From NCBI GenBank assembly GCA_035652335.1, contig DASRDZ010000013.1, forward strand, positions 6,154-70,153: a DNA stretch of 64,000 bases, written 5' to 3'. The stretch is from Candidatus Dormiibacterota bacterium (lineage in GTDB: Bacteria; Chloroflexota; Dormibacteria; Aeolococcales; Aeolococcaceae). The notes beneath the pieces were generated by a model. That model searched no databases. It was not told where the DNA came from and saw only the letters and a list, made by a program, of their open reading frames with translations. Below, piece after piece: positions 1 through 64,000 of this stretch (positions within the stretch are counted from its first letter, which is position 1; every line of letters begins with the position of its first letter). The position numbers and the translations under genes were made by a program.

Positions 1-124
1 TGCGCCGCCTGCTGCGCGACATCGCCGAGCAGCGACAGCTCGGCGACACCACCACCCTCGCCGACCCGAGCATCGTCTCGGAGCTGCAGCAGCGCGCCAA
101 GGAGGAGGAATCGAAGGAACAGTG
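1..124 (+). CDS. 3' end of an upstream gene (partial CDS); product unknown
   Basis: Open frame runs off the window start and ends at TGA 122-124 (...LADPSIVSELQQRAKEEESKEQ*). GC3-rich codons. Confidence 0.35.
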
Positions 125-229
125 AATCCCCTACGCCCGCGTGCAGACGGACGCAGGTTCCATCGGAAGGGAGGTTGAGCTTCCGTTCGACAGCACCCAT
201 CCACTGCATTGGGAGGCAGCACGTCACCC

Positions 230-883
230 ATGGCAACCATGGCAACCTCGCAAACCCAGGGTACGGTTCCCGTCCAGCCCAGCGCGGAGGGACAGGCCCC
301 GTCATCGGTATCCGCCGCCGGGCTGATCGCGGACCCCGCTCCGCTGGGCCTGGCAGCCTTCGGCTTCACCACGCTGATGCTCTCCGCGGTCAACGCGGGA
401 TGGATCGGCGCCGCGGCCACCCCGGCCGTGCTGGCCATGGCCGTCGCCTTCGGCGGCTCGGCACAGCTTCTCGCCGGCATGTGGGCCTTCCGCCGCGGCA
501 ACACCTTCGCCGCCACCGCGTTCACGTCCTACGGCGCGTTCTGGATCAGCTTCTGGCTGCTGGTCACCCAGTTCCTGCCGAGCGTGATCAAGGACGGCGG
601 CGCCGGTGAGGCGGGACAGATCACCGGCCTCTACCTCTTCGGCTGGGGCCTGTTCACCGCGTACATGTTCATCGCCTCGCTGGCGGGGGCGCGTGCGGTG
701 CAGGCCGTCTTCGCACTCCTGACGCTGACCTTCTTCGGGCTCTGCATCGGCGCCTGGGGCGGCAGCGAAACCTGGAACCACATCGGCGGCTACCTGGGCA
801 TCGCCACCGCCGTGGCGGCGATGTACGCGTCGTTCGCGGATGTGACCAACGCCAGCTTCAAGCGGCGCATCCTGCCGACCTGA
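230..883 (+). CDS. satP: GPR1/FUN34/YaaH-family acetate/succinate transporter (SatP-like)
   Basis: ORF 209..883. Six TM-like hydrophobic segments and the family signature NPAPLGL ('ADPAPLGLAAFGFTT'), ~200 aa. GGGAGG 13 nt upstream of ATG 230 (a long spacing). A TTG at 209 is the alternative start. Confidence 0.75.
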   Translation: MATMATSQTQGTVPVQPSAEGQAPSSVSAAGLIADPAPLGLAAFGFTTLMLSAVNAGWIGAAATPAVLAMAVAFGGSAQLLAGMWAFRRGNTFAATAFTSYGAFWISFWLLVTQFLPSVIKDGGAGEAGQITGLYLFGWGLFTAYMFIASLAGARAVQAVFALLTLTFFGLCIGAWGGSETWNHIGGYLGIATAVAAMYASFADVTNASFKRRILPT

Positions 884-891
884 CCCAACGG

Positions 892-923
892 GGCGGCCGC
901 CGCACACTGTTGCGGCGACCGCC
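892..923 (+). terminator. GC-rich stem-loop downstream of satP (12-bp stem with 1 mismatch, 8-nt loop)
   Basis: GGCGGCCGCCGC-acactgtt-GCGGCGaCCGCC immediately after the satP stop. No T-tract, which is usual in high-GC genomes. Confidence 0.35.
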
Positions 924-940
924 TCTCGGCAGCGCGCCGG

Positions 941-1750
941 TTGCACCGGCATGTCCCGTGCCAGAATGTCGGCTCGATGCCAGCCGAGGGAAAGCACACC
1001 TCCGTCGTCGTCGTCGAGAGGCGTGACCACACTCCGGACCTGTGGTCGATCCGCGTCCGCCACGAGGAGCCCTTCCCCTTCAGCCCCGGGCAGTACGCCA
1101 CCCTCGGCGTGCCCCAGGGCGCGAAGCTGGTGGAGCGGGCCTACTCGATCGTCTCCGACCCCGAGGAGGAGACCATCGAGTTCTTCTTCGAGCTGGTCCC
1201 CGAGGGTGCGCTGACACCACTCCTCTACGAGAAGGGTGTCGGCGACGAGATCATGATGCGCAAGCGCGCCAAGGGACTGTTCGTCCTCGACAGGCGGGAG
1301 GAGCGCACCCATCACCTGCTGGTCTCCACCGTCACCGGGGTGGCGCCGTACGTCAGCATGGTGCGCACCACCAAGCGCCTGCTCGCCGCCGACGCCACGA
1401 TGCGCGCGCCGCAGGTGCTGCTCATCCAGGCGGGCAGCCGCTCCGAGGAGCTGAGCTACCTCGACGAGCTGCTCTCCCTGGACGCCGAGCTGCCCTGGCT
1501 CACCTACGTGCCCAGCGTGTCCCGCCCCTGGGAGGACCCGGAGTGGACGGGCGAGCTGGGCCGCGCCGAGGACGTGGTGCGCAAGCACGCCGACGCCTCC
1601 GGTGCGACGCCGCAGAACTCCGTCGCCTATCTCTGCGGGCACCCGGAGATGATCGCCACCGTGCGGGGCATCATGCGCCGCCGCGGGTACGACCACAAGG
1701 ACGTCCGCGAAGAGCTGTACTTCCAGCCCGGCAAACGCGCGGTCGCGTAG
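941..1750 (+). CDS. Ferredoxin–NADP+ reductase-family oxidoreductase (FAD/NAD(P)-binding)
   Basis: ORF 941..1750. FNR-fold signatures: 'FPFSPGQYATLGV' (RxYS-like FAD site 'RAYSIVS') and an NAD-binding 'LLVSTVTGVAPYVSM'. The start may instead be ATG 977. Confidence 0.7.
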   Translation: MHRHVPCQNVGSMPAEGKHTSVVVVERRDHTPDLWSIRVRHEEPFPFSPGQYATLGVPQGAKLVERAYSIVSDPEEETIEFFFELVPEGALTPLLYEKGVGDEIMMRKRAKGLFVLDRREERTHHLLVSTVTGVAPYVSMVRTTKRLLAADATMRAPQVLLIQAGSRSEELSYLDELLSLDAELPWLTYVPSVSRPWEDPEWTGELGRAEDVVRKHADASGATPQNSVAYLCGHPEMIATVRGIMRRRGYDHKDVREELYFQPGKRAVA

Positions 1751-1924
1751 GGCGCGGCGGGCTCCGGCGCGCCGCTTAACAGCCCTTCATCCAGCCGTCG
1801 GGACGCTGCTACCTGGCGCCATTGGATTGCCAGCCGGGTGTTGCGACACTGTGCACATGCGCGTGGAGGCAGGGCCGGGTTCGCCGTGCACCGCACCGCG
1901 CCAGGGGTGCAGAGGGGGTTGACC

Positions 1925-3058
1925 ATGACGGCGCTGGCGGTACCGGCACGGACCGGCTCGAAGGCCTGGTTCCGCGCCACCCATCGCGCCTGCGCTCCCG
2001 ACGACACCTGGTCACGCCTCGCCCCGCTGCTGCGCCACGCCGGCATCACCCGCGTCGCCGACGTCACCCGCCTCGACGACGTCGGCATCCCCTGCGCGCA
2101 GGCGGTGCGCCCGCAGTCGCAGAGCCTGGCGGTGACCGTCGCCGCCGGGGTGACGCCACAGCTGGCCCGGGTCGGCGCCGCCATGGCCGCGCTGGAGCTG
2201 TGGCACGCCGAACAGCTCCCGCAGCCGCCGCGCTGGGCCTCGCTCGGCGAAGTTCGTGCCAGCCTTGGCTACAACCCGGACGGCCTGGCGCTGCACGCGC
2301 CCAACCTGCTCAACGACGGCATGGTGCTCGACTGGGTGGCCGCCACCGTCCTCGCCACCGGCCGCACCACCCTGGTGCCGCGCGCCCTCGTCGAGCACGA
2401 CCTGCGCGTCCGCGAGGAGTGGGCGCCGCCCGTGTTCCTGCAGAGCCGCGACGGCCTGGCCGCCGGCAACACCCACGCCGAGGCGGTCCTGCACGGCCTC
2501 CTGGAGGTGGTCGGACGGGACTGCGTCGCCCGCGCCCACGCCGCCGGCGCCGCCCCACGCCTCGACGCCGCCAGCGTCGACGCCGACGACGCCCGGCACA
2601 TGCTCGACCGCCTCGCCGCCGCGGGCCTGCGCACCGTGATCCACGACGTCACCGGGCCCACCGAGGTGGCCGCGTTCGAGGTGACCCTGCTGGCCCCGGA
2701 CATGCCGCCGGTGCGCGCCGCCGCGTGCCACCTCGACCGCGAGGTCGCCCTCTGCCGCGCGCTCTGCGCCGCGGCACGCGAGCGCCTGGCCCGCATCACC
2801 GGCGCCCGGGACGACCTGCCCCTCGATCCCGACGCCGCGTGCATGCCCGGGCTGCAGGACGCCCCCGCGGTGCGCGCCTGGCGCGACGTCCCCACCGTGG
2901 TCAGCTCGACCTTCGCCGGCGACGTCGCCGAGGTGGCGGACCGGGTGCGGCGCAGCGGAGCGGGGCCGGTGCTGGTCGTCGACCTCTCCCGCGCCGACGT
3001 CGGCCTGCCCGTGGCGCGGGTGATCGTGCCCGGCCTGGTCGGCACGGGCATCGCCTGA
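1925..3058 (+). CDS. ycaO: YcaO-domain protein (ATP-dependent cyclodehydratase/thioamidation family, TfuA-associated type)
   Basis: Frame of ORF 1838..3058. ATG 1925 has RBS GAGGGGG 6 nt upstream. Hallmark N-terminal YcaO block 'GITRVADVTRLDDVGIPCAQAVRPQSQSLAVTVAAGVTPQLARVGAAMAALELW'. Stop TGA 3056-3058 overlaps the next gene's ATG. Confidence 0.85.
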   Translation: MTALAVPARTGSKAWFRATHRACAPDDTWSRLAPLLRHAGITRVADVTRLDDVGIPCAQAVRPQSQSLAVTVAAGVTPQLARVGAAMAALELWHAEQLPQPPRWASLGEVRASLGYNPDGLALHAPNLLNDGMVLDWVAATVLATGRTTLVPRALVEHDLRVREEWAPPVFLQSRDGLAAGNTHAEAVLHGLLEVVGRDCVARAHAAGAAPRLDAASVDADDARHMLDRLAAAGLRTVIHDVTGPTEVAAFEVTLLAPDMPPVRAAACHLDREVALCRALCAAARERLARITGARDDLPLDPDAACMPGLQDAPAVRAWRDVPTVVSSTFAGDVAEVADRVRRSGAGPVLVVDLSRADVGLPVARVIVPGLVGTGIA

Positions 3059-4641
3059 TGCCCGCCCGCATCCACGTCTTCAGCGGGCCGACGCTGACCG
3101 GCGGCGACGTCCGCGGGGTGCTGCCCGAGGCGGTGCTCCACCCCCCCGTCGCCGCCGGCGACCTGGTCGGGCTGCCCGCCGTGCCCGGTGACACCGTGGT
3201 GCTCATCGACGGCCTGATGGACCGCGGCCGGGCGGTCCGTCACAAGGAGATCCTCGGGCTGCTCGACGCCGGGGTGGAGGTCTGGGGCGCCGGCGCCCTG
3301 GGCGCGCTCCGCGCCGCCGAGCTGCACACCGCGGGGATGCGCGCCTACGGGCGGGTCGCCCGCCTGGCCATCCGCGGCGTTCTCGGCGCCGACGACGAGG
3401 TCGCCGTCGAGCACGACGGTCCCGACGGCCGCTGGTCGGCCCGCGGCGTCGCCCTCGTCGACGTGCGCGCCACCTGCCGCAGCGCCTGCCGCCGCGGGCT
3501 GATCGACCCCGAGACCGCCGACCGGCTGGTCGCCGTGGCCCGCGCCCTGCCGCACCGGCAGCGGCGCTGGGAGGAGATCCTCGGCCGCGCCGTCGAGGGC
3601 GGCCTCGACGCCGAGATGGCGTGGCGGGTCGAGCAGCTCGCCGGCGCGGGCACCGTGCGGCTCACCCGCATCGACGCGCTCGGCTGCCTGCAGGCAGTGC
3701 GGCGCCGCAGCGGCGCGCCGCCGCGCCCGCGGTCGGGGCGCCTGGTCCGGCCGGGAACCACGGCGTACGCGCAGCGCTGGGCGGTGGAGCGCTCCGGCAG
3801 CGTCGAGCACGGCGCGGGGTTCGTCTCCGGCCTGGCGGTGCTCACCTTCTGCCGCCTGCTGGGCGTCGACTATCCGGCCCTGCAGCGGCGCGTCGCCCTG
3901 CGCACCCTGGCCGCCGCGGCGCTGCCCCCGGCCCGTCCCGCCGAGCGCGAGGGGCAGGCGATGGTCCGCGAGTTCGCCGACGAGCGGCGGCTCGACCCCG
4001 GGTCGCTGGTGCTCTGGCTCACCGAGCGCGGGCTGCGGCGCGAGGAGCTGCTCGCCCATCTTCGCCGGGAGGCCGCGGTGCGTGAGTTCCTGTCGTCTCG
4101 CGGCGTGCACCCCGGCGACGAGGCGGGGACCGAGTCGGCCCTTGCCGGCGTGGTCGCCGAACACGCCCGCCGCCGCGGGTTCGTGGCCACGCGCGCGGCG
4201 CGTGGCTGGGAGCGGGCCTGGCTGTCGGCGGGGGAGCTGGAGAGCCTGGGAGCGGACGAGCGCATCGCCCGTCTCGCCGCGCGCAGCTTCCTCTGCGCGC
4301 CGGGCGTCGACTGGCGCGGGCCGCTGCTCCAGGAGCTGAAGGTGCGCGGCGTGGCCCGCGTCGCCCGGGAGGGGGTCGCCGAGGCGCTGCAGCGCTGGCG
4401 CGACGTCCAGGCGGCCGACCCGGCGCTGGCCGCCGACTGCTCCGACGCGGAGCAGATCGTGGCCTGGGCGGCGCAGCGGTGGAGCGCTCCCGAGCGGCTC
4501 GACCTGGCGCTGCTCGACCGGGGGCTGCGCAGCCGCGAGGAGCTGGTGGCGGCGGCGCCGATGTACGTCGCCCTCGACCGCTCGGTCGACACCTACCGGG
4601 ACCTGCACTGCCTGGGCAGGGCGCTGTCATCGGCGCGCTGA
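3058..4641 (+). CDS. tfuA: TfuA-like protein with a long C-terminal extension (~528 aa total)
   Basis: ATG 3058 shares a base with the ycaO stop (TGATG coupling). N-terminus 'MPARIHVFSGPTLTGGDVRGVLPEAVLHPPVAAGDL...VLIDGLMDRGRAVRHKEIL...GAGALGALRAAEL' matches the TfuA domain. The frame then stays open with GC3-rich, protein-like codons for ~330 more aa of unknown domain. Confidence 0.75.
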   Translation: MPARIHVFSGPTLTGGDVRGVLPEAVLHPPVAAGDLVGLPAVPGDTVVLIDGLMDRGRAVRHKEILGLLDAGVEVWGAGALGALRAAELHTAGMRAYGRVARLAIRGVLGADDEVAVEHDGPDGRWSARGVALVDVRATCRSACRRGLIDPETADRLVAVARALPHRQRRWEEILGRAVEGGLDAEMAWRVEQLAGAGTVRLTRIDALGCLQAVRRRSGAPPRPRSGRLVRPGTTAYAQRWAVERSGSVEHGAGFVSGLAVLTFCRLLGVDYPALQRRVALRTLAAAALPPARPAEREGQAMVREFADERRLDPGSLVLWLTERGLRREELLAHLRREAAVREFLSSRGVHPGDEAGTESALAGVVAEHARRRGFVATRAARGWERAWLSAGELESLGADERIARLAARSFLCAPGVDWRGPLLQELKVRGVARVAREGVAEALQRWRDVQAADPALAADCSDAEQIVAWAAQRWSAPERLDLALLDRGLRSREELVAAAPMYVALDRSVDTYRDLHCLGRALSSAR

Positions 4642-4656
4642 GACGCGCGCCCACGC

Positions 4657-4677
4657 GGGGGAGGCAGATCCTCCCCC
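4657..4677 (+). terminator. Perfect 8-bp stem / 5-nt loop hairpin downstream of tfuA
   Basis: GGGGGAGG-cagat-CCTCCCCC, 16 nt after the TGA at 4639-4641. Confidence 0.4.
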
Positions 4678-4803
4678 GGCCTGCCGCCTCCTCGGCGAGC
4701 TGAAGCTCGCCGGGGCGCCGCTGCGGCCCGAAAGAGCGGCGCAAACGCCAGTCCCGTCGTAGACTCGCTGCGCAGTCGAGATTTCCGTGAGAGGGGTGGA
4801 GCA

Positions 4804-7170
4804 GTGGTCCTCGTCGCCACCGTCGTGGGCGCGATCCTCGTGCTCGGCGCGGCGTTCCTCCTGCTCCGTCCCGGCGTGCTGAGCCGCGCCGCCAGCCGCC
4901 GTCGAATGGCCGCGCTGCCCGGGCAGGTCACCCGCATGGGGGTGCAGGACAACCTGGGCCAGGTGCTCGACCTGATGATCCGGGCCATGGACCGCCCAGG
5001 ATTGCGCGGCGGCGCCATCTTCCTGATCAACGAGCGCAACGAGCTCTACTTCGGGGCCCATCGCGGCTTCGTCGACGCGGAGGTGCGCGACCTGCGCCTG
5101 CCGGTGGGGCAGGGGGTGGTGGGCAGGGTGGCCGCCGAGGCCACCCCGGTGATCGTCGACGACCTCGACGCGCCCCCGGCCGGGGTCACGCTGACCAACC
5201 GGTCGGTCGGGAGCAACTCGCTGACGCGCAGCCTGATCGCCGTCCCGGTGGTGCTGGCCGGCGGGGTCATCGGCGTGCTGGAGATGGGCTGCACCCGCCC
5301 GCGCGCCTTCGACCAGCTCGACCTCGGCGTGCTGCAGAAGGTAGCCGCCTCGGTCGCCGACTCGATCGCCCAGGCCAACCCGCTGAAGCTCGCCGACGAG
5401 GTGCTCAGCCGCCGCGTCCGCGAGCTGACCAGCCTGCAGGAGGCCGCGGAGTCGCTCAACGCCTCGCTGGGGCTCGACGTGGTCCTGCGCGCGGTGGCCG
5501 ACCACGCGGCGCGCCTGCTCCACGCGCCCTACGCGGCGGTGCTCGACGTCGAGGGCGGCGTGGTGCGCAGCGCGGCGGTGCACGACGTCGACGCGCGCGT
5601 CGACACCGCGCCGGTGCTGTCGGCGGTGGCCGACTGGCTGGGCGGCCCCGACGCCGAGGCGGGACAGACCCATGCCGAGGTGCTTCCCGAGCCGCCCGAG
5701 GGCGGGCCGCCGGTCACCGACCCGCTGGCGCCGCTGCGCAGCCTGGCCATGGTGCGGCTGCAGCCGGCCACCGGCTTCGACGCCGTGCTCTGCGCCGCCT
5801 CGCCCGACCCGCGCGGCTTCGACCCGGCGCAGATGCGGCTGCTCGACGGCATCAGCCACCTGGCCAACCTGGCCATCGCCAACGCGGTGCGCTACCGGCG
5901 CCTCACCGAGGCCGCCGTCACCGACCCGCTCACCGGGCTGCTGCGGCGCTCCGAGTTCGAGCGCATCCTGGCCGAAACTCGCGGCCAGACGGTGAGCGTG
6001 CTGGCCATCGACGTCGACCATCTCAAGGACGTCAACGACGCGGGCGGGCACGAGGCCGGCGACGCCCTGCTGCAGGCCATCGCCACCACGCTGCGCCGGC
6101 GCCTCGGCGACCTCCGCACCCTGGCCCGCACCGGTGGCGACGAGTTCGCCGTGCTGCTGCCCGGCTTCGAGTCGGGCACCGCCGTGGCGGTGGCCGAGGA
6201 GCTGCGCCGCTCGGCGCACGAGGCGCCGGTGACCGAGTGGCTGCCGCGGATCAGCATCGGGCTCGGCTCGGTCGCCGCCGACGGCGATCCCCGCGCCGCC
6301 TGGGACGCCGCCATCGAGGCACTGCACCTGGCCAAGCGCTGGGGGCGCGACCGCGTCGAGACCCTGGCCGTGCAGGCACGGCTGGGGGAGCGCCGCCACA
6401 CCTGGGACGAGCTGGTGCCCCAGCTCTTCGAGGAGGGGCGCATCGAGACGGTCTACCAGCCCATCGTCCGCCTCGCCGACCGCCACCTGGTCGGCTACGA
6501 GGCGCTGGCGCGCCCGCGCGGCTTCCCCGCCGACGCCGACGTCGAGGGCCTCTTCGCCGCCGCCCGCGACGCCGGCCTGCACCGCGACCTCGACTGGGCC
6601 TGCCGGCGCGCCGCGGTGCGCCGCGCCGGCGAGCTGAGCGGCGGCGTGCCGCTCTTCCTCAACGTCGGCGTCTGGGCGCTCATCGACCCCCTCCACGACG
6701 TCGACCAGATGCTCCTCCTGCTGCGCTGGACGGGCATCTCGCCGGGCGACATGGTCCTGGAGCTGAGCGAGCGCGAGGCGGTGCACGACCTCGACCGCCT
6801 CCGCGCGGTGATGGCCGCCTACCGCGCCCACGGCTTCCGCTTCTCCATCGACGACGTCGGCGAGGGCCATTCCACCCTCGACATGCTCGCCGCCGGCGCA
6901 CCCGACTACATCAAGATCGCCCGCAGCCTGGTATCGTCCGCGGACCATCCGGGGGCGCGCGCCGCCATCAACGCGGTGGTCGCCTTCGGCAGGTCGGCGT
7001 CCTCCACGGTGGTCGCCGAAGGTGTGCAGACCGCCGAGGAGGCGGCGCGGATGGAGGCCATGGGCGTGTCGCTTGGGCAGGGGTACTGGCTGGGGCCGCC
7101 GCTGCGGCTCGACCCGCCGGACGAGCCCGAGGGCAACGTGCTCGGCCGCTCCGCCGCCGTCGCCGTTTGA
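4804..7170 (+). CDS. Membrane-anchored GAF–GAF–GGDEF–EAL signalling protein (diguanylate cyclase/phosphodiesterase)
   Basis: ORF 4804..7170 with a GTG start. N-terminal TM helix, two GAF-like regions, an intact 'GGDEF', and EAL motifs 'YQPIV…EALAR', 'DDVGEG', 'EGVQTAEE'. Confidence 0.85.
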   Translation: MVLVATVVGAILVLGAAFLLLRPGVLSRAASRRRMAALPGQVTRMGVQDNLGQVLDLMIRAMDRPGLRGGAIFLINERNELYFGAHRGFVDAEVRDLRLPVGQGVVGRVAAEATPVIVDDLDAPPAGVTLTNRSVGSNSLTRSLIAVPVVLAGGVIGVLEMGCTRPRAFDQLDLGVLQKVAASVADSIAQANPLKLADEVLSRRVRELTSLQEAAESLNASLGLDVVLRAVADHAARLLHAPYAAVLDVEGGVVRSAAVHDVDARVDTAPVLSAVADWLGGPDAEAGQTHAEVLPEPPEGGPPVTDPLAPLRSLAMVRLQPATGFDAVLCAASPDPRGFDPAQMRLLDGISHLANLAIANAVRYRRLTEAAVTDPLTGLLRRSEFERILAETRGQTVSVLAIDVDHLKDVNDAGGHEAGDALLQAIATTLRRRLGDLRTLARTGGDEFAVLLPGFESGTAVAVAEELRRSAHEAPVTEWLPRISIGLGSVAADGDPRAAWDAAIEALHLAKRWGRDRVETLAVQARLGERRHTWDELVPQLFEEGRIETVYQPIVRLADRHLVGYEALARPRGFPADADVEGLFAAARDAGLHRDLDWACRRAAVRRAGELSGGVPLFLNVGVWALIDPLHDVDQMLLLLRWTGISPGDMVLELSEREAVHDLDRLRAVMAAYRAHGFRFSIDDVGEGHSTLDMLAAGAPDYIKIARSLVSSADHPGARAAINAVVAFGRSASSTVVAEGVQTAEEAARMEAMGVSLGQGYWLGPPLRLDPPDEPEGNVLGRSAAVAV

Positions 7171-8321
7171 GGCCTCGCCTGCGTCGCGGCGCGCCCCTCT
7201 GTGCGCTGGCCGTGCTGTTCAGCGCCTGCTCCTCGGGCACCTCGCCCACGGCCACCTCGCCGCCGGCGACCGGCTCCACCACGGCCGGCACGTTGTCGCC
7301 AACCCCGACTGCAACTCCGACGCCGCTGCCCGACGTCGTCCCCCTCTCCATCTACAGCGGCGCGCCGCCCAACCTGAGCGGCGTCGATCCGTCGCAGCTG
7401 CGCCTGCTGGTGGTCACCGGCGACGTCATCCCGGCGCGCGAGACCGGGCACCTCATCCGCGTCCGCGGCGACTGGACCTATCCGCTGGCGGCCACCAAGG
7501 ACATCCTGCAGTCCGGTGACGTCACCTTCGTCAACCTCGAGTCGCCGCTGCTGCCCTCGTGCCCCGACGTCGTCACCGGCTTCACCTTCTGCGCCGACGC
7601 CCGCTTCGCCGCCGCCATGCAGGGCGCCGGCGTCGACGTCGTCAACGTGGCCAACAACCACAGCACCAACGAGGGCCAGTCGGGCCTCGACCAGACGGTG
7701 TCGGTGGTGCAGTCGCACGGCATGATGGTGAGCGGCTTCAGCCGCATCGCGGTGATGGACGTGCGCGGGCTGCGCTTCGCCTTCGTGGGCATGAACCTGG
7801 TGGGCAGCAAGCTCGACCCGGCACAGCTGCAGTCGCTCATCACCAAGGCGCGCAGCGAGGCCGACGTCGTGGTGGTGCAGTTCCACTGGGGACGCGAGTA
7901 CGAGACCTACCCGTTCTCCGCGGCCGGGATCGCCCCCGACGACCCCAAGGTGGTGGGACGGCTCGCCGTCGACGACGGCGCCGACATCGTCATCGGCAAC
8001 CATCCCCACTGCGTGCAGGGCAGCGAGATGTACAAGGGACACCTCATCACTTACGCGCACGGCAACTTCATCTTCGACCAGAACTGGAGCGTCGGCACCC
8101 AGGAGGGGGTGATCGGCAAGTACTGGTTCGCCGGCACCCGTCTCGTCGGTGTGCAGTACGTCCCGGTGCGCATCAACGCCGACGTCCAGCCGCGGCCGCT
8201 CGACCCCGCCACCGGCGAGGGCGCGCAGATCCTCGGTCGCATGCTGCGCAGCACCCAGGAGCTGGCGGGGATGAGCAAGCCCATCCTCGACGGCCCCGGG
8301 ATCGACGACGCCTGCCCCTAG
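7167..8321 (+). CDS. CapA/PgsA-family metallophosphatase-like lipoprotein (poly-gamma-glutamate-type capsule biosynthesis family)
   Basis: TTG 7167 overlaps the upstream stop (gtTTGA) and gives the lipoprotein signal MRPRLRRGAPLCALAVLFSAC (lipobox LFSAC), then a PT-rich linker and a CapA-like body ('VNVANNHSTNEGQ', 'VIGNHPHCVQG'). It sits in the 3' part of ORF 6237..8321. Confidence 0.7.
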   Translation: MRPRLRRGAPLCALAVLFSACSSGTSPTATSPPATGSTTAGTLSPTPTATPTPLPDVVPLSIYSGAPPNLSGVDPSQLRLLVVTGDVIPARETGHLIRVRGDWTYPLAATKDILQSGDVTFVNLESPLLPSCPDVVTGFTFCADARFAAAMQGAGVDVVNVANNHSTNEGQSGLDQTVSVVQSHGMMVSGFSRIAVMDVRGLRFAFVGMNLVGSKLDPAQLQSLITKARSEADVVVVQFHWGREYETYPFSAAGIAPDDPKVVGRLAVDDGADIVIGNHPHCVQGSEMYKGHLITYAHGNFIFDQNWSVGTQEGVIGKYWFAGTRLVGVQYVPVRINADVQPRPLDPATGEGAQILGRMLRSTQELAGMSKPILDGPGIDDACP

Positions 8322-8608
8322 CGGGCGGCGATGGTGCGGCCGCCGGCCGCGTGCCGCTGCGGGCGGCCAGGCAGGTCGACGCGGGGCACGTCGTGGAGCC
8401 GGCTCCAGCGCCGGCGCAGCGCGTCCTCGCGCTCCACGGCGGGCAGCGCCGACATCGCCAGGACGTCCTCGACGGCGAGGCGCTCCAGCTCGGGAACGGC
8501 GGCGACCGCCGCCTCCCACTCGACCACGATGGCCTCCGCCATGCCCTGCACCCGCGGCGGCAGGCCTTCGAGCAGCGACACGCGCAGCTCGGCGTCGATT
8601 GCGTTCAT
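8318..8608 (-). CDS. Hypothetical protein (96 aa)
   Basis: ORF 8318..8608 on the minus strand. GGGAGGG RBS 6-8 nt upstream of the ATG and GC3-rich codons. Its stop overlaps the stop of the convergent capA-like gene. Confidence 0.4.
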   Translation of the reverse strand: MNAIDAELRVSLLEGLPPRVQGMAEAIVVEWEAAVAAVPELERLAVEDVLAMSALPAVEREDALRRRWSRLHDVPRVDLPGRPQRHAAGGRTIAAR

Positions 8609-9049
8609 CGGATCAACCCTCCCAGCCCCTGCAAGAGAAGACTACCGCGATGTCACCTTTCCTGCGACTCCCGCGCCGGTCGGCGCGCTCGGCGCGAGCA
8701 GCACGGCGGCGGTCCCCGAGGCCGCGTGGGCGGGCTCGTTGAGCTCGACGGGCCCGCGTGAGGCGCCGACCGTGCCGGCGGCGGCCATCAGCGCGGCCGA
8801 GAGGACCAGCGTCTGCAGCGCCCCGCGGAGGCCGTGCCGGGCGGCCGCTCGGGCGGGGGTGCCGGGGGCGAGCAGGCGGGTCCGCCGCCGCGGGACCGAG
8901 CCGGGCCAGGGGAGTGCTCTGGTGGAAGCAATTGCGTCAATCATCAACAACGCTTGCCGATTTCTTGATAGCGTTGATGACATATAACACGCTCGGGCGT
9001 GCTGGACGCAACCCTCGGCCCCCCGCTCCGGCGCCGGATCTCCCCGTCC

Positions 9050-9667
9050 CTACGGGACCAGGGTGCCCCTCCAGACGATCCGGTCGTAGTCCCGCCACCA
9101 GGGCGTGCAGGTGATCAGCGTGATGTCGTGGCCCGTGGTGGAGACGAGCTGGGTCACGTGGTTGGGCGACAGCGTCCAGGTCTGGGTGATGCGGTAGGTG
9201 TAGGTGGTGCAGGAGCGGTCCTGCACCGTCACCAGGTCGCCGACCTTGAGCTGGTCGATGTGCTCGTAGTGGGGCTCGCGGTGGAAGGCGATGATGACGT
9301 TGCCCTGCTGGCCCGGCGCCGCGCTGGTGGTGTAGTGGACCATCGAGCGCTCGTGCAGCATGTTCCAGTCACCGTTGCCCGCGACTCCGGTGTAGCCGTA
9401 CTGGGGCAGGCTGGGGAAGCCGACCAGGGCGTAGTCCTGGGCGGGGGCCGCGTTGGGCTTGCAGGCGCTCGGCGCCGCCGTCGGCGCGGTGGAGGTGCCG
9501 GCGATGGCATCGGGGTCGTGTGGTGCGGCCCCGGTGAGCGCCGCCGCGCCGCCGCTGTTCCAGTCGCGCAGCGCCTGGTCGTCGGCGTTGCCGCGCACCC
9601 AGGTGCTGATCACCGGCACGGCGATGACCGCGATGCCCCCCGCGATGAGCAGTCCTCCCACCACCAT
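9050..9667 (-). CDS. Sortase-family transpeptidase (class E-like)
   Basis: C-terminal part of ORF 9050..10843. ATG at 9667, an N-terminal TM ('MVVGGLLIAGGIAVIAVPVI'), a 'HREP' His motif and the catalytic 'DITLITC' Cys motif. Confidence 0.7.
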   Translation of the reverse strand: MVVGGLLIAGGIAVIAVPVISTWVRGNADDQALRDWNSGGAAALTGAAPHDPDAIAGTSTAPTAAPSACKPNAAPAQDYALVGFPSLPQYGYTGVAGNGDWNMLHERSMVHYTTSAAPGQQGNVIIAFHREPHYEHIDQLKVGDLVTVQDRSCTTYTYRITQTWTLSPNHVTQLVSTTGHDITLITCTPWWRDYDRIVWRGTLVP

Positions 9668-9726
9668 CAGCGCGCGCGACGGCCAGCGCCTCCCACCCCT
9701 GGTGTCCGTCGCGGCGGCGATGCCGT

Positions 9727-10929
<1,203 letters not shown>

Positions 10930-11212
10930 GGTGAGGAAGGGAAGGGGTGCCGGGAAGGGGTGGGAGGGCGGACGATTCTCAGTGTCACCGATCGGGACGC
11001 GCTTCAAACACGCGCGCGCGGGCACCGCCCGTGGTCCCGAGTCTGACGGGCGGGGGCTTCGTGCAGTTAAACAACGCGCCGGCGGGGCCGTTGGTCACAC
11101 CCGACCGGTGACCTTCTCCCGCAGACGGAGGCGCCGGGCGCCCGCGATGATCGCCGCGATCGGAGCAGAGCGGTCGAGAGGTGGTGGCGATGGTTCGGTG
11201 GGAGAGACCGGT

Positions 11213-11419
11213 ATGAGGCGGCGACCCAAGCCGGTGGTGGTGCCGATGCGGCCCGTCCCCGAGGCCTACTCGGGACACCGGGCCCGCTGCCCGGGCTGCG
11301 GCGAGGAGGGCGCCGAGGTGGTCGGGGTGATCGCGCTCCGGCTGGTCTTCCGCTGCGGGCAGTGCGGGGTGAAGTTCCACCGCACCGACCGCTGGCTGGC
11401 GGTGGCGAACCACCTCTAG
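11213..11419 (+). CDS. Small zinc-ribbon protein (68 aa, CPGCG…CGQCG)
   Basis: ATG 11213 with RBS GGGAGAG 6 nt upstream. GC3-rich. The paired CxxCG motifs lie 20 aa apart. It is embedded in the spurious ORF 10337..11419. Confidence 0.5.
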   Translation: MRRRPKPVVVPMRPVPEAYSGHRARCPGCGEEGAEVVGVIALRLVFRCGQCGVKFHRTDRWLAVANHL

Positions 11420-11493
11420 GCTGCCGGCCGGAGCAAGCCGGCTCTTGGACCAACCGTCGGAGTACCGGCGGACTCTGGCCGCAACGCGGACGC

Positions 11494-12072
11494 TCAGCGG
11501 CGCCCCCGCCCCGATGGCAGCCCCTCCCGGGTGACGTAGCGCATCAGGCTCTTGCGCAGGGTGTTGTCCCTCCGCCCCCGCGCCAGCTCGCTGAGCGCCG
11601 CCTCGGTGCACATGGCCACGTAGAGCCGGGCCGTCGGCGCCGGGTCCGGCCAGCCCTCGGCGCGCAGGTCCTGCTCGACGAGCCGGGTGACCCGCGCAGT
11701 GCGCGTCGCCACCTCGTCGGCGATGCTCGGCTCGGCGCGCGCGTCGAGGAGGAGCGCGCGCACCGTGCGCTCCCGCAGTGCGGCGTCGAGGAACGCGGTG
11801 GTGGCGGCGACCAGGCGCGCCGTCCCCGGCTTGATCCCGTCGACGGCGGCCTCGACGTCCTCGACCAGCGCATCGTGGAAGCCGCGATGCAGCTCCAGCA
11901 GGAAGGCGGAGCGGTCGACGAAGTGCACGTAGAAGCTGCCCTTGCCCACGCCGGCCGCGGCAGCGACGTCGTTCACACTCATGTTGGCCATGCCGTTCTC
12001 GTCGGCGAGACGGAGGCCTGCGTCGAGCAGCGCGATGCGCTTGCCCTCGGGATCCCGGACGCGCTTCTTCAT
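11494..12072 (-). CDS. TetR/AcrR-family transcriptional regulator
   Basis: ORF 11494..12072. N-terminal HTH 'MSVNDVAAAAGVGKGSFYVHFVDRSAFL'. Confidence 0.85.
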   Translation of the reverse strand: MKKRVRDPEGKRIALLDAGLRLADENGMANMSVNDVAAAAGVGKGSFYVHFVDRSAFLLELHRGFHDALVEDVEAAVDGIKPGTARLVAATTAFLDAALRERTVRALLLDARAEPSIADEVATRTARVTRLVEQDLRAEGWPDPAPTARLYVAMCTEAALSELARGRRDNTLRKSLMRYVTREGLPSGRGRR

Positions 12073-12248
12073 GGGCGCGACCGTAGCACAGCGTTCGAGC
12101 GGCGGACCGGGCGCCCGGTCTGTTCACATGGGCGACGGTTTGGGGCCGACCCGGCCGTCACGCGGGAGAGCTGCGGACGGCCGGGCGGTTGGAGGGGGAG
12201 TTGCCGGAGGAGAGGTGGCAGGAGGGGCGCCTCCTCCTGCCGGCCAGG

Positions 12249-12458
12249 TCAGCCGTGCACCACGACCTGGCCTGCGCGACCGACGGCGTGCCCCGCGTCC
12301 TCGACCGCGAACGGGAACGCCACCTCGGTCCCGCAGCCCATGCAGTGGGCGTGCAGACCCTGTGCGGAGTCGACCAGGGTGCGGCGGCGGCCGCCGCAGG
12401 TGCCGCAGGCGACGATGCGGCGCACCGAGAAGGGGAAGGAGAGAGGTCGCGTGGGCAT
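12249..12458 (-). CDS. Small zinc-ribbon protein (~69 aa, CGTCG…CMGCG)
   Basis: 3' part of ORF 12249..12521. The ATG at 12458 has GAGGA 7 nt upstream; longer starts at 12497 or 12521 are possible. GC3-rich codons. A GGCAGGAGG/CCTCCTGCC hairpin sits just downstream of its stop. Confidence 0.4.
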   Translation of the reverse strand: MPTRPLSFPFSVRRIVACGTCGGRRRTLVDSAQGLHAHCMGCGTEVAFPFAVEDAGHAVGRAGQVVVHG

Positions 12459-12613
12459 CGGTCGGTCCTCGCTGTTCTGGACGACGTGGTCCAGCATGAC
12501 CCGCGCGGCGCGGCGGTTCATCGCGCGGGTTGCACGAAACCTTGCAGCCTGCGGTTGGGCAGCGCGACCCGGCGGCGCTGGCCCGGGGAGCGCCGCTCTG
12601 CTAGGTTGCCGCC

Positions 12614-13342
12614 ATGCGTGACCCGGACCAGGTGGAGGTGGTGGCGGTCAACTCCGCCGGCTTCGCCGCGCCCGCGGGGATGACCGCCGATCCCGTCGTG
12701 CTCGCCCCGCTGCACGGGCGCCTCCACGTCCTGCTCACCCGGCGCGACACGCCGCCCCAGGTGGGCCGCTGGGCGCTGCCCGGCGGCTTCATGAACCCCG
12801 AGGAGCGTGCGGAGGAGACGGCGCAGCGCAAGCTCACCGAGAAGACCGGTGTCGGCGCCGTCTACCTGGAGCAGCTGCAGACCTACGCCGAGCCGGCGCG
12901 CGACCCCCGCGGCTGGATCCCCTCGGTCGCCTACCTGGCGCTGATCGACGCGGCGGTGCTGCGCGACTCCGCCGCGGCGCGCTGGTTCCCCGTCGACGAG
13001 CTGCCCCTGCCGCTCGCCTTCGACCACGCGCGCATCGTCGCCGACGGGGTCGAGCGCCTCCGCGGCAAGCTCTGGTACTCGAACATCGCCCTCGGCCTGC
13101 TCCCGGAGAAGTTCACCATGCCCCAGGCGCGGCGCCTCTTCGAGGCGATCAGCGGGGTGCGCTACGAGGCCTCCAACTTCCGGCGCGAGCTGGAGCAGTC
13201 GGGCCTGGTGCGCTCCACGGGCGAGCGCGTGAAGGGCGTGCCCGGGCGGCCCGCGACGCTCTACGAGTTCGTCTCGCGCCAGCCGGCCTGGTCGCTGCGC
13301 CGCTCCCGCCAGCCCGCCATGCTGGGGGAGCGCAGCGCCTGA
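12614..13342 (+). CDS. NrtR-like Nudix-related transcriptional regulator (Nudix domain + C-terminal winged-helix)
   Basis: ORF 12614..13342. Nudix box 'GGFMNPEERAEETAQRKLTEKTG', and a C-terminal 'KFTMPQARRLFEAISGVRYEASNFRRELEQSGLV…GRPATLYEF' typical of the NrtR DNA-binding domain. Confidence 0.7.
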   Translation: MRDPDQVEVVAVNSAGFAAPAGMTADPVVLAPLHGRLHVLLTRRDTPPQVGRWALPGGFMNPEERAEETAQRKLTEKTGVGAVYLEQLQTYAEPARDPRGWIPSVAYLALIDAAVLRDSAAARWFPVDELPLPLAFDHARIVADGVERLRGKLWYSNIALGLLPEKFTMPQARRLFEAISGVRYEASNFRRELEQSGLVRSTGERVKGVPGRPATLYEFVSRQPAWSLRRSRQPAMLGERSA

Positions 13343-13360
13343 CGCCCGCGGCGGGCGCGG

Positions 13361-14407
13361 CTAGGGAGTGCTCGGAGCCGGCGTGGCGCCGGGCGTCGTC
13401 GCCGGGTCCTGGGCGGCCTTGGTCTCGGCCAGCACCTTGTTGGCGCGGTCGTCGATGAGGCGGGTCACCGCCAGCTGGGCGAAGCCGAACAGCGCGGCGT
13501 AGCCGAGCACGCGCGCGCCGTCCTGCGGACCGACGACGCCGAGCAAGCCGCGCTGCATGATCAGCACGCCGACGTAGCCGGTGACGGCGCCGGCGGGCAC
13601 CTTGAGCACCGCCTGCACGACGCTGAGCCCGAAGGGACCGCCGTAGGGATCGAGGTTGCGCAGCGCAACGATGGCGGACAGGAGGCCGCCCAGCCCGGCG
13701 ATGAGCAGCACCTCGCCGACGCCGGGCGTGCCGCTGCCGGAGTTGGGCGCGATGGGCTGCAGGTTGAGGCCCGAGGTCCAGAAGTGGTCGGCGAGGCCGA
13801 GGAAGAGGGCGAGCACCCCGCACATGCCCGCGACGGCGAGCTGGATGTTGCGCAGGGCGCGCCGCTGCGCGTGCACCTGGTCGGAGCGCGCGTCGACCAG
13901 CTGGCGGATCTCGCGCAGGGCGTTGCGGTCGCTGTCGGCGACAACCGTGCCGGGCTTCGACGCCGCCACCGTGCTGAGCACCGCGGTGTAGGTGACGCAG
14001 CGCGGGTCGTCCTTGGCCATGCCGAGCTGGTCGAAGGCGCGGCGCAGCTGGGCGACCTCGCGGCGCACCGCGTCGTCGTCCATGAGCAGGAGCATCGCCT
14101 CCTCGGCGCGGTGGATGGCCAGCCAGGCGGATTCGATGGGCGCCCCGGTCAGCATCGCCAGGGTCAGCCGCTCCAGGTGCTCCCGGGTCGACATGCGCGT
14201 GCTCGCGGTGGCCAGCCGTGCGTGGCGGCGGGCGCTGGCCAGGGCCAGCGCGGCCACCGCGTTGTCGGTGGGGTGCGCCTCGCGGGACGCCTGCGCCGCG
14301 CGCGCCAGGTCCTCCTCGTCGCGCACGATGCGGTCGCGGACCTGCACCCGCCAGGGTGCCCACACCACGCCCTGGGGCTCGTCGTACTGCTCGGGGTTGA
14401 CCGCCAT
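13361..14407 (-). CDS. Hypothetical integral membrane protein (348 aa)
   Basis: 3' part of ORF 13361..14653. ATG 14407 has GAGGTGA 6 nt upstream. The C-terminal half holds 4-5 TM segments. It lies 6 nt downstream of the DUF190 gene, so it is likely co-transcribed. Confidence 0.55.
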   Translation of the reverse strand: MAVNPEQYDEPQGVVWAPWRVQVRDRIVRDEEDLARAAQASREAHPTDNAVAALALASARRHARLATASTRMSTREHLERLTLAMLTGAPIESAWLAIHRAEEAMLLLMDDDAVRREVAQLRRAFDQLGMAKDDPRCVTYTAVLSTVAASKPGTVVADSDRNALREIRQLVDARSDQVHAQRRALRNIQLAVAGMCGVLALFLGLADHFWTSGLNLQPIAPNSGSGTPGVGEVLLIAGLGGLLSAIVALRNLDPYGGPFGLSVVQAVLKVPAGAVTGYVGVLIMQRGLLGVVGPQDGARVLGYAALFGFAQLAVTRLIDDRANKVLAETKAAQDPATTPGATPAPSTP

Positions 14408-14412
14408 GGGAC

Positions 14413-14763
14413 TCACCTCACGTCGTGGGGGGGAACCAGCATCGTCACGTCCTCGACGGTGACCACCGCCTGCTGCACGAGGGGCTCGAGTTGCGGCCAG
14501 ATCTGGTCGAAACGATCGGGCCGCTCCAGCCACTCGACGAGCACCGGGGCGTTGGCGCCGAGGTCGACGAGGTGCGCCGAGTGCATGACGTGGCGGGCAC
14601 CGAAGCCCTCGACCGCGTTGAACACGGTCACCCCGGAGGCGCGCTCCCGCCACAGCAGCTGCACGATCGCGGTGGCCAGAGGGGTGTGGCCGGTGCGATC
14701 GCTCTGCTCGCAGTAGATGCGCACGCGCTTGCCCGTCGGCGTCGAGGACATCGCCGCCATCAT
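14413..14763 (-). CDS. DUF190 (PII-like) protein, the usual CrcB partner
   Basis: 3' part of ORF 14413..15330. 'KRVRIYCEQSDRTGHTPLATAIVQLLWRERASGVTVFNAVEGFGA' matches the DUF190 family. ATGATG start; the crcB TGA overlaps the first ATG. Confidence 0.7.
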   Translation of the reverse strand: MMAAMSSTPTGKRVRIYCEQSDRTGHTPLATAIVQLLWRERASGVTVFNAVEGFGARHVMHSAHLVDLGANAPVLVEWLERPDRFDQIWPQLEPLVQQAVVTVEDVTMLVPPHDVR

Positions 14764-15152
14764 GCGCCGCCGAGCGCCTGGCCGCCAGCCCAGCCGAGCG
14801 CCACCGCGCCGAGGCCGAGCAGCACGCTGGCCACCACGTAGGCGACGGCCTGGCCCACCGCGCGGTCCTGGAGCATGGAGAACAGCTCGTACCCGAAGGT
14901 CGAGAAGGTGGTGTACGCGCCGCAGAATCCCACCGAGACGACCAGGCTCCAGCCGGGATGCGGCATCTGCCGCGCCGACCAGCCGATGAAGCCGCCCAGC
15001 AGCAGGCTGCCGGTGACGTTGATGGTCAGCGTCGCCCAGGGGAAGCCTGGCGTCACCACGCGCGAGAAGAGCACGCCGAGCCAGTAGCGCGCGTTGGCGC
15101 CGAGCACCGCGCCGGCGGAGATGAGCAGGATGCGGAGGGGGACTGCGGGCAT
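14760..15152 (-). CDS. crcB: Fluoride ion channel CrcB/FluC
   Basis: 3' part of ORF 14760..16385, 130 aa. 'GANARYWLGVLFS…TLTINVTGSLLLG…GFCGAYTTFSTF'. ATG at 15152, 5 nt after the upstream TAG. Confidence 0.85.
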   Translation of the reverse strand: MPAVPLRILLISAGAVLGANARYWLGVLFSRVVTPGFPWATLTINVTGSLLLGGFIGWSARQMPHPGWSLVVSVGFCGAYTTFSTFGYELFSMLQDRAVGQAVAYVVASVLLGLGAVALGWAGGQALGGA

Positions 15153-15157
15153 CGGTC

Positions 15158-16738
15158 CTAGGGGTCGACCAGCACGCCGGGGTTGAGGACGCCGGCGGGG
15201 TCGAGAGTGTGCTTGGCGCTGCGCAGCGCCTCGGCGAACAGGTCGGGTCGCTGCCGGTCGTACCACGGGCGGTGGTCGCGCCCGACGGCGTGGTGGTGCG
15301 TGATGGTGCCGCCCGCGTCGAGGATGGCATCCGACACCGCCTGCTTGACGTCGCACCAGGCGGCCAGCTGCGAGCCGGGCGAGGCCGCGGCGATCACCGT
15401 GTAGTACGGCGCCGGCCCGTCGGGATAGACGTGGGTGACGCGACAGGAGACGATCCCCTTGGCGATGTGCTCGCGCGCGGCGTGCAGCACGCGCTCGTGG
15501 AAGGCGGCGAAGGCGTCCCAGGTCACGGCGGTCTCGAAGGTCTCGCTGACGACGCCGAGCGACACCAGCGCGTCGCGGACGTAGGGCGCGCGCAGGAAGG
15601 CGCTGCGCCACGTCGCGGTGGCGTCGCCCTCGCGCTCGCGCTTCGGCTGGGCGACGCCACCCCTGCCGGCGCAGATCTCCACCGCACGGGCCAGGGCCGC
15701 GTCGCATGGATGGTCGTGCGACTCGAAGCCGAGGAGCAGAAGCGAGGCGCTGCCGTCGCCGCTGCCGCTGACCAGCGCCTCCAGGTTGTCGAGCAGGCGG
15801 CAGTTGGCCGGGTTGAGGCCGGACTGGGCCACAACTCGCGTCGCCTCGACGGCGTCGTCGAAGCGCGCGAATGCGACGGCGGAGGCGGCGCGATGCGACG
15901 GCGGCTGCTGCAGGCGCATCCACGCCTCGGTGATCACGCCGAGGACGCCCTCGCTGCCGAGGAAGAGCCGGTCGGGGCTCGGTCCCGCGCCGCTGGCGGG
16001 CAGGCGGCGCGTCTGCACGACGCCGCGGGGGGTGACCACGCGCATGGACTCGACGAAGTCGTCGATGTGCGTGTGCAGGGTGGCGTAGTGGCCTCCGGAG
16101 CGGGTGGCCAGCCAGCCCCCGAGGGTGGAGAACTGGAAGGACTGCGGGTAGTGGCGCATCGTCAGCCCGTGCGGCGCGAGCTGCTCCTCCAGCGCCGGGC
16201 CCAGCACGCCCGCCTCGATCCGCGCGGCGCGCGAGCACGGGTCGACGTCGAGCACGCGCTGCATCGCCCGCATGTCGAGCGACACCGCTCCGCGGTACGC
16301 GTCGCCGACCGCCGGCTCGACGCCCCCGACGACGCTCGTCCCACCGCCGAAGGGGATGCAGGCGACGCGGGCCTCGCCGCACCACTCCAGCGCCGCCACC
16401 ACGTCCGGCTCGTGGCGCGGGCGCAGCACCAGGTCAGGCGGGTGCTCGACCCGGCCCTCGAAGGCGCGCACCACGTCCGAGAAGGAGCGCCCGTAGGCGT
16501 GGGCGGCGCGGTCGCGGCGGTCGTCGCTGCTGATCTCCCGCAGCGTGGGCGGTGGGGCCACGCGCGGCGCGGGCAGGTCGACGTCCTCGATGCGCGGGGC
16601 GGGGCGGGGACGGAGGTCGCCGAGGCCGAGCAGCGGGCCGACCATGGCGGCGAGGCCGGCGACCTCCTCGGCGCCAAGCGCCGCATCCTCGTAGCCCCAG
16701 CCCCACCAGGAGAGCCGGCGCGCGGCTGTCTCGGTCAC
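15158..16738 (-). CDS. FAD-linked oxidase (GlcD / alkyl-DHAP-synthase-like family)
   Basis: ORF 15158..16867. The start is set at GTG 16738 ('VTETAARRLSWWGWGYED…'), because the longer 5' extension is a low-complexity G/P/R read-through. An FAD-binding PCMH domain and a C-terminal oxidase domain are recognisable. Confidence 0.7.
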   Translation of the reverse strand: MTETAARRLSWWGWGYEDAALGAEEVAGLAAMVGPLLGLGDLRPRPAPRIEDVDLPAPRVAPPPTLREISSDDRRDRAAHAYGRSFSDVVRAFEGRVEHPPDLVLRPRHEPDVVAALEWCGEARVACIPFGGGTSVVGGVEPAVGDAYRGAVSLDMRAMQRVLDVDPCSRAARIEAGVLGPALEEQLAPHGLTMRHYPQSFQFSTLGGWLATRSGGHYATLHTHIDDFVESMRVVTPRGVVQTRRLPASGAGPSPDRLFLGSEGVLGVITEAWMRLQQPPSHRAASAVAFARFDDAVEATRVVAQSGLNPANCRLLDNLEALVSGSGDGSASLLLLGFESHDHPCDAALARAVEICAGRGGVAQPKREREGDATATWRSAFLRAPYVRDALVSLGVVSETFETAVTWDAFAAFHERVLHAAREHIAKGIVSCRVTHVYPDGPAPYYTVIAAASPGSQLAAWCDVKQAVSDAILDAGGTITHHHAVGRDHRPWYDRQRPDLFAEALRSAKHTLDPAGVLNPGVLVDP

Positions 16739-17089
16739 GGCGGGGACGATAGCCCGCCCGCACGCGGGCGCGCACCGCCGCGGACCGCTCCGCTCCCCGG
16801 TACCGAGTGCCCCTGGAGCCGGCGCCGGTCGTGGCGGCGATGGCCGCCCCCCGGCCAACAATTGCACCTTGACTTAATTCAACAGTCCTTTACCCGACGC
16901 GGTGGACGCTGTCCCGGCGAAGAGGATCATCCGTGGCCTCGCGGGTGTGCATGATGCGCAACCGAACGAACGGTCCGTCAGGGGCACACGAGCCAGCAGA
17001 GGGTTTGCGCCATGTTCGTCGCCCTGTCCGGCAATCTGGCTTCGCCCCATGAGGCGAGCCCTCGGGGATGGCGCGGCCCCCGCCTTTTG

Positions 17090-20014
17090 ATGGTTGCGGT
17101 GACGGCCGCACTGGTGGCCCTGCCGTTCGCAGGGGCGGTCCAGGCGAACGCCTCCTCGCCTCCGGCGAGCGCCAGCGAGCTCCGCACCGACGGCGCCAAT
17201 CTCGATCCGAGCGTCGACAGCGTGTCCGCAACCACCTCGCTCAGCGCGCTCCGCTTCTGGCAGTTCACCCTCGGCAACAACCAGAGCACCGCTCTCAACG
17301 GTGCGCAGGTCGCCGTCGACACCACGGGACCGTGCTCGCCGAGCCCCTGCCCCAGCCTGACCGCGACCAATCCCTCGACCAGCCAGCCCGAGTTCGGCTT
17401 CGCGTTCTCCAACCCGAGCGTCGGGGGCAACCTCGCCAACGGTCCCGGCAACACGCCGTGCCCGGCCCCGGCGTCGACGCTGGAGACCTGTCCGGGCGTC
17501 GGCGCGACCGTCGCGCCGATCAGCCGGATGACCGTCTACACCTCGCCCAACCCGCAGAGCGGGGTGCCGACCAGCATGACCACGGGGTACGACGCCTCAC
17601 GCTCCCTGGGCACCACCGGCGGCGGCGGGGACGCACCCTTCGCACTGACGGTCAGGTTGAACGACGTGCGCTACACCAACGCCACCAACAACAACCAGAT
17701 CTTCGTCAACACCTTCAGCGACAACGTCGATGCCGGCCAGCCGCTGACCGTCACCGCCAACGGCTCACCGGTCCTGCAGTGTCCCCAGGCACCCGGCCAA
17801 GCCTGCTGGCAGCAGCTCCAGGTCAATTCGGAGCAGGTCCCGCAGCAGGGTGGTGGCACCGTCACCTGCAACAGCGCCGGGCTGTACCTGCAGCAGGCCC
17901 AGGACCTGACCACGTACGTGCTGGGAGCGCAGGAGAACGAGAACGCCACCGGTTGCCCCACCGGCAAGCCGGGTGTGAGCGTCACGGCCACCTCCCAGCC
18001 CCCGCTGTCCTCCCTGACGACGCCGTGCGACGTGAGCACCGACTGCACCACCACCGTGACCGACCCGACGCTCGGCAGCGTCCGCTTCTCGGTGGGCCCT
18101 GGCCAGGTGAACGGCTTCGGCACCTTCCAGGAGACCAACTGGGCGCTCCAGTTCTTCCCCGTCGCTCCGGCGCCCACGCCACAGCCTCCAGTCTTCCAGG
18201 ACCAGCGCCTCGACACCGCGAATCTCGATTCGAGCGTCGACAGCGTCTCTGCCGCCGCCCCCCTCGCCCAGCTGCGCGCCTGGCAGTTCCAGGCCTTCAA
18301 TCCCGCGTGCAGCTCGCCGCCGGCCTTCCCCTTCTGCAGCAACACCCCCTATCTCAACGGGAGCACCAGCCTCAGCGGCGCGCAGGCGGGGGTCGACACC
18401 ACGACGACCTGCCCGCCGGGGTCGTGCTCCGGCCCCAGCCTGACGGCGACCAACCCGTCGAACGGTCAACCTGAGTTCACCTTCTCCTACGCCAATCCGC
18501 AGAACGGCGGAGGGACGGGCAACACCCCGTGCCCGCCGCCGGCGCCCACCGCAACCCAGGAGACGTGCCCGACCGGCGGCACCACTCTCGCCCCCAGCGC
18601 CACCATGGGGGTGTTCACCTCACCCAATCCCCAGAACGGCGTGCCCCTCACCGAGACCACCGGCTACAACTCGTCCCGCGCCCTCGGCGCGACGGCGGGC
18701 AACGGTGACGCCCCGGCGACCCTGTCGGTCCAGCTCGTCGACTCGCGCTTCGCCGGCTCGGGCTTCGACAACCAGGTCTTCGCCCAGACCTTCAACGACA
18801 ACGTCGACGCGAGCTCTCCGCCCGTGCTGACCGGGAACGGCTCGCCCGTCCCGTCCTGTCCACAACCGCCGGGCACCGCCTGCGTGCAGCACCTCCAGAT
18901 CCAGTCCCAGACGCTGCCCGGGGGTGCCGTCTGCAACAGCGTCGACGCGGCCATCGACCACGCCCAGCTCACCACGCAGTACACCCTCAGCTTCGAGGAG
19001 AACGAGACCAACGCCAACGGCTGCCCGTCCGGGAAGCCGTCAGCGCGCATCACCGCCCAATCCCAGCCGCCGCCGTCGCAGGCGATGCCCTGCACCGACA
19101 ACGGGACGGTGTGCGCCGCCACGCTCACCGACCCGACGCTCGGCGCCGTGAGCTTCGCGGTCGCCTCGGGCCAGGTGAACAGCATCCAGATGATCCAGCA
19201 GCCCGAGTACGTCGTCCAGTACATGTCGGCGCCGCAGCGGGGGACCCTGACCCTCACCGTCCCCGCTCCCAACCCGGTCGCGGTGAACACGCCCGACCCC
19301 GTCGCCCCGTCCTTCACCGACAGCATCCAAGGCGGTGACAGCTACACGTGCTCGATCACCTGGGGCGACACCTCGCCGCCGGTGGTGATCGCGTGGCCGG
19401 TCAACAACCCGCCGGGCGGACCGGCCACCTGCGTCAGCGGGCCCGGCCAGACGGCGCCGCCGAGCCACGTCTACACCGCGGCGGGCGTGTACACGGTGAC
19501 CGTCACCATCAACGACAGCGACGGCTCCATGGCGAGCGCGTCGGTGCTCGCGGTGGTGTACGACCCCAACGCCGGCTTCGTCACCGGCGGCGGATGGATC
19601 ACCTCGCCGCCAGGGGCATACGTGCCCAGTCCGAGCCTGACCGGCCGCGCCAACTTCGGCTTCGTCTCCCAGTACCACACGGGTGCCAATGTGCCCGACG
19701 GCCAGACCGAGTTCCAGTTCCAGCTCGCCGGCTTCGACTTCCACAGTGACGCGTACCAGTGGCTGGTGGTCTCCGGGGCCAAGGCGCAGTACAAGGGGAC
19801 CGGTGAGGTCAACGGCACCAGCGGCTACAGCTTCATGCTCACCGCCCTCGACGGCGCCCTGCTGGGCAACGGCTCGCCGGACGGCTTCCGCATCAAGATC
19901 TGGCAGACGAGCACCGGCACCCTCGTCTACGACAACGTGCTCGGCTCGCCGGACACGCTGGCCAGCGGCACCGAGCCGCTCGGCGGCGGCAGCATCGTCA
20001 TCCACAAGACCTGA
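17090..20014 (+). CDS. Large secreted Cys-rich protein with two tandem ~342-aa repeats and a PKD-like domain
   Basis: ORF 17012..20014. ATG 17090 gives the signal peptide MVAVTAALVALPFAGAVQANA. Repeat 1 is ~17175-18200 and repeat 2 ~18201-19230, with clear DNA-level identity. The PKD-like block is 'YTCSITWGDT…HVYTAAGVYTVTVTINDSDG'. Confidence 0.7.
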   Translation: MVAVTAALVALPFAGAVQANASSPPASASELRTDGANLDPSVDSVSATTSLSALRFWQFTLGNNQSTALNGAQVAVDTTGPCSPSPCPSLTATNPSTSQPEFGFAFSNPSVGGNLANGPGNTPCPAPASTLETCPGVGATVAPISRMTVYTSPNPQSGVPTSMTTGYDASRSLGTTGGGGDAPFALTVRLNDVRYTNATNNNQIFVNTFSDNVDAGQPLTVTANGSPVLQCPQAPGQACWQQLQVNSEQVPQQGGGTVTCNSAGLYLQQAQDLTTYVLGAQENENATGCPTGKPGVSVTATSQPPLSSLTTPCDVSTDCTTTVTDPTLGSVRFSVGPGQVNGFGTFQETNWALQFFPVAPAPTPQPPVFQDQRLDTANLDSSVDSVSAAAPLAQLRAWQFQAFNPACSSPPAFPFCSNTPYLNGSTSLSGAQAGVDTTTTCPPGSCSGPSLTATNPSNGQPEFTFSYANPQNGGGTGNTPCPPPAPTATQETCPTGGTTLAPSATMGVFTSPNPQNGVPLTETTGYNSSRALGATAGNGDAPATLSVQLVDSRFAGSGFDNQVFAQTFNDNVDASSPPVLTGNGSPVPSCPQPPGTACVQHLQIQSQTLPGGAVCNSVDAAIDHAQLTTQYTLSFEENETNANGCPSGKPSARITAQSQPPPSQAMPCTDNGTVCAATLTDPTLGAVSFAVASGQVNSIQMIQQPEYVVQYMSAPQRGTLTLTVPAPNPVAVNTPDPVAPSFTDSIQGGDSYTCSITWGDTSPPVVIAWPVNNPPGGPATCVSGPGQTAPPSHVYTAAGVYTVTVTINDSDGSMASASVLAVVYDPNAGFVTGGGWITSPPGAYVPSPSLTGRANFGFVSQYHTGANVPDGQTEFQFQLAGFDFHSDAYQWLVVSGAKAQYKGTGEVNGTSGYSFMLTALDGALLGNGSPDGFRIKIWQTSTGTLVYDNVLGSPDTLASGTEPLGGGSIVIHKT

Positions 20015-20021
20015 GCGCAGC

Positions 20022-20043
20022 GGGCGGCCCACACGGGCCGCCC
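20022..20043 (+). terminator. Perfect 9-bp stem / 4-nt loop hairpin after the repeat-protein gene
   Basis: GGGCGGCCC-acac-GGGCCGCCC, 8 nt after the stop, with a second hairpin (CCGCTC…GAGCGG) following. Confidence 0.45.
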
Positions 20044-20107
20044 GGCCCGCTCCTCGGCCGAGCGGTAGACTGCACGCCGTTCGCGGGTTCACGGAGAGAC
20101 AGTCGCC

Positions 20108-20893
20108 ATGACCGAGGTCGCCCAGCGCGAGCCGCGCCAGCTCGTGGTTCCCATGCCGCCTAGCTTCAGCTCGGTGGAGGAGGAGCGGCTGCATCGCAAG
20201 CAGCGCCTCGCCGCCGGCTTCCGGCTCTTCTCCAAGATGGGCTTCGACGAGGGCGTCGCCGGCCACATCACGGCGCGCGACCCGGAGCGGCTCGACCACT
20301 TCTGGGTCAACCCCTTCGGCATGCACTTCAGCCAGGTGCGGGTCAGCGACCTGATCCTGGTCAACAGCCAGGGGGATGTGGTCGAAGGCGACCGCAACGT
20401 CAACGCCGCCGCCTTCGCGATCCACTCGCAGGTGCACGAGGCGCGCCCCGACGTGGTCGCCGCCGCGCACGCGCACTCGGTGTACGGCAAGGCCTGGTCC
20501 TCGCTCGGCCGGCTGCTCGACCCGCTCACCCAGGATGCCTGCGCCTTCTACGAGGACCATGCGCTGCTCGCGGGCTACACCGGCGTGGTGCTCGACCTCG
20601 AAGAGGGGCGCCGCATCGCCAGGACGCTCGGCGACGGCAAGGCGATCATCCTGCAGAACCACGGCCTGCTCACCGTGGGCGGCTCGGTCGACGAGGCGGT
20701 CTGGTGGTTCGCCACCATGGAGCGCTCCTGCCAGGCGCAGCTGATGGCGGAGGCGGCGGGGACGCCGATCAGGATCGACCACGAGGCGGCCAAGCTCACC
20801 GAGTCGCAGGTCGGCTCGCGCATCGCCGGGTGGTTCAGCTTCCAGCCGCTCTGGGACCGCATCACCCGCGAGCAGCCCGACCTGCTCGACTGA
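20108..20893 (+). CDS. Class II aldolase/adducin-family protein
   Basis: ORF 20108..20893. 'GHITARDPE…LVNSQG…HSQVHEARPDVVAAAHAHSVYG' carries the His-ligand motifs of the class II aldolase fold. Confidence 0.8.
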   Translation: MTEVAQREPRQLVVPMPPSFSSVEEERLHRKQRLAAGFRLFSKMGFDEGVAGHITARDPERLDHFWVNPFGMHFSQVRVSDLILVNSQGDVVEGDRNVNAAAFAIHSQVHEARPDVVAAAHAHSVYGKAWSSLGRLLDPLTQDACAFYEDHALLAGYTGVVLDLEEGRRIARTLGDGKAIILQNHGLLTVGGSVDEAVWWFATMERSCQAQLMAEAAGTPIRIDHEAAKLTESQVGSRIAGWFSFQPLWDRITREQPDLLD

Positions 20894-20936
20894 GCCCGCC
20901 GCCGTGGCCGCGGTGGGCCGGCTCGCCCGGCCCTAG

Positions 20937-22439
20937 ATGCAGACGCTCCCCGAGCTGATCCGCTGGCGGGCCCGTCGGCATCCCGACCTGCCCGCCATGA
21001 GCGAACCCGGTCGCACCCTCACCTGGCGCGAGCTCGACGCCGGCACCACCGCGCTGGCCAACGGCCTGCGCACCCTCGGTGTGCAGCCCGGCGACCGCGT
21101 GGCCATCCTCGACAAGAACTCGGTGGCCTACCTGGAGCTGATGCTCGCGGTGGCCAAGCTGGGCGCGGTGAGCGCGCCGGTCAACTGGCGGCTGGCTCCG
21201 CCTGAGGTTCGCGTGGTGGTGGACGAGTCGCAGGCACCCCTCTGCGTCGCGGGCGACGAGTTCGCGGGACATGTCGAGGGCGTCGCCGCGCGCGTGCTGC
21301 GCTTCGACGAGGTGCCGAGAGCGCCGGGCCCGGACCCGTATGGCGACACCGATTCCGGCGCCGTCGTCTGGCAGCTCTACACCAGCGGCACCACGGGCAT
21401 CCCCAAGGGCGCGATGCTCACCCACGACAACCTCTACGCGGGCTGGCCGAGCATCCTGCTGGAGTGCCCCGAGATGCGCGAGGGGAGCCGCGCCCTGGTG
21501 GCGATGCCGATGTACCACATCGGCGGGTGCGGCTGGGCCGGCGCCGCGCTGTACGCCGGCTCGACGCTCGTCGTGGTGCGTGAGATCGTGCCGCAGCATC
21601 TGCTGCAGACCATCGTCGACGAGCGCGTCGAGTGCGGCTTCCTGGTTCCCGCAGTGCTGCTCTTCCTCTCGCAGCTCCCCGGCGTGGAGAGCGCCGACTT
21701 CTCCAACCTCCGCCGCATCCTCTATGGCGCCTCGCCGATTACCCCCGAGCTGCTCACCCGGTGCATCGACCTCTTCAAGTGTGAGTTCACCCAGGTCTAC
21801 GGACTGACCGAGACCACCGGCGCCATCAGCGCCCTGCAGCACCGCGACCACCATGGCGAGCTGCTGCTGTCCTGCGGACGTCCCATGCTGGGCACGCGCG
21901 TCCGCGTCGTCGACCTCGACGGCAACGACCTGCCGGCGGGCGAGGTCGGCGAGCTGCTCATCGCCGGAAAGCAGCTCATGCGCGGCTACCACAACCGGCC
22001 GGACGACACCGCGGCGGTGATCCGGGACGGCTGGTTCCACAGCGGCGACGCCGCGACGCTCGACGCGGACGGCTACATCTTCATCCGCGACCGCATCAAG
22101 GACATGATCGTGAGCGGCGGTGAGAACGTGTACCCGATCGAGGTGGAGTCGGTGATCGCCGAGCACCCGGCGGTCGCCGACGTCGCCGTCATCGGCGTCC
22201 CCGACCACCGCTGGGGCGAGACCGTCAAGGCCGTCGTCCTCTTGCGTGAGGGCGCAACCCTGGAGGAGGCCGAGCTGATCGCCTTCTGCCGTCCGCGGCT
22301 GGCCGGCTTCAAGTGCCCGACCAGCCTCGACGTGGTGGCCTCGATCCCACGCAACCCGACCGGCAAGATCCTCAAGCGGGAGCTGCGCGAGCCGTACTGG
22401 CGGGGACAGGAGCGGAGGGTGGCCGGCTCGGGCGTTTAG
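20937..22439 (+). CDS. AMP-dependent synthetase/ligase (acyl-CoA ligase family)
   Basis: ORF 20937..22439. 'YTSGTTGIPKGAML' AMP-binding motif and 'GYHNRPDDTAAVI…GWFHSGD'. Confidence 0.85.
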   Translation: MQTLPELIRWRARRHPDLPAMSEPGRTLTWRELDAGTTALANGLRTLGVQPGDRVAILDKNSVAYLELMLAVAKLGAVSAPVNWRLAPPEVRVVVDESQAPLCVAGDEFAGHVEGVAARVLRFDEVPRAPGPDPYGDTDSGAVVWQLYTSGTTGIPKGAMLTHDNLYAGWPSILLECPEMREGSRALVAMPMYHIGGCGWAGAALYAGSTLVVVREIVPQHLLQTIVDERVECGFLVPAVLLFLSQLPGVESADFSNLRRILYGASPITPELLTRCIDLFKCEFTQVYGLTETTGAISALQHRDHHGELLLSCGRPMLGTRVRVVDLDGNDLPAGEVGELLIAGKQLMRGYHNRPDDTAAVIRDGWFHSGDAATLDADGYIFIRDRIKDMIVSGGENVYPIEVESVIAEHPAVADVAVIGVPDHRWGETVKAVVLLREGATLEEAELIAFCRPRLAGFKCPTSLDVVASIPRNPTGKILKRELREPYWRGQERRVAGSGV

Positions 22440-22460
22440 CCCCGGCGCAAACGCGCGGCG

Positions 22461-22949
22461 ATGCCCACAAATCGCTCGAAGCGCCGTACTCTCCGCGGCA
22501 TGAGCACCTTCGAGCACATCCCGCACCCCTGGGTCCACCAGCGCAAGCATGAGGGGCCGGTCAAGGTCGAGGACCAGCGCGTCGGCTTCGGAGCCAAGCT
22601 CGGCGCGCACATCACCGCCGTCGTCGGCACCATGGCGACCGCGCTGGGCTTCGCCATCCTGGCGCTGATCAGCCTCCCCTCGGCGATCAAGAGCGGAGAC
22701 GTGATCATCATCGTCGCCTGGATCGCCCAGACCTTCCTGCAGCTCGTGCTGCTGCCGATCATCATCGTCGGCCAGAACGTCCAGGGCATGGCCGCCGACA
22801 AGCGGGCGACGCAGACCTACCAGGACGCCGAGGCCATCCTCCACGAGTGCCTGCAGCTCCAGGCGCACCTGATGGAGCAGGACAAGGTGCTGCAGGACCT
22901 CATCGCCCACGTCAAGCCTGGCGCGAGCGGAGCGCCGGCGACCGCCTAG
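22461..22949 (+). CDS. DUF1003-family membrane protein
   Basis: ORF 22461..22949. Two TM helices and 'IIVGQNVQGMAADKRATQTYQDAE' resemble DUF1003. The start may instead be ATG 22500. Confidence 0.55.
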   Translation: MPTNRSKRRTLRGMSTFEHIPHPWVHQRKHEGPVKVEDQRVGFGAKLGAHITAVVGTMATALGFAILALISLPSAIKSGDVIIIVAWIAQTFLQLVLLPIIIVGQNVQGMAADKRATQTYQDAEAILHECLQLQAHLMEQDKVLQDLIAHVKPGASGAPATA

Positions 22950-24178
22950 CTGGAGCTCGGCCGGTCGGTCAGCGTCGCCGACAGGTGGATGACGTTGCTG
23001 CCGCGCTTCACCGTGAAGTCGACGGTGTCGCCGACCTTGTGCTGCTGGATCAGGCCGCCCAGGGTGGCGCCGTTGTCGATGGTCACCCCGCCCACCGCCT
23101 GCAGGATGTCGTTCTTCTGGAAGCCCGCCTTGGCGGCCGGCGAGCCGGCGGTGACGTCGCGGATCAGCACGCCGGGCCCGTCGAAGCCGACGCCCGCCTC
23201 GACCGCCTCGATGCTGGTGAGGTAGGACACCCCCAGGAAGGGATGCTGGATGCTCTCGTGCCCGATCAGCGAGCGGGCCACCTGCTGCGCCAGGTTGGAG
23301 GGGATGCTGTAGCCGATGTTGTTGCTGTTGCCGGCCACGGCGACGTTGACGCCGACCACCCGCCCGTCGGTGTCGGCCAGCGGACCGCCGCTGTTGCCGC
23401 GGTTGATCGACGCGTCCGTCTGCAGGACGTCCTGCAGGTTCTCGGTCTGGCCGCCGATGTCGGAGCCCGCGGTGATGGTGCGGTGCAGCGCGCTGACCAC
23501 ACCCTGGGTCACCGAGCCCTCGTTGCCGAGCGGGCTGCCGATGGCGACGACCGCCTGGCCCACCTGCAGCTTCGAGGAGTCGCCGAACGTCGCCACGGGC
23601 AGTGAGCCGTCGGGCACGCTGACCACGGCGAGGTCGTCGAAGCTGTCGGTGCCGACCACGGTCGCGGTGAGGTTGCGCCCACCGGGCATGACCACGTGCA
23701 GGTCGGTGGCCCCGGCGACGACGTGGTTGTTGGTGAGCAGGTAGGAGAGGCTGCCCTCGTGGCCGATGACGAAGCCGCTGCCCAGCGCGTCGCCGCTCGG
23801 CTCCCTGGCGATGATCGTGCCCACCGCCGGGCCGAGCTGCTGGGCGACGCTCACCGCGTTGCCTGCGCCCGACTGCTTCGCCGGCGTGTCGTCGACCAGC
23901 ATGGTGGCGGTGTGGCCGTCGTCGGCACGGGTGAAGAGGACGGTGCCGACCGTCCCCGCGGCGAGGCCGACGGCCAGCATCCCGGCGCTCATCAGGAGGG
24001 CGGGACGGCGCCGCGCCGGGGTGGCCGGAGTGGCCGCCTCGGACGCCGCGAGTGGCGCGGGCGTCCAGGTCGGAGGCGCGCCCGGCGGCGTCCAGGCGGT
24101 GGGCGCCACCGGCTCGCGGTGGGTCCAGGGTGCCGCGGGGTCGCCGGGGTCTGGCGTGGGGGCGGAGGTCTCCGTCAT
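22946..24178 (-). CDS. htrA: HtrA/DegP-family trypsin-like serine protease with C-terminal PDZ domain
   Basis: 3' part of ORF 22946..25090. ATG at 24178, an N-terminal TM, catalytic 'TNNHVV', 'DLAVV' and 'GNSGGPL', then a PDZ region. Confidence 0.85.
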   Translation of the reverse strand: MTETSAPTPDPGDPAAPWTHREPVAPTAWTPPGAPPTWTPAPLAASEAATPATPARRRPALLMSAGMLAVGLAAGTVGTVLFTRADDGHTATMLVDDTPAKQSGAGNAVSVAQQLGPAVGTIIAREPSGDALGSGFVIGHEGSLSYLLTNNHVVAGATDLHVVMPGGRNLTATVVGTDSFDDLAVVSVPDGSLPVATFGDSSKLQVGQAVVAIGSPLGNEGSVTQGVVSALHRTITAGSDIGGQTENLQDVLQTDASINRGNSGGPLADTDGRVVGVNVAVAGNSNNIGYSIPSNLAQQVARSLIGHESIQHPFLGVSYLTSIEAVEAGVGFDGPGVLIRDVTAGSPAAKAGFQKNDILQAVGGVTIDNGATLGGLIQQHKVGDTVDFTVKRGSNVIHLSATLTDRPSSS

Positions 24179-24253
24179 CTCGTCGTCGGGCACCGTAGTG
24201 GGGCACGATAAGGCTTCCGTAAAACAGGGGCGTCGGACGGGGAGGGTCTGCGC

Positions 24254-25258
24254 GTGGCTCGCTGCGTGCTCGCGCTGGGGCCGGATTGCGCCGGGACGGT
24301 GCTCTCCGAGCTCGTCGCCGGAGCGCGGTCGCGGCTCGACGCCGCGGTCTACGAGGTGGGCCCGTCGTACGCGGTGCAGCTCGTCCGCGCCGCCGCGCGC
24401 GGGGTGCGGGTCCGCCTGCTGCTCGACGCCCACGCCGGTGCCAACTCCACGTCGACGCGCCTGGTCCACGGCGGTGGCGTCGCCTGCCGCGTCCTCGGCG
24501 GTCACCCGGGCGTCGAGGCGCACTGGAAGGTGCTGATCGCCGACGGCGCCAGGCTGGCGGTGGGTAGCGGCAACCTGCTCCACCGCGACGCGCCGGCGCC
24601 CGGGCAGCCCGGGACGCGCGAGTGGTGGGTGGCGGTCTCGGGCGCGCCGCGGCTGCTGCGCACGGCGGCGGACCTGGTCGACACCGCCTGGGCCGAGGCG
24701 ACCGACCCACCGCTGGCCTGGCGCCGTGCCGCGGTCGCGGCCCCCGCGCCGCCGCCGGTTGGTGTGCCGCAGCCCGCCGTGCCGCCGCTCCACCTCGACG
24801 TGCCTGCCCGCGCCCTGCACCTCGCCGCAGGTGGAGAGGAGGTGGCCGCGCTGCTCGCCGAGCGGATCGCCGCCGCCCGCCGGCGGGTGCTGGTCACCGT
24901 GCCGTACGTCCACTCCGGCGTCCCCGCGGTGCGGGCCCTCCTCGACGCCCTGGTGGCGGCGGCCCGGCGCGGGGCGACGGTGCGGGTGCTCCTGGGCACC
25001 CCGCCCGAGCCCGCCGCGGCCGAGGCGGTTCGCGCCATTCCTCTCATCTCCGTGCGGGTGATGGACCCCGCCCGCTCCACCACCGGGCACGCCAAGGGCC
25101 TGGTCGCCGACGGCGTGGCGGTGGCCGGCTCGGCCAACTGGAGCGGCGCCGGGCTGGGCGGCAACCGCGAGGCGGCGCTGAGCCTCGACGACGCGCGCGC
25201 CGCCGGCTGGTTCGCGGCGGCGCTGTCCCGGGACTGGGAGGCCTCCTCACCTCTCTGA
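24254..25258 (+). CDS. Phospholipase D-like (two HKD motifs) domain protein
   Basis: ORF 24254..25258 with a GTG start. 'HWKVLIADGARLAVGSGNL' and 'HAKGLVADGVAVAGSANWS'. Confidence 0.7.
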   Translation: MARCVLALGPDCAGTVLSELVAGARSRLDAAVYEVGPSYAVQLVRAAARGVRVRLLLDAHAGANSTSTRLVHGGGVACRVLGGHPGVEAHWKVLIADGARLAVGSGNLLHRDAPAPGQPGTREWWVAVSGAPRLLRTAADLVDTAWAEATDPPLAWRRAAVAAPAPPPVGVPQPAVPPLHLDVPARALHLAAGGEEVAALLAERIAAARRRVLVTVPYVHSGVPAVRALLDALVAAARRGATVRVLLGTPPEPAAAEAVRAIPLISVRVMDPARSTTGHAKGLVADGVAVAGSANWSGAGLGGNREAALSLDDARAAGWFAAALSRDWEASSPL

Positions 25259-25334
25259 GTCCCTTGGCGTTTGGGCCGCCGGGCGGGGGGTATGCTCGCC
25301 AGCACCACATCCCCTACCGGAGACCGCTTCACCC

Positions 25335-27890
25335 ATGGATCTGCGCGACCAGGTTCGCGCCGGCGAGGACGACGACAGCGCCATCGAGACGCTGCCGCTG
25401 GTCCCGCTGCGCGAGAACGTGGTCTTTCCCCACCAGCTCGCCCCCCTCGGCGCGGGCCGTCCCCGCAGCGTCGCCGCTCTCGAAGCCGCCGTGCAGGGGG
25501 ACGGGCGCGTCGTTCTCGCCGTCCAGCGCAGCGCCGAGGTGGACGACGTCGGCATCGCCGACATCCACCCCGTCGCAGTTGTGGCCACAGTCGGCGCATT
25601 CCGGAAGCTGCCCACCGGCGGCGCCCAGGCGCTCGTCGAGGGCCAGCGCCGCGTCCTGATCCGCAGCTTCGACAGCGACGGCGACCGCTGGTCGGCCACC
25701 GTCGCCACCATTCCCGAGCCCTTCGAGTCGACGGCGCAGAACGACGCCCTGGTGGGCACCGTCAAGTCGCTCTTCGGCGAGTACGTCGGAGCCGGCGCCG
25801 CGGTCGCGCCCGAGCTGGTGGTGGCCCTGACGCGCAGCACCGAGCCCGCGCGCGTCGCCGACATGGCCGCCGCCGCCCCCGACATCGCCGTCGCCGACAA
25901 GATGAGCCTGCTCCAGGATCTCGACATCGCCTCGCGGCTGCGCACGCTGGTCCCGCTGCTGGCCAAGCAGGTCGAGGTGGCCCAGCTGCGCAGCAAGATC
26001 CAGGAGGACGTCCAGAAGACGATCAACAAGGGCCAGCGCGAGGCCATCCTCCGCGAGCAGCTCCGCGCCATCAAGAAGGAGCTCGCCGAGCTGGAGGGCT
26101 CCGCGGAGGGCGAGGAGGAGGATCTGGCCACCCGTGTCGAGAACGCGGGCATGCCCGAGGCGGTGAAGCAGCGCGCCCTCAAGGAGGTGTCGCGCCTGGA
26201 GCAGATCCCCAGCGCCTCGCCCGAGCTGGGCATGGTGCGCACCTACGTCGACTGGCTGCTCGACCTGCCCTGGGGCGACCCCCCGCCCGAGAGCGTCGAC
26301 ATCCTGCGCGCCAAGCAGATCCTCGACGAGGACCACTATGGGCTGCCCAAGGTGAAGGACCGCATCCTGGAGTGGCTGGCCGTGCGCCAGCGCGCCCAGC
26401 AGAAGCTGGAGCAGAAGGCCGCCCAGGAGGCCGCCGCCGAGGCGCAGGCGTCGGCCGGCGCGCCGGCCGCCTCGGACGCGCCGAGCACCGGTGAGCCGCA
26501 CGTCGAGGACCCGCGCCCGCCGCGCACCCTGCAGACGCCCATCCTCTGCCTGGTGGGGCCGCCCGGCGTCGGCAAGACGTCGCTGGGCCGCTCGATTGCG
26601 CGGGCCCTGAATCGCAAGTTCGTCCGCCTGTCGCTGGGCGGCATCCGTGACGAGGCGGAGATCCGCGGCCACCGGCGCACCTACATCGGGGCCCTGCCCG
26701 GCCGCATCGTGCAGTCGATGAAGCAGGCGGGCACCCGCAACCCGGTGATCATGCTCGACGAGGTCGACAAGGTCGGCGCCGACTTCCGCGGCGATCCCTC
26801 GGCGGCGTTGCTGGAGGTCCTCGACCCCGAGCAGAACCGCGAGTTCAGCGACCACTACCTGGAGGTCCCCTACGACCTCTCCCAGGTGCTCTTCATCACC
26901 ACCGCCAACGTCGCCGAGACGATCAGCCCGCCGCTGCGCGACCGCATGGAGATCATCCGCATCAGCGGCTACACCGAGGCGGAGAAGCTGGGCATCGCCG
27001 AGCAGCACCTGGTGCGCCGGCAGCGCGAGCAGCACGGCCTCGAGGAGTCCGAGCTGCAGATCACCGAGGCCGCGCTGGTCGACATGATCCGCGGCTGGAC
27101 GCGGGAGGCGGGTGTCCGCCAGCTCGACCGCACCATCGCCCAGGTGGCGCGCAAGGTGCCGCGCAAGCTGGCCGAGTCGCCCGGCGAGCTGAGCGGCGTG
27201 GTGGTCGACACCGCCGACCTTCCCGAGTACCTCGGCCCGCAGCGCTTCGAGTTCGGCGAGGCCGAGGCGGAGGACCAGGTGGGCGCCGTGACCGGCGTGG
27301 TCGTGAGCGACGTCGGCGGTGACATCGTCACCGTCGAGGCGCTGGCCATCGAGGGCAAGAACGAGCTGCAGCTCACCGGCCAGCTCGGCTCGGTGATGGA
27401 GGAGTCGGCGCGCGCCGCGCTCTCGTGGGCGCGGGTGCACGCCGAGGACTTCGGTGCGCCCAAGGGGTTCTTCGACACCCACGGCGTGCACGTGCACGTC
27501 CCCGCCGGCGCCATCCCCAAGGACGGTCCGTCGGCCGGCGTGACCATGACCACGGCGCTGGTGTCGGTGGCCTCGGGCCGCGCGGTGCGGCGCGACGTGG
27601 CCATGACCGGCGAGGTGACCTTGCGCGGGCGCGTCCTGCCCATCGGCGGCGTCAAGGACAAGCTGCTCGCCGCCCACCGCGCGGGCATCACCACCTTCGT
27701 GCTGCCGCGCAAGAACGTGCGCGACCTCGACGAGGTCGACCGCGAGGTGCTGGAGAAGATCGAGGTGGTGCCCGTCGACAACGTCGCCGAGGTCCTGGAG
27801 CGCGCCCTGCTGCCGGTGGGCGGCTCGCGCGCCGGGGCCCGCGACCGGCGGGTCGGGTTCATGGTCGCCGCGGCCGCGGTCACGGACTGA
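25335..27890 (+). CDS. lon: ATP-dependent protease Lon (La)
   Basis: ORF 25335..27890. Lon N-domain, Walker A 'GPPGVGKTS', and protease motif 'PKDGPSAGVTM'. Confidence 0.9.
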   Translation: MDLRDQVRAGEDDDSAIETLPLVPLRENVVFPHQLAPLGAGRPRSVAALEAAVQGDGRVVLAVQRSAEVDDVGIADIHPVAVVATVGAFRKLPTGGAQALVEGQRRVLIRSFDSDGDRWSATVATIPEPFESTAQNDALVGTVKSLFGEYVGAGAAVAPELVVALTRSTEPARVADMAAAAPDIAVADKMSLLQDLDIASRLRTLVPLLAKQVEVAQLRSKIQEDVQKTINKGQREAILREQLRAIKKELAELEGSAEGEEEDLATRVENAGMPEAVKQRALKEVSRLEQIPSASPELGMVRTYVDWLLDLPWGDPPPESVDILRAKQILDEDHYGLPKVKDRILEWLAVRQRAQQKLEQKAAQEAAAEAQASAGAPAASDAPSTGEPHVEDPRPPRTLQTPILCLVGPPGVGKTSLGRSIARALNRKFVRLSLGGIRDEAEIRGHRRTYIGALPGRIVQSMKQAGTRNPVIMLDEVDKVGADFRGDPSAALLEVLDPEQNREFSDHYLEVPYDLSQVLFITTANVAETISPPLRDRMEIIRISGYTEAEKLGIAEQHLVRRQREQHGLEESELQITEAALVDMIRGWTREAGVRQLDRTIAQVARKVPRKLAESPGELSGVVVDTADLPEYLGPQRFEFGEAEAEDQVGAVTGVVVSDVGGDIVTVEALAIEGKNELQLTGQLGSVMEESARAALSWARVHAEDFGAPKGFFDTHGVHVHVPAGAIPKDGPSAGVTMTTALVSVASGRAVRRDVAMTGEVTLRGRVLPIGGVKDKLLAAHRAGITTFVLPRKNVRDLDEVDREVLEKIEVVPVDNVAEVLERALLPVGGSRAGARDRRVGFMVAAAAVTD

Positions 27891-27894
27891 GTCG

Positions 27895-29832
27895 ATGATC
27901 GACGGAGGAGGCTTCGGCGGTGGGATGCGGTGGTTCCGCCGCGAGGACCTGTCCCACAAGAAGCTCGCCAAGGGGACGGTCAAGCGCATCGTGCGCTTCG
28001 CCGCGCCCTACAAGCGGATGCTGCTGGCCTTCCTCGTCTTCATCATCCTCGACGCGGTGATCACCGCGATCACCCCGCGCCTCTTCGGCGCCATCGTCGA
28101 CGACATCACCCATCGCAACCGCTCAGGCGTCATCAACCTGGCCATGCTGACCGCGGGGCTGGCCATCGTCGACGCCGGCTTCACCCTGGCCATGCGCCTC
28201 TATTCGGCGCGGATCGGCGAGGGCCTCATCTTCGACATGCGCAGCAAGGTCTTCCGGCACGTGCAGCGCATGCCCGTCGCCTTCTTCACCCGCACCCAGA
28301 CCGGCGCGCTGGTGACCAGGCTCAACAACGACGTGCTGGGCGCCCAGCAGGCCTTCACGGGCACGCTCTCCTCGGTGGTGAGCAACATCATCACCGTGAC
28401 CCTGGTGCTGATCTCCATGTTCTTCCTGTCCTGGCAGATCACCCTGGTGTCGCTGGCCATGCTGCCCGTGTTCATCGTGCCGGCCCGCTTCATGGGCCGC
28501 CGGCTGCAGGCGATCACCCGCGAGTCCTATGCGCTCAACGCGCAGATGAACACCACCATGACCGAGCGCTTCAACGTCGCAGGAGCGCTGCTGGTGAAGC
28601 TCTTCGGCCGCGCCGGCGACGAGGCTCGCGGCTTCCAGCAGAAGGCGGGTCGGGTGCGCGACATCGGCGTGCAGCAGGCGATGTACAGCCGAATCTTCTT
28701 CACCTCGCTGATGCTGACGGCCTCGCTGGCCACCGCCGTGGTGTACGGGTGGGGCGGCGTGCTGGCCACCAGCGGCGCGCTGCAGGTCGGCACCGTGGTC
28801 GCGCTGGGCACGTACCTCACGCGCCTGTACGGCCCGCTCACCGCGCTGAGCAACGTGAACGTCGACGTCATGACGGCGCTGGTGTCCTTCGAGCGGGTCT
28901 TCGAGGTGCTCGACCTGCCGCCGATGATCGCCGACAAGCCCGGGGCGGTCACCCTGCCGCGGGGTCGGGCGCGCGTCGAGTTCGACCACGTGGAGTTCGG
29001 CTACCCGACCGCGGAGGAGGTCTCGCTGGCGTCGCTCGAGTCGGTGGCGGTGCTCGACCGCACGCCCTCGAAGCAGGTGCTGCACGACGTCTCCTTCGTC
29101 GCCGAGCCGGGACAGCTGGTGGCGCTGGTGGGCCCGTCCGGCGCCGGCAAGACGACCATCTCGCACCTCGTGCCCCGCCTCTACGACGTGCGCGGCGGCG
29201 CCGTGCGCATCAACGGCCTCGACGTGCGCGACGTCACCCTCGACTCCCTGAAGGAGGCCGTCGGCGTGGTCACCCAGGACGCGCACCTCTTCCACGAGAC
29301 GATCCGCAGCAACCTCCTCTACGCGCGCCCCGAGGCCACCGACCCGGAGCTGCGCGAGGCGCTGCGTGGCGCCCAGATCCTGGCGCTGATCGACTCGCTG
29401 CCCGACGGACTCGAGACCGTGGTCGGCGACCGCGGCTACCGGCTCAGCGGCGGCGAGAAGCAGCGTCTGGCCATCGCGCGGCTGCTGCTCAAGGCACCCG
29501 ACATCGTGGTCCTCGACGAGGCCACCGCCCACCTCGACTCGGAGTCCGAGGTGGCCGTGCAGCAGGCGCTCAACGAGGCGCTGCGCGGGCGCACCTCGCT
29601 GGTCATCGCCCACCGCCTCTCGACGGTGCGGGACGCCGACCAGATCCTCGTGGTCGAGGACGGACGCATCGTCGAGCGGGGGCGGCACGAGGACCTGCTC
29701 GCCGCGGGCGGCCTCTACGCGGAGCTCTACCGCACCCAGTTCGAGGGCCAGGCGGTGCATTCGCCGGTGCGCCCCGAGCCGCCGCTGGGACCGGCCGTGG
29801 AGTACGAGGCCCTGGTCGGTCCGGGCGACTAG
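27895..29832 (+). CDS. ABC transporter, fused permease/ATP-binding exporter (MsbA-like)
   Basis: ORF 27895..29832. Six-TM N-domain, Walker A 'GPSGAGKTT', signature 'LSGGEKQRLAIAR', Walker B 'VLDEATA'. Confidence 0.85.
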   Translation: MIDGGGFGGGMRWFRREDLSHKKLAKGTVKRIVRFAAPYKRMLLAFLVFIILDAVITAITPRLFGAIVDDITHRNRSGVINLAMLTAGLAIVDAGFTLAMRLYSARIGEGLIFDMRSKVFRHVQRMPVAFFTRTQTGALVTRLNNDVLGAQQAFTGTLSSVVSNIITVTLVLISMFFLSWQITLVSLAMLPVFIVPARFMGRRLQAITRESYALNAQMNTTMTERFNVAGALLVKLFGRAGDEARGFQQKAGRVRDIGVQQAMYSRIFFTSLMLTASLATAVVYGWGGVLATSGALQVGTVVALGTYLTRLYGPLTALSNVNVDVMTALVSFERVFEVLDLPPMIADKPGAVTLPRGRARVEFDHVEFGYPTAEEVSLASLESVAVLDRTPSKQVLHDVSFVAEPGQLVALVGPSGAGKTTISHLVPRLYDVRGGAVRINGLDVRDVTLDSLKEAVGVVTQDAHLFHETIRSNLLYARPEATDPELREALRGAQILALIDSLPDGLETVVGDRGYRLSGGEKQRLAIARLLLKAPDIVVLDEATAHLDSESEVAVQQALNEALRGRTSLVIAHRLSTVRDADQILVVEDGRIVERGRHEDLLAAGGLYAELYRTQFEGQAVHSPVRPEPPLGPAVEYEALVGPGD

Positions 29833-29843
29833 ACTCGTCGACC

Positions 29844-30497
29844 GTGACCGAGACGCTGCGCGACCTCGTCGAGCTGGCCGTCGTCGTCGACGACAACTTC
29901 GACCAGAACAGCTACGTGCTGCACCGCCGCGACACCGACGCCGCGCTGGTCTTCGACCCCGGGCTGCAGCACCCGCGCACCCTGGCCCTGCTGGAGAAGA
30001 ACAACCTGCGCTGCGAGCGCGTCCTGCTCACCCATGGGCATCCCGACCACGTCAACGGCGTGCCCGCGGTGATCGCGGCGCACCGCTGCGAGGCGGCCAT
30101 CCACCCCGACGACCGCCCCATGCTCGACTTCGCCACCCGCCTCCCGGGCGTCCCCGACGACCTGCCGCCCATCGTCGCCTCGCTCGACCTGAGCGACGGG
30201 GAGGTGTTCCGCTGGCAGGACCTCGACGTCAAGGTGATGCACACGCCCGGGCACACCCAGGGCTCTGTGTGCTTCCTCGTCGGTCGCGACCTGATCGCCG
30301 GCGACACCCTCTTCCAGCGCAGCGTCGGCCGCACCGACCTCCCCGGCGGCTCCTGGGAGACGCTGATGTTCTCGATCCAGAACACCCTCTACGCCCTGCC
30401 GCCGGAGACCGTGGTCTACCCGGGCCACGGGCCGCGCACCACGATCCGCGACGAGATGCAGTACAACCCCTTCGTGGTGCACCCGCGGTACCGGTGA
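29844..30497 (+). CDS. MBL-fold metallo-hydrolase
   Basis: In the frame of ORF 27930..30497. GTG 29844 follows the ABC stop. 'LLTHGHPDHVNG…HTPGHTQGS'. Confidence 0.8.
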   Translation: MTETLRDLVELAVVVDDNFDQNSYVLHRRDTDAALVFDPGLQHPRTLALLEKNNLRCERVLLTHGHPDHVNGVPAVIAAHRCEAAIHPDDRPMLDFATRLPGVPDDLPPIVASLDLSDGEVFRWQDLDVKVMHTPGHTQGSVCFLVGRDLIAGDTLFQRSVGRTDLPGGSWETLMFSIQNTLYALPPETVVYPGHGPRTTIRDEMQYNPFVVHPRYR

Positions 30498-30519
30498 GGG
30501 CGCGCGTTCTGAGCGCGCC

Positions 30520-31089
30520 CTAGTGAGCGCGCTCCAAGCGCTCCAGCAGGTCGTGCAGGATGGCCGCGCTCGCGCCCCAGATCACGCGGCCCGCCGCCTC
30601 GTAGAAGTACACCTCCCGACCCATCGGATCCCCCGGCACGCGGCGTGCCGTGAGCGGCGCCACCATCAGCTCCGCCAGCGGGATCCTGAACCACTCCGCC
30701 ACCTCATACGGCTCCGGCACCGGCTCCACCGCCTCCCGCTGCAGCGCCACCACCGGCGTCACCCGCCGGTACGACGTTGCCGTCAACACCGGCCGCAACT
30801 GCCCGAGCACGTCGACCTGCTCCGGCGCGACGCCCATCTCCTCCTGAAGCTCGCGCAGCCCCCCGGCGACGACCCCGCCGTCGCCCTCCTCGATGCCCCC
30901 GCCGGGAAAGGCGATCTGCCCGCGATGCGTCGGCACCAGGCGGGAGCGGCGCATGAAGAGCAGCGGCAGGCCGGGCTCGGCGGGGTCGAAGAGCAGCACC
31001 ACCGCCGCGGCGTCGTCCGGCTCGGCGGCTGCGTCGGGAGCGGTGGGGGAGACGACCTCGCGCAGGCGGTCGACGAGGTGGTCGGGCAT
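30520..31089 (-). CDS. NUDIX hydrolase (CoA-pyrophosphatase-like)
   Basis: ORF 30520..31089. Nudix box 'GGGIEEGDGGVVAGGLRELQEEMGV'. Confidence 0.8.
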   Translation of the reverse strand: MPDHLVDRLREVVSPTAPDAAAEPDDAAAVVLLFDPAEPGLPLLFMRRSRLVPTHRGQIAFPGGGIEEGDGGVVAGGLRELQEEMGVAPEQVDVLGQLRPVLTATSYRRVTPVVALQREAVEPVPEPYEVAEWFRIPLAELMVAPLTARRVPGDPMGREVYFYEAAGRVIWGASAAILHDLLERLERAH

Positions 31090-31167
31090 GGTCGACGAGT
31101 GTGACGCCTGCGGGGACGAGAGCGCGGGGCGGCGGCGCGCATGCCACCACCCCGCGCGGGGCAGGCT

Positions 31168-31887
31168 CTAGGCGGGAACCGGCGAGCGGTGCCAGTCCCA
31201 GATCGTGGAGATCGGCGGCAGCGGCTGGGCGAAGTCGATCTCTGGGATCATGAAGCTGCGCAGCTGCTCCTTGAACCAGAGGTCGTAGGGCGCGTTCGAC
31301 GCCGAGAAGCGGTTGTTGCCGTCGGCGGGATCGTGCCCCTCGAGGTAGACGCACACGACGTCGCCGTCGGGGCCGGAGTTCAGCGTGACCGTCTCCTGGG
31401 TGATGCCCAGCGCGCGGCGCGACGCGGTGTGCTCCGCCACGCGGTCGGTGAACGCCTGCTGCGCGAAGGCGCGGCCGACGTCGGTCTTGCCGGGCTGCAG
31501 CGGGGAGATGAAGGTGAGGCCCTTGCGGCGGTCGGTGCTGGTGACGTCGGGGTCGCGCCAGTGGCCGACCACCTCCGGCGGCGGGCCGGGCGGCGGCTGG
31601 GTCACGTCGACGCCGTGCACCTCGAGGACCGCAGCACGGAAGTCGCGGTCGATGGGCAGGTCGGACGTGGCGATCAGGTTGAAGGTCGTCGCGAAGTCCT
31701 GCTCGGATTCGAGGTAGGGGATCGCGAACTCTCCCATCGGAGTCGGCATCAGGTAGACGCGCTCCAGGGTGATGCCCTTCTGCCGCCTCGACTCCTCGTA
31801 CTCAGCCTGGCGGCCGGTGTAGACGCCTGCCACCGAGGCGGCCACCTTGCCGGGAAGCACCGGCACCGGAAATGCGTAACGTGCCAT
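31168..31887 (-). CDS. Hypothetical protein (239 aa)
   Basis: ORF 31168..31887. GC3-rich and protein-like. A CCCCGCGCGGGG palindrome lies just downstream of its stop. Confidence 0.45.
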   Translation of the reverse strand: MARYAFPVPVLPGKVAASVAGVYTGRQAEYEESRRQKGITLERVYLMPTPMGEFAIPYLESEQDFATTFNLIATSDLPIDRDFRAAVLEVHGVDVTQPPPGPPPEVVGHWRDPDVTSTDRRKGLTFISPLQPGKTDVGRAFAQQAFTDRVAEHTASRRALGITQETVTLNSGPDGDVVCVYLEGHDPADGNNRFSASNAPYDLWFKEQLRSFMIPEIDFAQPLPPISTIWDWHRSPVPA

Positions 31888-31987
31888 TCGCCTCTGTCCC
31901 CCTGTGATCTGCCGACTAGGGCAGTGGGGACTCTACGCGCGATCCCGCGCCATGACACGTCTCAGCGCGGGTTCGCCCGCGCCGCGC

Positions 31988-32302
31988 TCAGCGCCCGACG
32001 CGCGTCAGCTCGATCTCCAGCCTGGTCATCGCCTCCGCACGGCGGATCGCGTCGGCGACCAGTGCTGAGAACTGCTGGCGGCGACGGTAGCGCGCCGCTG
32101 CATCCGCCTCCTTGGCGTCGGCCAGGACCTGGATCTCCTCGGGAGCCATTGCGGCATACTCCTCGGCGTGGTGGACGGCTCTCCAGGCGAGGGCCTCACC
32201 GATCGGGTCCGGGGATCCGGCTCCGAACGGATCGACCCCTGTGGTGTGCACAACGTAACCCGAGCCAGGCGAGTTGCGGTGACGTTCGTAGAGAGCGACC
32301 AT
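31988..32302 (-). CDS. Hypothetical protein (104 aa)
   Basis: ORF 31988..32302. A GCGCGGG-ttc-GCCCGCGC hairpin lies downstream of the stop. Confidence 0.35.
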   Translation of the reverse strand: MVALYERHRNSPGSGYVVHTTGVDPFGAGSPDPIGEALAWRAVHHAEEYAAMAPEEIQVLADAKEADAAARYRRRQQFSALVADAIRRAEAMTRLEIELTRVGR

Positions 32303-32349
32303 GACGACAGGTCAAGACGGCTGCACGGCGGTGCAACGGGAAGCTGAGA

Positions 32350-32712
32350 GTGTCAACGGATGTAAATCGCGGCGCCGTTTCGCCACCGGTTCGCGTGGCC
32401 CGCGCTGAGGCGGGAGGCTCCGGCGGCGCGCCGCCGCGGCGACTCTGCAAGAGCTGCGGTGGGGACCTCCGCCGATCACACGTGGCGTATCTCGGCGGCG
32501 GCAGCGAAGCCGTGGTCTACCGCTGCGCCGTGTGCGGGACCGTCTCGCAGGGCCCGGCGCAGTCGCGCGCCGAGCGCTCGCGGTCGGAGGACGTTCGCGG
32601 CGGCCGGCGCCGCCGCCCGCTTCCCGACGAGGGCTCGCCGGACAACCCGGTGATCGACGGCGACCTGGCCCGGCAGCTCCGCGAGCGCTTCGGCGGCTCG
32701 GAGGACTCCTAG
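32350..32712 (+). CDS. Hypothetical zinc-ribbon protein (CKSCGG…CAVCG)
   Basis: ORF 32350..32712. The first codons are AT3-rich, so the true start may be GTG ~32395. The two CxxC motifs are 20 aa apart. Confidence 0.35.
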   Translation: MSTDVNRGAVSPPVRVARAEAGGSGGAPPRRLCKSCGGDLRRSHVAYLGGGSEAVVYRCAVCGTVSQGPAQSRAERSRSEDVRGGRRRRPLPDEGSPDNPVIDGDLARQLRERFGGSEDS

Positions 32713-33578
32713 CCGCCGGCCGGCTCGATGGCCTTCGCGGTGCGGCGCCGTGGCTTGGCGGGGGCCGTGCGCCGCCTGGGCCTGGCGGTTGCGGACGGGT
32801 CCGGCACGAACCGGTCGAACCACTCCAGCACGCGCTGGTTGATGTCGTCGCGGTCGACGTCGACGCTCATGCCGTGCCCGCTGCGCGGGTACATGTGCCG
32901 TTCGACGTGCGCGCTGCAGACCAGGCCGCGCTCGATGTCGGCGGCGTTGCGCGGGTCGATCACCCGGTCGCGGCCGCCGTGCAGCACCAGCACCGGCTGG
33001 CGCACCAGGGGCAGCTCGCGGCGGACGGCGCCGACGAAGAGGTCGAGCTGGCGGATGGCCCGGGTGGGGCGGCGCCCGTAGGAGTGGAGCTCGTGGACGG
33101 CCTCGGGCCAGTAGAGGTCGACGTCCGCCGGGTCGGAGACGTCCCAGCGGACCACGTGCTTGGCGAGGGGCAGCAGCCTGAGCCGCCAGTCGCTCAGCCA
33201 CACGGGGGCCGCCTGGGTGGCCACCGCCCTGATGCGGTCGTCGTGGGCGGCGAGGTGGAGGGCCATGGTGCCGCCCATCGACTGGCCGGCCACGACCACG
33301 TGCTCGCATTCGCCGGCCAGCTCGTCCAGCGCGCGCTGGGCCGAGGCCGCCCAATCCCGCCAGGTGGTGCGCTCCAGGTCCTCGGGGGTGGTGGCGTGCC
33401 CCGCCATGGCGGGCCCGCTGCAGCGCCAGCCGTGGGCGGCGAGGTGCTCGCCGAGGCGGCGCAGCTCGGGAGGCGTCCCGGCGAAGCCGTGGAGCAGCAG
33501 GGCCCCCCGCGGGCCCTCGCCCAGCACCCACGGCCGCACCACCTCGGGGTCGAAGGGGAGGAGGCTGCGAGCTGTCAT
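32709..33578 (-). CDS. Alpha/beta-fold hydrolase (esterase/lipase family)
   Basis: ORF 32709..33578. 'LLLHGFAG', nucleophile elbow 'GQSMGG', and a C-terminal His. Confidence 0.8.
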   Translation of the reverse strand: MTARSLLPFDPEVVRPWVLGEGPRGALLLHGFAGTPPELRRLGEHLAAHGWRCSGPAMAGHATTPEDLERTTWRDWAASAQRALDELAGECEHVVVAGQSMGGTMALHLAAHDDRIRAVATQAAPVWLSDWRLRLLPLAKHVVRWDVSDPADVDLYWPEAVHELHSYGRRPTRAIRQLDLFVGAVRRELPLVRQPVLVLHGGRDRVIDPRNAADIERGLVCSAHVERHMYPRSGHGMSVDVDRDDINQRVLEWFDRFVPDPSATARPRRRTAPAKPRRRTAKAIEPAGG

Positions 33579-33770
33579 GGTGGAGGGCCCGGCCAGTATA
33601 GGCAGAACCCCCTTCCTGTCACGGCCGCTCGGACGGCCGGTAAAGGTGTCACGACTGCGTCACGGCGCCGGGACGAATTGGTCAAATCTGGCAGGTAGTG
33701 ACAGAACGGTCCGGTCACAAGCTGTGAATCCAGACTACATTCGTCGCCCAGCACACTAGGATCCTCAATC

Positions 33771-35294
33771 GTGCAAAGGGCAGAGGCGATGGACGTCGCC
33801 GCGATCGGTCAACCCCAAGCGCGTCCGGCCCAGCGGCCGCAATGGCGGGCTTTCGAGCGCCTGCGCGCAGCGTTCGCGGAGGACATCGTCCGCGCGGCGC
33901 CGGTGACCTACACCCCTGAGCTGGTCGCCTATGTCGGCCTGACCAACCTGGTGGCCATCGGCGTTGGGGTCGCCACGGTGCGCACCTCGACCGACCCGGC
34001 CGGCACCGCCATCCTGGCGAGCGCCATCGCGCTCATGGCCGTGTTCAACATCCGCTTCCTCTCGACGGTCAACACGCTGTTCAGCGCGACGACCTTCATG
34101 CACCTGGGCCTGGCGCTCGGCGTCGGCCCCGTCGGAGCTCTCGCCGGGGCGGTGAGCGAGAGCGTGGCTGTGCTGTTCCGCTATCGGACCGGCCTGTTCC
34201 GCACCGCATTCAACGTCCCCTTGGTGTTCCTCGCGAACGTGTCAGCCTGGGGAACCTACGTCGTCTTCGCGCGGCTTCCGGTGCATGGAGCGCTCTACGC
34301 GGGACTTACCGGCATCGCCACCGGGTTCGTCCACTGGGCGGTGAACTACTTCATGCTCAGCGGGATCGTCACGGTCGCGGCGCACCGCCCCTACTGGCGC
34401 CAGATCCGCGAGGCGCTGGTGGTCGCCCCGTACCACCTCTGCTATGGGTACGCAGCCATTGGCTTCGTGGCCCTGCACGACCACTTCGGCGCCATGGGAT
34501 TCACCTTCGCCATGGCTCCCGTGGCCGCCCTGCAGGCCTTCCTGGTCGTTCTGTCCCGGCGCACACGCCAGCACGAGACCGAGCGCGATCAGCTCCTCGG
34601 ACAGCTGCAGGAGGAGAGCATTCGGGTCGAGCGCTCGTACGATGCAACGCTGATCGCGCTGACCCACGCGCTGGACGCGCGCGACAAGGAGACCGAGGGC
34701 CACTCCCGCCGGGTCGTGGAGTACACGAAGCTGATCGCGGTGCAGCTCGGCATCGAGGGCGAGAAGCTCAAGCTCCTCTGCCACGGCGCCCTTCTGCACG
34801 ACATCGGCAAGATCGGTGTGCCCGACGCCATCCTGCACAAGCCGGGCCCGCTCACCGAGGCCGAGTGGCAGGTGATGCGCCGGCACCCGGAGATCGGGGC
34901 GCTCATGGTCGAGGAGGTCGAGTACCTCGCCGAGGCGCGGCGGATCATCCTCCACCACCACGAGCGTTGGGACGGCCGCGGCTATCCGCTCGGCCTGCGG
35001 GGCCCGCAGATCAGCCAGGGTGCCCGCGCCTTCGCCATCGCGGACACCATCGACGCCATCACCCAGGACCGCCCCTACCGGCGGGGCCGTTCGCTCGACG
35101 AGGCGCGGGAGGAGATCCTCCGCCACCGGGGCACCCAGTTCGACCCCGACGCCGTGGATGCGTTCCTCTCCCTCCGAGAGGCGGACCTGATCAACGTCGC
35201 GGCCATCCGGGCCAGGGTTGCGCTCGACCTCCTGGTCGGGAACAGCTCGGTCCAGCGTGCTCCCGTCGCGGCAGGGGTGCCAGCGCCGGCCTGA
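33771..35294 (+). CDS. Membrane-associated HD-GYP domain c-di-GMP phosphodiesterase
   Basis: ORF 33771..35294. The start may be ATG 33789, which has RBS GGCAGAGG. Multi-TM N-terminus and 'LLHDIGKIGVPD…HHERWDGRGYP'. Confidence 0.8.
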   Translation: MQRAEAMDVAAIGQPQARPAQRPQWRAFERLRAAFAEDIVRAAPVTYTPELVAYVGLTNLVAIGVGVATVRTSTDPAGTAILASAIALMAVFNIRFLSTVNTLFSATTFMHLGLALGVGPVGALAGAVSESVAVLFRYRTGLFRTAFNVPLVFLANVSAWGTYVVFARLPVHGALYAGLTGIATGFVHWAVNYFMLSGIVTVAAHRPYWRQIREALVVAPYHLCYGYAAIGFVALHDHFGAMGFTFAMAPVAALQAFLVVLSRRTRQHETERDQLLGQLQEESIRVERSYDATLIALTHALDARDKETEGHSRRVVEYTKLIAVQLGIEGEKLKLLCHGALLHDIGKIGVPDAILHKPGPLTEAEWQVMRRHPEIGALMVEEVEYLAEARRIILHHHERWDGRGYPLGLRGPQISQGARAFAIADTIDAITQDRPYRRGRSLDEAREEILRHRGTQFDPDAVDAFLSLREADLINVAAIRARVALDLLVGNSSVQRAPVAAGVPAPA

Positions 35295-35421
35295 GCTCGG
35301 CTGCGGGCAACCACGGTGGGCGGGAAGGGCAGCGCGCCGGCGACAGGCTCGTGAGTCTTTACAGCCCGAGCCCGGGCGCCCGGCCGGATGTCACAGACCC
35401 ATGACGCCGAATGTTTAGCGC

Positions 35422-35451
35422 TTGACGGGAAGTCATGTGGCCCGTTACTGT
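35422..35451 (+). promoter_or_regulatory. Putative sigma-A promoter TTGACG-N18-TACTGT
   Basis: TTGACG 35422-35427 and TACTGT 35446-35451. The same hexamer pair occurs upstream of mraZ (40503/40526). Confidence 0.3.
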
Positions 35452-35597
35452 TGCGCCACGAACGCAACGGGGCCGTGACCAGGAGGTGACGGCCGAGTAG
35501 CACAAACCGGAGTGGGCGCTCCGGAGTGCCGGACCCCGATGTTGCAGCATCGGGCCGGCGACGACGAAATCTGCCCCAAAAGGAGGTGTAACAGTCC

Positions 35598-35639
35598 ATG
35601 GCTACCTGGACGGGCCACGAAGTGGGTACCTGGGGCTAG
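35598..35639 (+). CDS. Upstream leader ORF, 13 codons (MATWTGHEVGTWG)
   Basis: Strong RBS AAAGGAGGTG 9 nt upstream of the ATG. It is preceded by a ~140-nt leader with four hairpins and followed by a terminator-like structure. Confidence 0.35.
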   Translation: MATWTGHEVGTWG

Positions 35640-35692
35640 TTCGTCGGCACTGGGTGCCCGGCAAAGGTATCCGGTCGACATGACGCCCAAGT

Positions 35693-35750
35693 GGCGCAGG
35701 TGTCGCGGGGTGGTGACATCCCCCGACTTCTGCGCCACTTCCTTTTTCCT
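35693..35750 (+). terminator. Candidate intrinsic terminator/attenuator between the leader ORF and the MFS gene
   Basis: GGCGCAG…(inner CGGGG/CCCCG hairpin)…CTGCGCC followed by ACTTCCTTTTTCC. Confidence 0.35.
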
Positions 35751-35862
35751 GAGCTTCACCCGACCATGGCGGAGTGCCCGATTGGCCACGACAGTCCCCC
35801 CAACCCGCACAATTCCTCCAGGACAGGCCGTGGGAGCCGCGGCAGCGGGCAGCTTCCACGAG

Positions 35863-37107
35863 GTGAAGGTGGTGGAGCAGGACATCGTCGCCGCGACGCT
35901 CGTGACGGCCCAGGGTCCGGTCACCGAGCGTGGCTGGGGCGGCCAGGGCTCGCGGTTCGCGCGCTACATCACCGCCACCTGGCTCTCCCTGTACGGAGAC
36001 TGGTTCAGCACCGTGGCCCTGGTGGTGCTGCTGTACCGCCTGAGCGGGCCGGCCGCGCCCGCTGGCTACATGCTCGCGCGCGTCCTGCCACGCCTGCTCA
36101 GCGCCAACATCGGTGGGAACCTCGCAGATCGCCTCAAGCCGCAGCACGTGGTCGCTGGGTGCGCCGCAATCCAGGCGCTCTTCACCCTGTCGATCGTGCT
36201 CTCGGCGCGCATACAGGCCACGTGGGCCATCTACGGCGCAGTGGCGATCGCTCAGTTCGCCGGCGGTGTCTCCCGGCCTGCGTCCGCGTCCCTCATCCCC
36301 CGGGTGGCGCCGCCGGGCAAGCTGCAGAGGGCCAATGCCCTGTACACGCTGGGGTTCTCGTCGAGCGTCGCGGTCGCTCCGGCCATCGCCGGCCCGCTCC
36401 TCCCGGCGATCGGCGCCGAGGCGCTGCTCATCATCGACACCCTGACCTTCGCGGTTGCCTCTTTCCTCATGTTGACGTTGCGAGTCCGTGGTGCTGGGGC
36501 GTGGGCACCTCCGGCAGAAGGGGCCGTCTCGGGTCTGCGCGCGGTGTGGCGCGACCCTGTCCTCAGGGTGATCGCCGCCGCCTGGGCATGCAGCGCCATC
36601 GCTGCCACGGCGGGTGGCGCGGTGCTGGTGCTCGTGGCCGGGTCGCTGGGCGACGCCTCCGCGGTGGGGTACCTGTATGCCGCCATGGGCGGCTGCGCAG
36701 TGCTGGTCGGGTTCGTGATGCTGCTCCGGCGCACCGCCTTCGTCGGACGCGACGTCATCGTGGGATTCGCCGTGCTCGAAGTGGTCGGCCTCGCCCTCCT
36801 TACCCTGCACGGCGGCTACGCCACGACATACCTCGCCCTCGCCGTCACCGGCGGGAGCGCCGTCGTGTGGCAGACGCTCGCCCTGACGGACGTCCATCTG
36901 CGCGCCGACCCGGCCCGCATGGGGCGGGTGAACGCTGTGATCGTGCAGTCGATGACGGCGGGGATGCTGGTCGGGGCACTGCTGGCGCTGGCCCTGGTGC
37001 CGTGGGCCGGCTGGGAGCACGCCCTCTTCATCGCCTGCTGCGTCTCCCTCCTCGTCCTCGCCGCCGGCGTGGTCCTCGGCCCGAAGCGCCGCAGCACGCC
37101 TGACTGA
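35863..37107 (+). CDS. MFS transporter
   Basis: 3' part of ORF 35512..37107. Start among GTG 35863, 35869 and 35872 (GAGGTG RBS). 12 TM segments. Confidence 0.7.
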   Translation: MKVVEQDIVAATLVTAQGPVTERGWGGQGSRFARYITATWLSLYGDWFSTVALVVLLYRLSGPAAPAGYMLARVLPRLLSANIGGNLADRLKPQHVVAGCAAIQALFTLSIVLSARIQATWAIYGAVAIAQFAGGVSRPASASLIPRVAPPGKLQRANALYTLGFSSSVAVAPAIAGPLLPAIGAEALLIIDTLTFAVASFLMLTLRVRGAGAWAPPAEGAVSGLRAVWRDPVLRVIAAAWACSAIAATAGGAVLVLVAGSLGDASAVGYLYAAMGGCAVLVGFVMLLRRTAFVGRDVIVGFAVLEVVGLALLTLHGGYATTYLALAVTGGSAVVWQTLALTDVHLRADPARMGRVNAVIVQSMTAGMLVGALLALALVPWAGWEHALFIACCVSLLVLAAGVVLGPKRRSTPD

Positions 37108-37147
37108 GCCCGATCGGCCCCGCCCGACGTGGTACCGTCCGGCCGCG

Positions 37148-38191
37148 ATGACCGACGGGGACACGCTGCTTCGCGACGCGCTCGACCGCGTCGTGCGCGG
37201 TGGGGACCTCGACATCGACACCGCCCGGGCGGTGATGGACCGGATCATGGAGGGGGCGGCGACCCCGGCCCAGATCGGGGCGCTGCTGGCGGCACTGCGC
37301 ACCAAGGGCGAGACGGTCGACGAGATGGCGGGGATGGTGCAGTCGATGCGGGAGCACGCCACCCAGGTCGACCTCGGCGGCCTGCAGGCGGTGGACACGT
37401 GCGGCACCGGCGGCGACGGCTCCGGCACCTTCAACATCTCCACCGCGGCGGCGCTGGTGGTGGCGGGCGCGGGGTGCCCGGTCGCGAAGCACGGCAACCG
37501 GGCGCAGTCGAGCCGATGCGGCAGTGCCGACGTCCTGGAGGCGCTGGGGGTGGCCATTGCGCTGAGCCCCGACGGCGTGCGCCGCTGCGTCGAGGAGGCG
37601 GGCATCGGCTTCCTCTTCGCGCAATCGTTCCACCCGGCGATGCGCCACGCGGCGGGGGTGCGGCGCGAGCTGGGCATCCGCACCGCGTTCAACGTGCTCG
37701 GCCCGCTCGCCAACCCGGCCGGGGTGCGCCACCAGTCGCTGGGCGTCGGCGACGCCGGCCTCGCCCTCACCATGGCCAGGGTGCTGCACCGCCTCGGCCA
37801 TCGCCGCGCCATCGTCTTCGCCGGTCCGCACGGGATCGACGAGCTGGGCCTCGCCGGCACCGCGCAGTGCCATGAGGTCACTCCCGACGGCATCCGCGAC
37901 TTCACCCTCGACCCCCAGGAGCTCGACATCGCCGCCGCGCCGCTGGAGGCGCTCCGCGGTGGCGACGCCGAGGACAACGCGCAGCGCATCCGCCGCGTCC
38001 TCGGCGGCGAGCCGGGCCCGGCGCTCGACGTGGTCATCCTGAACGCGGCCGCCGCGCTGGTCGCAGCCGAGCGGGCGCCCGACTTCGGCGAGGGGCTGGA
38101 GCAGGCGCGTGCCTCGATCGCCTCGGGTTCGGCGAGGCGCAGCCTCGACAGCCTGGTCCGCGTCTCCCAGCAGGCGGCCGCCGCCGCATGA
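37148..38191 (+). CDS. trpD: Anthranilate phosphoribosyltransferase
   Basis: ORF 37148..38191. 'DTCGTGGDGSGTFNISTAAALVVAGAG…KHGNRA'. Confidence 0.9.
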   Translation: MTDGDTLLRDALDRVVRGGDLDIDTARAVMDRIMEGAATPAQIGALLAALRTKGETVDEMAGMVQSMREHATQVDLGGLQAVDTCGTGGDGSGTFNISTAAALVVAGAGCPVAKHGNRAQSSRCGSADVLEALGVAIALSPDGVRRCVEEAGIGFLFAQSFHPAMRHAAGVRRELGIRTAFNVLGPLANPAGVRHQSLGVGDAGLALTMARVLHRLGHRRAIVFAGPHGIDELGLAGTAQCHEVTPDGIRDFTLDPQELDIAAAPLEALRGGDAEDNAQRIRRVLGGEPGPALDVVILNAAAALVAAERAPDFGEGLEQARASIASGSARRSLDSLVRVSQQAAAAA

Positions 38192-38670
38192 CGGTGCCGC
38201 GCCTCAACCCCCGGCTCCGCGCCCTGCTGGCGCTGCTCCCGGAGGCGCGGACGGTCGCCGACGTGGGCGCCGGCCACGGCGCGCTGGCGGTGCACCTGGC
38301 CCATCGCGGCGCCGGCCGCGTCATCGCCACCGAGGCGGCGCGCGGGCCCTTCGCCGAGCTCTGCCACAACCTCGACTGGTGGGACGCGCGCGCCCGGGTC
38401 GAGCCCCGCTTCGGCGCCAACCTCGACCCCATCGACGCCGGCGAGGTGGAGGGCGTGGTCGCGGCGGGGATGGGGGCGCGCAACCTGCTCGGCATCTGCG
38501 CCGGCGCCGAGGAGCGCGAGGTGCGCTGGGTGGCGCTGCAGTGCATCCAGGATCCCGAGCTGGTCGAGCCCTGGCTGGCCGAGCGCGGCTGGCGGGTGGC
38601 GGCCCTGCAGGTTGCGGTCGACCGTGGCCACAACTATCCGAGCTGGCTCGTCGAGGTGCCCTCGGCATGA
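38188..38670 (+). CDS. Class I SAM-dependent methyltransferase (TrmK / tRNA m1A22-methyltransferase-like)
   Basis: ORF 38188..38670. ATGA overlap with the trpD stop. 'VADVGAGHGALAVHLA' SAM motif. Confidence 0.55.
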   Translation: MTVPRLNPRLRALLALLPEARTVADVGAGHGALAVHLAHRGAGRVIATEAARGPFAELCHNLDWWDARARVEPRFGANLDPIDAGEVEGVVAAGMGARNLLGICAGAEEREVRWVALQCIQDPELVEPWLAERGWRVAALQVAVDRGHNYPSWLVEVPSA

Positions 38671-39365
38671 ACCGCGCGGCCGAGCAGCTCCTCGAGCTGC
38701 AGCACGCCGACGACGAGGTGGAGCGGCTCGGTCGCGAGGTCGCCGCCGTCGAGGGCCAGATCGCCCGCGACCCCGAGCTCGACGCCGCCCGCGAGGACGC
38801 GGCGCGGAAGGCCGAGGCGCAGCGGCAGGCGGAGCTGCGGGTGCGCTCGCTCGACGGCGAGCTGGAGACCCTGCGCACCCGCGCCAGGACCCTCGACCGC
38901 CAACTCTACGGCGGCTCGGTGCGCAATCCCGCCGAGCTGCTCACCCTGCAGCGCGAGCTGGAGGAGGTGAAGGCGCAGGCCGCCGCCCAGGAGGACGAGA
39001 CGCTGCTGGCCATGGAGGACGCCGACCAGCTCGCCGAGGCGCGCGCCATCGCCGAGAAGTCGGTGGGCGCCCTGGAGGCCAGGCGCGGCGAGCAGCAGGG
39101 ACCCCTGGCCGACCGTTTGAGACAGCTCCGGCAGCAACATGAGGAGGCCGTGCAGGCCCGTGTCGACCTGGCGGCGCAGATGCCGGCCGCGTCGAGGGCG
39201 CTCTACGACCGCGTCAAGGCGCGGCACCAGCCGGCTGTGGTGCGCGTCGTGCAGGGCACCTGCGGCGGCTGCCATCTGCCGCTCGGCGCCCACGAGGCGC
39301 GGGAGGCGCGCGTCGGCGACGCCCTGGTGCAGTGCGCCAACTGCGACCGGATCCTGGCACCGTGA
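38667..39365 (+). CDS. C4-type zinc-ribbon domain protein with long coiled-coil
   Basis: ORF 38188-frame neighbour 38667..39365. ATGA overlap. Coiled-coil heptads, then 'CGGCHLPL…CANCDRIL'. Confidence 0.7.
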   Translation: MNRAAEQLLELQHADDEVERLGREVAAVEGQIARDPELDAAREDAARKAEAQRQAELRVRSLDGELETLRTRARTLDRQLYGGSVRNPAELLTLQRELEEVKAQAAAQEDETLLAMEDADQLAEARAIAEKSVGALEARRGEQQGPLADRLRQLRQQHEEAVQARVDLAAQMPAASRALYDRVKARHQPAVVRVVQGTCGGCHLPLGAHEAREARVGDALVQCANCDRILAP

Positions 39366-39820
39366 GCGACCTCTTCACCGTGGTCGTCTACGCGGACGGT
39401 GCCTGCAGCGGCAACCCCGGCGCCGGCGCCTGGGCGTACAGGATCGAGTGGCCCGACGGTCGCGTCGAGGAGGCGGCCGAGGCGGAGCCGGACACCACCA
39501 ACAACCGCGAGGAGCTCAAGGCGATCCGCGAGGCGCTGCGCACGGTCCGGGCGCACATCGACGGTGACCCGATCTGGCGAATCGTCGTCCGCACCGACTC
39601 GCTCGGGGCGATCAACTGGCTGACGCGCAAGTGGAAGCGCAACAAGAACCTGGACCTGTTCCCCACCATCGACCCGCTGGTCGACGAGCGGGTGCATTTC
39701 GAGCACGTGCGCGGGCACAGCGGGGTGGTGGGAAACGAGCGCGTCGACGAGCTCGCCGTCGCCGCGTACCGGGCGCTGCAGCGCGATCTCGGGGCTGGAG
39801 CGACCGGTCCGGCGTTCTGA
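39362..39820 (+). CDS. rnhA: Ribonuclease HI
   Basis: In ORF 39332..39820. GTG 39362 (GTGA overlap). 'VVVYADGACSGNPGAGAWA…TNNREEL…HSG'. Confidence 0.85.
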   Translation: MSDLFTVVVYADGACSGNPGAGAWAYRIEWPDGRVEEAAEAEPDTTNNREELKAIREALRTVRAHIDGDPIWRIVVRTDSLGAINWLTRKWKRNKNLDLFPTIDPLVDERVHFEHVRGHSGVVGNERVDELAVAAYRALQRDLGAGATGPAF

Positions 39821-39931
39821 GCCCGCGCGCTCCACTGCGGCCGCGACAGACGGGACTTCCCGGGAAGACAGGGCCCCGCGGCCGAATCAGGGTGTGTCGC
39901 ACGGCCCGGCGGGGACCGCCCGCCGAGGAGA

Positions 39932-40338
39932 GAGTGCAAGCCGGCCTGTAAGCCGGGTTCTGTCCCCACCGCGAACGGTGGGGGACGGCCATCCATCTGG
40001 GACGCCGGTTGCCCGGCGCCTCGAGCGGCCAGACCCGGGACCCGGGGCGAGCAACCCCTGGACCGCCGCGATCGCTCGCGGCTGCGTCCGTCCCTGTTCG
40101 GCCTTGCTCCGGACGGGGTTTACCTGGCCGGCCGGTCACCCGGCCGCCGGTGGGCTCTTACCCCACCATTTCACCGTCGCCCGTGCCCGCGCGGAGGCGG
40201 GCCGTCGGCTGTGTCTTTCTGTGGCACTCTCCTTCGGGTCACCCCGACTGGGTGTTACCCAGCGCCCTGCTCTGTGGAGCCCGGACTTTCCTCGAGCGGC
40301 GCGTACGTCCGCCCGCGGCCGTCCGGCCGGCTTGCACG
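39932..40338 (-). ncRNA. rnpB: RNase P RNA, bacterial type A (rnpB)
   Basis: The minus-strand transcript carries GGAAAGUCCGGGCUCC (rc of 40276-40291), GGUGAAAUGGUGGGGUAAGAGCCCACC, AGGUAAACCCC, CAGAUGGAUGGC and ACAGAACCCGGCUUA (rc of 39949-39963). The P1 helix is GCAAGCCGGCC/GGCCGGCUUGC. The spurious ORFs 39894-40460 lie on top of it. Confidence 0.85.
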
Positions 40339-40471
40339 GGCGAGTGTACCCCGGCACGTTCGTGCCGGAAACGGCCGCAACGCCCGAACATCCGTACGGC
40401 AATGAGGCTGGGCGCGCTCCCCACCACGCGCCACCATCGAGAAAGCCCTTGCCTCTCTGAGTTTTTGGCAT

Positions 40472-40488
40472 GTCACGGCGGGGTCACG
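40472..40488 (+). promoter_or_regulatory. Direct repeat GTCACG-N5-GTCACG immediately upstream of the dcw promoter -35
   Basis: GTCACG at 40472-40477 and 40483-40488 (11-bp register). The same motif and spacing recur at 33648/33659, with a third copy at 33618. Confidence 0.3.
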
Positions 40489-40502
40489 AACGCCCGTGCC
40501 CG

Positions 40503-40531
40503 TTGACGCCCGTGCTCACCGCTGCTACTGT
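40503..40531 (+). promoter_or_regulatory. Putative Pmra promoter TTGACG-N17-TACTGT
   Basis: TTGACG 40503-40508 and TACTGT 40526-40531, ~110 nt upstream of the mraZ start. Confidence 0.4.
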
Positions 40532-40542
40532 TCCGCGCATCG

Positions 40543-40567
40543 GTGGAATGAAGTGGTGAAAAGTGGG
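40543..40567 (+). promoter_or_regulatory. MraZ box: three GTGG(N) direct repeats on a 10-bp register
   Basis: GTGGAatgaaGTGGTgaaaaGTGGGg, with GTGG at 40543, 40553 and 40563, between the promoter -10 and mraZ. Confidence 0.5.
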
Positions 40568-40639
40568 GCACATGACCAGCAACCTCCAACACCCGGCGAC
40601 AGCGGCCCAGGTGCCGCCGTCCCGGTGGGTGGCTGACCC

Positions 40640-41083
40640 GTGTTCATCGGCTCCTACCGCCACCAGGTGGACAGCAAGGGCCGGGTCGCCGTCCCCGCGC
40701 AGCTCCGCAAGGGACTGCCGCAGGGCAGCGTCGTCGCCATCGGCGCGGAGGGTCGCCTGGTGATCCGCCCGCCCGACGAGTGGTCCGCCATGGAGCAGAG
40801 GTTCCGCCTCACCGCCGACACCCCCGCCGAGGAGCGCCGCTACCTGCGCGCCCTCTACGCGTCGGCTCGCGAGGTGGAGCTGGACGGGCAGGGACGCCTC
40901 CTCCTCATCGACGAGCACCGGCGCTGGGCCGGCATCGGCGATCGCGCCGTCTTCGTCGGCCTCGGCAACGTCGTCGAGGTGGTCGGCGAGGACACCTGGG
41001 ACCGCGAGAACGCGGACCTCGACCCGGCCGCGTTCACCGAGCTCGGCGACCGGGTCGCCCACTCCGCAGGCGAGGCGTCGTGA
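40640..41083 (+). CDS. mraZ: Transcriptional regulator MraZ
   Basis: ORF 40640..41083 with a GTG start. 'MFIGSYRHQVDSKGRVAVPAQLRK…' is the duplicated MraZ/SpoVT-AbrB fold. Confidence 0.9.
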   Translation: MFIGSYRHQVDSKGRVAVPAQLRKGLPQGSVVAIGAEGRLVIRPPDEWSAMEQRFRLTADTPAEERRYLRALYASAREVELDGQGRLLLIDEHRRWAGIGDRAVFVGLGNVVEVVGEDTWDRENADLDPAAFTELGDRVAHSAGEAS

Positions 41084-41113
41084 CGACGCAGCCGTGCACC
41101 CCCTTGCAATCTG

Positions 41114-42121
41114 ATGGCCACCATGCCGACCGTGGCAGGCATGGACGACCGGCCCACCGCCACGCCCGATCCCTCCGTCGACACTGACGGCGGGCATCGG
41201 CCGGTCCTTCTACACCCCCTCATAGAGAGCCTGCAGCCCAGGCCGGGACACATCGCGGTCGACGGCACCCTCGGTGGTGGCGGCGTCACCGCGGCGCTCC
41301 TCGAGCGCGTGCTCCCCGGCGGACGGGTGATCGCCATCGACCGCGACCCCGCGGCGGTGGCGCGCGGACGCGAGCGCTTCGCCGCATACGGGGACGCGCT
41401 GTCCGTGGTGCACGGTGACTTCGCCGACCTCTCGCAGATCCTGCGCGGCCTCGGCGTGGGAGCCGTGGATGCCGTCACCCTCGACCTGGGCGTCTCCTCG
41501 CTGCAGCTCGACGCGCCCGAGCGCGGCTTCAGCTTCCGCTTCGACGGACCGCTGGACATGCGCATGGACACGGCGAGCGGCGGGATCACCGCCGCGGACG
41601 TCGCCAACACCTGGTCCGAGCAGGACCTGGCTCGGCTCATCCGCGACTACGGCGAGGAGCGCTTCGCCCGCAGCGTCGCGGCCTCGATCGTCCGCGAGCG
41701 AGCGAAGCAGCCGATCACCACCACCACGCACCTGCGCGAGGCGGTGGAGCGAGCGATCCCCCGGCGCTACTGGCCGAAGCGGATCCACCCGGCGACACGA
41801 ACCTTCCAGGCACTGCGCATCGAGGTGAACCACGAGCTGGACTCCATCGAGCGCGGGCTGCAGGCCTCCATCACCGAACTCCGGCCCGGTGGGCGACTTG
41901 GGGTCATCGCCTTCCACTCTCTCGAGGACATCCTTGTCAAGAACGCACTCCACGTCGCAGCACAGAACTGTATCTGTCCGCCCCAACAGCCCATCTGCAC
42001 CTGCGCTCACCGGGCCTCTCTCTTCCTGCTGACTCGCAAGGCGATCAAGGCCGATCCGGTCGAGGTCGCCACCAACCCGAGGGCCCGCTCGGCGCGGCTG
42101 CGAGTCGCGGAGAAGCTCTAG
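41114..42121 (+). CDS. rsmH: 16S rRNA (cytosine1402-N4)-methyltransferase
   Basis: ORF 41114..42121. 'HRPVLLHPLIESL…VDGTLGGGGVTAALL…DLGVSSLQLD…FHSLEDILVK'. Confidence 0.9.
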   Translation: MATMPTVAGMDDRPTATPDPSVDTDGGHRPVLLHPLIESLQPRPGHIAVDGTLGGGGVTAALLERVLPGGRVIAIDRDPAAVARGRERFAAYGDALSVVHGDFADLSQILRGLGVGAVDAVTLDLGVSSLQLDAPERGFSFRFDGPLDMRMDTASGGITAADVANTWSEQDLARLIRDYGEERFARSVAASIVRERAKQPITTTTHLREAVERAIPRRYWPKRIHPATRTFQALRIEVNHELDSIERGLQASITELRPGGRLGVIAFHSLEDILVKNALHVAAQNCICPPQQPICTCAHRASLFLLTRKAIKADPVEVATNPRARSARLRVAEKL

Positions 42122-42175
42122 TCGGGGCAGGCGCCCCACCCAACGTCGAAGCTCCCTCTGCCCCTAGGCGGCGAG

Positions 42176-42802
42176 GTGACCCGTGCCGGTCCCTCGCCGC
42201 CGCCAACCTCCCGATTCTTCGCGGGTCCTCCCGCCGTCGCATCCAACGTCCCGCCACCGGAGTACCGGGCTGTGCCCGCCAAGAACCGCACCCACGAGTC
42301 CTACGACGAGGTCTTCGACGCCTTCGCCGCCATGGAGGCAGCGAGCGACGACGACCTCGACGCGCAGGCGTCGCGCCCCCGCCGGCCGCGCACGCGGCGC
42401 GGCGGCCCGCGCACGCCGCTGCCGCTGCTCCCGGTCATCGGCATCTGCGCGGGCATCGGCATCGCCTACGTCTCGCAGACGGCGCACATGACCCAGGCGA
42501 CCTACCAGGCCGCCGACCTGGCCCGGCAGCAGCAGCAGCTCCAGGCCGAGGCGCAGCAGCTCGACTCCCAGCTGGCTCAGCTCAGCTCGTCCGCGCGCAT
42601 CGACGCCGCGGCGCAGCAGATGGGCATGCGGCCGCCCGCCAAATGGGCCTACGTCGCCGCCGTCCAGCAGCCCGTCGACGTGCCGCCGCTCGCGCCGGTC
42701 GCCGACAGCACCGGCGCCACCACCGGTGACCCGGTGCAGCGGCTGGTCGCCGCCCTCAGCGGCACGTTCGGGCCCTCGGAGGCCGAGGCCGCCGGGAGAT
42801 GA
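42176..42802 (+). CDS. ftsL: FtsL-like cell-division protein (TM + coiled coil)
   Basis: ORF 42176..42802 with a GTG start. One TM ('LLPVIGICAGIGIAYV'), then a Q-rich coiled coil. It sits between rsmH and ftsI. Confidence 0.55.
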   Translation: MTRAGPSPPPTSRFFAGPPAVASNVPPPEYRAVPAKNRTHESYDEVFDAFAAMEAASDDDLDAQASRPRRPRTRRGGPRTPLPLLPVIGICAGIGIAYVSQTAHMTQATYQAADLARQQQQLQAEAQQLDSQLAQLSSSARIDAAAQQMGMRPPAKWAYVAAVQQPVDVPPLAPVADSTGATTGDPVQRLVAALSGTFGPSEAEAAGR

Positions 42803-44571
42803 GGCGGGCGGCGCGTCCCAGGGGCGACGCGTCCGCGTCGCGGCTGCGCGGCTGGTTCGTCGGCGACGAGCCCGACTTCCGTGCTCGCGGCATCTGGCTG
42901 CTGCTCGCCTTCGCGGGCATGGCGATCCTGCTGGCCGGCCACCTCGTCGACGTGCAGATCCGCCAGGGTCCTGCGCTCAGCACCCTGGCCACGGCGTCGC
43001 ACGAGAGCGAGGTGACCCTGCCCGCCCACCGCGGCCTGATCCTCGACCGCAGCGGCCGCCTGCTCGCCGGCGACGTCACCGTCTACGACGTCTTCGCCGA
43101 TCCCGGGCTGATCTCTCCGTCGCAGCGCCACGACGTCGCTCTCGAGGTGGCGCCGGTGCTCGGCCTCGGGCCGGGCAAGGTCGAGCAGCTGCTGGCCACG
43201 CCGGGACGCTTCGTGTACCTGGCCAAGGCGGTCGACGACAAGACGCGCCAGAAGCTGCAGGCGCTGGGCATCGCCGGCATCGGCACGCTGGACAGCGAGC
43301 AGCGCGTCTACGACGGCTCGCCGGTGGCGGGGACCTCGTTCGGCAGCAGCCTGCTCGGCTTCGTCGACCACGACGGCAACGGGCAGTACGGCCTGGAGCA
43401 GTACTACAACGCGCTGCTCAAGGGCGTCGACGGCAGCGAGTCGACGCTGCGCGACGTCGCCGGCAACGCCATCGTCCTCTCCCAGCAGAGCACCACCCCG
43501 CCCCGCGACGGCCGCAACCTCCAGCTCGGCCTCGACTCGGAGATCCAGTACTACGCCGAGCAGGCCATCGCCAAGGGCGTCACCGACTCGCAGGCGGTGT
43601 CGGGCTCGCTGATCGTGATGGACTCGCACACGGGCTCCATCCGCGCGCTGGCCAACTACCCGACGTTCGACGCCAACGACTACGCCACCGCGCCGTACAA
43701 CCTGCTCAAGGACGAGGCGGTCAGCGACCTCTACGAGCCCGGCTCGGTGATGAAGGTGGTCACCTTCGCAGGCGGCCTGCAGAACCGGGCGATCACCCCG
43801 CAGACGACCATCAACGAAGGGCCCGTGACCATCGGCGGCTACACCATCGGCGACTGGGACGGCCACGCCCACGGCACGGTGACCATGCAGTGGGTGCTCG
43901 ACGACTCGCTGAACGACGGCGCCATCCGCGTCATGCAGATGGAGGGCCAGCACGGCTTCTACGAGAACCTGGCCGGCTTCGGCATCGGCGCGCCGACCGG
44001 GGTCGACCTCGCCGGAGAGGTCAACCAGCCGCTGGCGCCGGAGCAGGACTGGAAGCCCGTCGACTTCGCCACCACCGCCTTCGGGCAGCACGTCCAGGTG
44101 ACGCCGCTGCAGATGCTGGCGGCGGAGAACGCCGTGGCCAACGGCGGCGTCTGGGTGCAGCCGCACGCGGTGGACAGCATCATCGACCCCGCCACCGGGC
44201 AGGCCACGCCCTTCACGCCGACGTCCCGCCGGGTGATGTCCGCCGACGCCGCGGCGACGCTGCAGAAGATGATGACGGGCGTCGTCGAGGACCGCGGCGC
44301 CTCGGGATACCTGGCCAGGATCCCCGCCTTCAAGGGGCAGATCGCCGGCAAGACCGGGACGGCGTCGGTCGCCGTCAACGGCGTGTACGGCAGCGACGTG
44401 ATCGTCTCCTTCGTCGGCTTCATGCCGGTGAGCAACCCGCAGTTCACCATGCTCGTGGTGCTGCGCCTGCCCCACGAGAACAAGGTGGCCCGCGAGGGCG
44501 CCTACCTCGCCGCGCCCATCTGGCACGACATGGCCCAGCTCATGGTCGACCAGTGGAAGATCGTGCCGTGA
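42799..44571 (+). CDS. ftsI: Penicillin-binding protein transpeptidase (FtsI/PBP3-like)
   Basis: ORF 42799..44571. ATGA overlap. N-terminal TM, then SxxK 'SVMKVV', SxN 'SLND' and 'KTGTA'. Confidence 0.85.
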   Translation: MRRAARPRGDASASRLRGWFVGDEPDFRARGIWLLLAFAGMAILLAGHLVDVQIRQGPALSTLATASHESEVTLPAHRGLILDRSGRLLAGDVTVYDVFADPGLISPSQRHDVALEVAPVLGLGPGKVEQLLATPGRFVYLAKAVDDKTRQKLQALGIAGIGTLDSEQRVYDGSPVAGTSFGSSLLGFVDHDGNGQYGLEQYYNALLKGVDGSESTLRDVAGNAIVLSQQSTTPPRDGRNLQLGLDSEIQYYAEQAIAKGVTDSQAVSGSLIVMDSHTGSIRALANYPTFDANDYATAPYNLLKDEAVSDLYEPGSVMKVVTFAGGLQNRAITPQTTINEGPVTIGGYTIGDWDGHAHGTVTMQWVLDDSLNDGAIRVMQMEGQHGFYENLAGFGIGAPTGVDLAGEVNQPLAPEQDWKPVDFATTAFGQHVQVTPLQMLAAENAVANGGVWVQPHAVDSIIDPATGQATPFTPTSRRVMSADAAATLQKMMTGVVEDRGASGYLARIPAFKGQIAGKTGTASVAVNGVYGSDVIVSFVGFMPVSNPQFTMLVVLRLPHENKVAREGAYLAAPIWHDMAQLMVDQWKIVP

Positions 44572-44597
44572 GCGCCCCCGCGGCCGTTCCAGTGCGC

Positions 44598-46007
44598 ATG
44601 GATCGGCTCGCTACCATGGGCGCGATGCACTGCCCCTCCGACCTGGCACGCCTGTTCGGCGGCCGGCTCGACGGTTCCGGTGACGCGGCGCGCCCGCTCG
44701 CCGGCCTGGCCACGGACTCCCGTGAGGTCGTCCCCGGCGGCGGCTTCGTCGCCCTCCGCGGCGAGAGCGACGACGGGCATCGCTTCGTCGCCGCTGCGGC
44801 CGAGGCGGGCGCGGCGCTCGCGGTGGTCGACGCCTCGTGGACTCCCGCAGAGGATGCGCCGGCGCCACCGCTGCTGCTGCGCGTCGACGACAGCGCGGCC
44901 GCGCTGCGCCACGCCTGCGAGCGGCGGCTCGCGGAGCTGGGCGCGCACGTCGTCGGCATCACCGGCAGCGTCGGCAAGACCACCGCCAAGGAGCTGGTCG
45001 CGACGGTGCTGGAGGGGACGGTGTCGGTGGCGAAGACGCCGGGAAACCTCAACACCTGGACGGGGATCCCGCTCACCGTGCTGGCCCTCGACGCCCCCGT
45101 CGACGCCTTCGTCTGCGAGATGGCGATGTCGGCTCGCGGTGAGATCCGCGACCTCTGCGCCTTCACCCATCCGCGCACCGGCGCCCTGCTCAACGTCGGC
45201 GTGTCGCACATCGAGCTGCTCGGCTCCCAGGAGGCGATCGCCGACGCCAAGGCCGAGCTGCTCGACGCGCTGCCGCAGGACGGGCTCGCCGTGCTCAACG
45301 CCGACGACGAGCGCGTGCGCGGGGTCGCCTCGCGCAGCCGCGCGCGCGTGGTGTGGTTCGGTGTGCACGCGCATGACGCGCAGTTCCGCGCCGCCGACGT
45401 CGTCTCGCGCGGCATCGACGGCACCACCTTCACCCTGGTCGGTCCCGACAGCAGCGCGCCGGTGCGGATGCGCGTTCCCGGCGCGCACGTCGCCGTGGAT
45501 GCGGTGGCCGCGGCCGCGGTGGCGGCGCAGTTCGGTGCGGACGTGGCCGAGGTGGCGCAGCGGCTGGAGCGCTTCGAGGCGCCGCCGCAGCGCGGCCGCA
45601 TCCTCAGCGGCGCCAACGGTGCGCGCATCTACGACGACAGCTACAACAGCAGCCCGCAGTCGCTGGCGGCCGCGCTCGACACGCTGGGCGCCACACCCGC
45701 GAAGAAGCGCATCGCCGTGCTCGGCGACATGCTGGAGCTGGGCTCGCTCGGACCCATGGCGCATCGCCAGGCGGGGCGCCACGCGCGGCAGGTGGCCACC
45801 ACGCTGATCGCCGTCGGCGAGCAGGCCACCACGATGGTCTCGGCAGCGCTCGCCGCCGGCATGGACCCCGAGGAGGCGATCACCGCGCGCAGCATCGACG
45901 AGGCGGCCGATCTGGTGCGGGTCCGGTGCGACCGCGACACCGCCGTGCTGGTCAAGGCGTCGCACGGCGTGCACCTGGAGCGGGTCGTCGAGGCGCTGCT
46001 GCCGTGA
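44598..46007 (+). CDS. murF: UDP-N-acetylmuramoyl-tripeptide–D-alanyl-D-alanine ligase
   Basis: 3' part of ORF 42726..46007. 'GITGSVGKTTAKE' and 'YDDSYNSSPQSLAAALDTL'. The start is ATG 44598, or GTG 44567 overlapping the ftsI stop. Confidence 0.8.
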   Translation: MDRLATMGAMHCPSDLARLFGGRLDGSGDAARPLAGLATDSREVVPGGGFVALRGESDDGHRFVAAAAEAGAALAVVDASWTPAEDAPAPPLLLRVDDSAAALRHACERRLAELGAHVVGITGSVGKTTAKELVATVLEGTVSVAKTPGNLNTWTGIPLTVLALDAPVDAFVCEMAMSARGEIRDLCAFTHPRTGALLNVGVSHIELLGSQEAIADAKAELLDALPQDGLAVLNADDERVRGVASRSRARVVWFGVHAHDAQFRAADVVSRGIDGTTFTLVGPDSSAPVRMRVPGAHVAVDAVAAAAVAAQFGADVAEVAQRLERFEAPPQRGRILSGANGARIYDDSYNSSPQSLAAALDTLGATPAKKRIAVLGDMLELGSLGPMAHRQAGRHARQVATTLIAVGEQATTMVSAALAAGMDPEEAITARSIDEAADLVRVRCDRDTAVLVKASHGVHLERVVEALLP

Positions 46008-46963
46008 AGACGTCGCTGGGTGCCTTCGTGCTCTGCCTGGTTCTCGGCGCCGTCCTCTATCCCGTGGTGATCGGGGCGCTGGCGCGGGCGCACGCGGGAC
46101 AGCGGGTGCAGGCCTACGCGCCGTCGACGCATCGCGTCAAAGCGTCGACGCCGACCATGGGCGGCATCCTCTTCTGCGCGCTGGCGGTGCTGGCCTGGCT
46201 CTTCTTCGACCGCTCGCGCTCGGGCTTCGTGCTCGCCTTCGCGCTCATCGCGGGCGCCGGGCTCGGCGTCCTCGACGACCTCGCCAACATCCGCGGCCGC
46301 GGCGTGCTCGGCCTGCTCGGCCGTCAGAAGCTGGTGCTGCAGGGGCTGGTCGGGATCCTCGTCGGCGTCGGGCTGCTCCGCGTCGGCGCCACCCACCAGG
46401 TCCTCCCCGTGCTGGGCAACGTCGACCTGCACGGCGGCATCGTGGTGCTGGCGGCGGTGGCGGTGATGGCGGCGAGCAACGCCGTCAACCTCACCGACGG
46501 CGTGGACGGCCTGGCGGGCTGGTGCAGCGTGCTGGTGTTCAGCGCGCTCTGGGCGCTGGCCCTGCACATCGGCGCGCACTCGGCCGCGGTGCTGAGCGCC
46601 GCCGTCGTCGGCGGCGTCGCCGCCTTCCTCCTCTACAACTGGCATCCGGCGCGCGTGTTCATGGGCGACACCGGGTCGCTGGCGCTGGGCTGCACCCTGG
46701 CCGCCGTCGCAGCCGAGGTGCACATGCTCTGGCTGCTGCCGCTGCTCGGCCTCGTCTTCGTCGCCGAGACGCTCAGCGTCATCGTCAACGTCACCGCGAT
46801 CAGGCGCTTCCACCGCCGCGTCTTCCGGGCCAGCCCGCTGCACCACCACTTCGAGGAGCTGGGGCTGCGCGAGCAGGGCCTGGTGCTGTGGTTCGGCGCC
46901 GTGGCGGCACTGGCCGCGCTGCTGGCGGTGCTCGCCGGCATCCGCTCGGGGATGAGCGCCTGA
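46004..46963 (+). CDS. mraY: Phospho-N-acetylmuramoyl-pentapeptide transferase
   Basis: In ORF 45926..46963. GTG 46004 (GTGA overlap). 'NAVNLTDGVDGLAG…HHHFE'. Confidence 0.9.
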   Translation: MKTSLGAFVLCLVLGAVLYPVVIGALARAHAGQRVQAYAPSTHRVKASTPTMGGILFCALAVLAWLFFDRSRSGFVLAFALIAGAGLGVLDDLANIRGRGVLGLLGRQKLVLQGLVGILVGVGLLRVGATHQVLPVLGNVDLHGGIVVLAAVAVMAASNAVNLTDGVDGLAGWCSVLVFSALWALALHIGAHSAAVLSAAVVGGVAAFLLYNWHPARVFMGDTGSLALGCTLAAVAAEVHMLWLLPLLGLVFVAETLSVIVNVTAIRRFHRRVFRASPLHHHFEELGLREQGLVLWFGAVAALAALLAVLAGIRSGMSA

Positions 46964-48327
46964 TGCCGCGCGCCCTGGTCATCGGCCTGGCGCGCAGCGG
47001 CATGGCCTGCGCCCGTGCGCTGCGAGCCGAGGGCTGGGACGTCCTGGTCGTCGACCGCAAGGACGACGCGGCGCTGCGCACCCGCGCGTCGTCGCTTCCC
47101 GCGGGCACCGAGGTGCGCCTCGGTCCGTACGCGGACGACGTCGCGGTCGGCTTCGACATGGTCTGCCCCAGTCCCGGGGTGCCGTGGGACGCGCCCGAGC
47201 TGGCCGTCGCGCGGTCGCACGGCGTCCAGGTGCGCAGCGAGATCGACCTCGTCTTCCGCCGCTGTCCCGCGCCCATCCTCGGCATCACCGGCACCAACGG
47301 CAAGACGACCACGACGACGCTGGCCGGCGCGGTGATCGCCGCGGGCGGCACGCGCGTCCACGTCGGCGGCAACATCGGCGAGCCGATGCTCGACCGCCTC
47401 GGTGAGGTGCGGCAGGGCGACTGGGTGGTGCTGGAGCTGTCGTCGTTCCAGATCGAGTCCGTCGAGGACCCGCGCTGCCGTCTCGCCGCCGTGCTCAACG
47501 TCACTCCCGACCACCTCAACCGCCACGGCACCTTCGAGGCCTATGCGGCGGCGAAGCGGCGCATCGTCGAGCACGCCGACCCCGAGGGCGCGGTGGTGCT
47601 CGGCGCCGACGACGTGGTGGCGCGCGGCATGGCCCAGGCGTCGACCGCACGCGTCCTGCTGGCGGGCTTCGAGATCGGTCCCGGCGACGGGACGACGGTG
47701 CGCGACGGTGAGGTCGTGGTCATCGAGCGCGGCAGCGCCACGCCGGTGATGCCGGTCGGCGACATCCCGCTCTTCGGCACCCACAACGTGCAGAACGTCC
47801 TCGTCGCGGTGGCGCTCGGCCACGCAGCCGGCGTCGCCCACGACGCCATCGCCGGTGCGGTGCGCGGCTTCCGCGCCGTGCACCACCGGCTGGAGCCGGT
47901 GCTCGACGCCGGCGGGGTGCTCTGGGTCAACGACAGCAAGGCGACCAACGCCGACGCCGCGATCAAGGCGCTGCGCTCGTTCCCGGACCGGCCCGTCGTC
48001 TGGATCGGCGGGGGAGAGACCAAGGGCGTCGGGCCCGAGGAGCTCGCCCGCGAGGTGAGCGAGCGGGCCCGCCACGCGGTGCTCAACGGCGCCACCGGTC
48101 CCGAGGTGGACCGGGCTCTGGCCACCCTTGGCTACAACTCGCGCACCCTGGTGGGGACGCTCGCCGAGGCGGTGCACGCCGCCCACGACGTGGCGCGCGA
48201 GGGCGACGTCGTCCTGCTCGCGCCGGGATACACGAGCTTCGACCAGTTCACCGACTACGAGGAGCGCGGCGAGACCTTCGCCTCCCTGGTGCGCGAGGTC
48301 TGCGGCGCGGCCGGGGGGACTCGCTGA
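46963..48327 (+). CDS. murD: UDP-N-acetylmuramoylalanine–D-glutamate ligase
   Basis: In ORF 46522..48327. TGATG overlap. 'GITGTNGKTTTTTL' and 'DSKATN'. Confidence 0.9.
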   Translation: MPRALVIGLARSGMACARALRAEGWDVLVVDRKDDAALRTRASSLPAGTEVRLGPYADDVAVGFDMVCPSPGVPWDAPELAVARSHGVQVRSEIDLVFRRCPAPILGITGTNGKTTTTTLAGAVIAAGGTRVHVGGNIGEPMLDRLGEVRQGDWVVLELSSFQIESVEDPRCRLAAVLNVTPDHLNRHGTFEAYAAAKRRIVEHADPEGAVVLGADDVVARGMAQASTARVLLAGFEIGPGDGTTVRDGEVVVIERGSATPVMPVGDIPLFGTHNVQNVLVAVALGHAAGVAHDAIAGAVRGFRAVHHRLEPVLDAGGVLWVNDSKATNADAAIKALRSFPDRPVVWIGGGETKGVGPEELAREVSERARHAVLNGATGPEVDRALATLGYNSRTLVGTLAEAVHAAHDVAREGDVVLLAPGYTSFDQFTDYEERGETFASLVREVCGAAGGTR

Positions 48328-49640
48328 TGGCCGCGCGCACACGCAGCATGACCGTCGCCGAGCGCGCCGCCACCCTGCGCCGCCGCTCCGTCGCCCCGGT
48401 GGAGAGCTTCCGCCCCGCCGCGGCGCCGGAGATGCGCTCGCAGAGCGACCGGGTCGCCATCGCGCGCGTCGACGGCTGGCTGCTGGCCGTCATCGCCGCG
48501 CTGTGCGCCTTCGGTCTTGTGATGGTCTACAGCGCCTCCGAGGCGCTCGGCTACGAGGACTACGGCAACCCCAACTACTTCTTCGAGCGGCAGATCCTCT
48601 GGCTCGGCCTCGGCATCGCGCTGATGCTCGGCGCCATGCGGCTCGACTACCACCGCTGGCGGGGGTGGGCAGGCAAGCTGGCGCTGCTCGGCCTCGTCCT
48701 GCTGCTGGCGGTGCTGGTGCCGCACATCGGCACCCAGGTGCTGGGCGCGCGGCGCTGGATCGTGCTCGGCCCGCTCTCGGTGCAGCCCTCGACGCTGGCC
48801 ACGCTGATCTGCATCCTCGCCTTCTCCAAGTGGCTCTGCGACCGCGGCCCCGCGGTGCGCTCGGGACGCATCGTGCGCGACTTCGGCCTGCTGCTCATCG
48901 TGGTGCTCGGCCTGGTCATCCTGGAGAAGGACCTGGGCTCGACGATGATCCTCGCCGGCATCGGCGTGGTGCTGATCGCTCTGGCGGGCGCGCGCAAGCG
49001 TCACCTCGTCCTGCTGGTGGGCATCCTCGGCGCCATCGGCTACTTCGCGGTCAGCCTGGAGGCGTACCGCTCGGCGCGCGTCGCCTGCGTCAGCAATCCC
49101 TTCGCCGACCCCCTCAACGCCTGCTTCCAGATGGTCCACTCGCTGTACGCGCTCGGCAGCGGCGGCTTCACAGGAGTCGGGCTCGGCCACTCCATCGAGA
49201 AGTACCAGTGGCTGCCCGAGGCGCACACCGACTTCATCTTCGCCATCATCGGCGAGGAGCTCGGCCTGGTGGGGACGCTGGGCGTGGTGGGCGGCTTCGT
49301 CCTGCTCGCCTGGCGCGGCGTGCGCACCTCGCTGCGCGCGCCCGACACCTACGGCGCGCTGGTCGCCGGCGGCATCACCGCCTGGATCTGCGTGCAGGCC
49401 TTCCTCAACATCGCCGCGGTCACCAACCTGGTGCCGACCACCGGCGTCCCGCTTCCCTTCATCAGCTACGGCGGCTCGTCCCTGGCGATGACGCTGCTGG
49501 CTGTGGGCATCCTCTGCAACATCTCGGCCCAGGGCCGACGACAAGGGGTATCGCGCCGTGCGCACGTTGATCGCTGGAGGGGGAACGGGGGGACATCTGA
49601 CCCCCGCGCTGGCGGTCGCGCAGGCGTTGCGGCGCGCTGA
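48327..49640 (+). CDS. ftsW: Peptidoglycan glycosyltransferase FtsW (SEDS family)
   Basis: ORF 48327..49640. TGATG overlap with murD. 10 TM. Its 3' end overlaps the murG start by ~80 nt, so the C-terminal tail may be shorter than called. Confidence 0.85.
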   Translation: MAARTRSMTVAERAATLRRRSVAPVESFRPAAAPEMRSQSDRVAIARVDGWLLAVIAALCAFGLVMVYSASEALGYEDYGNPNYFFERQILWLGLGIALMLGAMRLDYHRWRGWAGKLALLGLVLLLAVLVPHIGTQVLGARRWIVLGPLSVQPSTLATLICILAFSKWLCDRGPAVRSGRIVRDFGLLLIVVLGLVILEKDLGSTMILAGIGVVLIALAGARKRHLVLLVGILGAIGYFAVSLEAYRSARVACVSNPFADPLNACFQMVHSLYALGSGGFTGVGLGHSIEKYQWLPEAHTDFIFAIIGEELGLVGTLGVVGGFVLLAWRGVRTSLRAPDTYGALVAGGITAWICVQAFLNIAAVTNLVPTTGVPLPFISYGGSSLAMTLLAVGILCNISAQGRRQGVSRRAHVDRWRGNGGTSDPRAGGRAGVAAR

Positions 49641-50646
49641 CCCGGGCGGCGACGTCCTCCTCGTCGGCCGCCGCGGCGGCATCGAGGAGTCGCTGGTCCC
49701 GAGCAGCGGCCTGCGCCTGGAGACGCTCGACGTGCGCGGCATCGACCTCGGCTCGCCGCTGCGGCTGCCGGGGACCGCGCTGCGCATCACCCGTGCGACC
49801 GCGCAGGCGCGCGGCATCCTGCATCGCTTCCGGCCCGACGTCGTCGTCGGTGCGGCCGGATACGTGTCGGTGCCCGTGGTCGCGGCGGCGCTGCTGCGAC
49901 GGGTTCCCGTGGTGCTGCTGGAGCAGAACGCCCATCCCGGTCGCACGACGCGCATGTTCGCCAAGCGGGCGCGCGTGGTCGCAGCGTCGTTCGCGGAGAC
50001 GGCGGCGCAGCTTCCCGGCGCCCGCGTGGTGCACACGGGCAACCCGGTGCGGCCGGAGGTCAAGGCGTACGCAGGCGCGCCGCTGCACGGCTCGTGCGAG
50101 CACGTGCTGGTGATGGGCGGGTCGCAGGGGGCAAGGCGGCTCAACGACGCCGTGGCGGGGTCGATCCGGCACCTGCTGGCCGACCATCCCGCCCTGCGCG
50201 TCACGCATCAGTGCGGCGCGCGCGATGCGGAGTGGGCCGTGCCGGTGCGTGCAGGGCTGCCCGACGACGTGCGCGAGCGCTACACCGTGGCACCGTTCTT
50301 CGACGACATCGCCGACCGCATCCGCGACGCCGACCTGGTGGTGATGCGCGCCGGAGGGTCCTCGCTGGCGGAGACGACGGTGCTGGGCCGGCCGATGATC
50401 CTGGTGCCGTACCCCTACGCGGGCGCGCACCAGGCCGACAACGCCGTCCCCTACGTGCAGGCCGGCGCGGCGCTGCTCATCCCCGACGAGGAGTGCGGCG
50501 CCGAGCGCTTCCGCGGCGAGATCGCCCGCGTCGTCGACGACCCCGCGCTGTGGCGGCGGATGGCGGAGGCGAGCCGCGCCAGCGGGCGTCCCGACGCGGA
50601 CGAGGCGGTGGCCGCGCTGGTGCGCGAGGTCGCGGGGTCGCGGTGA
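49558..50646 (+). CDS. murG: UDP-GlcNAc:lipid I N-acetylglucosaminyltransferase
   Basis: ORF 49558..50646 with a GTG start. 'IAGGGTGGHLTPALAVA'. Confidence 0.9.
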   Translation: MRTLIAGGGTGGHLTPALAVAQALRRADPGGDVLLVGRRGGIEESLVPSSGLRLETLDVRGIDLGSPLRLPGTALRITRATAQARGILHRFRPDVVVGAAGYVSVPVVAAALLRRVPVVLLEQNAHPGRTTRMFAKRARVVAASFAETAAQLPGARVVHTGNPVRPEVKAYAGAPLHGSCEHVLVMGGSQGARRLNDAVAGSIRHLLADHPALRVTHQCGARDAEWAVPVRAGLPDDVRERYTVAPFFDDIADRIRDADLVVMRAGGSSLAETTVLGRPMILVPYPYAGAHQADNAVPYVQAGAALLIPDEECGAERFRGEIARVVDDPALWRRMAEASRASGRPDADEAVAALVREVAGSR

Positions 50647-52052
50647 GCGCGGTGGCGACGCGGCACGTGCACTTTCTCGGCATCTGCGGCTACGCCGTGA
50701 GCGGTGCGGCGCTGGTGGCCAAGCAGCTCGGCTACCTGGTCACCGGCTCGGACGAGGACGCGTACCCGCCCACCACCGACACGCTGACGGCGGCGGGCAT
50801 CCAGTGGGTCAACCACCACGCCGCCGCCAACCTCGACATGGCGGGGACGCCCGACCTCGTCGTCGTCGGCAACCAGGTGCGCGACGGCAACGTGGAATGG
50901 GCGGAGGCGACGCGGCGCGGGCTCCCCGTCAGCAGCGAGGCGGAGTTCTACGCCGAGCTGACCCGCGACCGGGTGCGCATCGCCGTCTGCGGGACGCACG
51001 GCAAGACGACGACGTCGTCGCTGCTGGCCTGGATGCTGGAGGTGGCGGGCATGTCACCCGGCTTCCGGCTGGGGACCACCTCGCGCGACTTCGAGGCCAC
51101 CGCCCGCCTCGGTGAGGGCGCCCCCTTCGTCTTCGAGGGCGACGAGTACACCACCGCACCGTGGGATCCCCGGCCGAAGTTCCTGCACACGCATCCCTTC
51201 GCCGCCTGCGTGACGCGGCTGGAGCTGGACCACCCAGACGTGTACCCCGACTTCGCCGCCTACCGTGCTCCCTTCGTCGAGCTGGCGCGCACCATGCCCG
51301 AGGACGGGGTGCTCGCGCTCTGCGCCGACGATCCGGAATGCGTCGCGCTGCAGTCGCAGGCGTCCTGCCGGACGGTGCTCTACGGGGTCTCGGCGAATGC
51401 GGACTGGCGCGTCGAGGCGCTCGGGCCGCAGTCGTTCCGGGTGGTGCGCCGCGACGGCGTCGCTCTTCCACCGGTGCGCCTGAGCATCCCGGGGGAGCAC
51501 AACACGCTCAACGCCACCGCGGCCCTGATCCTCGCCGGCGCGGTCGGCGCCGACCTGGAGCGGTGCATCGAAGCCTGCGCCACCTTCAGGGGCGCGTCGC
51601 GCCGCTTCGAGATCCTCGGCGTCGCGGGCGGCGTGACCGTCGTCGACGACTACGCCCATCACCCGACCGAGGTCGCCGCCACCGTCGCCGCGGCGCGGCA
51701 GCGCTTCCCGGAACCGGCGCGCATCATGGCCGTGTACGTGCCGCACACCTACTCGCGCACGCTGGCCCTCCTCGACGACTACGCCGACGCCTTCCGCGGC
51801 GCCGACGTCGTGCTGCTCGGACCGATCGAGCCCGCGCGCGAGCGCCACCTCGCCCACACCGTCAGCATCGAGGACGTGGCCGCGCGCGTGCGTGGCGCGG
51901 GTGAGGTGCACATCGTGGGCGGCAGCGACGAGGCGCTCCTGCAGATCCTCGCCGAGGCACGCTCCGGCGACGCGGTGCTGTGCATGAGCGTGCGCGGCTT
52001 CGACGACCTCGCCAAGCGCACCCTGCGCGCCCTCCGGGAGCGCTCGCCATGA
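50643..52052 (+). CDS. murC: UDP-N-acetylmuramate–L-alanine ligase by synteny (sequence is Mpl-subfamily-like)
   Basis: 3' part of ORF 50094..52052. GTG 50643 (GTGA overlap). 'HFLGICGYAVSGAAL…VTGSDEDAYPP…IAVCGTHGKTTT…PGFRLG…EGDEY'. Confidence 0.75.
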   Translation: MSAVATRHVHFLGICGYAVSGAALVAKQLGYLVTGSDEDAYPPTTDTLTAAGIQWVNHHAAANLDMAGTPDLVVVGNQVRDGNVEWAEATRRGLPVSSEAEFYAELTRDRVRIAVCGTHGKTTTSSLLAWMLEVAGMSPGFRLGTTSRDFEATARLGEGAPFVFEGDEYTTAPWDPRPKFLHTHPFAACVTRLELDHPDVYPDFAAYRAPFVELARTMPEDGVLALCADDPECVALQSQASCRTVLYGVSANADWRVEALGPQSFRVVRRDGVALPPVRLSIPGEHNTLNATAALILAGAVGADLERCIEACATFRGASRRFEILGVAGGVTVVDDYAHHPTEVAATVAAARQRFPEPARIMAVYVPHTYSRTLALLDDYADAFRGADVVLLGPIEPARERHLAHTVSIEDVAARVRGAGEVHIVGGSDEALLQILAEARSGDAVLCMSVRGFDDLAKRTLRALRERSP

Positions 52053-52960
52053 ACGACGCGTGGCTCGCCGGCGAGCCGGGAGTGCGCCGCAACGAGCCGC
52101 TGGCGCGCCACACCCAGTACGGCATCGGCGGCAGCGCGGACTTCTTCCTCACCCTGCACGACCCCGAGCGGCTCGCCGACCTGATGCCGCGCTGCAAGCA
52201 GAACGGCGTGCCCTTCACCGTGCTGGGCGCCGGCAGCAACACCCTGGTCCTCGACGGCGGCATCCGCGGCCTGGTGGTGCGCATGTCCGACCGCCACCTG
52301 CGGGTGATCGACGAGGCCACCATCGAGCTGAGCGGCGGCTACATGATGCCCCGCGCCGCGCTCGACCTCGCCCGCAAGGGCATCGCGGGGATGGAGTTCG
52401 GCATCGGCATCCCCGGCACCACCGGCGCCAGCGTGCGCGGCAACGCGGGCGCCTTCGGCACCGAGATCAAGGACGTGATGACCGAGTGCGTCAGCATCGA
52501 CTCGGACGGCGCGCACCACACCATCGCCGGCGCCGACTGCGGCTTCGCCTACCGCCATTCGCGCTTCAAGGACGACCTGCTCGACCACGTCATCGTGGCC
52601 GCGCGCTTCCGGGTGCACCGCGACGACCCGGTGCAGGTGCGGCAGCGCACCGACGCCGTCCAGGCGCAGCGCAAGGCGTCGCAGCCGTACGGCATCCGCA
52701 GCCTGGGCAGCGTCTTCAAGAACCCCCCGGGGGACTACGCCGGACGCCTCGTCGAAGCCGCCGGATTGCGCGGCCGGCGCATCGGCGGGGCGCAGATCAG
52801 CGACAAGCACGCCAACTTCATCGTCAACCTCTCCCACGCCAGCGCCGCCGACGTGCTCGCCCTCGCCGAGCTGGCCCACGACGCCGTGCTGGAGCAGTTC
52901 GGCGTCGACCTGGAGCGGGAGATCGTGGTCCTCGGCGAGCCCCAGGCGGTGCCGCGGTGA
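52049..52960 (+). CDS. murB: UDP-N-acetylenolpyruvoylglucosamine reductase
   Basis: In ORF 51980..52960. ATGA overlap. FAD-binding 'GIGGSADFF…VLGAGSN'. Confidence 0.85.
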   Translation: MNDAWLAGEPGVRRNEPLARHTQYGIGGSADFFLTLHDPERLADLMPRCKQNGVPFTVLGAGSNTLVLDGGIRGLVVRMSDRHLRVIDEATIELSGGYMMPRAALDLARKGIAGMEFGIGIPGTTGASVRGNAGAFGTEIKDVMTECVSIDSDGAHHTIAGADCGFAYRHSRFKDDLLDHVIVAARFRVHRDDPVQVRQRTDAVQAQRKASQPYGIRSLGSVFKNPPGDYAGRLVEAAGLRGRRIGGAQISDKHANFIVNLSHASAADVLALAELAHDAVLEQFGVDLEREIVVLGEPQAVPR

Positions 52961-53913
52961 CGGCGCTGCGGGTCGCGGTGGTCTGCGGCGGGCGCAGCGC
53001 CGAGAACGAGGTGAGCCGGACCAGCGGGCAGCAGGTGCTCCAGGCGCTGCGGGCGCGCGGCCACCAGGCGGAGCGCATCGAGGCCGACGAGGAGCTGTGG
53101 GACGCCCTGCGCGGCGGGGCATGGGACGTCGCCTTCCTCGCCCTCCACGGCCGGTTCGGCGAGGACGGCACCGTCCAGGGTGTCTGCGAGCTGCTCGACG
53201 TCCCCTACACCGGGAGCAGCCTGCTGGCCACCGCACTCTGCCTCGACAAGGCCATGGCCAAGCGGGTTCTGGTCGCCGAAGGCATCAACACGGCGCCCTG
53301 GCGGGTGGTGCCGCGCCACCTCGACCCCGGCGCGGCGCTGAGCGCCATGCGCGAGACGGCCGCCGCGCTGGGCTATCCGCTGGTGGCCAAGCCGAATCGC
53401 GGCGGCAGCACCATCGGGCTCAGCATCGTTCGCGCCGACGGCGAGCTGGCCGCCGCGTACCACACCGCGGCGGAGCACGACACCGTCCTCTGCGAGCGCT
53501 TCGTCGACGGATTGGAGATCACCATCGGCGTTCTGGGGCATAATCCCCCCGAGGCACTCCCGACCCTCGAGATCGTCTCCCACCGTCCCCTCTACGACTA
53601 TGCAGCGAAGTACACCGCGGGTCAGAGCGAGCACGTCATCCCGGCGCGACTCCCCGAGGAGCAGCGCCGGGCCGCGCAGCGCGCCGCCGAGCGCGCCCAC
53701 GCCGCGCTGGGCTGCTACAGCATGTCGCGCGTCGACGTCATCGTCGATCGCGCCGGCGCGCCCTGGGTCATCGAGGTGAACGCCATCCCCGGCCTCACCG
53801 AGCTGTCGCTGCTGCCCGACGCCGCGCGCGCCGCGGGGATCGGCTTCGAGGACCTCTGCGACCGGCTGGTCCGTGAGGCCGTGCAGCGGCACGCCGAGGA
53901 CCGTCCGATATGA
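52957..53913 (+). CDS. ddl: D-alanine–D-alanine ligase
   Basis: 3' part of ORF 52060..53913. GTG 52957 (GTGA overlap). 'LHGRFGEDGTVQG' and 'EVNAIPGLTE'. Confidence 0.9.
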   Translation: MTALRVAVVCGGRSAENEVSRTSGQQVLQALRARGHQAERIEADEELWDALRGGAWDVAFLALHGRFGEDGTVQGVCELLDVPYTGSSLLATALCLDKAMAKRVLVAEGINTAPWRVVPRHLDPGAALSAMRETAAALGYPLVAKPNRGGSTIGLSIVRADGELAAAYHTAAEHDTVLCERFVDGLEITIGVLGHNPPEALPTLEIVSHRPLYDYAAKYTAGQSEHVIPARLPEEQRRAAQRAAERAHAALGCYSMSRVDVIVDRAGAPWVIEVNAIPGLTELSLLPDAARAAGIGFEDLCDRLVREAVQRHAEDRPI

Positions 53914-54992
53914 GCCCCGTCCTCGAGGAGCGCACCCGCCGCCAGGCGCGCGCCCGGGCCACCGCGGCCTCGATCATCGACACGCCGCGCGTCGCCCGTC
54001 GCTTCGTGCTCTCCGAGGAGAGCGCGCTGCGGTCCACCGACCGCCGCCGCGTGCATCGCAACGAGATGCCGCGCTTCGTTCCGGCGTCGATGGGTGCGCT
54101 GTCGCGCCGCCGCGTCGCCGTGGCCATCCTCGTCGTGCAGGTGGTGGCGCTGCTGGCCATCCTGGTGCTGCCGGTGTTCCGTGCCAGGACCGTCGAGATC
54201 ACCGGCAACCGCCTGGTGGGGCGCGACCAGATCCTCGCCGCCGCGCAGATCTCCAGCACCCAGAGCCTGTTCACCATCGACGGCGAGCAGCTGCGTAACC
54301 GCATCGAGAAGCTGCCCTGGGTGCGCAGCGCCAGCGTCGAGACGGAGCTGCCCAGCACGGTCCGCATCAGCATCACTGAGTGGACGCCGGTGCTGGTGCT
54401 GCATCGCGGCGGGCGCCAGCTGGCCATCGCCGACCGCGGCGACGTGCTCGACCTGGGGACGGCCAGGGTGGCGGTGCCGCCGGGTGTCCCGCTGCTCGTC
54501 GACGACCGTCCCGCGCTGCAGGTGGCGCAGACCGCCTCGCCGTCGCTCGACCCGGTGCTGGTGCAGACGCTGGTGGTCGCCGCGCAGCGCTTCCCCGCCG
54601 CCTTCGGCGTCGCCGTCGACCACTTCGAGTGGCAGACCGACGGGCTCTTCGCCATCGTGACCACGGCGGGATGGCGCGCCATCCTCGGCCACATGCTGAC
54701 CGACCAGGACATCGCCGCCGTCCCCGACCAGCTCAGCTCCCTGCTCTCGCTCAAGGGTCGGCTCAACTTCGCCAAGCCGAGCTTCGGGTACGTCGACCTC
54801 GAGGACCCGGGACAGCCCGCCGTCGGCGGCAAGCCCTCCGCCCCCACCGCCCCGCCAGTGGCGGCGCCCGCCGGGTCGGCCACCTCGCCACAGTCCAGCG
54901 CCACGCCGGCGCCGACGCCCACCCCCGCGCCGACCCCGAAACCCACACCGACGCCGATCCACTTCAGCATCGGTCCTCCGCCCGCGCACTGA
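53910..54992 (+). CDS. ftsQ: Cell-division protein FtsQ/DivIB (POTRA) with PT-rich C-terminal tail
   Basis: ORF 53910..54992. ATGA overlap. One TM, then POTRA 'VEITGNRLVGRDQIL'. Confidence 0.8.
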   Translation: MSPVLEERTRRQARARATAASIIDTPRVARRFVLSEESALRSTDRRRVHRNEMPRFVPASMGALSRRRVAVAILVVQVVALLAILVLPVFRARTVEITGNRLVGRDQILAAAQISSTQSLFTIDGEQLRNRIEKLPWVRSASVETELPSTVRISITEWTPVLVLHRGGRQLAIADRGDVLDLGTARVAVPPGVPLLVDDRPALQVAQTASPSLDPVLVQTLVVAAQRFPAAFGVAVDHFEWQTDGLFAIVTTAGWRAILGHMLTDQDIAAVPDQLSSLLSLKGRLNFAKPSFGYVDLEDPGQPAVGGKPSAPTAPPVAAPAGSATSPQSSATPAPTPTPAPTPKPTPTPIHFSIGPPPAH

Positions 54993-55040
54993 GACGCAGC
55001 GCGCACGTGCTCGACGCGACGCGCGCGTCGTCAGCAACCT

Positions 55041-55928
55041 CTAGCGGGCGCGCTCCCAGGGGCGGGCCGAGAGCAGCGCGGAGAGGATCGCGCGAGTCGC
55101 GGGGGATCGGTTGAGGGTGTAGAAGTGCACGCCGGGCGCGCCGCCCGCCAGCAGCTCGCTGCACTGCAGCGTGGCGTACGCGGTGCCAAGAGCGGTGATC
55201 GCCGCCTGGTCGCCCTCGCGCTTGAGCAGCTCGCTGAGCAGCTTCGGCGGCACCGTCGCGCCGAACATCGTGCCGTCCTCGCGCGAGAGTCGCGCCAGGC
55301 TGCCGATCGGCCAGATGCCAGGGATGATCGGCACGGTGATGCCCGCCGCGCGGGCGCGCGACACGAAGTCGAAGTACGCGGCGTTGTCGAAGAACATCTG
55401 GGTGATCAGGAAGCTGACGCCCCCGTTCACCTTGGCGAGGGTGTGGCGCATGTCGTCGTCGAGCGTCGGCGATTCCGGGTGTCCCTCGGGGTAGCAGGCG
55501 CCGCCGATGCAGAAGTCGTAGCCGTCCCGGATCATCGCCACCAGGTCGGTGGCGTGGGCGAAGCCGCCCGCCGTCACCTCGAAGGTGTCGGAGCCTTTGG
55601 GGGGATCGCCGCGCAGCGCCAGCACGTTCTCCATGCCGGCCTCGTGCAGGCCGTGCAGCATCTCGCGCAGCTCCTCGCGCGTCGCGCCGGCGCAGGTGTA
55701 GTGCGCCATCGGTTCCAGGCCCGTCTCGTTGCGGATGCGCTGCACCAGGGCGAGGGTGCGCGCCCGCGAGTGGTTGCGGCAGGTGACCGACACGAACGAC
55801 GGCTCCAGCTCGCGCAGCGCCGCGATGGTCTGGAAGAGCCGCTCCTCGCCCGCCGCGTCGTCGGGCGGGAGGAACTCGAAGGAGAAGACCGGCCGCGTGG
55901 ACTGCGCGAAGATCGTGTCGATGCGCAT
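55041..55928 (-). CDS. metF: 5,10-Methylenetetrahydrofolate reductase
   Basis: ORF 55041..55928. 'FSFEFLPP…FVSVTCRNH…HYTC…LALRGDPP'. Confidence 0.85.
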   Translation of the reverse strand: MRIDTIFAQSTRPVFSFEFLPPDDAAGEERLFQTIAALRELEPSFVSVTCRNHSRARTLALVQRIRNETGLEPMAHYTCAGATREELREMLHGLHEAGMENVLALRGDPPKGSDTFEVTAGGFAHATDLVAMIRDGYDFCIGGACYPEGHPESPTLDDDMRHTLAKVNGGVSFLITQMFFDNAAYFDFVSRARAAGITVPIIPGIWPIGSLARLSREDGTMFGATVPPKLLSELLKREGDQAAITALGTAYATLQCSELLAGGAPGVHFYTLNRSPATRAILSALLSARPWERAR

Positions 55929-55984
55929 GACGACGCCAATGGTGCCCCACGGCGCGCCGTTCGCGTCTGCTAGGTTGCCGTCCG

Positions 55985-57031
55985 ATGCTCGCCGCCTACG
56001 TCGCCCGGCTCGATGGCGACCCGCTTGCCAACCTCGAGGTGGGCCAGCGGCCGCAGCCCGAGCCGGCGCCGGGATGGGCCCTGCTGCGGGTCCACGCCGC
56101 CTCGCTCAACCACCACGACCTCTTCACCCTGCGCGGGGTCTCGTCGCGCAAGGTGCAGCCGCCGCAGGTGCTCGGCTGCGACGCCGCAGGCACCGTCGCC
56201 GCCTACGGCCCCGACCGGCCTGAGGGCGCTCCGGCCGAGGGGACGCGCGTGGTCGCCCACAGCGTGATCGGCTGCGGCGGCTGCGCCACCTGCGCGCACA
56301 GCGACCCGCTCTTCTGCCGCGACATGTCGATGCTCAGCGAGGGCGACCTGCAGGGCTCCCTGGCGGAGTACGTCCCGGTGCCCGCCGCCAACCTCGTCCC
56401 GCTGCCGGACGGCGTCGGCTTCGCCGCCGCGGCGACGCTGCCGACCGCGTACCTCACCGCCTACCGCATGCTCTTCACCCGGGCCGCCCTGCATCCCGGT
56501 GACACCGTGCTGGTCCATGGCGCCACCGGGGGTGTGGCCAGCGCCACCATCCTGCTGGGACGCGCCGCGGGCGTGAACGTCATCAGCACCTCGCGCGACG
56601 AGGCCAAGCGCGAGGCGGCGCTCCGGCTGGGCGCCTCCGCGGCGATCGGCACCGACCGTGACGCCTCGAAGCAGCTCGCCGCCATGACCGGCGGTCGCGG
56701 GGTGGACGCGGTGATCGAGACGGTGGGGGAGCCCACCTGGGAGTTCTCCCTCCGCGCCGTGCGCATCGACGGGACCATCGTGGTCGCCGGCGCCACCGCC
56801 GGCCCCAACCCGCCGGCCCAGCTCCACCGCATCTTCTGGCGGCACACCCGCATCCTCGGCTCGACGATGGGGACGCGGGCCGAGCTGGAGAAGCTCGTCG
56901 CCATGGTGGCGGCGGGCACGCTGCGGCCGCTCATCGGGGCGACCTTCCCGCTGGAGCGCGCGGCCGACGCCTTCGCCGCCCTCGCGTCCGGGGAGCGCGA
57001 GGGCAAGCTGGTGGTCACGCCGGCCGCCTGA
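55985..57031 (+). CDS. Zinc-binding alcohol dehydrogenase / quinone oxidoreductase (MDR superfamily)
   Basis: ORF 55985..57031. 'GDTVLVHGATGGVASATILL' Rossmann fold. Confidence 0.8.
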   Translation: MLAAYVARLDGDPLANLEVGQRPQPEPAPGWALLRVHAASLNHHDLFTLRGVSSRKVQPPQVLGCDAAGTVAAYGPDRPEGAPAEGTRVVAHSVIGCGGCATCAHSDPLFCRDMSMLSEGDLQGSLAEYVPVPAANLVPLPDGVGFAAAATLPTAYLTAYRMLFTRAALHPGDTVLVHGATGGVASATILLGRAAGVNVISTSRDEAKREAALRLGASAAIGTDRDASKQLAAMTGGRGVDAVIETVGEPTWEFSLRAVRIDGTIVVAGATAGPNPPAQLHRIFWRHTRILGSTMGTRAELEKLVAMVAAGTLRPLIGATFPLERAADAFAALASGEREGKLVVTPAA

Positions 57032-57104
57032 TCCCCACATCACCATGTAGCGATTGTGTGATAGTGGTGTGGTCGGCATCCGAGGCAGCGGAGGCACGCA
57101 CGCG

Positions 57105-57383
57105 ATGGCACGAGAGCAGCTGGTCGCCCTGGGGTCGAGCGGTGGACAGGGGAGCTCGGCCACCTGGCCCCTGGCGGTGATCGGCGCCGTCTGGGTGGTC
57201 ATCGGCATCGCCATGCTGGTGGCGCCTCGCCAGATGTTCCGGATGGGCATGTGGACGCAGAGCTGGCAGTTCGCGCAGCGACCTGAGCCCAGCCGGCGCT
57301 GGTTCCAGGTCCAGCGCGTCGTCGCGGTGGTGGCCATTCCCGCAGGCGTGGCCATGGTGGTCGTCGGTCTCCTGCACCACTAG
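57105..57383 (+). CDS. Small membrane protein (92 aa, 2 TM)
   Basis: In ORF 57054..57383. ATG 57105 has GGAGG ~10 nt upstream. Confidence 0.4.
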   Translation: MAREQLVALGSSGGQGSSATWPLAVIGAVWVVIGIAMLVAPRQMFRMGMWTQSWQFAQRPEPSRRWFQVQRVVAVVAIPAGVAMVVVGLLHH

Positions 57384-57481
57384 CGCCATCGCCGCTTCCG
57401 CGGCGCCGAGGTCCGCCATTTACTTCCCAGGACCCCGGTGCTACGGTTGCCGGGCTCACGCGGCCCGATGGGGCCGCAGCC

Positions 57482-57700
57482 GACAGGGCTTCGTCAGCCA
57501 GGTGCAGTGGCGAGGCCCTGTTTGTCTGTCTGGGGACCGCCGGCGCGCCGCCTGGGACAGCATTCCCGAGCACGGCTGAAGGCCGCGACAGCCCTTCCTT
57601 CTGCCATGCCATCGCGATTGTCCGCTCCGCGGTCGAGGCCGCGACAGCCCTTCATTCCGAGGGCGCGGACAGCCCCCCGCGGCCGCATTCCGAAGGCCCT
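57482..57700. repeat. Degenerate direct-repeat array (≥5 copies of GACAG[C/G][C/G]C-TTC, three with a following CATTCCGA[G/A]GG tail)
   Basis: Copies at ~57482 (cgacagggcttc), 57555 (ggacagcattcccgag), 57586 (cgacagcccttccttc), 57642 (cgacagcccttcattccgag) and 57667 (ggacagcccccc…cattccgaagg). Confidence 0.4.
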
Positions 57701-57824
57701 GAGACGCGCCTCCCGGCGGTCCACATATTGTGCCGTCCTGCCCCCCCAAACCCAGCATGTTGCGGTTTTGCACCCGAAAACCCCTATCCGCGCGACCGCT
57801 CCGCCGGTATACTCGGCATCCGAT

Positions 57825-59069
57825 GTGACCCGTGCCCGCCGTGTTGCCGCTCTCGATCTCGGCACGACCAAGGTCTGCTGCGCCCTCGCCGAGGTCGACT
57901 CCTCGACCGGATCCGGCGAGGGCCTTCGCATCCTCGGCGTCGGCATGGCCGCCTCGCGCGGCCTGCGCAAGGGCGCGGTGGTCGACATCGAGCGCGCCGC
58001 GGAGGGCGTCGCCGAGGCCGTCGACGCCTGCGAGCGGGTCGCTGGCGTGCCCATCCAGTCGGCGGTGGTCGGTCTCGCCGGCGGCCACATCCAGTCGCAG
58101 AACTCCCGCGGCGTCGTCGCCGTCGGCGCCGGGCGCCGGGAGGTGCGCGGCGACGACATCACCCGCGCGGTGGAGGCGGCCAGGGCCGTCAGCATCCCCA
58201 GCGACCGCGAGATCCTCCACGTCCTGCCGCGGCAGTTCACCGTCGACGGGCAGGACGGCGTGCGCGAGGCGATCGGCATGGCCGGCACGCGGCTGGAGGT
58301 GGAGACGCACATCGTCACCGGCGCCACCACCGCCATCCAGAACGTCGTCAAGGTCATGCACGAGGCGGGGCTCGACGTCGACGACCTCGTGCTCCAAGTG
58401 CTCGCCAGCGCCGAAGCCGTTGTGACAGAAGACGAATTGGAGCGCGGCGTGGTGGTCGCCGACATCGGCGGCGGCACCACCGACGTCGCCGTCTTCAGCA
58501 ACGGTGCAATCGTCCACACCGCGGTGATCCCCGTCGGGGGCAACCACGTCACCGGCGACCTCGCCGTCGGCCTGCGCTGCGACCTCGACACCGCCGAGGC
58601 GGTCAAGCGCGGCTTCGGGCACTCGTTGCAGCTCACCGTCCCCGCCGACGCCACGGTGACCCTGACGCCGATGGGGTACGACGAGCCGGTCGCCGTGCCG
58701 CAGCGCTACCTCGCCGAGATCATCGGGCCCAGGGCGCGCGAGATGGGCATGCTCATCGGCGCCGAGATCGAGCGCAGCGGCGCCAGCGTGCTGCCCGGCG
58801 GCATCGTGCTGACCGGGGGCGGCTCGATGCTGCGCGGCTTCGCCGAGATGTGCCAGACGGTCACCGACCTCCCGGTCCACGTCGCGGCGCCCACCGGCAC
58901 GATGGGCATGGACGACGAGCTGCACGGTCCGCACTGCGCCACCGTCGTCGGGCTGCTCCGCTGGGGAGCCCGCACCGGACGGCGGAGCGCGGTGAGGAGC
59001 AACGGGAACGGCAACGGCAACCACGGTGTCAGCGATCGATTCAGCAGGTGGCTACGTGAACTCTTCTGA
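57825..59069 (+). CDS. ftsA: Cell-division protein FtsA
   Basis: In ORF 57438..59069. GTG 57825 is 11 nt after a TATACT box. '[13 protein letters not shown]', '[14 protein letters not shown]', 'LTGGGSML', and a C-terminal amphipathic tail. Confidence 0.9.
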
Positions 59070-59160
59070 TTACGCCCACACCAACGGCGGCGGCCAAGCG
59101 GCGGCGCGCGCTGGTTACGAATCTCTCCGTCCCAGACCACGACAGCGTGAGGAGGCGCCC

Positions 59161-60237
59161 ATGGAGCTGGACCGCACATTGGAAGGCAACGCCCGCATCA
59201 AGGTGGTGGGCGTCGGTGGCGGCGGCAGCAACGCCGTCAACCGGATGATCCGCAGCAAGCTGCGCGGCGTCGAGTTCGTCGCCATCAACACCGACCTGCA
59301 GGCGCTCAACGCCAGCGAGGCCACGGTGAAGATGCACATCGGCCGCAAGCTGACCCGCGGTCTCGGCGCGGGCGGCAACCCCACCGTGGGCGCCGAGGCG
59401 GCCGAGGAGTCGCGTGAGGAGCTGTCCAAGCTCCTGCACGACTGCGACATGGTCTTCGTCACCGCCGGCATGGGCGGCGGCACCGGAACGGGCGCGGCGC
59501 CGATCGTCGCCGAGATCGCCCGCCAGCAGGGCGCGCTGACCATCGGCGTGGTCACCAAGCCCTTCCGCTTCGAGGGCGTGAAGCGCCAGAAGTCGGCGGA
59601 GGAGGGCATCGTCGGGCTGCAGCAGCGGGTCGACACCCTCATCACCATCCCCAACGAGCGCCTCATGGCGGTGGTCGACAAGAAGACGCCGATCACCGAC
59701 GCCTTCAAGATCGCCGACGACGTCCTGCGCCAGGGCGTGCAGGGCATCTCCGACCTGATCGTCTTCCCCGGCCTGATCAACCTCGACTTCGCCGACGTCA
59801 AGGCGATCATGTCCGGACAGGGTGCGGCGCTGATGGGCATCGGCTTCGGCTCCGGCGACACCCGCGCCGCCGACGCCGCGCGCGACGCCGTCGCCTCGCC
59901 GCTGCTGGAGACCACCATCGCCGGCGCCAAGGGCATCCTGCTCAACATCACCGGCGGCCCCGACCTGACCCTCTTCGAGGTCAACGAGGCGGCCCAGATG
60001 GTCGCCGAGTCCGCCGACCCGGAGGCGCAGATCATCTTCGGCACGGTGATCGACGAGCGTCTCCAGGGCGAGGTCAAGGTGACGGTGATCGCCACCGGCT
60101 TCACCGGCATGATCGACGTGCACGGCACCGTCGCCTACGAGCCCGTGGTGCGCCCCATGCAGGAGCGCGTGCCGTCGTACTCGACGCTGCGCGCCGACGA
60201 CCTCGACATCCCCGCCTTCCTGCGGGATCGCCGCTGA
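59161..60237 (+). CDS. ftsZ: Cell-division GTPase FtsZ
   Basis: In ORF 59026..60237. ATG 59161 with RBS GTGAGGAGG. '[10 protein letters not shown]…[10 protein letters not shown]'. Confidence 0.95.
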
Positions 60238-60321
60238 CGCTCCGTGCGGCCGGGAGCCGCGCCGTCCTCCTCCTCATCTGACGGCGCGGCCCCGACCGCT
60301 GCGGTCCCGACCGTTTCTGCC

Positions 60322-60855
60322 ATGAAGTGCCCATACTGCGGCCACCTCGACAGCAAGGTGGTCGACTCGCGTGACACCGAGACCGGCTCCATCCGCCGCC
60401 GTCGCGAGTGCCTCAACTGCCACAAGCGCTTCACCACCTACGAGCGCGTCGAGAACGTGCCGCTGCTGGTGGTGAAGAAGGACGGCCGCCGCGAGGAGTT
60501 CAACCGCGACAAGCTGGTCAACGGCCTGCTGATGGCCTCGAAGAAGCGCGACGTGGAGCGCGCCCAGATCGAGGAGCTGGTCGACGACGTGGAGAACGCG
60601 CTGCGCTCGCGCGGCGCTGCCGAGGTCCCCTCGCGGGCCATCGGCGAGGAGGTGATGCAGCGCCTCCGCGACGTCGACGAGATCGCCTACATCCGCTTCG
60701 CCTCGGTCTACCGCCAGTTCCGCGACGTCAACGACGTGCGCGGGGTGATGGAGGAGCTGCTCTCCCACCCGCCCGGCACCCGCCAGCAGCCGCCCCGGCG
60801 CCGCACCCGCCCCGGCCGTCCCGAGGAGGAGCTTCCCCTCAACCTCGGGAAGTGA
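60322..60855 (+). CDS. nrdR: Transcriptional repressor NrdR
   Basis: In ORF 60244..60855. 'MKCPYCGHLDSKVVDSRDT…CLNCHKRFTTYERVE', then an ATP-cone. Confidence 0.9.
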   Translation: MKCPYCGHLDSKVVDSRDTETGSIRRRRECLNCHKRFTTYERVENVPLLVVKKDGRREEFNRDKLVNGLLMASKKRDVERAQIEELVDDVENALRSRGAAEVPSRAIGEEVMQRLRDVDEIAYIRFASVYRQFRDVNDVRGVMEELLSHPPGTRQQPPRRRTRPGRPEEELPLNLGK

Positions 60856-60990
60856 CCACCCCCGCCCGCCGCGCCGGCGAAAACCACGATCCTCCCTGGC
60901 GCGCCGAAGTGCACCTCGTGTAGGCTCCGCTGCGACCGTGGAAGGGAACGCGGCCGATCGCCGGTCGCACATGGTTGGCAGAGGTTCGCC

Positions 60991-63870
60991 GTGCACACCG
61001 TCCCCAGCATCCGACGCGCCCGCGGGCGCACCCGATGGGCGGCGTTCACCGCCCTCGTGCTCGTCCCAGCGGCGCTGCTGCCCGCGACCGCACGCCAGGC
61101 GCAGGCGGGGGCGGAGTGCGTCACCAAGCAGGGACCGGTGGGCGCGCCGTTCCAGGACTGCTCCCTCGGCGGCGCCCTGAACATCGTGCCGCCCGGCGAG
61201 AGCGGCCTCTACAACGCCGCCGACTTCGCCAGGTTCGAGGCGGGCCAGGGCCCCGCGCCGCACACCCAGGACCAGCGGGCGATGTACGCCGACCTCATCA
61301 AGCAGGCGCCCAACGTCAGCGGGTCGCAGCTGCTCGACTACTACAAGGACGCCAGCTTCTACGGGGCCGTGCAGCCAGGCGACAGGGTGGAGTCCGTCGC
61401 CCAGCACCCCGGCACGGTGATCGTCCGTGACGCGCAGTTCGGCGTGCCGCACATCTTCGGCAACACCCGCTACGACACCGAGTTCGGCAGCGGCTACGCA
61501 TCGGCAGAGGACCGCCTCTTCATGATGGACGTGCTGCGCCACTACGGCCGCGGCCAGCTCAGCAGCTTCATCGGCCCCTCGCCGAGCACGCTGGCCATGG
61601 ACTGCGGCATCGACCAGGTAGCCGGCTACACCGAGGACGAGCTGCAGCAGCAGGTCGACCTCCTCCCGCAGCGCTACACCAAGCCGATCACCATCGAGGG
61701 CCACACCACCACCGAGGGCGCCCAGGTGGTCGCCGACGGGGAGGCCTACGCCGACGGCGTCAACGCCTACATCCAGGCCGCGCTGGCCGACCCCGCCCTG
61801 CTCCCCGCCGAGTACCCGGCGCTGCAGACGACTCCCGCGCCCTGGAGCGTGCGCGACATCGTCGCCACCGCCACGCTGGTGCAGGCGATCTTCGCCGTCG
61901 GCGGCGGCAACGAGGTCAACAGCGCGCTGCTCTACCAGTCGCTGACCAGCCGCTACGGCCCCGCCCAGGGCTCGGCCATCTGGCACGACCTGCGCGAGCA
62001 GAACGACCCCGAAGCGCAGACCAGCCTGACCAGCACCTTCGACTACGAGCAGGTTCCTGCCACCACCGACCCGAACTCGCTGGCCATGCCGCTCACCCGT
62101 CCCAGCAGCACCGCCTGCAACGGTGGCCCCACCCCCGAGCCGACCACCGGCCTCGGCCAGATCACCGTCGGCCCGGTGACCATCGACCTCAGCTCGCTGC
62201 TCCCCAGCAGCACGCCGCACGCCAGCAACGAGCTGATCGTCAACGCCAACCACAGCGCCACCGGCCATCCCATCGCGGTGTTCGGCCCGCAGACCGGCTA
62301 CTTCGCACCGGAGATCCTCCACGAGGTGGACCTGCACGGCCCCGGCCTGCAGTCGCGCGGCGTCGCCTTCCCCGGCACCGAGGTGTTCGTGGAGCTGGGC
62401 CGCGGCGTCGACTACGCCTGGAGCGCCACCAGCGCCGGCGCCGACATCATCGACCAGCGCCTGGAGAGGCTCTGCAACACCGACGGCAGCGCGCCCACCC
62501 TGCAGAGCACCGCCTACGTCTACAACGGCGTGTGCACGCCGATGTACGAGCGCACCGACCGCCAGGTGGCCAAGCCCACGGCGACCAGTCCCAACCCGCC
62601 GGCGGTGGTCACCATCCAGATCGAGCGCACCGTGCACGGCCCGGTGGCGGGACGGCTGATGGCCGTCGATCCCGGCACCGGGCAGGCCATCCCCGCCGCG
62701 GTGTCGATCCAGCGCTCCACGTGGGGCGACGAGCTGGGTGCGGCGCCCGCCTTCCTGGAGTGGAACGACCCCGACATCATCCACGGCCCCAAGGACTTCC
62801 AGCGCGCCGGCGGTGAGGAGACCGGCACCTTCAACTGGACGTACGTCGACTCCAAGCACGTCGCCTACTACATGAGCGCCAAGCTGCCCGTGCGCAACCC
62901 CACCGTCGACCCCAACTTCCCGGTGTGGGGCACGGGCCAGTGGGAGTGGCAGGGCTTCGTCCCCGGCGACCTCTCCGGCGCCGACCTGCACCCGCGCGCC
63001 ATCGACCCGCCGAGCGGCTTCTTCACCAACTGGAACAACAAGCCCGCGCCCGGATTCTCGGCGTCGGACTCGCAGTTCGCCTACGGACCGGTGTACCGCG
63101 TGGAGTCGCTCGCCGAGCGCGTCCAGGCGATCATCAGCACGCGACCGGCGACGCCCGCCGACGTCGTCAACGCCATGGAGGACGGCGGCTCCGTCGACCT
63201 CGACGGGGCGCAGCTCGTCCCCTACGTCGCCCAGGTGCTGGGTGGCGCGTCGCTCACCGCGCAGCAGTCGCAGGCGCTGTCGATCCTGCAGCAGTGGGTG
63301 GTCGACCCCGCCTGGAGCGGCAACGTGCCCGGCGCCCATCGCCGCGACCGCAGCGGCAGCGGCTCGTACGAGCAGGGCAACGCGGTGGCGATCATGGATG
63401 CCTTCTACCCGCTGCTGGCGCACGCCGTCTTCGATCCCTGGCTCGACAGCGGCCAGTTCAGCCAGCTGCAGGGCATCATGGGCCTCAACAACCCGCCCGG
63501 CCCCACCGGCTCGGCGTACGACGGCGGCTGGGAGGGCTACCTGCAGCGCGCGCTGCGCCAGGCCGTCAACCCGGCGATCGCCAACGGCTACTCGCAGAGC
63601 TACTGCGGCAGCGGCTCGTTGAGCGCCTGCCAGACGGCGGTGGTGAACGCGTTGCAGGGCGCTCTCGACAAGCTCACCGCCGCGTACGGCACGTCAGATC
63701 CCACCCGGTGGAGCTGCAGCCGCAGCAACACGGGTGCAGGCCAGTGCAATCCAGCCGGCGACGACATCCAGTTCAGCGCCATCGGTGTGGGCTCGGTGCC
63801 GGGCATGCCCTGGGTCAACCGGCCGACGTTCCAGCAAGTGGTGTCCTACTCCGCCCACCGCGACACCTGA
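60991..63870 (+). CDS. Penicillin-acylase-family (Ntn-hydrolase) protein, secreted
   Basis: ORF 60991..63870. GTG start with RBS GGCAGAGG, a signal peptide, and 'GVPHIFGNT…AEDRLFMMD'. Confidence 0.8.
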   Translation: MHTVPSIRRARGRTRWAAFTALVLVPAALLPATARQAQAGAECVTKQGPVGAPFQDCSLGGALNIVPPGESGLYNAADFARFEAGQGPAPHTQDQRAMYADLIKQAPNVSGSQLLDYYKDASFYGAVQPGDRVESVAQHPGTVIVRDAQFGVPHIFGNTRYDTEFGSGYASAEDRLFMMDVLRHYGRGQLSSFIGPSPSTLAMDCGIDQVAGYTEDELQQQVDLLPQRYTKPITIEGHTTTEGAQVVADGEAYADGVNAYIQAALADPALLPAEYPALQTTPAPWSVRDIVATATLVQAIFAVGGGNEVNSALLYQSLTSRYGPAQGSAIWHDLREQNDPEAQTSLTSTFDYEQVPATTDPNSLAMPLTRPSSTACNGGPTPEPTTGLGQITVGPVTIDLSSLLPSSTPHASNELIVNANHSATGHPIAVFGPQTGYFAPEILHEVDLHGPGLQSRGVAFPGTEVFVELGRGVDYAWSATSAGADIIDQRLERLCNTDGSAPTLQSTAYVYNGVCTPMYERTDRQVAKPTATSPNPPAVVTIQIERTVHGPVAGRLMAVDPGTGQAIPAAVSIQRSTWGDELGAAPAFLEWNDPDIIHGPKDFQRAGGEETGTFNWTYVDSKHVAYYMSAKLPVRNPTVDPNFPVWGTGQWEWQGFVPGDLSGADLHPRAIDPPSGFFTNWNNKPAPGFSASDSQFAYGPVYRVESLAERVQAIISTRPATPADVVNAMEDGGSVDLDGAQLVPYVAQVLGGASLTAQQSQALSILQQWVVDPAWSGNVPGAHRRDRSGSGSYEQGNAVAIMDAFYPLLAHAVFDPWLDSGQFSQLQGIMGLNNPPGPTGSAYDGGWEGYLQRALRQAVNPAIANGYSQSYCGSGSLSACQTAVVNALQGALDKLTAAYGTSDPTRWSCSRSNTGAGQCNPAGDDIQFSAIGVGSVPGMPWVNRPTFQQVVSYSAHRDT

Positions 63871-63898
63871 CCGGATCAGCGCGCTGCGACGCGCGTCA

Positions 63899-64000
63899 GC
63901 TGCAGAGGCGCACGCTGCCCGTGGGGACCCGCAGGACCAGCGTGGTCCCGGGCAGCGCGGCGTCGACCCACTGCGCGTCGCCGGGCGCGATGAGCACCTT
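63899..64000 (-). CDS. 3' end of a convergent gene (partial CDS); product unknown
   Basis: The minus frame is open to the window edge (…KVLIAPGDAQWVDAALPGTTLVLRVPTGSVRLCS*). Confidence 0.3.

Follow-up and report, generated by a model that had tools for sequence, protein, structure and literature searches.

The YcaO-TfuA gene pair found in the core chromosome of Candidatus Dormibacterota bacterium is probably a lineage-specific, catalytically remodelled pair that no longer carries out thioamidation, is maintained by selection and would serve a changed, pseudoenzyme-like role. In this lineage of soil bacteria, the residues required for thioamide installation have been lost in both proteins while selection still maintains them, and a repurposed pair of dead enzymes is therefore the probable explanation. 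The pair lies within a 64,000-nucleotide stretch of DNA (hereafter the window), and the first-pass annotation had read it as a candidate thioamidation module whose substrate may be encoded elsewhere. That functional reading conflicts with a YcaO devoid of most residues that coordinate Mg2+ and ATP and with a TfuA devoid of the family's invariant Ser and Lys.

Both open reading frames lie where they had been placed at the outset (Table 1), and the stop codon of ycaO and the start codon of tfuA have one base in common, within a TGATG junction. PF02624 matches YcaO with an E-value of 2e-54 and 185 bits (cut-off 25.7), covering profile positions 4-324 of 325, TIGR00702 matches it with 177 bits (cut-off 75.65), which places the protein in the YcaO superfamily, and PF07812 recognizes TfuA with an E-value of 4e-30. 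Both folds are predicted with confidence. The AF2 model of YcaO (pLDDT 91.6, pTM 0.92) has the three-subdomain alpha/beta fold of the family, and TfuA likewise agrees with its family in profile and in fold. When the YcaO model was used as a Foldseek query, 41 matches were retrieved at E <= 1e-3, all of them YcaO proteins, the best one being 6PE3, the YcaO of M. jannaschii (TM 0.81). The first-pass annotation had staked the family assignment on the profile searches, and PF02624 and PF07812 were both recovered strongly, but such a test is too weak to expose missing catalytic residues. Their absence from the two proteins had gone unmentioned in that annotation.

Table 1. Features of the YcaO-TfuA locus, in window coordinates; Ec, equivalent residue in the E. 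coli YcaO mapping.
Feature	Position	Strand	Details
AceTr/Gpr1-YaaH	230-883		
FNR-like NAD/FAD reductase	941-1750		
Conserved non-coding block upstream of ycaO	1776-1869	+	alignments A2 and A3
Upstream element CCCTTCATCCAGCCGT	1783-1798	+	
Promoter-like TTGGAT	1822-1827	+	followed by a 17-nt spacer
GACACT	1845-1850	+	after the 17-nt spacer; conserved CATGCGCGTGGAG also in the block
21-codon ORF MRVEAGPGSPCTAPRQGCRGG	1857-1922	+	ends 2 nt before the ycaO start
Shine-Dalgarno of ycaO, AGAGGGGG	1911-1918		
ycaO-like gene	1925-3058	+	ATG 1925, TGA 3056-3058; 377 aa
YcaO G84 (Ec S71)			lost
YcaO A88 (Ec E75)	2186-2188	+	lost
YcaO G197 (Ec E202)	2513-2515	+	lost
YcaO A282 (Ec E290)	2768-2770	+	lost
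YcaO R285 (Ec Q293)	2777-2779	+	replaced
tfuA	3058-4641	+	ATG 3058 to TGA 4641; 527 aa
TfuA core domain (residues 1-215)	3058-3702	+	fold intact
TfuA Ala80 (conserved Ser elsewhere)	3295-3297	+	TfuA core
TfuA Thr203 (conserved Lys elsewhere)	3664-3666	+	TfuA core
TfuA C-terminal all-helical domain (residues 239-521)	3772-4620	+	
GAF-GGDEF-EAL gene	4804-7170	+	162 nt downstream of tfuA, same strand

PMC8120280 reports that all YcaO proteins possess three ATP-binding motifs, and the positions lost in the window YcaO (A88, G197, A282 and R285) fall within them. Of the six residues that coordinate Mg2+ and ATP (E. coli E75, E78, E199, E202, E290 and Q293), only two are kept, E91 at E78 and E194 at E199, together with R198 and R287. 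These losses extend over the clade: the equivalents of E75, E290 and Q293 are absent from all 32 YcaO clusters, and that of E202 from 27 of them. Outside the clade, the full S-E-E-x-E-E-R-E-Q-R pattern is present in 82 of 86 YcaO matches, and the other four deviate at one or two positions. The motif tables were also built on 68 genomic loci. Further positions lost in the clade are K74, Q72, S/T175 (the spacing of which agrees with Thr148 of McbD), N176, S180, T281 and T289; the change of R79 to Leu is not counted as a loss, since TfuA-type YcaOs normally have Leu there. Replacements vary at some of the lost sites (A, G, E or C at 197; A, T, N, L or M at 282), and new residues have been gained and fixed, namely E286 and E165 in 32/32 clusters and R285 in 31/32. 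E286 is located one helical turn away from the lost E282, for which it could partly stand in.

The fold of the TfuA core is intact, and its putative active site is altered. According to PMC13185837, TfuA uses a Ser-Lys catalytic pair, hydrolysing ThiS-COSH. The Ser and Lys that align with residues 80 and 203 of the window TfuA (Ser77 and Lys199 in M. acetivorans) are the sole invariant Ser and Lys of the TfuA family, being kept outside the clade in 91/91 and 90/91 proteins, respectively, including the archaeal crystal structure 6XP8, and on the grounds of this conservation we take them to be the published pair. The window TfuA thus lacks the pair for ThiS-thiocarboxylate hydrolysis, as identified by conservation, and its core shows further changes, Gly96 to Ala and Met81 to Leu. 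Ser80 is absent in 10/10 genomic and 19/19 database members of the clade, where A, G or T takes its place, and Lys203 is lost in all clade members in which the position is present.

The core accounts for only residues 1-215 of the 527 aa of TfuA, a point that the first-pass annotation did not raise. A disordered linker (residues 223-238) joins it to the C-terminal domain, which is predicted by AF2 with pLDDT mostly >90 and harbors a set of invariant residues in alignment A1 (W241, W388, E393, R409, W475 and D487-R488-G489), while searches of Pfam and of solved structures gave no match for it. A long TfuA is not an oddity of the window locus, since nearly all fetched bacterial TfuA ORFs have 440-530 aa, and, judging by HMM matches, most of the TfuAs fetched from actinomycetes and Chloroflexota have the domain. 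An insert of ~80 aa (about residues 305-385) is found in the TfuA of the window clade and of relatives of the L005 type, L005 being a locus with a 40%-identical pair of the intact type.

It could be argued that the pair is still an active thioamidation module, acting on a protein or peptide encoded elsewhere by means of a non-canonical nucleotide/metal site, with TfuA doing no more than raising affinity, or relying on other residues. In that sense, both genes are intact and translationally coupled, purifying selection acts on them, and a conserved promoter-like block precedes them; the site still has E91, E194, R198 and R287, and the loss of E282 may be offset by E286; some YcaOs, such as the E. 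coli enzyme that modifies uL16, thioamidate proteins without TfuA; and the nearest structural match is a thioamide-forming YcaO. This possibility is nevertheless unlikely, as four near-invariant catalytic positions of YcaO and both putative pair residues of TfuA are gone throughout the clade. McbD is crippled when just one of the equivalent residues is exchanged: according to PMC6395948, E167A almost abolished activity, and Q264A and T148A reduced it strongly. In work on the E. coli enzyme, EcYcaO-E202A was expressed beside the wild type in a uL16 co-expression experiment.

Comparison with the known thioamidation systems also weighs against activity. The pair that modifies the McrA glycine of methanogens is formed by YcaO TIGR03266 and TfuA NF033432 (structures 6PE3/6PEU, 6CI7 and 6XP8), and both window proteins stay far under the NCBIfam equivalog cut-offs of this system (170.5 bits vs 365, and 125 vs 235.2). 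The archaeal proteins possess the ATP/Mg ligands and the Ser and Lys that the window pair lacks, and their TfuA has 217 aa, whereas that of the window has an extra C-terminal domain of ~290 aa. Their hosts are methanogens, while the window, part of an 83-kb contig, comes from a Dormibacterota bacterium, as judged by the similarity of Lon and of the neighbouring genes, and this group is not known for methanogenesis. In the case of the stand-alone YcaO of E. coli, the substrate uL16 is encoded elsewhere, as had been proposed for the window pair, and the gene context is housekeeping in both. That protein has 586 aa, a C-terminal dimerisation domain and a pI of 4.38, works without TfuA and keeps E75, E78, E199 and E202, whereas the window YcaO has 377 aa and a pI of 6.12, has TfuA as its partner and is without E75 and E202. 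It is not of this acidic uL16 type, as its score against NF040716 is 14.9 bits (cut-off 700). In addition, the window pair has diverged more rapidly than the housekeeping genes around it, in contrast to YcaOs whose evolution follows that of a conserved protein substrate.

The actinomycete pairs that act on thioamidated RiPPs (thioamitides, thiovarsolins, thiopeptins and the std cluster) have the same two-gene coupling as the window pair, a long TfuA with a homologous C-terminal helical domain, and ~35-45% identity to the window in both proteins. However, they keep all the catalytic residues that have been lost in the window, and their loci, where examined, contain a conserved precursor ORF (e.g., the L036 family) and tailoring genes, whereas the window locus has neither and is set among housekeeping genes. 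The neighbours named in the first-pass annotation, an FNR-family reductase, an acetate transporter and a GAF-GGDEF-EAL protein, were all borne out by Pfam/NCBIfam profiles. A Pfam scan of 23 flanking genes (~0.2-31 kb) detected no tailoring enzyme, no leader peptidase or other protease and no dedicated exporter; the annotated genes are housekeeping or regulatory (AceTr, FNR-like, GGDEF-EAL, PGA_cap, sortase, sigma-70, TetR, NrtR, CrcB and others), and three have no Pfam match.

The absence of an adjacent precursor, already remarked on in the first-pass annotation, is upheld by a RiPPER-style all-against-all comparison of the small ORFs around all loci. As a positive control, this screen retrieved the genuine precursor family (L036) in a Streptomyces subclade; for the window clade it gave only alternate-frame shadows of real genes and no small-ORF family in common. 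The further suggestion that a cryptic short ORF could provide the substrate is largely refuted. A RiPP cluster in which the 21-codon ORF preceding ycaO, or another small ORF, is thioamidated could draw on the presence, in most clade loci, of an ATG-initiated ORF ending at or near the ycaO start, and on our reading of the alignment, in which most differences between the window ORF and that of L092 fall on third codon positions. It is, however, highly improbable. Among the 10 loci inspected, the start ATG is changed to ACG, ATA or GTG in three (L003, L110 and L115) and the ORF is cut short in a fourth (L111); the encoded peptides, which at 21-34 aa are too short for a leader plus core, are unrelated past an MRVE start conserved at the DNA level; and a stop-free run of this length has a chance expectation of 60-70% at 72.5% GC. 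Moreover, the locus lacks tailoring, protease and export genes, and the enzymes lack their catalytic residues. The ORF was consequently rejected both as a precursor and as a conserved coding feature.

The non-coding block that overlaps the start of this ORF is conserved in alignments of 6 (A2) and 9 (A3) clade loci, and accompanies ycaO both where the FNR-like reductase gene is next upstream and where an aldo-keto reductase gene has been inserted. Its CCCTTCATCCAGCCGT element occurs once in the window, with 0.08 chance matches expected. From the alignment, we infer that the block contains a promoter, with a transcription start predicted ~7 nt beyond GACACT. A scan with the sigma-70 consensus over positions 1600-5000 found neither promoter nor terminator, and the strict TTSGAW-N17-CANACT pattern skips the window itself, which carries GACACT. 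A riboswitch or leader RNA 5' of ycaO was discarded, there being no Rfam match even at E <= 10; the RNAalifold consensus of the block amounts to only -3 kcal/mol, with no convincing consensus fold.

No terminator is predicted in the gap between tfuA and the GAF-GGDEF-EAL gene, and this gene, a context gene and as such only a candidate, is possibly co-transcribed with the pair. It adjoins the pair in all clade loci; a PAS-GGDEF-EAL gene adjoins that of L005, and the other intact-type loci have no such neighbour. A functional tie of the pair to its neighbours was considered and rejected. In three loci the aldo-keto reductase separates the FNR-like gene from ycaO, and no neighbour is shared with loci outside the clade, except for a GGDEF-EAL gene in L005, so that synteny reflects ancestry.

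The evolution of the pair was followed in 32 YcaO and 19 TfuA clusters of the Dormibacterota clade, drawn from many metagenomes. Full-length ORFs persist in 32 YcaO and 18 TfuA clusters, spanning 56-100% identity, with one TfuA cluster shortened to 460 aa. With a conservative estimator, YcaO omega is 0.32-0.60 (upper CI <= 0.77) and significantly <1 in 6/6 comparisons. The constraint on TfuA is weaker, with omega up to 0.7-0.9 in deep pairs and CIs touching 1, and the dN of the pair is 2-4 times that of its neighbours. In one sublineage, represented by two samples, the TfuA core has suffered a deletion and a frameshift, and in L112 TfuA is truncated and GGDEF/EAL is split. The high dN, the weak constraint and the broken TfuA core are also compatible with slow decay. 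An evolutionary relic, namely a once-active pair left without its substrate and now decaying slowly with no function, would account as well for the loss of catalytic residues in both partners and for the variable replacements at several of the lost positions (YcaO 197 and 282; TfuA 80). Such a fate is judged rather improbable in view of the persistence of full-length ORFs, the YcaO omega values and the conservation of the upstream block. It is also at odds with the pocket helices, which are the best-conserved part of YcaO (0.85-0.90 vs 0.71 elsewhere in the protein), and with the invariance of the new residues.

A repurposed pair of dead enzymes, the reading preferred here, fits the operational definition of pseudoenzymes, in which catalytic motifs are lacking and selection continues, the loss of activity being deduced from sequence. 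As in pseudoenzymes in general, the fold is kept, the catalytic motifs are lost, purifying selection persists, and conservation extends to the region of the old active site, where novel residues have become fixed; the window pair differs in that both partners of a two-enzyme system have changed together. The same double loss of YcaO and TfuA residues is seen in an unrelated Streptomyces pair, and the joint change of both partners has arisen independently at least twice. PMC10211241 warns that pseudoenzyme calls may err when catalytic residues have migrated. Counting against a dead enzyme, E91 and E194, the equivalents of Mg2+ ligands, remain, and E202 is kept in 5/32 YcaO clusters.

The proposed model is that YcaO and TfuA would still form a complex, as suggested by their translational coupling and by the single-peak co-purification reported for StdGH, another YcaO-TfuA pair. 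The altered YcaO pocket would take up a ligand, perhaps a nucleotide or some other molecule bearing a phosphate, which Arg285/Glu286 and the kept residues Glu91, Glu194, Arg198 and Arg287 would hold in place. No peptide backbone would be activated at the expense of ATP, ThiS-thiocarboxylate would not be hydrolysed by TfuA, and the output of the complex would be binding, sensing or scaffolding instead of catalysis. If the pair has been repurposed in this way, no precursor was found because there would be no peptide substrate. More tentatively, both scaffolds may jointly have taken on a new task, as a complex that binds a ligand or has a regulatory role and that is non-catalytic or works by a different chemistry. 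Its remodelled nucleotide pocket, with the fixed Arg285/Glu286/Glu165, would serve as a small-molecule sensor and, in the clade, might feed the GAF-GGDEF-EAL c-di-GMP enzyme.

No earlier description of this remodelled pair was found in the literature, nor any account of a pseudoenzyme among YcaO or TfuA proteins. Should selection indeed preserve the pair for a different role, it would provide both families with their first pseudoenzymes, and would be a rare case in which two partner enzymes lose catalysis jointly, seen twice independently. The double loss in Streptomyces would then point to a recurrent evolutionary route, and the question would arise of which further uses the YcaO pocket and the TfuA scaffold may have. 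Most sampled actinomycete and Chloroflexota TfuAs also carry an uncharacterised C-terminal domain with no counterpart in the archaeal model protein. As this clade illustrates, the hallmark gene pair of thioamidation can occur where its chemistry is very probably absent; therefore, mining pipelines should also inspect the glutamates of the ATP motifs and the Ser and Lys of TfuA.

The first-pass annotation had read a YcaO and a TfuA frame on one strand, joined at a TGATG junction, and both were borne out by the ORF check and by Pfam, the ycaO stop and the tfuA start overlapping by one base. The profile searches that it had proposed recovered both domains in the window, PF02624 over its full length (E 2e-54) and PF07812 (E 4e-30), and the neighbours are those it had named: an AceTr/YaaH acetate transporter, an FNR-like NAD/FAD reductase and a GAF-GGDEF-EAL protein (Pfam). 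The structure model of YcaO (pLDDT 91.6, pTM 0.92) has its best structural match in the thioamide-forming M. jannaschii enzyme (TM 0.81).

Features of the window and of related loci (window positions unless a locus is named)
Feature	Position	Strand	Remarks
Conserved non-coding block	1776-1869		accompanies ycaO whatever gene stands upstream (alignment of clade loci)
Conserved upstream element	1783-1798		occurs once in window
Promoter-like pair, window copy	1822-1827; 1845-1850		TTGGAT, 17 nt, GACACT
21-codon upstream ORF	1857-1922		ends 2 nt before ycaO start; counterparts in several relatives
Ribosome-binding site of ycaO	1911-1918	+	AGAGGGGG
ycaO	1925-3058	+	ATG 1925, TGA 3056-3058; 377 aa
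tfuA	3058-4641	+	ATG 3058, TGA 4641; 527 aa
TfuA C-terminal all-helical domain	3772-4620	+	residues 239-521; confidently predicted; also in L007, L036, L010 and others
CrcB fluoride channel gene adjoining DUF190 gene	14413-15152	-	
Bacterial RNase P class A RNA	39933-40334	-	246 bits, full-length
Conserved precursor-like ORF, 52-55 aa (Streptomyces)	L036 4561-4725; L038 4559-4723		MSQQIPSATTQAVDPADFVAELHAEGNMPQNSGGDPAVPDSAFPDTHTYPLPSA; also L045, L048, L056, L064, L086; upstream of intact pair
Broken TfuA core	L115 4636-6068 (GCA_009772455.1); protein P0020		deletion of about 53 residues and frameshift
Unrelated co-degenerate pair, Streptomyces sp. LHD-70	L117 4757-7347		TfuA S->G, K->M; YcaO E75->A, E290->K, QGKG Lys->Gln

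The window YcaO was compared with 68 YcaOs from fetched loci and then with 118 database matches, in the numbering of E. coli MG1655 YcaO; the matches comprise the Dormibacterota clade of the window (32 clusters, 56-100% identity) and 86 sequences at <=50% identity. Glu75, Glu290 and Gln293 (window A88, A282 and R285) are lost in all 32 clade clusters, being replaced by A/S/V, by A/T/N/L/M, and by Arg (31 clusters) or Ala (one), respectively. Glu202 (G197) is lost in 27 of 32 (G/A/C) and Ser71 (G84) in most, while Glu78 (E91), Glu199 (E194), Arg203 (R198) and Arg295 (R287) are kept. The S-E-E-x-E-E-R-E-Q-R pattern is complete in 82/86 non-clade YcaOs, and the remaining four depart from it at one or two sites. 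Further losses in the clade are the Lys and Gln of the QGKG loop, N176, S180, T281, T289 and the Ser/Thr at 175, which lies 19 residues before a retained Glu, the same spacing as Thr148/Glu167 of McbD, a YcaO protein in which, according to PMC6395948, E167A almost abolished processing, and Q264A and T148A strongly reduced it. The lost positions sit on three long helices, which together make up the ATP coordination sphere, and PMC8120280 states that all YcaOs carry the three ATP-binding motifs. In PMC13063428, EcYcaO-E202A was expressed beside the wild type in a uL16 co-expression experiment. New invariant residues have appeared in the clade, E286 and E165 (both 32/32) and R285 (31/32), E286 sitting a single turn of helix away from the lost E282. 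A full-text search for YcaO pseudoenzymes or inactive YcaOs returned nothing relevant.

TfuA has changed in parallel. One Ser alone is universal among TfuAs outside the clade (91/91, the archaeal crystal structure 6XP8 among them), and every clade member has A/G/T in its place; the one universal Lys (90/91) has become T/M, and G96 and M81 are replaced as well. From their conservation, this Ser and Lys would be the published Ser-Lys catalytic pair of TfuA, which is reported to hydrolyse ThiS-COSH (PMC13185837). Judged by sequence, the catalytic residues appear to be gone from both proteins, so that the active thioamidation module with a substrate elsewhere, as envisaged in the first-pass annotation, finds no support. 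It is improbable that a distant protein is still thioamidated through a non-canonical site, as four YcaO catalytic positions and the TfuA Ser/Lys are missing in the clade. The most economical reading is that the pair would no longer carry out ATP-dependent backbone thioamidation, and would be retained for a different role, under constraint that is weakened but real.

Loss of thioamidation would account for the missing precursor. The claim that no precursor-like ORF lies near the pair stood up when every small ORF (18-130 aa) flanking the pair was clustered across about 100 loci, the clade included: in the clade, only alternate-frame shadows of real genes were obtained. The screen had a positive control, since in seven Streptomyces loci it picked out a clear precursor family (MSQQIPSATTQAVDPADFVAELHAEGN...) encoded about 270 nt before ycaO. 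The 21-codon upstream ORF was rejected as a cryptic precursor, a reading of very low probability: among 10 loci its ATG is ACG, ATA or GTG in three and a fourth has an early stop, the peptides are unrelated, and, at this GC content, 22-30 codons without a stop would arise by chance in 60-70% of cases. Conservation in this region is at the DNA level, not the peptide level. The non-coding block matched no Rfam family and gave no convincing consensus RNA fold; in our reading of the alignment, it holds a promoter-like pair, TT(G/C)GA(A/T)-17 nt-(C/G)A(N)ACT, and part of it is a short palindrome or hairpin in six loci (e.g., L110, CTGGCGT-CATTGGA-ACGCCAG).

Maintenance of the pair is evident in full-length ORFs that persist in 32 YcaO and 18 TfuA clusters (one further TfuA is cut to 460 aa), in low omega (Nei-Gojobori; YcaO 0.32-0.60 in six comparisons, bootstrap upper bounds <=0.77; TfuA core and C-domain 0.40-0.76), an estimator that errs on the cautious side at the GC3 of 0.96, in the three pocket helices, the best-conserved part of clade YcaO (0.85-0.90 vs 0.71 elsewhere), and in the new invariant residues and the upstream block. 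Signs of relaxation are also present: in the same pairs of genomes, dN of ycaO and tfuA is 2-4 times the value for the neighbouring FNR-like and PGA_cap genes, identity to the L003 MAG, which carries the closest named YcaO–TfuA locus, is 62% for YcaO and 60% for TfuA vs 86% for Lon, the residues replacing several lost positions vary among clade members, and one sublineage (L115/P0020) has a broken TfuA core, although its 355-aa ORF, covering the core end and the whole C-domain, is still open and 87% identical between two independent samples. A relic in slow decay would fit the raised dN, the variable replacements and this broken core, but it is doubtful in view of the YcaO omega bounds, the pocket helices, the new invariant residues and the upstream block. 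A non-catalytic, ligand-binding or scaffolding complex is, with moderate confidence, the likeliest mechanism: YcaO and TfuA would form a complex that binds a ligand and may be linked to the GGDEF-EAL gene, which starts 162 nt downstream with no terminator predicted between.

Gene order in clade relatives is [acs]-aceTr-FNR-like-ycaO-tfuA-GGDEF/EAL-PGA_cap; since neighbours differ outside the clade, and three clade loci have an opposite-strand aldo-keto reductase inserted between the FNR-like gene and ycaO, this synteny reflects shared ancestry rather than an obligatory functional link. In the clade member L112 (5542-7874), GAF-GGDEF-EAL is called as two ORFs (GAF-GGDEF, 494 aa; EAL, 282 aa) and TfuA is shortened to 460 aa, a state that local gene decay or an assembly error may explain. 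As to source, an 83-kb soil-metagenome contig (L089) is 99% identical to the window, and the window Lon protease shows 70-91% identity to proteins named Candidatus Dormibacteraeota or Dormibacteria. GC3-based calling gave 54 genes at 72.5% GC. Among 23 genes around the pair scanned with Pfam (~0.2-31 kb), neither a RiPP tailoring enzyme nor a leader peptidase was found; three had no match, and the annotated ones are housekeeping or regulatory, including PGA_cap, sortase, primary sigma factor, TetR, NrtR, CrcB, Lon and an ABC exporter. Rfam yielded no fluoride riboswitch at or above its gathering score in any part of the window. Just past the RNase P RNA (~40.6-60 kb), the order, from GC3 gene calls only, resembles a dcw-type cell-division/Mur cluster followed by an NrdR-like gene.

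Intact-type pairs, which keep the catalytic residues, occur in Candidatus Dormibacteria at another locus (L116, adjoining pst/phoU) and in L005, so that the clade of the window is a derived lineage. Besides the co-degenerate Streptomyces pair, several other Streptomyces YcaOs have E75->Lys together with Q293->Glu, and two other TfuAs lack the Ser only (proteins P0068, P0143, P0152, P0176, P0062, P0074). The C-terminal helical domain of TfuA, conserved in most fetched actinomycete and Chloroflexota TfuAs, has invariant W241, W388, E393, R409, W475 and D487-R488-G489, and found no match in Pfam, PDB sequences or folds; it is absent from the archaeal crystal-structure TfuA (217 aa), and proteobacterial and Planctomycetota TfuAs, though similarly long, do not match its profile.

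Among known systems, the methanogen McrA pair is nearest in sequence and structure, but the window pair falls below both equivalog cut-offs and lacks catalytic residues that the McrA proteins have. With actinomycete RiPP pairs it shares the long TfuA architecture, but not the precursor, tailoring genes or catalytic residues. Nor is its YcaO of the acidic, TfuA-less E. coli uL16 type (pI 6.1 vs 4.4; NF040716, 14.9 bits vs a cut-off of 700). YcaO–TfuA adjacency on its own is insufficient evidence for thioamide biosynthesis.

Follow-up and report, generated by a model that had tools for sequence, protein, structure and literature searches.

Peptide-pheromone cassettes of Gram-positive bacteria such as agr and com bring together genes for a small peptide, for an exporter and for a polytopic-membrane receptor kinase and its response regulator, often in divergent orientation. 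Longer precursors are cleaved to give the peptides, export of which runs through AgrB or ABC systems, and the response regulators bind DNA. The mef(E)/mel macrolide efflux genes have a 327-nt 5′ region with four stem-loops, an eight-residue leader peptide and a terminator (PMC4335068). The microcin C gene mccA comprises seven codons and is followed by a terminator and then by biosynthesis and MFS export genes, giving rise to an abundant short transcript; in this system, the terminator is weakened by upstream sequences as long as no ribosome is bound (PMC4231749). The 14-residue Trp leader peptide peTrpL, which is also active in trans, sets a precedent for a leader peptide with a function of its own (bioRxiv 10.1101/606483).

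The DNA analysed here (the window) is a stretch of 64,000 nucleotides from a genome of Candidatus Dormibacterota, in which a 13-codon ORF lies upstream of an MFS transporter gene. Dormibacterota are abundant soil bacteria that make up an uncultured phylum. They were represented in our dataset by metagenome-assembled genomes (MAGs) only, and we know of no genetic system for them. Genes of 10–14 codons are too short for the gene calls in Dormibacterota records to report, and layouts that resemble those of leader peptides can hide genuine micro-protein genes. The small ORF offers a concrete entry point to regulation or cell-to-cell signalling in this phylum.

Like the mef(E) leader, the locus has a promoter, a long 5′ region with multiple stem-loops, a very short ORF preceded by a Shine–Dalgarno (SD) sequence, a Rho-independent terminator and then an MFS efflux gene. 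Whereas the mef(E) leader has an anti-attenuator and the drug-arrest motif MTASMRLR (PMC4335068), no antiterminator was found at the present locus and its peptide is unrelated; also unlike mef(E), the window ORF belongs to a phylum-wide family linked with a membrane sensor. The resemblance to mccA lies in a tiny ORF, a terminator just downstream (which in mcc yields an abundant short and a minor read-through transcript) and an MFS exporter, a layout read in the window from the sequence. However, no MccB-like adenylating enzyme adjoins the window ORF (its neighbours are HD-GYP, trpD, trmK and other genes), no counterpart of the terminator-weakening upstream sequences of mcc was found here, and mccA ends in Asn whereas the C-terminal residue of the window's family is variable. 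With trpL/peTrpL, the locus shares a Trp-containing peptide of 10–14 residues encoded on a short, terminated leader RNA (bioRxiv 10.1101/606483), but trpL has consecutive Trp codons and a 1:2/2:3/3:4 attenuator before trp genes, whereas here the Trp codons stand apart, there is no 2:3 element and the partner is an MFS gene. The likeness to agr and com is confined to gene linkage, with genes for a peptide, an exporter and a polytopic membrane receptor in one cluster; in contrast to those cassettes, the ORF here encodes the whole peptide, the transporter is of the MFS type and the outputs are HD-GYP, GGDEF-EAL or CheY-like REC proteins.

Results

Promoter, leader and terminator

The first-pass annotation of this DNA had proposed a promoter, four hairpins, a near-consensus ribosome-binding site, a 13-codon upstream ORF and a terminator-like hairpin with its tail, all ahead of an MFS transporter, and read the layout as typical of ribosome-mediated attenuation. 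The proposed promoter is present, and both of its hexamers are kept in the alignment of 12 loci of the window's subtype (type 1A), with a variable spacer between them (Table 1). A strict sigma-70 scan returned no promoter in the window because the −10 boxes (TACTGT, TACAGT) fit TATAAT poorly, TACTGT agreeing with it at only three of six positions. Transcription would start near A35458. Upstream of the −35 hexamer, the TGTCACAG box reads TGTAACGG in orthologues, which makes it the inverted partner of CCGTTAC at the −10; this and the neighbouring boxes probably form an operator or UP-like region.

Three of the four hairpins placed by the earlier annotation at 35446–35560 are present (H2–H4). The first of the four, at 35450–35468, fared less well: the −10 box and the likely start site overlap it, so most of this hairpin is probably absent from the RNA. 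The fold of 35440–35760 exceeds chance, since the plus strand has a z-score of −5.3 against shuffled sequences (minus strand, −3.8). RNAalifold, run on 11 type-1A sequences, supports H2, H4, the inner hairpin at 35650–35675 and the terminator, with compensatory changes at seven pairs, three of which lie in the terminator. Overall, 95.6% of cells were paired, compared with 35–48% when partners were slid, a moderate degree of support given that the structure was taken from the same alignment. Loops and linkers in type 1A are invariant beyond structural need, namely in GCACAAACCGGAG-NGGGCN-CTCCGG and GATGTTGCAGCATC.

The ribosome-binding site is likewise present and conserved. The sequence AAGGAGGTG is invariant in type 1A and occurs twice in the 64-kb window; the second copy lies within the Lon gene, and the SD copy is the sole intergenic one. 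Every member of the small-ORF family has a GGAG-type SD 5–13 nt before its start. The terminator, which had been placed at 35693–35750, is confirmed with slightly different borders and is conserved in 11 orthologues, with a ΔG of −36 to −43 kcal/mol and a T-rich tail in all of them. Over positions 35389–35747, DNA identity to the three closest loci is 75–79%, whereas their MFS proteins share only 57–60% identity, and in this alignment DNA conservation falls off directly 3′ of the terminator.

Table 1 Features of the small-ORF locus and its surroundings (positions in the window).
Feature	Position	Strand	Remarks
Sensor domain, polytopic membrane (residues ~40–290), fused to HD-GYP	33771–35294	+	Conserved partner of small ORF and MFS
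Boxes 5′ of −35: TGTCACAG, ATGACGCC (35401–35408), GTTTAGCG	35389–35420	+	Conserved in alignments
Promoter	35422–35451	+	−35 TTGACG 35422–35427, 18-nt spacer, −10 TACTGT 35446–35451
Structured 5′ UTR	35458–35597	+	Hairpins H2, H3, H4; RNAalifold and pair counts
H2	35471–35494	+	One pair with compensatory changes
H3	35507–35524	+	Invariant; loop NGGGCN invariant
H4	35528–35559	+	One pair with compensatory changes; loop TTGCAG invariant
Shine–Dalgarno AAAGGAGGTG	35579–35588	+	9 nt 5′ of ATG
Micro-ORF, 13 codons	35598–35639	+	ATG 35598; encodes MATWTGHEVGTWG, then stop; TAG ends 35639
Structured spacer	35640–35688	+	Conserved; TCGTCGG 35642–35648; inner hairpin; second ATGACGCC box 35680–35687
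Inner hairpin	35650–35675	+	Two pairs with compensatory changes
Intrinsic terminator	35689–35749	+	Interrupted stem of ~22 bp (35689–35740), −39.5 kcal/mol, then CCTTTTTCC
Bipartite element GGCCAC-N18-CACAAT	35784–35813	+	CGCCAY-N17-GACAAT in orthologues; read from alignment
MFS_3 / MFS_1 transporter	35869–37107	+	Pfam match; alternative called start GTG 35830
trpD (anthranilate phosphoribosyltransferase)	37148–38191	+	TIGR01245, 393.6 bits (cut-off 199)
RNase P RNA	39933–40334	−	Rfam, gathering score

The earlier annotation could not assign the leader to a known riboswitch class, and Rfam searches bear this out. No family matched the small-ORF region when positions 34800–36400 were searched at E ≤ 10, the best scores there being 13.8–21 bits against gathering scores of 34–162 (riboswitches, Ms1 and 6S included), and at the gathering score only RNase P was returned from the whole window and from 12 related loci, which between them represent the four peptide types. 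An Ms1 or 6S-like RNA was considered and rejected: Ms1 scored 13.8 bits against 162, and the HAD-IB hydrolase neighbour of Ms1 synteny (PMC9130861) is absent.

The small ORF and its peptide family

A six-frame search of MFS-derived loci for SD-preceded ORFs of 10–14 codons found a small ORF upstream of the MFS gene in 65 of 69 related loci; of the four loci that lack one, three are truncated upstream. Metagenomes were also scanned independently with a degenerate DNA pattern made from the ORF, and one of the 17 matches was a false positive; an MFS gene lies downstream in 14 of the other 16, and the remaining two end at contig edges. For the window ORF itself, an in-frame TAA at 35589 rules out an upstream extension.

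The family follows the pattern M-A-[TSN]-W ... W-(x)-stop over 10–14 codons, in which the M-x-[TSN]-W start is invariant, as is a W in the last or second-to-last place. Four peptide types can be told apart: that of the window, MATWTGHE-x3-5-W-x; a second, M[AG]TWD[TN]QC-x4-6-W-x; a third, MA[TSN]WGD-x-[DE/x]-x-W(G); and a fourth known from the single case MNSWNGSEITTSWG. In 70 of 70 variants, codon 4 and either the final or the penultimate codon encode Trp; across these 70 distinct DNA versions the cores are subtype-specific (TGHE, D[TN]QC and GD-x-[DE]) and the W positions fixed. The C-terminal half of the peptide is hypervariable among close relatives, its final residue being G, S, I, V, A or N.

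Codon positions were compared within a type-1 set independent of the DNA pattern, consisting of the window and nine loci; L070–L086 were left out because the pattern that found them fixed the first and second codon positions. In codons 2–8, minor-allele counts at the first, second and third positions were 1/1/19 (0/0/15 when the divergent L002 is left out). Indels in the small ORF are multiples of three, and the position of the stop is kept as TAG, TGA or TAA. Since codons 2–8 vary almost only at third positions, the peptide itself is under selection, and because of this coding signature (the 1/1/19 counts, triplet indels and kept stop) we read the small ORF as translated. The 13-codon, SD-preceded ORF of the earlier annotation is confirmed.

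No known arrest motif was seen by eye in the peptide, in which the two invariant Trp codons are present but separated. The family has no match in Rfam, and we found no description of it in the literature. The comparisons indicate that the small ORF is a phylum-wide gene family in Candidatus Dormibacterota, linked with one transporter family.

Transporter, sensor domain and gene neighbourhoods

A Pfam match confirms the MFS transporter downstream of the leader. Its best NCBIfam match, TIGR00900 (‘H+ Antiporter protein’), scored 91.9 bits, under the cut-off of 319.6, and its match to EntS is weak; most named homologues come from Candidatus Dormibacterota MAGs. Gene callers place the MFS start at GTG 35830. 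We favour GTG 35869 or 35872 because an SD, GAGGTG (35860–35865), is conserved and protein conservation begins there. No sigma-70-type promoter was found between the terminator and the MFS gene in subtype 1A; in this subtype, therefore, the terminator stands between the promoter and the transporter, and expression of the MFS gene may depend on read-through. The bipartite element at 35784–35813 may be a promoter of the MFS gene that is weak or uses an alternative sigma factor. An ATG that overlaps this element in some orthologues is not a conserved start codon, being absent in the window and in locus L061. Downstream, trpD begins 40 nt after the MFS stop and is possibly co-transcribed with it.

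The N-terminal ~250 residues of the HD-GYP protein, of the GGDEF-EAL protein and of the kinases found at these loci are one homologous polytopic membrane domain, which has the shared motif FNVxxxFLANVxAWG and was matched by no Pfam model. This sensor domain is rare: a full HMMER scan of 1.84 billion proteins yielded 82 representatives at E ≤ 1e-3, against only 7 matches in a word-indexed homologue search. It adjoins nearly all loci, with HD-GYP, PAS-GGDEF-EAL or a HisKA_3 kinase plus CheY-like REC as outputs. Because one homologous and rare sensor domain adjoins the ORF–transporter pair across subtypes, we take the conserved unit to be the small ORF, the MFS gene and the sensor domain.

In subtype 1A, the gene order is Lon, ABC transporter, lactamase_B, NUDIX, alpha/beta hydrolase, sensor-HD-GYP, small ORF and MFS, followed by trpD, trmK, a CT398-like gene, RNase H, RNase P RNA, mraZ and the cell-division cluster. 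Subtype 1B has genes for a molybdopterin oxidoreductase and cytochrome b561 before the small ORF and for a REC-domain protein, the MFS transporter and a PAS-GGDEF-EAL protein after it. The 1B small ORF is followed by a terminator-like hairpin and, before the downstream genes, by a sigma-70-like promoter (TTGGCA-17-GATACT) with conserved hexamers and a variable spacer, found by the same strict scan that returned none in the window; the ORF is therefore a separate transcription unit there. At type-2 and type-3 loci, the genes of a HisKA_3 histidine kinase and of a CheY-like REC protein are divergent from the small ORF and the MFS gene, and many type-3 loci have two tandem MFS genes. The type-2 alignment places the SD and GTG of the MFS gene within conserved hairpins. 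The small ORF is followed in all subtypes by 50–250 nt of structured, conserved RNA before the MFS gene begins. The sequence of the 5′ UTR is not common to the subtypes; the peptide is.

Search for an antiterminator

The locus has two elements of a classical attenuator, an SD-preceded short ORF in the leader and an intrinsic terminator before the regulated gene. We looked for the third, an antiterminator exclusive with the terminator and set by ribosome position, by refolding each of the 11 type-1A sequences with a ribosome footprint masked at one of four sites (start codon, W4, last W, stop). In this thermodynamic modelling, the terminator kept a pairing probability of 0.84–1.0 under all masks and in all 11 sequences. 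In a duplex search, the upstream segments that pair best with either terminator strand differed in position from one orthologue to the next, and constrained folding and duplex searches of the same sequences found no conserved antiterminator. A classical switch between terminator and antiterminator governed by ribosome position is thus unsupported: the masks leave the terminator folded, and alternative partners are not positionally conserved. The TCGTCGG of the spacer is able to pair with CGACGA upstream or ATGACG downstream, but neither pairing shows covariation and the terminator is untouched by either.

These results divide the earlier proposal of ribosome-mediated attenuation. Its layout of promoter, structured leader, small ORF, terminator and MFS gene is conserved, but an antiterminator flipped by stalling is lacking. 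Control of the terminator may be kinetic or protein-mediated, and the ribosome may arrest in a drug-dependent way.

Discussion

The account that we prefer, which is plausible though somewhat short of probable, is that of a self-contained and highly expressed gene for a micro-peptide: its terminator would keep read-through into the MFS gene low, and the peptide would act with the transporter and the sensor. Under this account, positions 35422–35749 would make up the small gene. Its conserved promoter would give rise to an RNA of ~290 nt, on which stable 5′ hairpins and a near-perfect SD would support heavy translation of the 13-residue peptide; the strong intrinsic terminator would end most transcripts, and a small, leaky read-through fraction would supply, at least partly, the MFS_3 transporter and perhaps trpD. 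The functional product would be the peptide, with two fixed tryptophans that bracket a short polar core of metal-ligand-type residues. Most likely, the peptide ATWTGHEVGTWG would serve as cargo or ligand of the MFS transporter and as a signal seen by the polytopic sensor, which at the window locus would control the HD-GYP c-di-GMP phosphodiesterase.

The strict two-way linkage of ORF and MFS gene, selection at the peptide level, a family with cores that differ by subtype, the sensor domain next to nearly all loci, the lack of a ribosome-dependent alternative to the terminator and the separate promoter in subtype 1B all argue for such a gene, and by analogy with mccA the promoter, 5′ hairpins, SD and terminator would be as expected for an abundant short mRNA. 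Against it, there is no linked modifying enzyme or processing signal, and it would be unusual for an MFS transporter to export a hydrophilic 12-mer that carries no modification. The conserved structured RNA that follows the small ORF and precedes the MFS gene in every subtype suggests cis regulation, which a micro-peptide gene does not explain, and the lack of a clear separate MFS promoter in subtype 1A is equally compatible with a leader.

A more specific form of this account is speculative, and we regard it as rather unlikely. It envisages a phylum-specific Dormibacterota module in which an unprocessed, ribosomally made peptide of 10–14 residues, bracketed by its two tryptophans, is exported by a dedicated MFS transporter and read by the polytopic sensor domain, itself previously undescribed, into c-di-GMP turnover or a phosphorelay. 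If such a signalling module exists, the cores TGHE, DTQC and GD-x-E would represent separate channels, some of which may bind metals.

A cis-acting leader peptide is the main alternative, a serious one although, in our judgement, doubtful. With its conserved MA[TSN]W start and [NST]-W-(G)-stop end, the nascent peptide would bring the ribosome to a halt upon a drug or metabolite signal and thereby alter read-through, mRNA stability or MFS translation. Much of the layout is consistent with this: the ORF always lies on the same strand as the MFS gene, upstream of it and close to it; its 10–14 codons are typical of leader peptides; a genuine terminator separates ORF and transporter in the window's subtype; the type-2 translation start is enclosed in hairpins; and the mef(E) leader has the same layout (PMC4335068). 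However, the terminator has no conserved alternative and is unaffected by masked ribosome footprints, and a promoter lies downstream of the small ORF in subtype 1B. Indels that shift the length from N-terminus to stop would be awkward for precise contact with the exit tunnel, and it is difficult to see why, with the ribosome as sensor, the core should differ by subtype in step with the clade of transporter and sensor. It is because the core changes in this way, and because the C-terminal half is hypervariable and the distance from the conserved N-terminus to the stop shifts by indels, that a functional peptide would fit better than sensing by the ribosome. Conservation at the amino-acid level can occur in arrest peptides of the leader type, too. 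If the peptide does act as a cis-acting sensor, it would represent a new class of arrest peptide, one that works without a recognisable antiterminator.

The earlier annotation had also suggested Trp-dependent stalling. In such a starvation attenuator, a shortage of charged tRNA-Trp would make ribosomes pause at both UGG codons, with more read-through into the MFS gene and trpD. The two Trp codons in all 70 variants, the position of trpD close behind the MFS gene in the window's lineage and the presence of trpS near type-2 loci are in its favour; we nevertheless consider it improbable. The Trp codons are single and far apart, so that a stall at codon 4 would keep ribosomes from the second, the residues that flank them are conserved as amino acids, and no antiterminator was found. 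The genomic link to trp genes is also restricted: the adjacency of trpD is limited to one lineage with conserved housekeeping synteny, trpS at type-2 loci lies outside the operon of the MFS gene, with an opposite-strand DoxX gene and further genes in between, and no trp genes lie near type-3 loci. We therefore rejected a link to a Trp regulon. Trp sensing appears unlikely as a general function of the small ORF, given its separated Trp codons, their amino-acid-conserved flanks and the lineage-limited trp genes.

An RNA-centred function, with the 5′ UTR as a new riboswitch or protein-binding element (for example, one linked to c-di-GMP) or the ~290-nt RNA as a dual-function small RNA, has in its favour the invariant type-1A loops and linkers, the folding z-score and the neighbouring HD-GYP or GGDEF-EAL genes, but we think it has little chance of being correct, since no Rfam family matches the small-ORF region, the subtypes differ in 5′ UTR sequence but have the peptide in common, and the coding signature points to a translated ORF.

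Start of the MFS gene and conserved elements around the small ORF

The start of the MFS transporter gene in the window has probably been mis-called. Gene callers place it at GTG 35830, and in orthologues at a non-conserved ATG lying upstream. The conserved Shine-Dalgarno sequence GAGGTG, together with protein conservation beginning at VEPEVV, points to GTG 35869 or 35872 as the true start. A conserved bipartite element lies ahead of the gene (see table) and may be a non-canonical promoter.

The octamer ATGACGCC occurs twice in the window, upstream of the -35 box (35401-35408) and directly before the terminator (35680-35687), and both copies are kept in loci of the same peptide subtype, 1A. Also upstream, TGTAACGG forms an inverted pair with the CCGTTAC found at the -10 box. 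L042, L056, L068, L024 and further loci with type-3 peptide cores carry a palindrome, GTCTTAAGAC or, in many loci, GTCTTAAGCC, which overlaps the -35 region of their small-ORF promoters and looks like a transcription-factor operator.

Coordinates and positions of features in the window and in related loci (L-numbers)
Feature	Location	Strand	Remarks
tRNA synthetase genes, type-2 loci	L011 5643-7010; L090 11119-12126 and 12661-13797		
REC-domain protein, subtype 1B	L010 2954-3955; L064 2902-3993		between small ORF and MFS
Polytopic membrane sensor domain	window 33771-34640; L024 2510-3409; L010 5357-6079	L024: -	motif FNVxxxFLANVxAWG
RNase P RNA, bacterial class A	window 39933-40334	-	246 bits
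Palindrome GTCTTAAGAC	~100-150 nt upstream of small ORF; L042, L056, L068, L024, other type-3 loci		
Bipartite element, conserved	window 35784-35813		between terminator and MFS; orthologues CGCCAY-N17-GACAAT

Gene neighbourhoods of related loci

In loci with type-2 peptide cores, the MFS gene is followed at a distance of a few kb by trpS and another class-I W/Y tRNA synthetase gene, accompanied by genes for DoxX, dodecin and an alpha/beta hydrolase. The REC-domain protein of the sister subtype, 1B, has an uncharacterised C-terminal region of ~140 residues; the called start of its gene overlaps the predicted promoter, which probably places the true start at a later position.

The polytopic membrane sensor domain, for which there is no Pfam model, is rare (82 representatives among 1.84 billion proteins); the outputs joined to it are HD-GYP, HisKA_3 kinase or PAS-GGDEF-EAL.

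Some genomes hold two MFS loci. In MAG VBHE01 these (L058 and L064) differ in peptide type, and in MAG JAFARE01 the small ORF is present at L054 and absent at L006. The position of the RNase P RNA is conserved, with an equivalent place in L001, L003 and L061.
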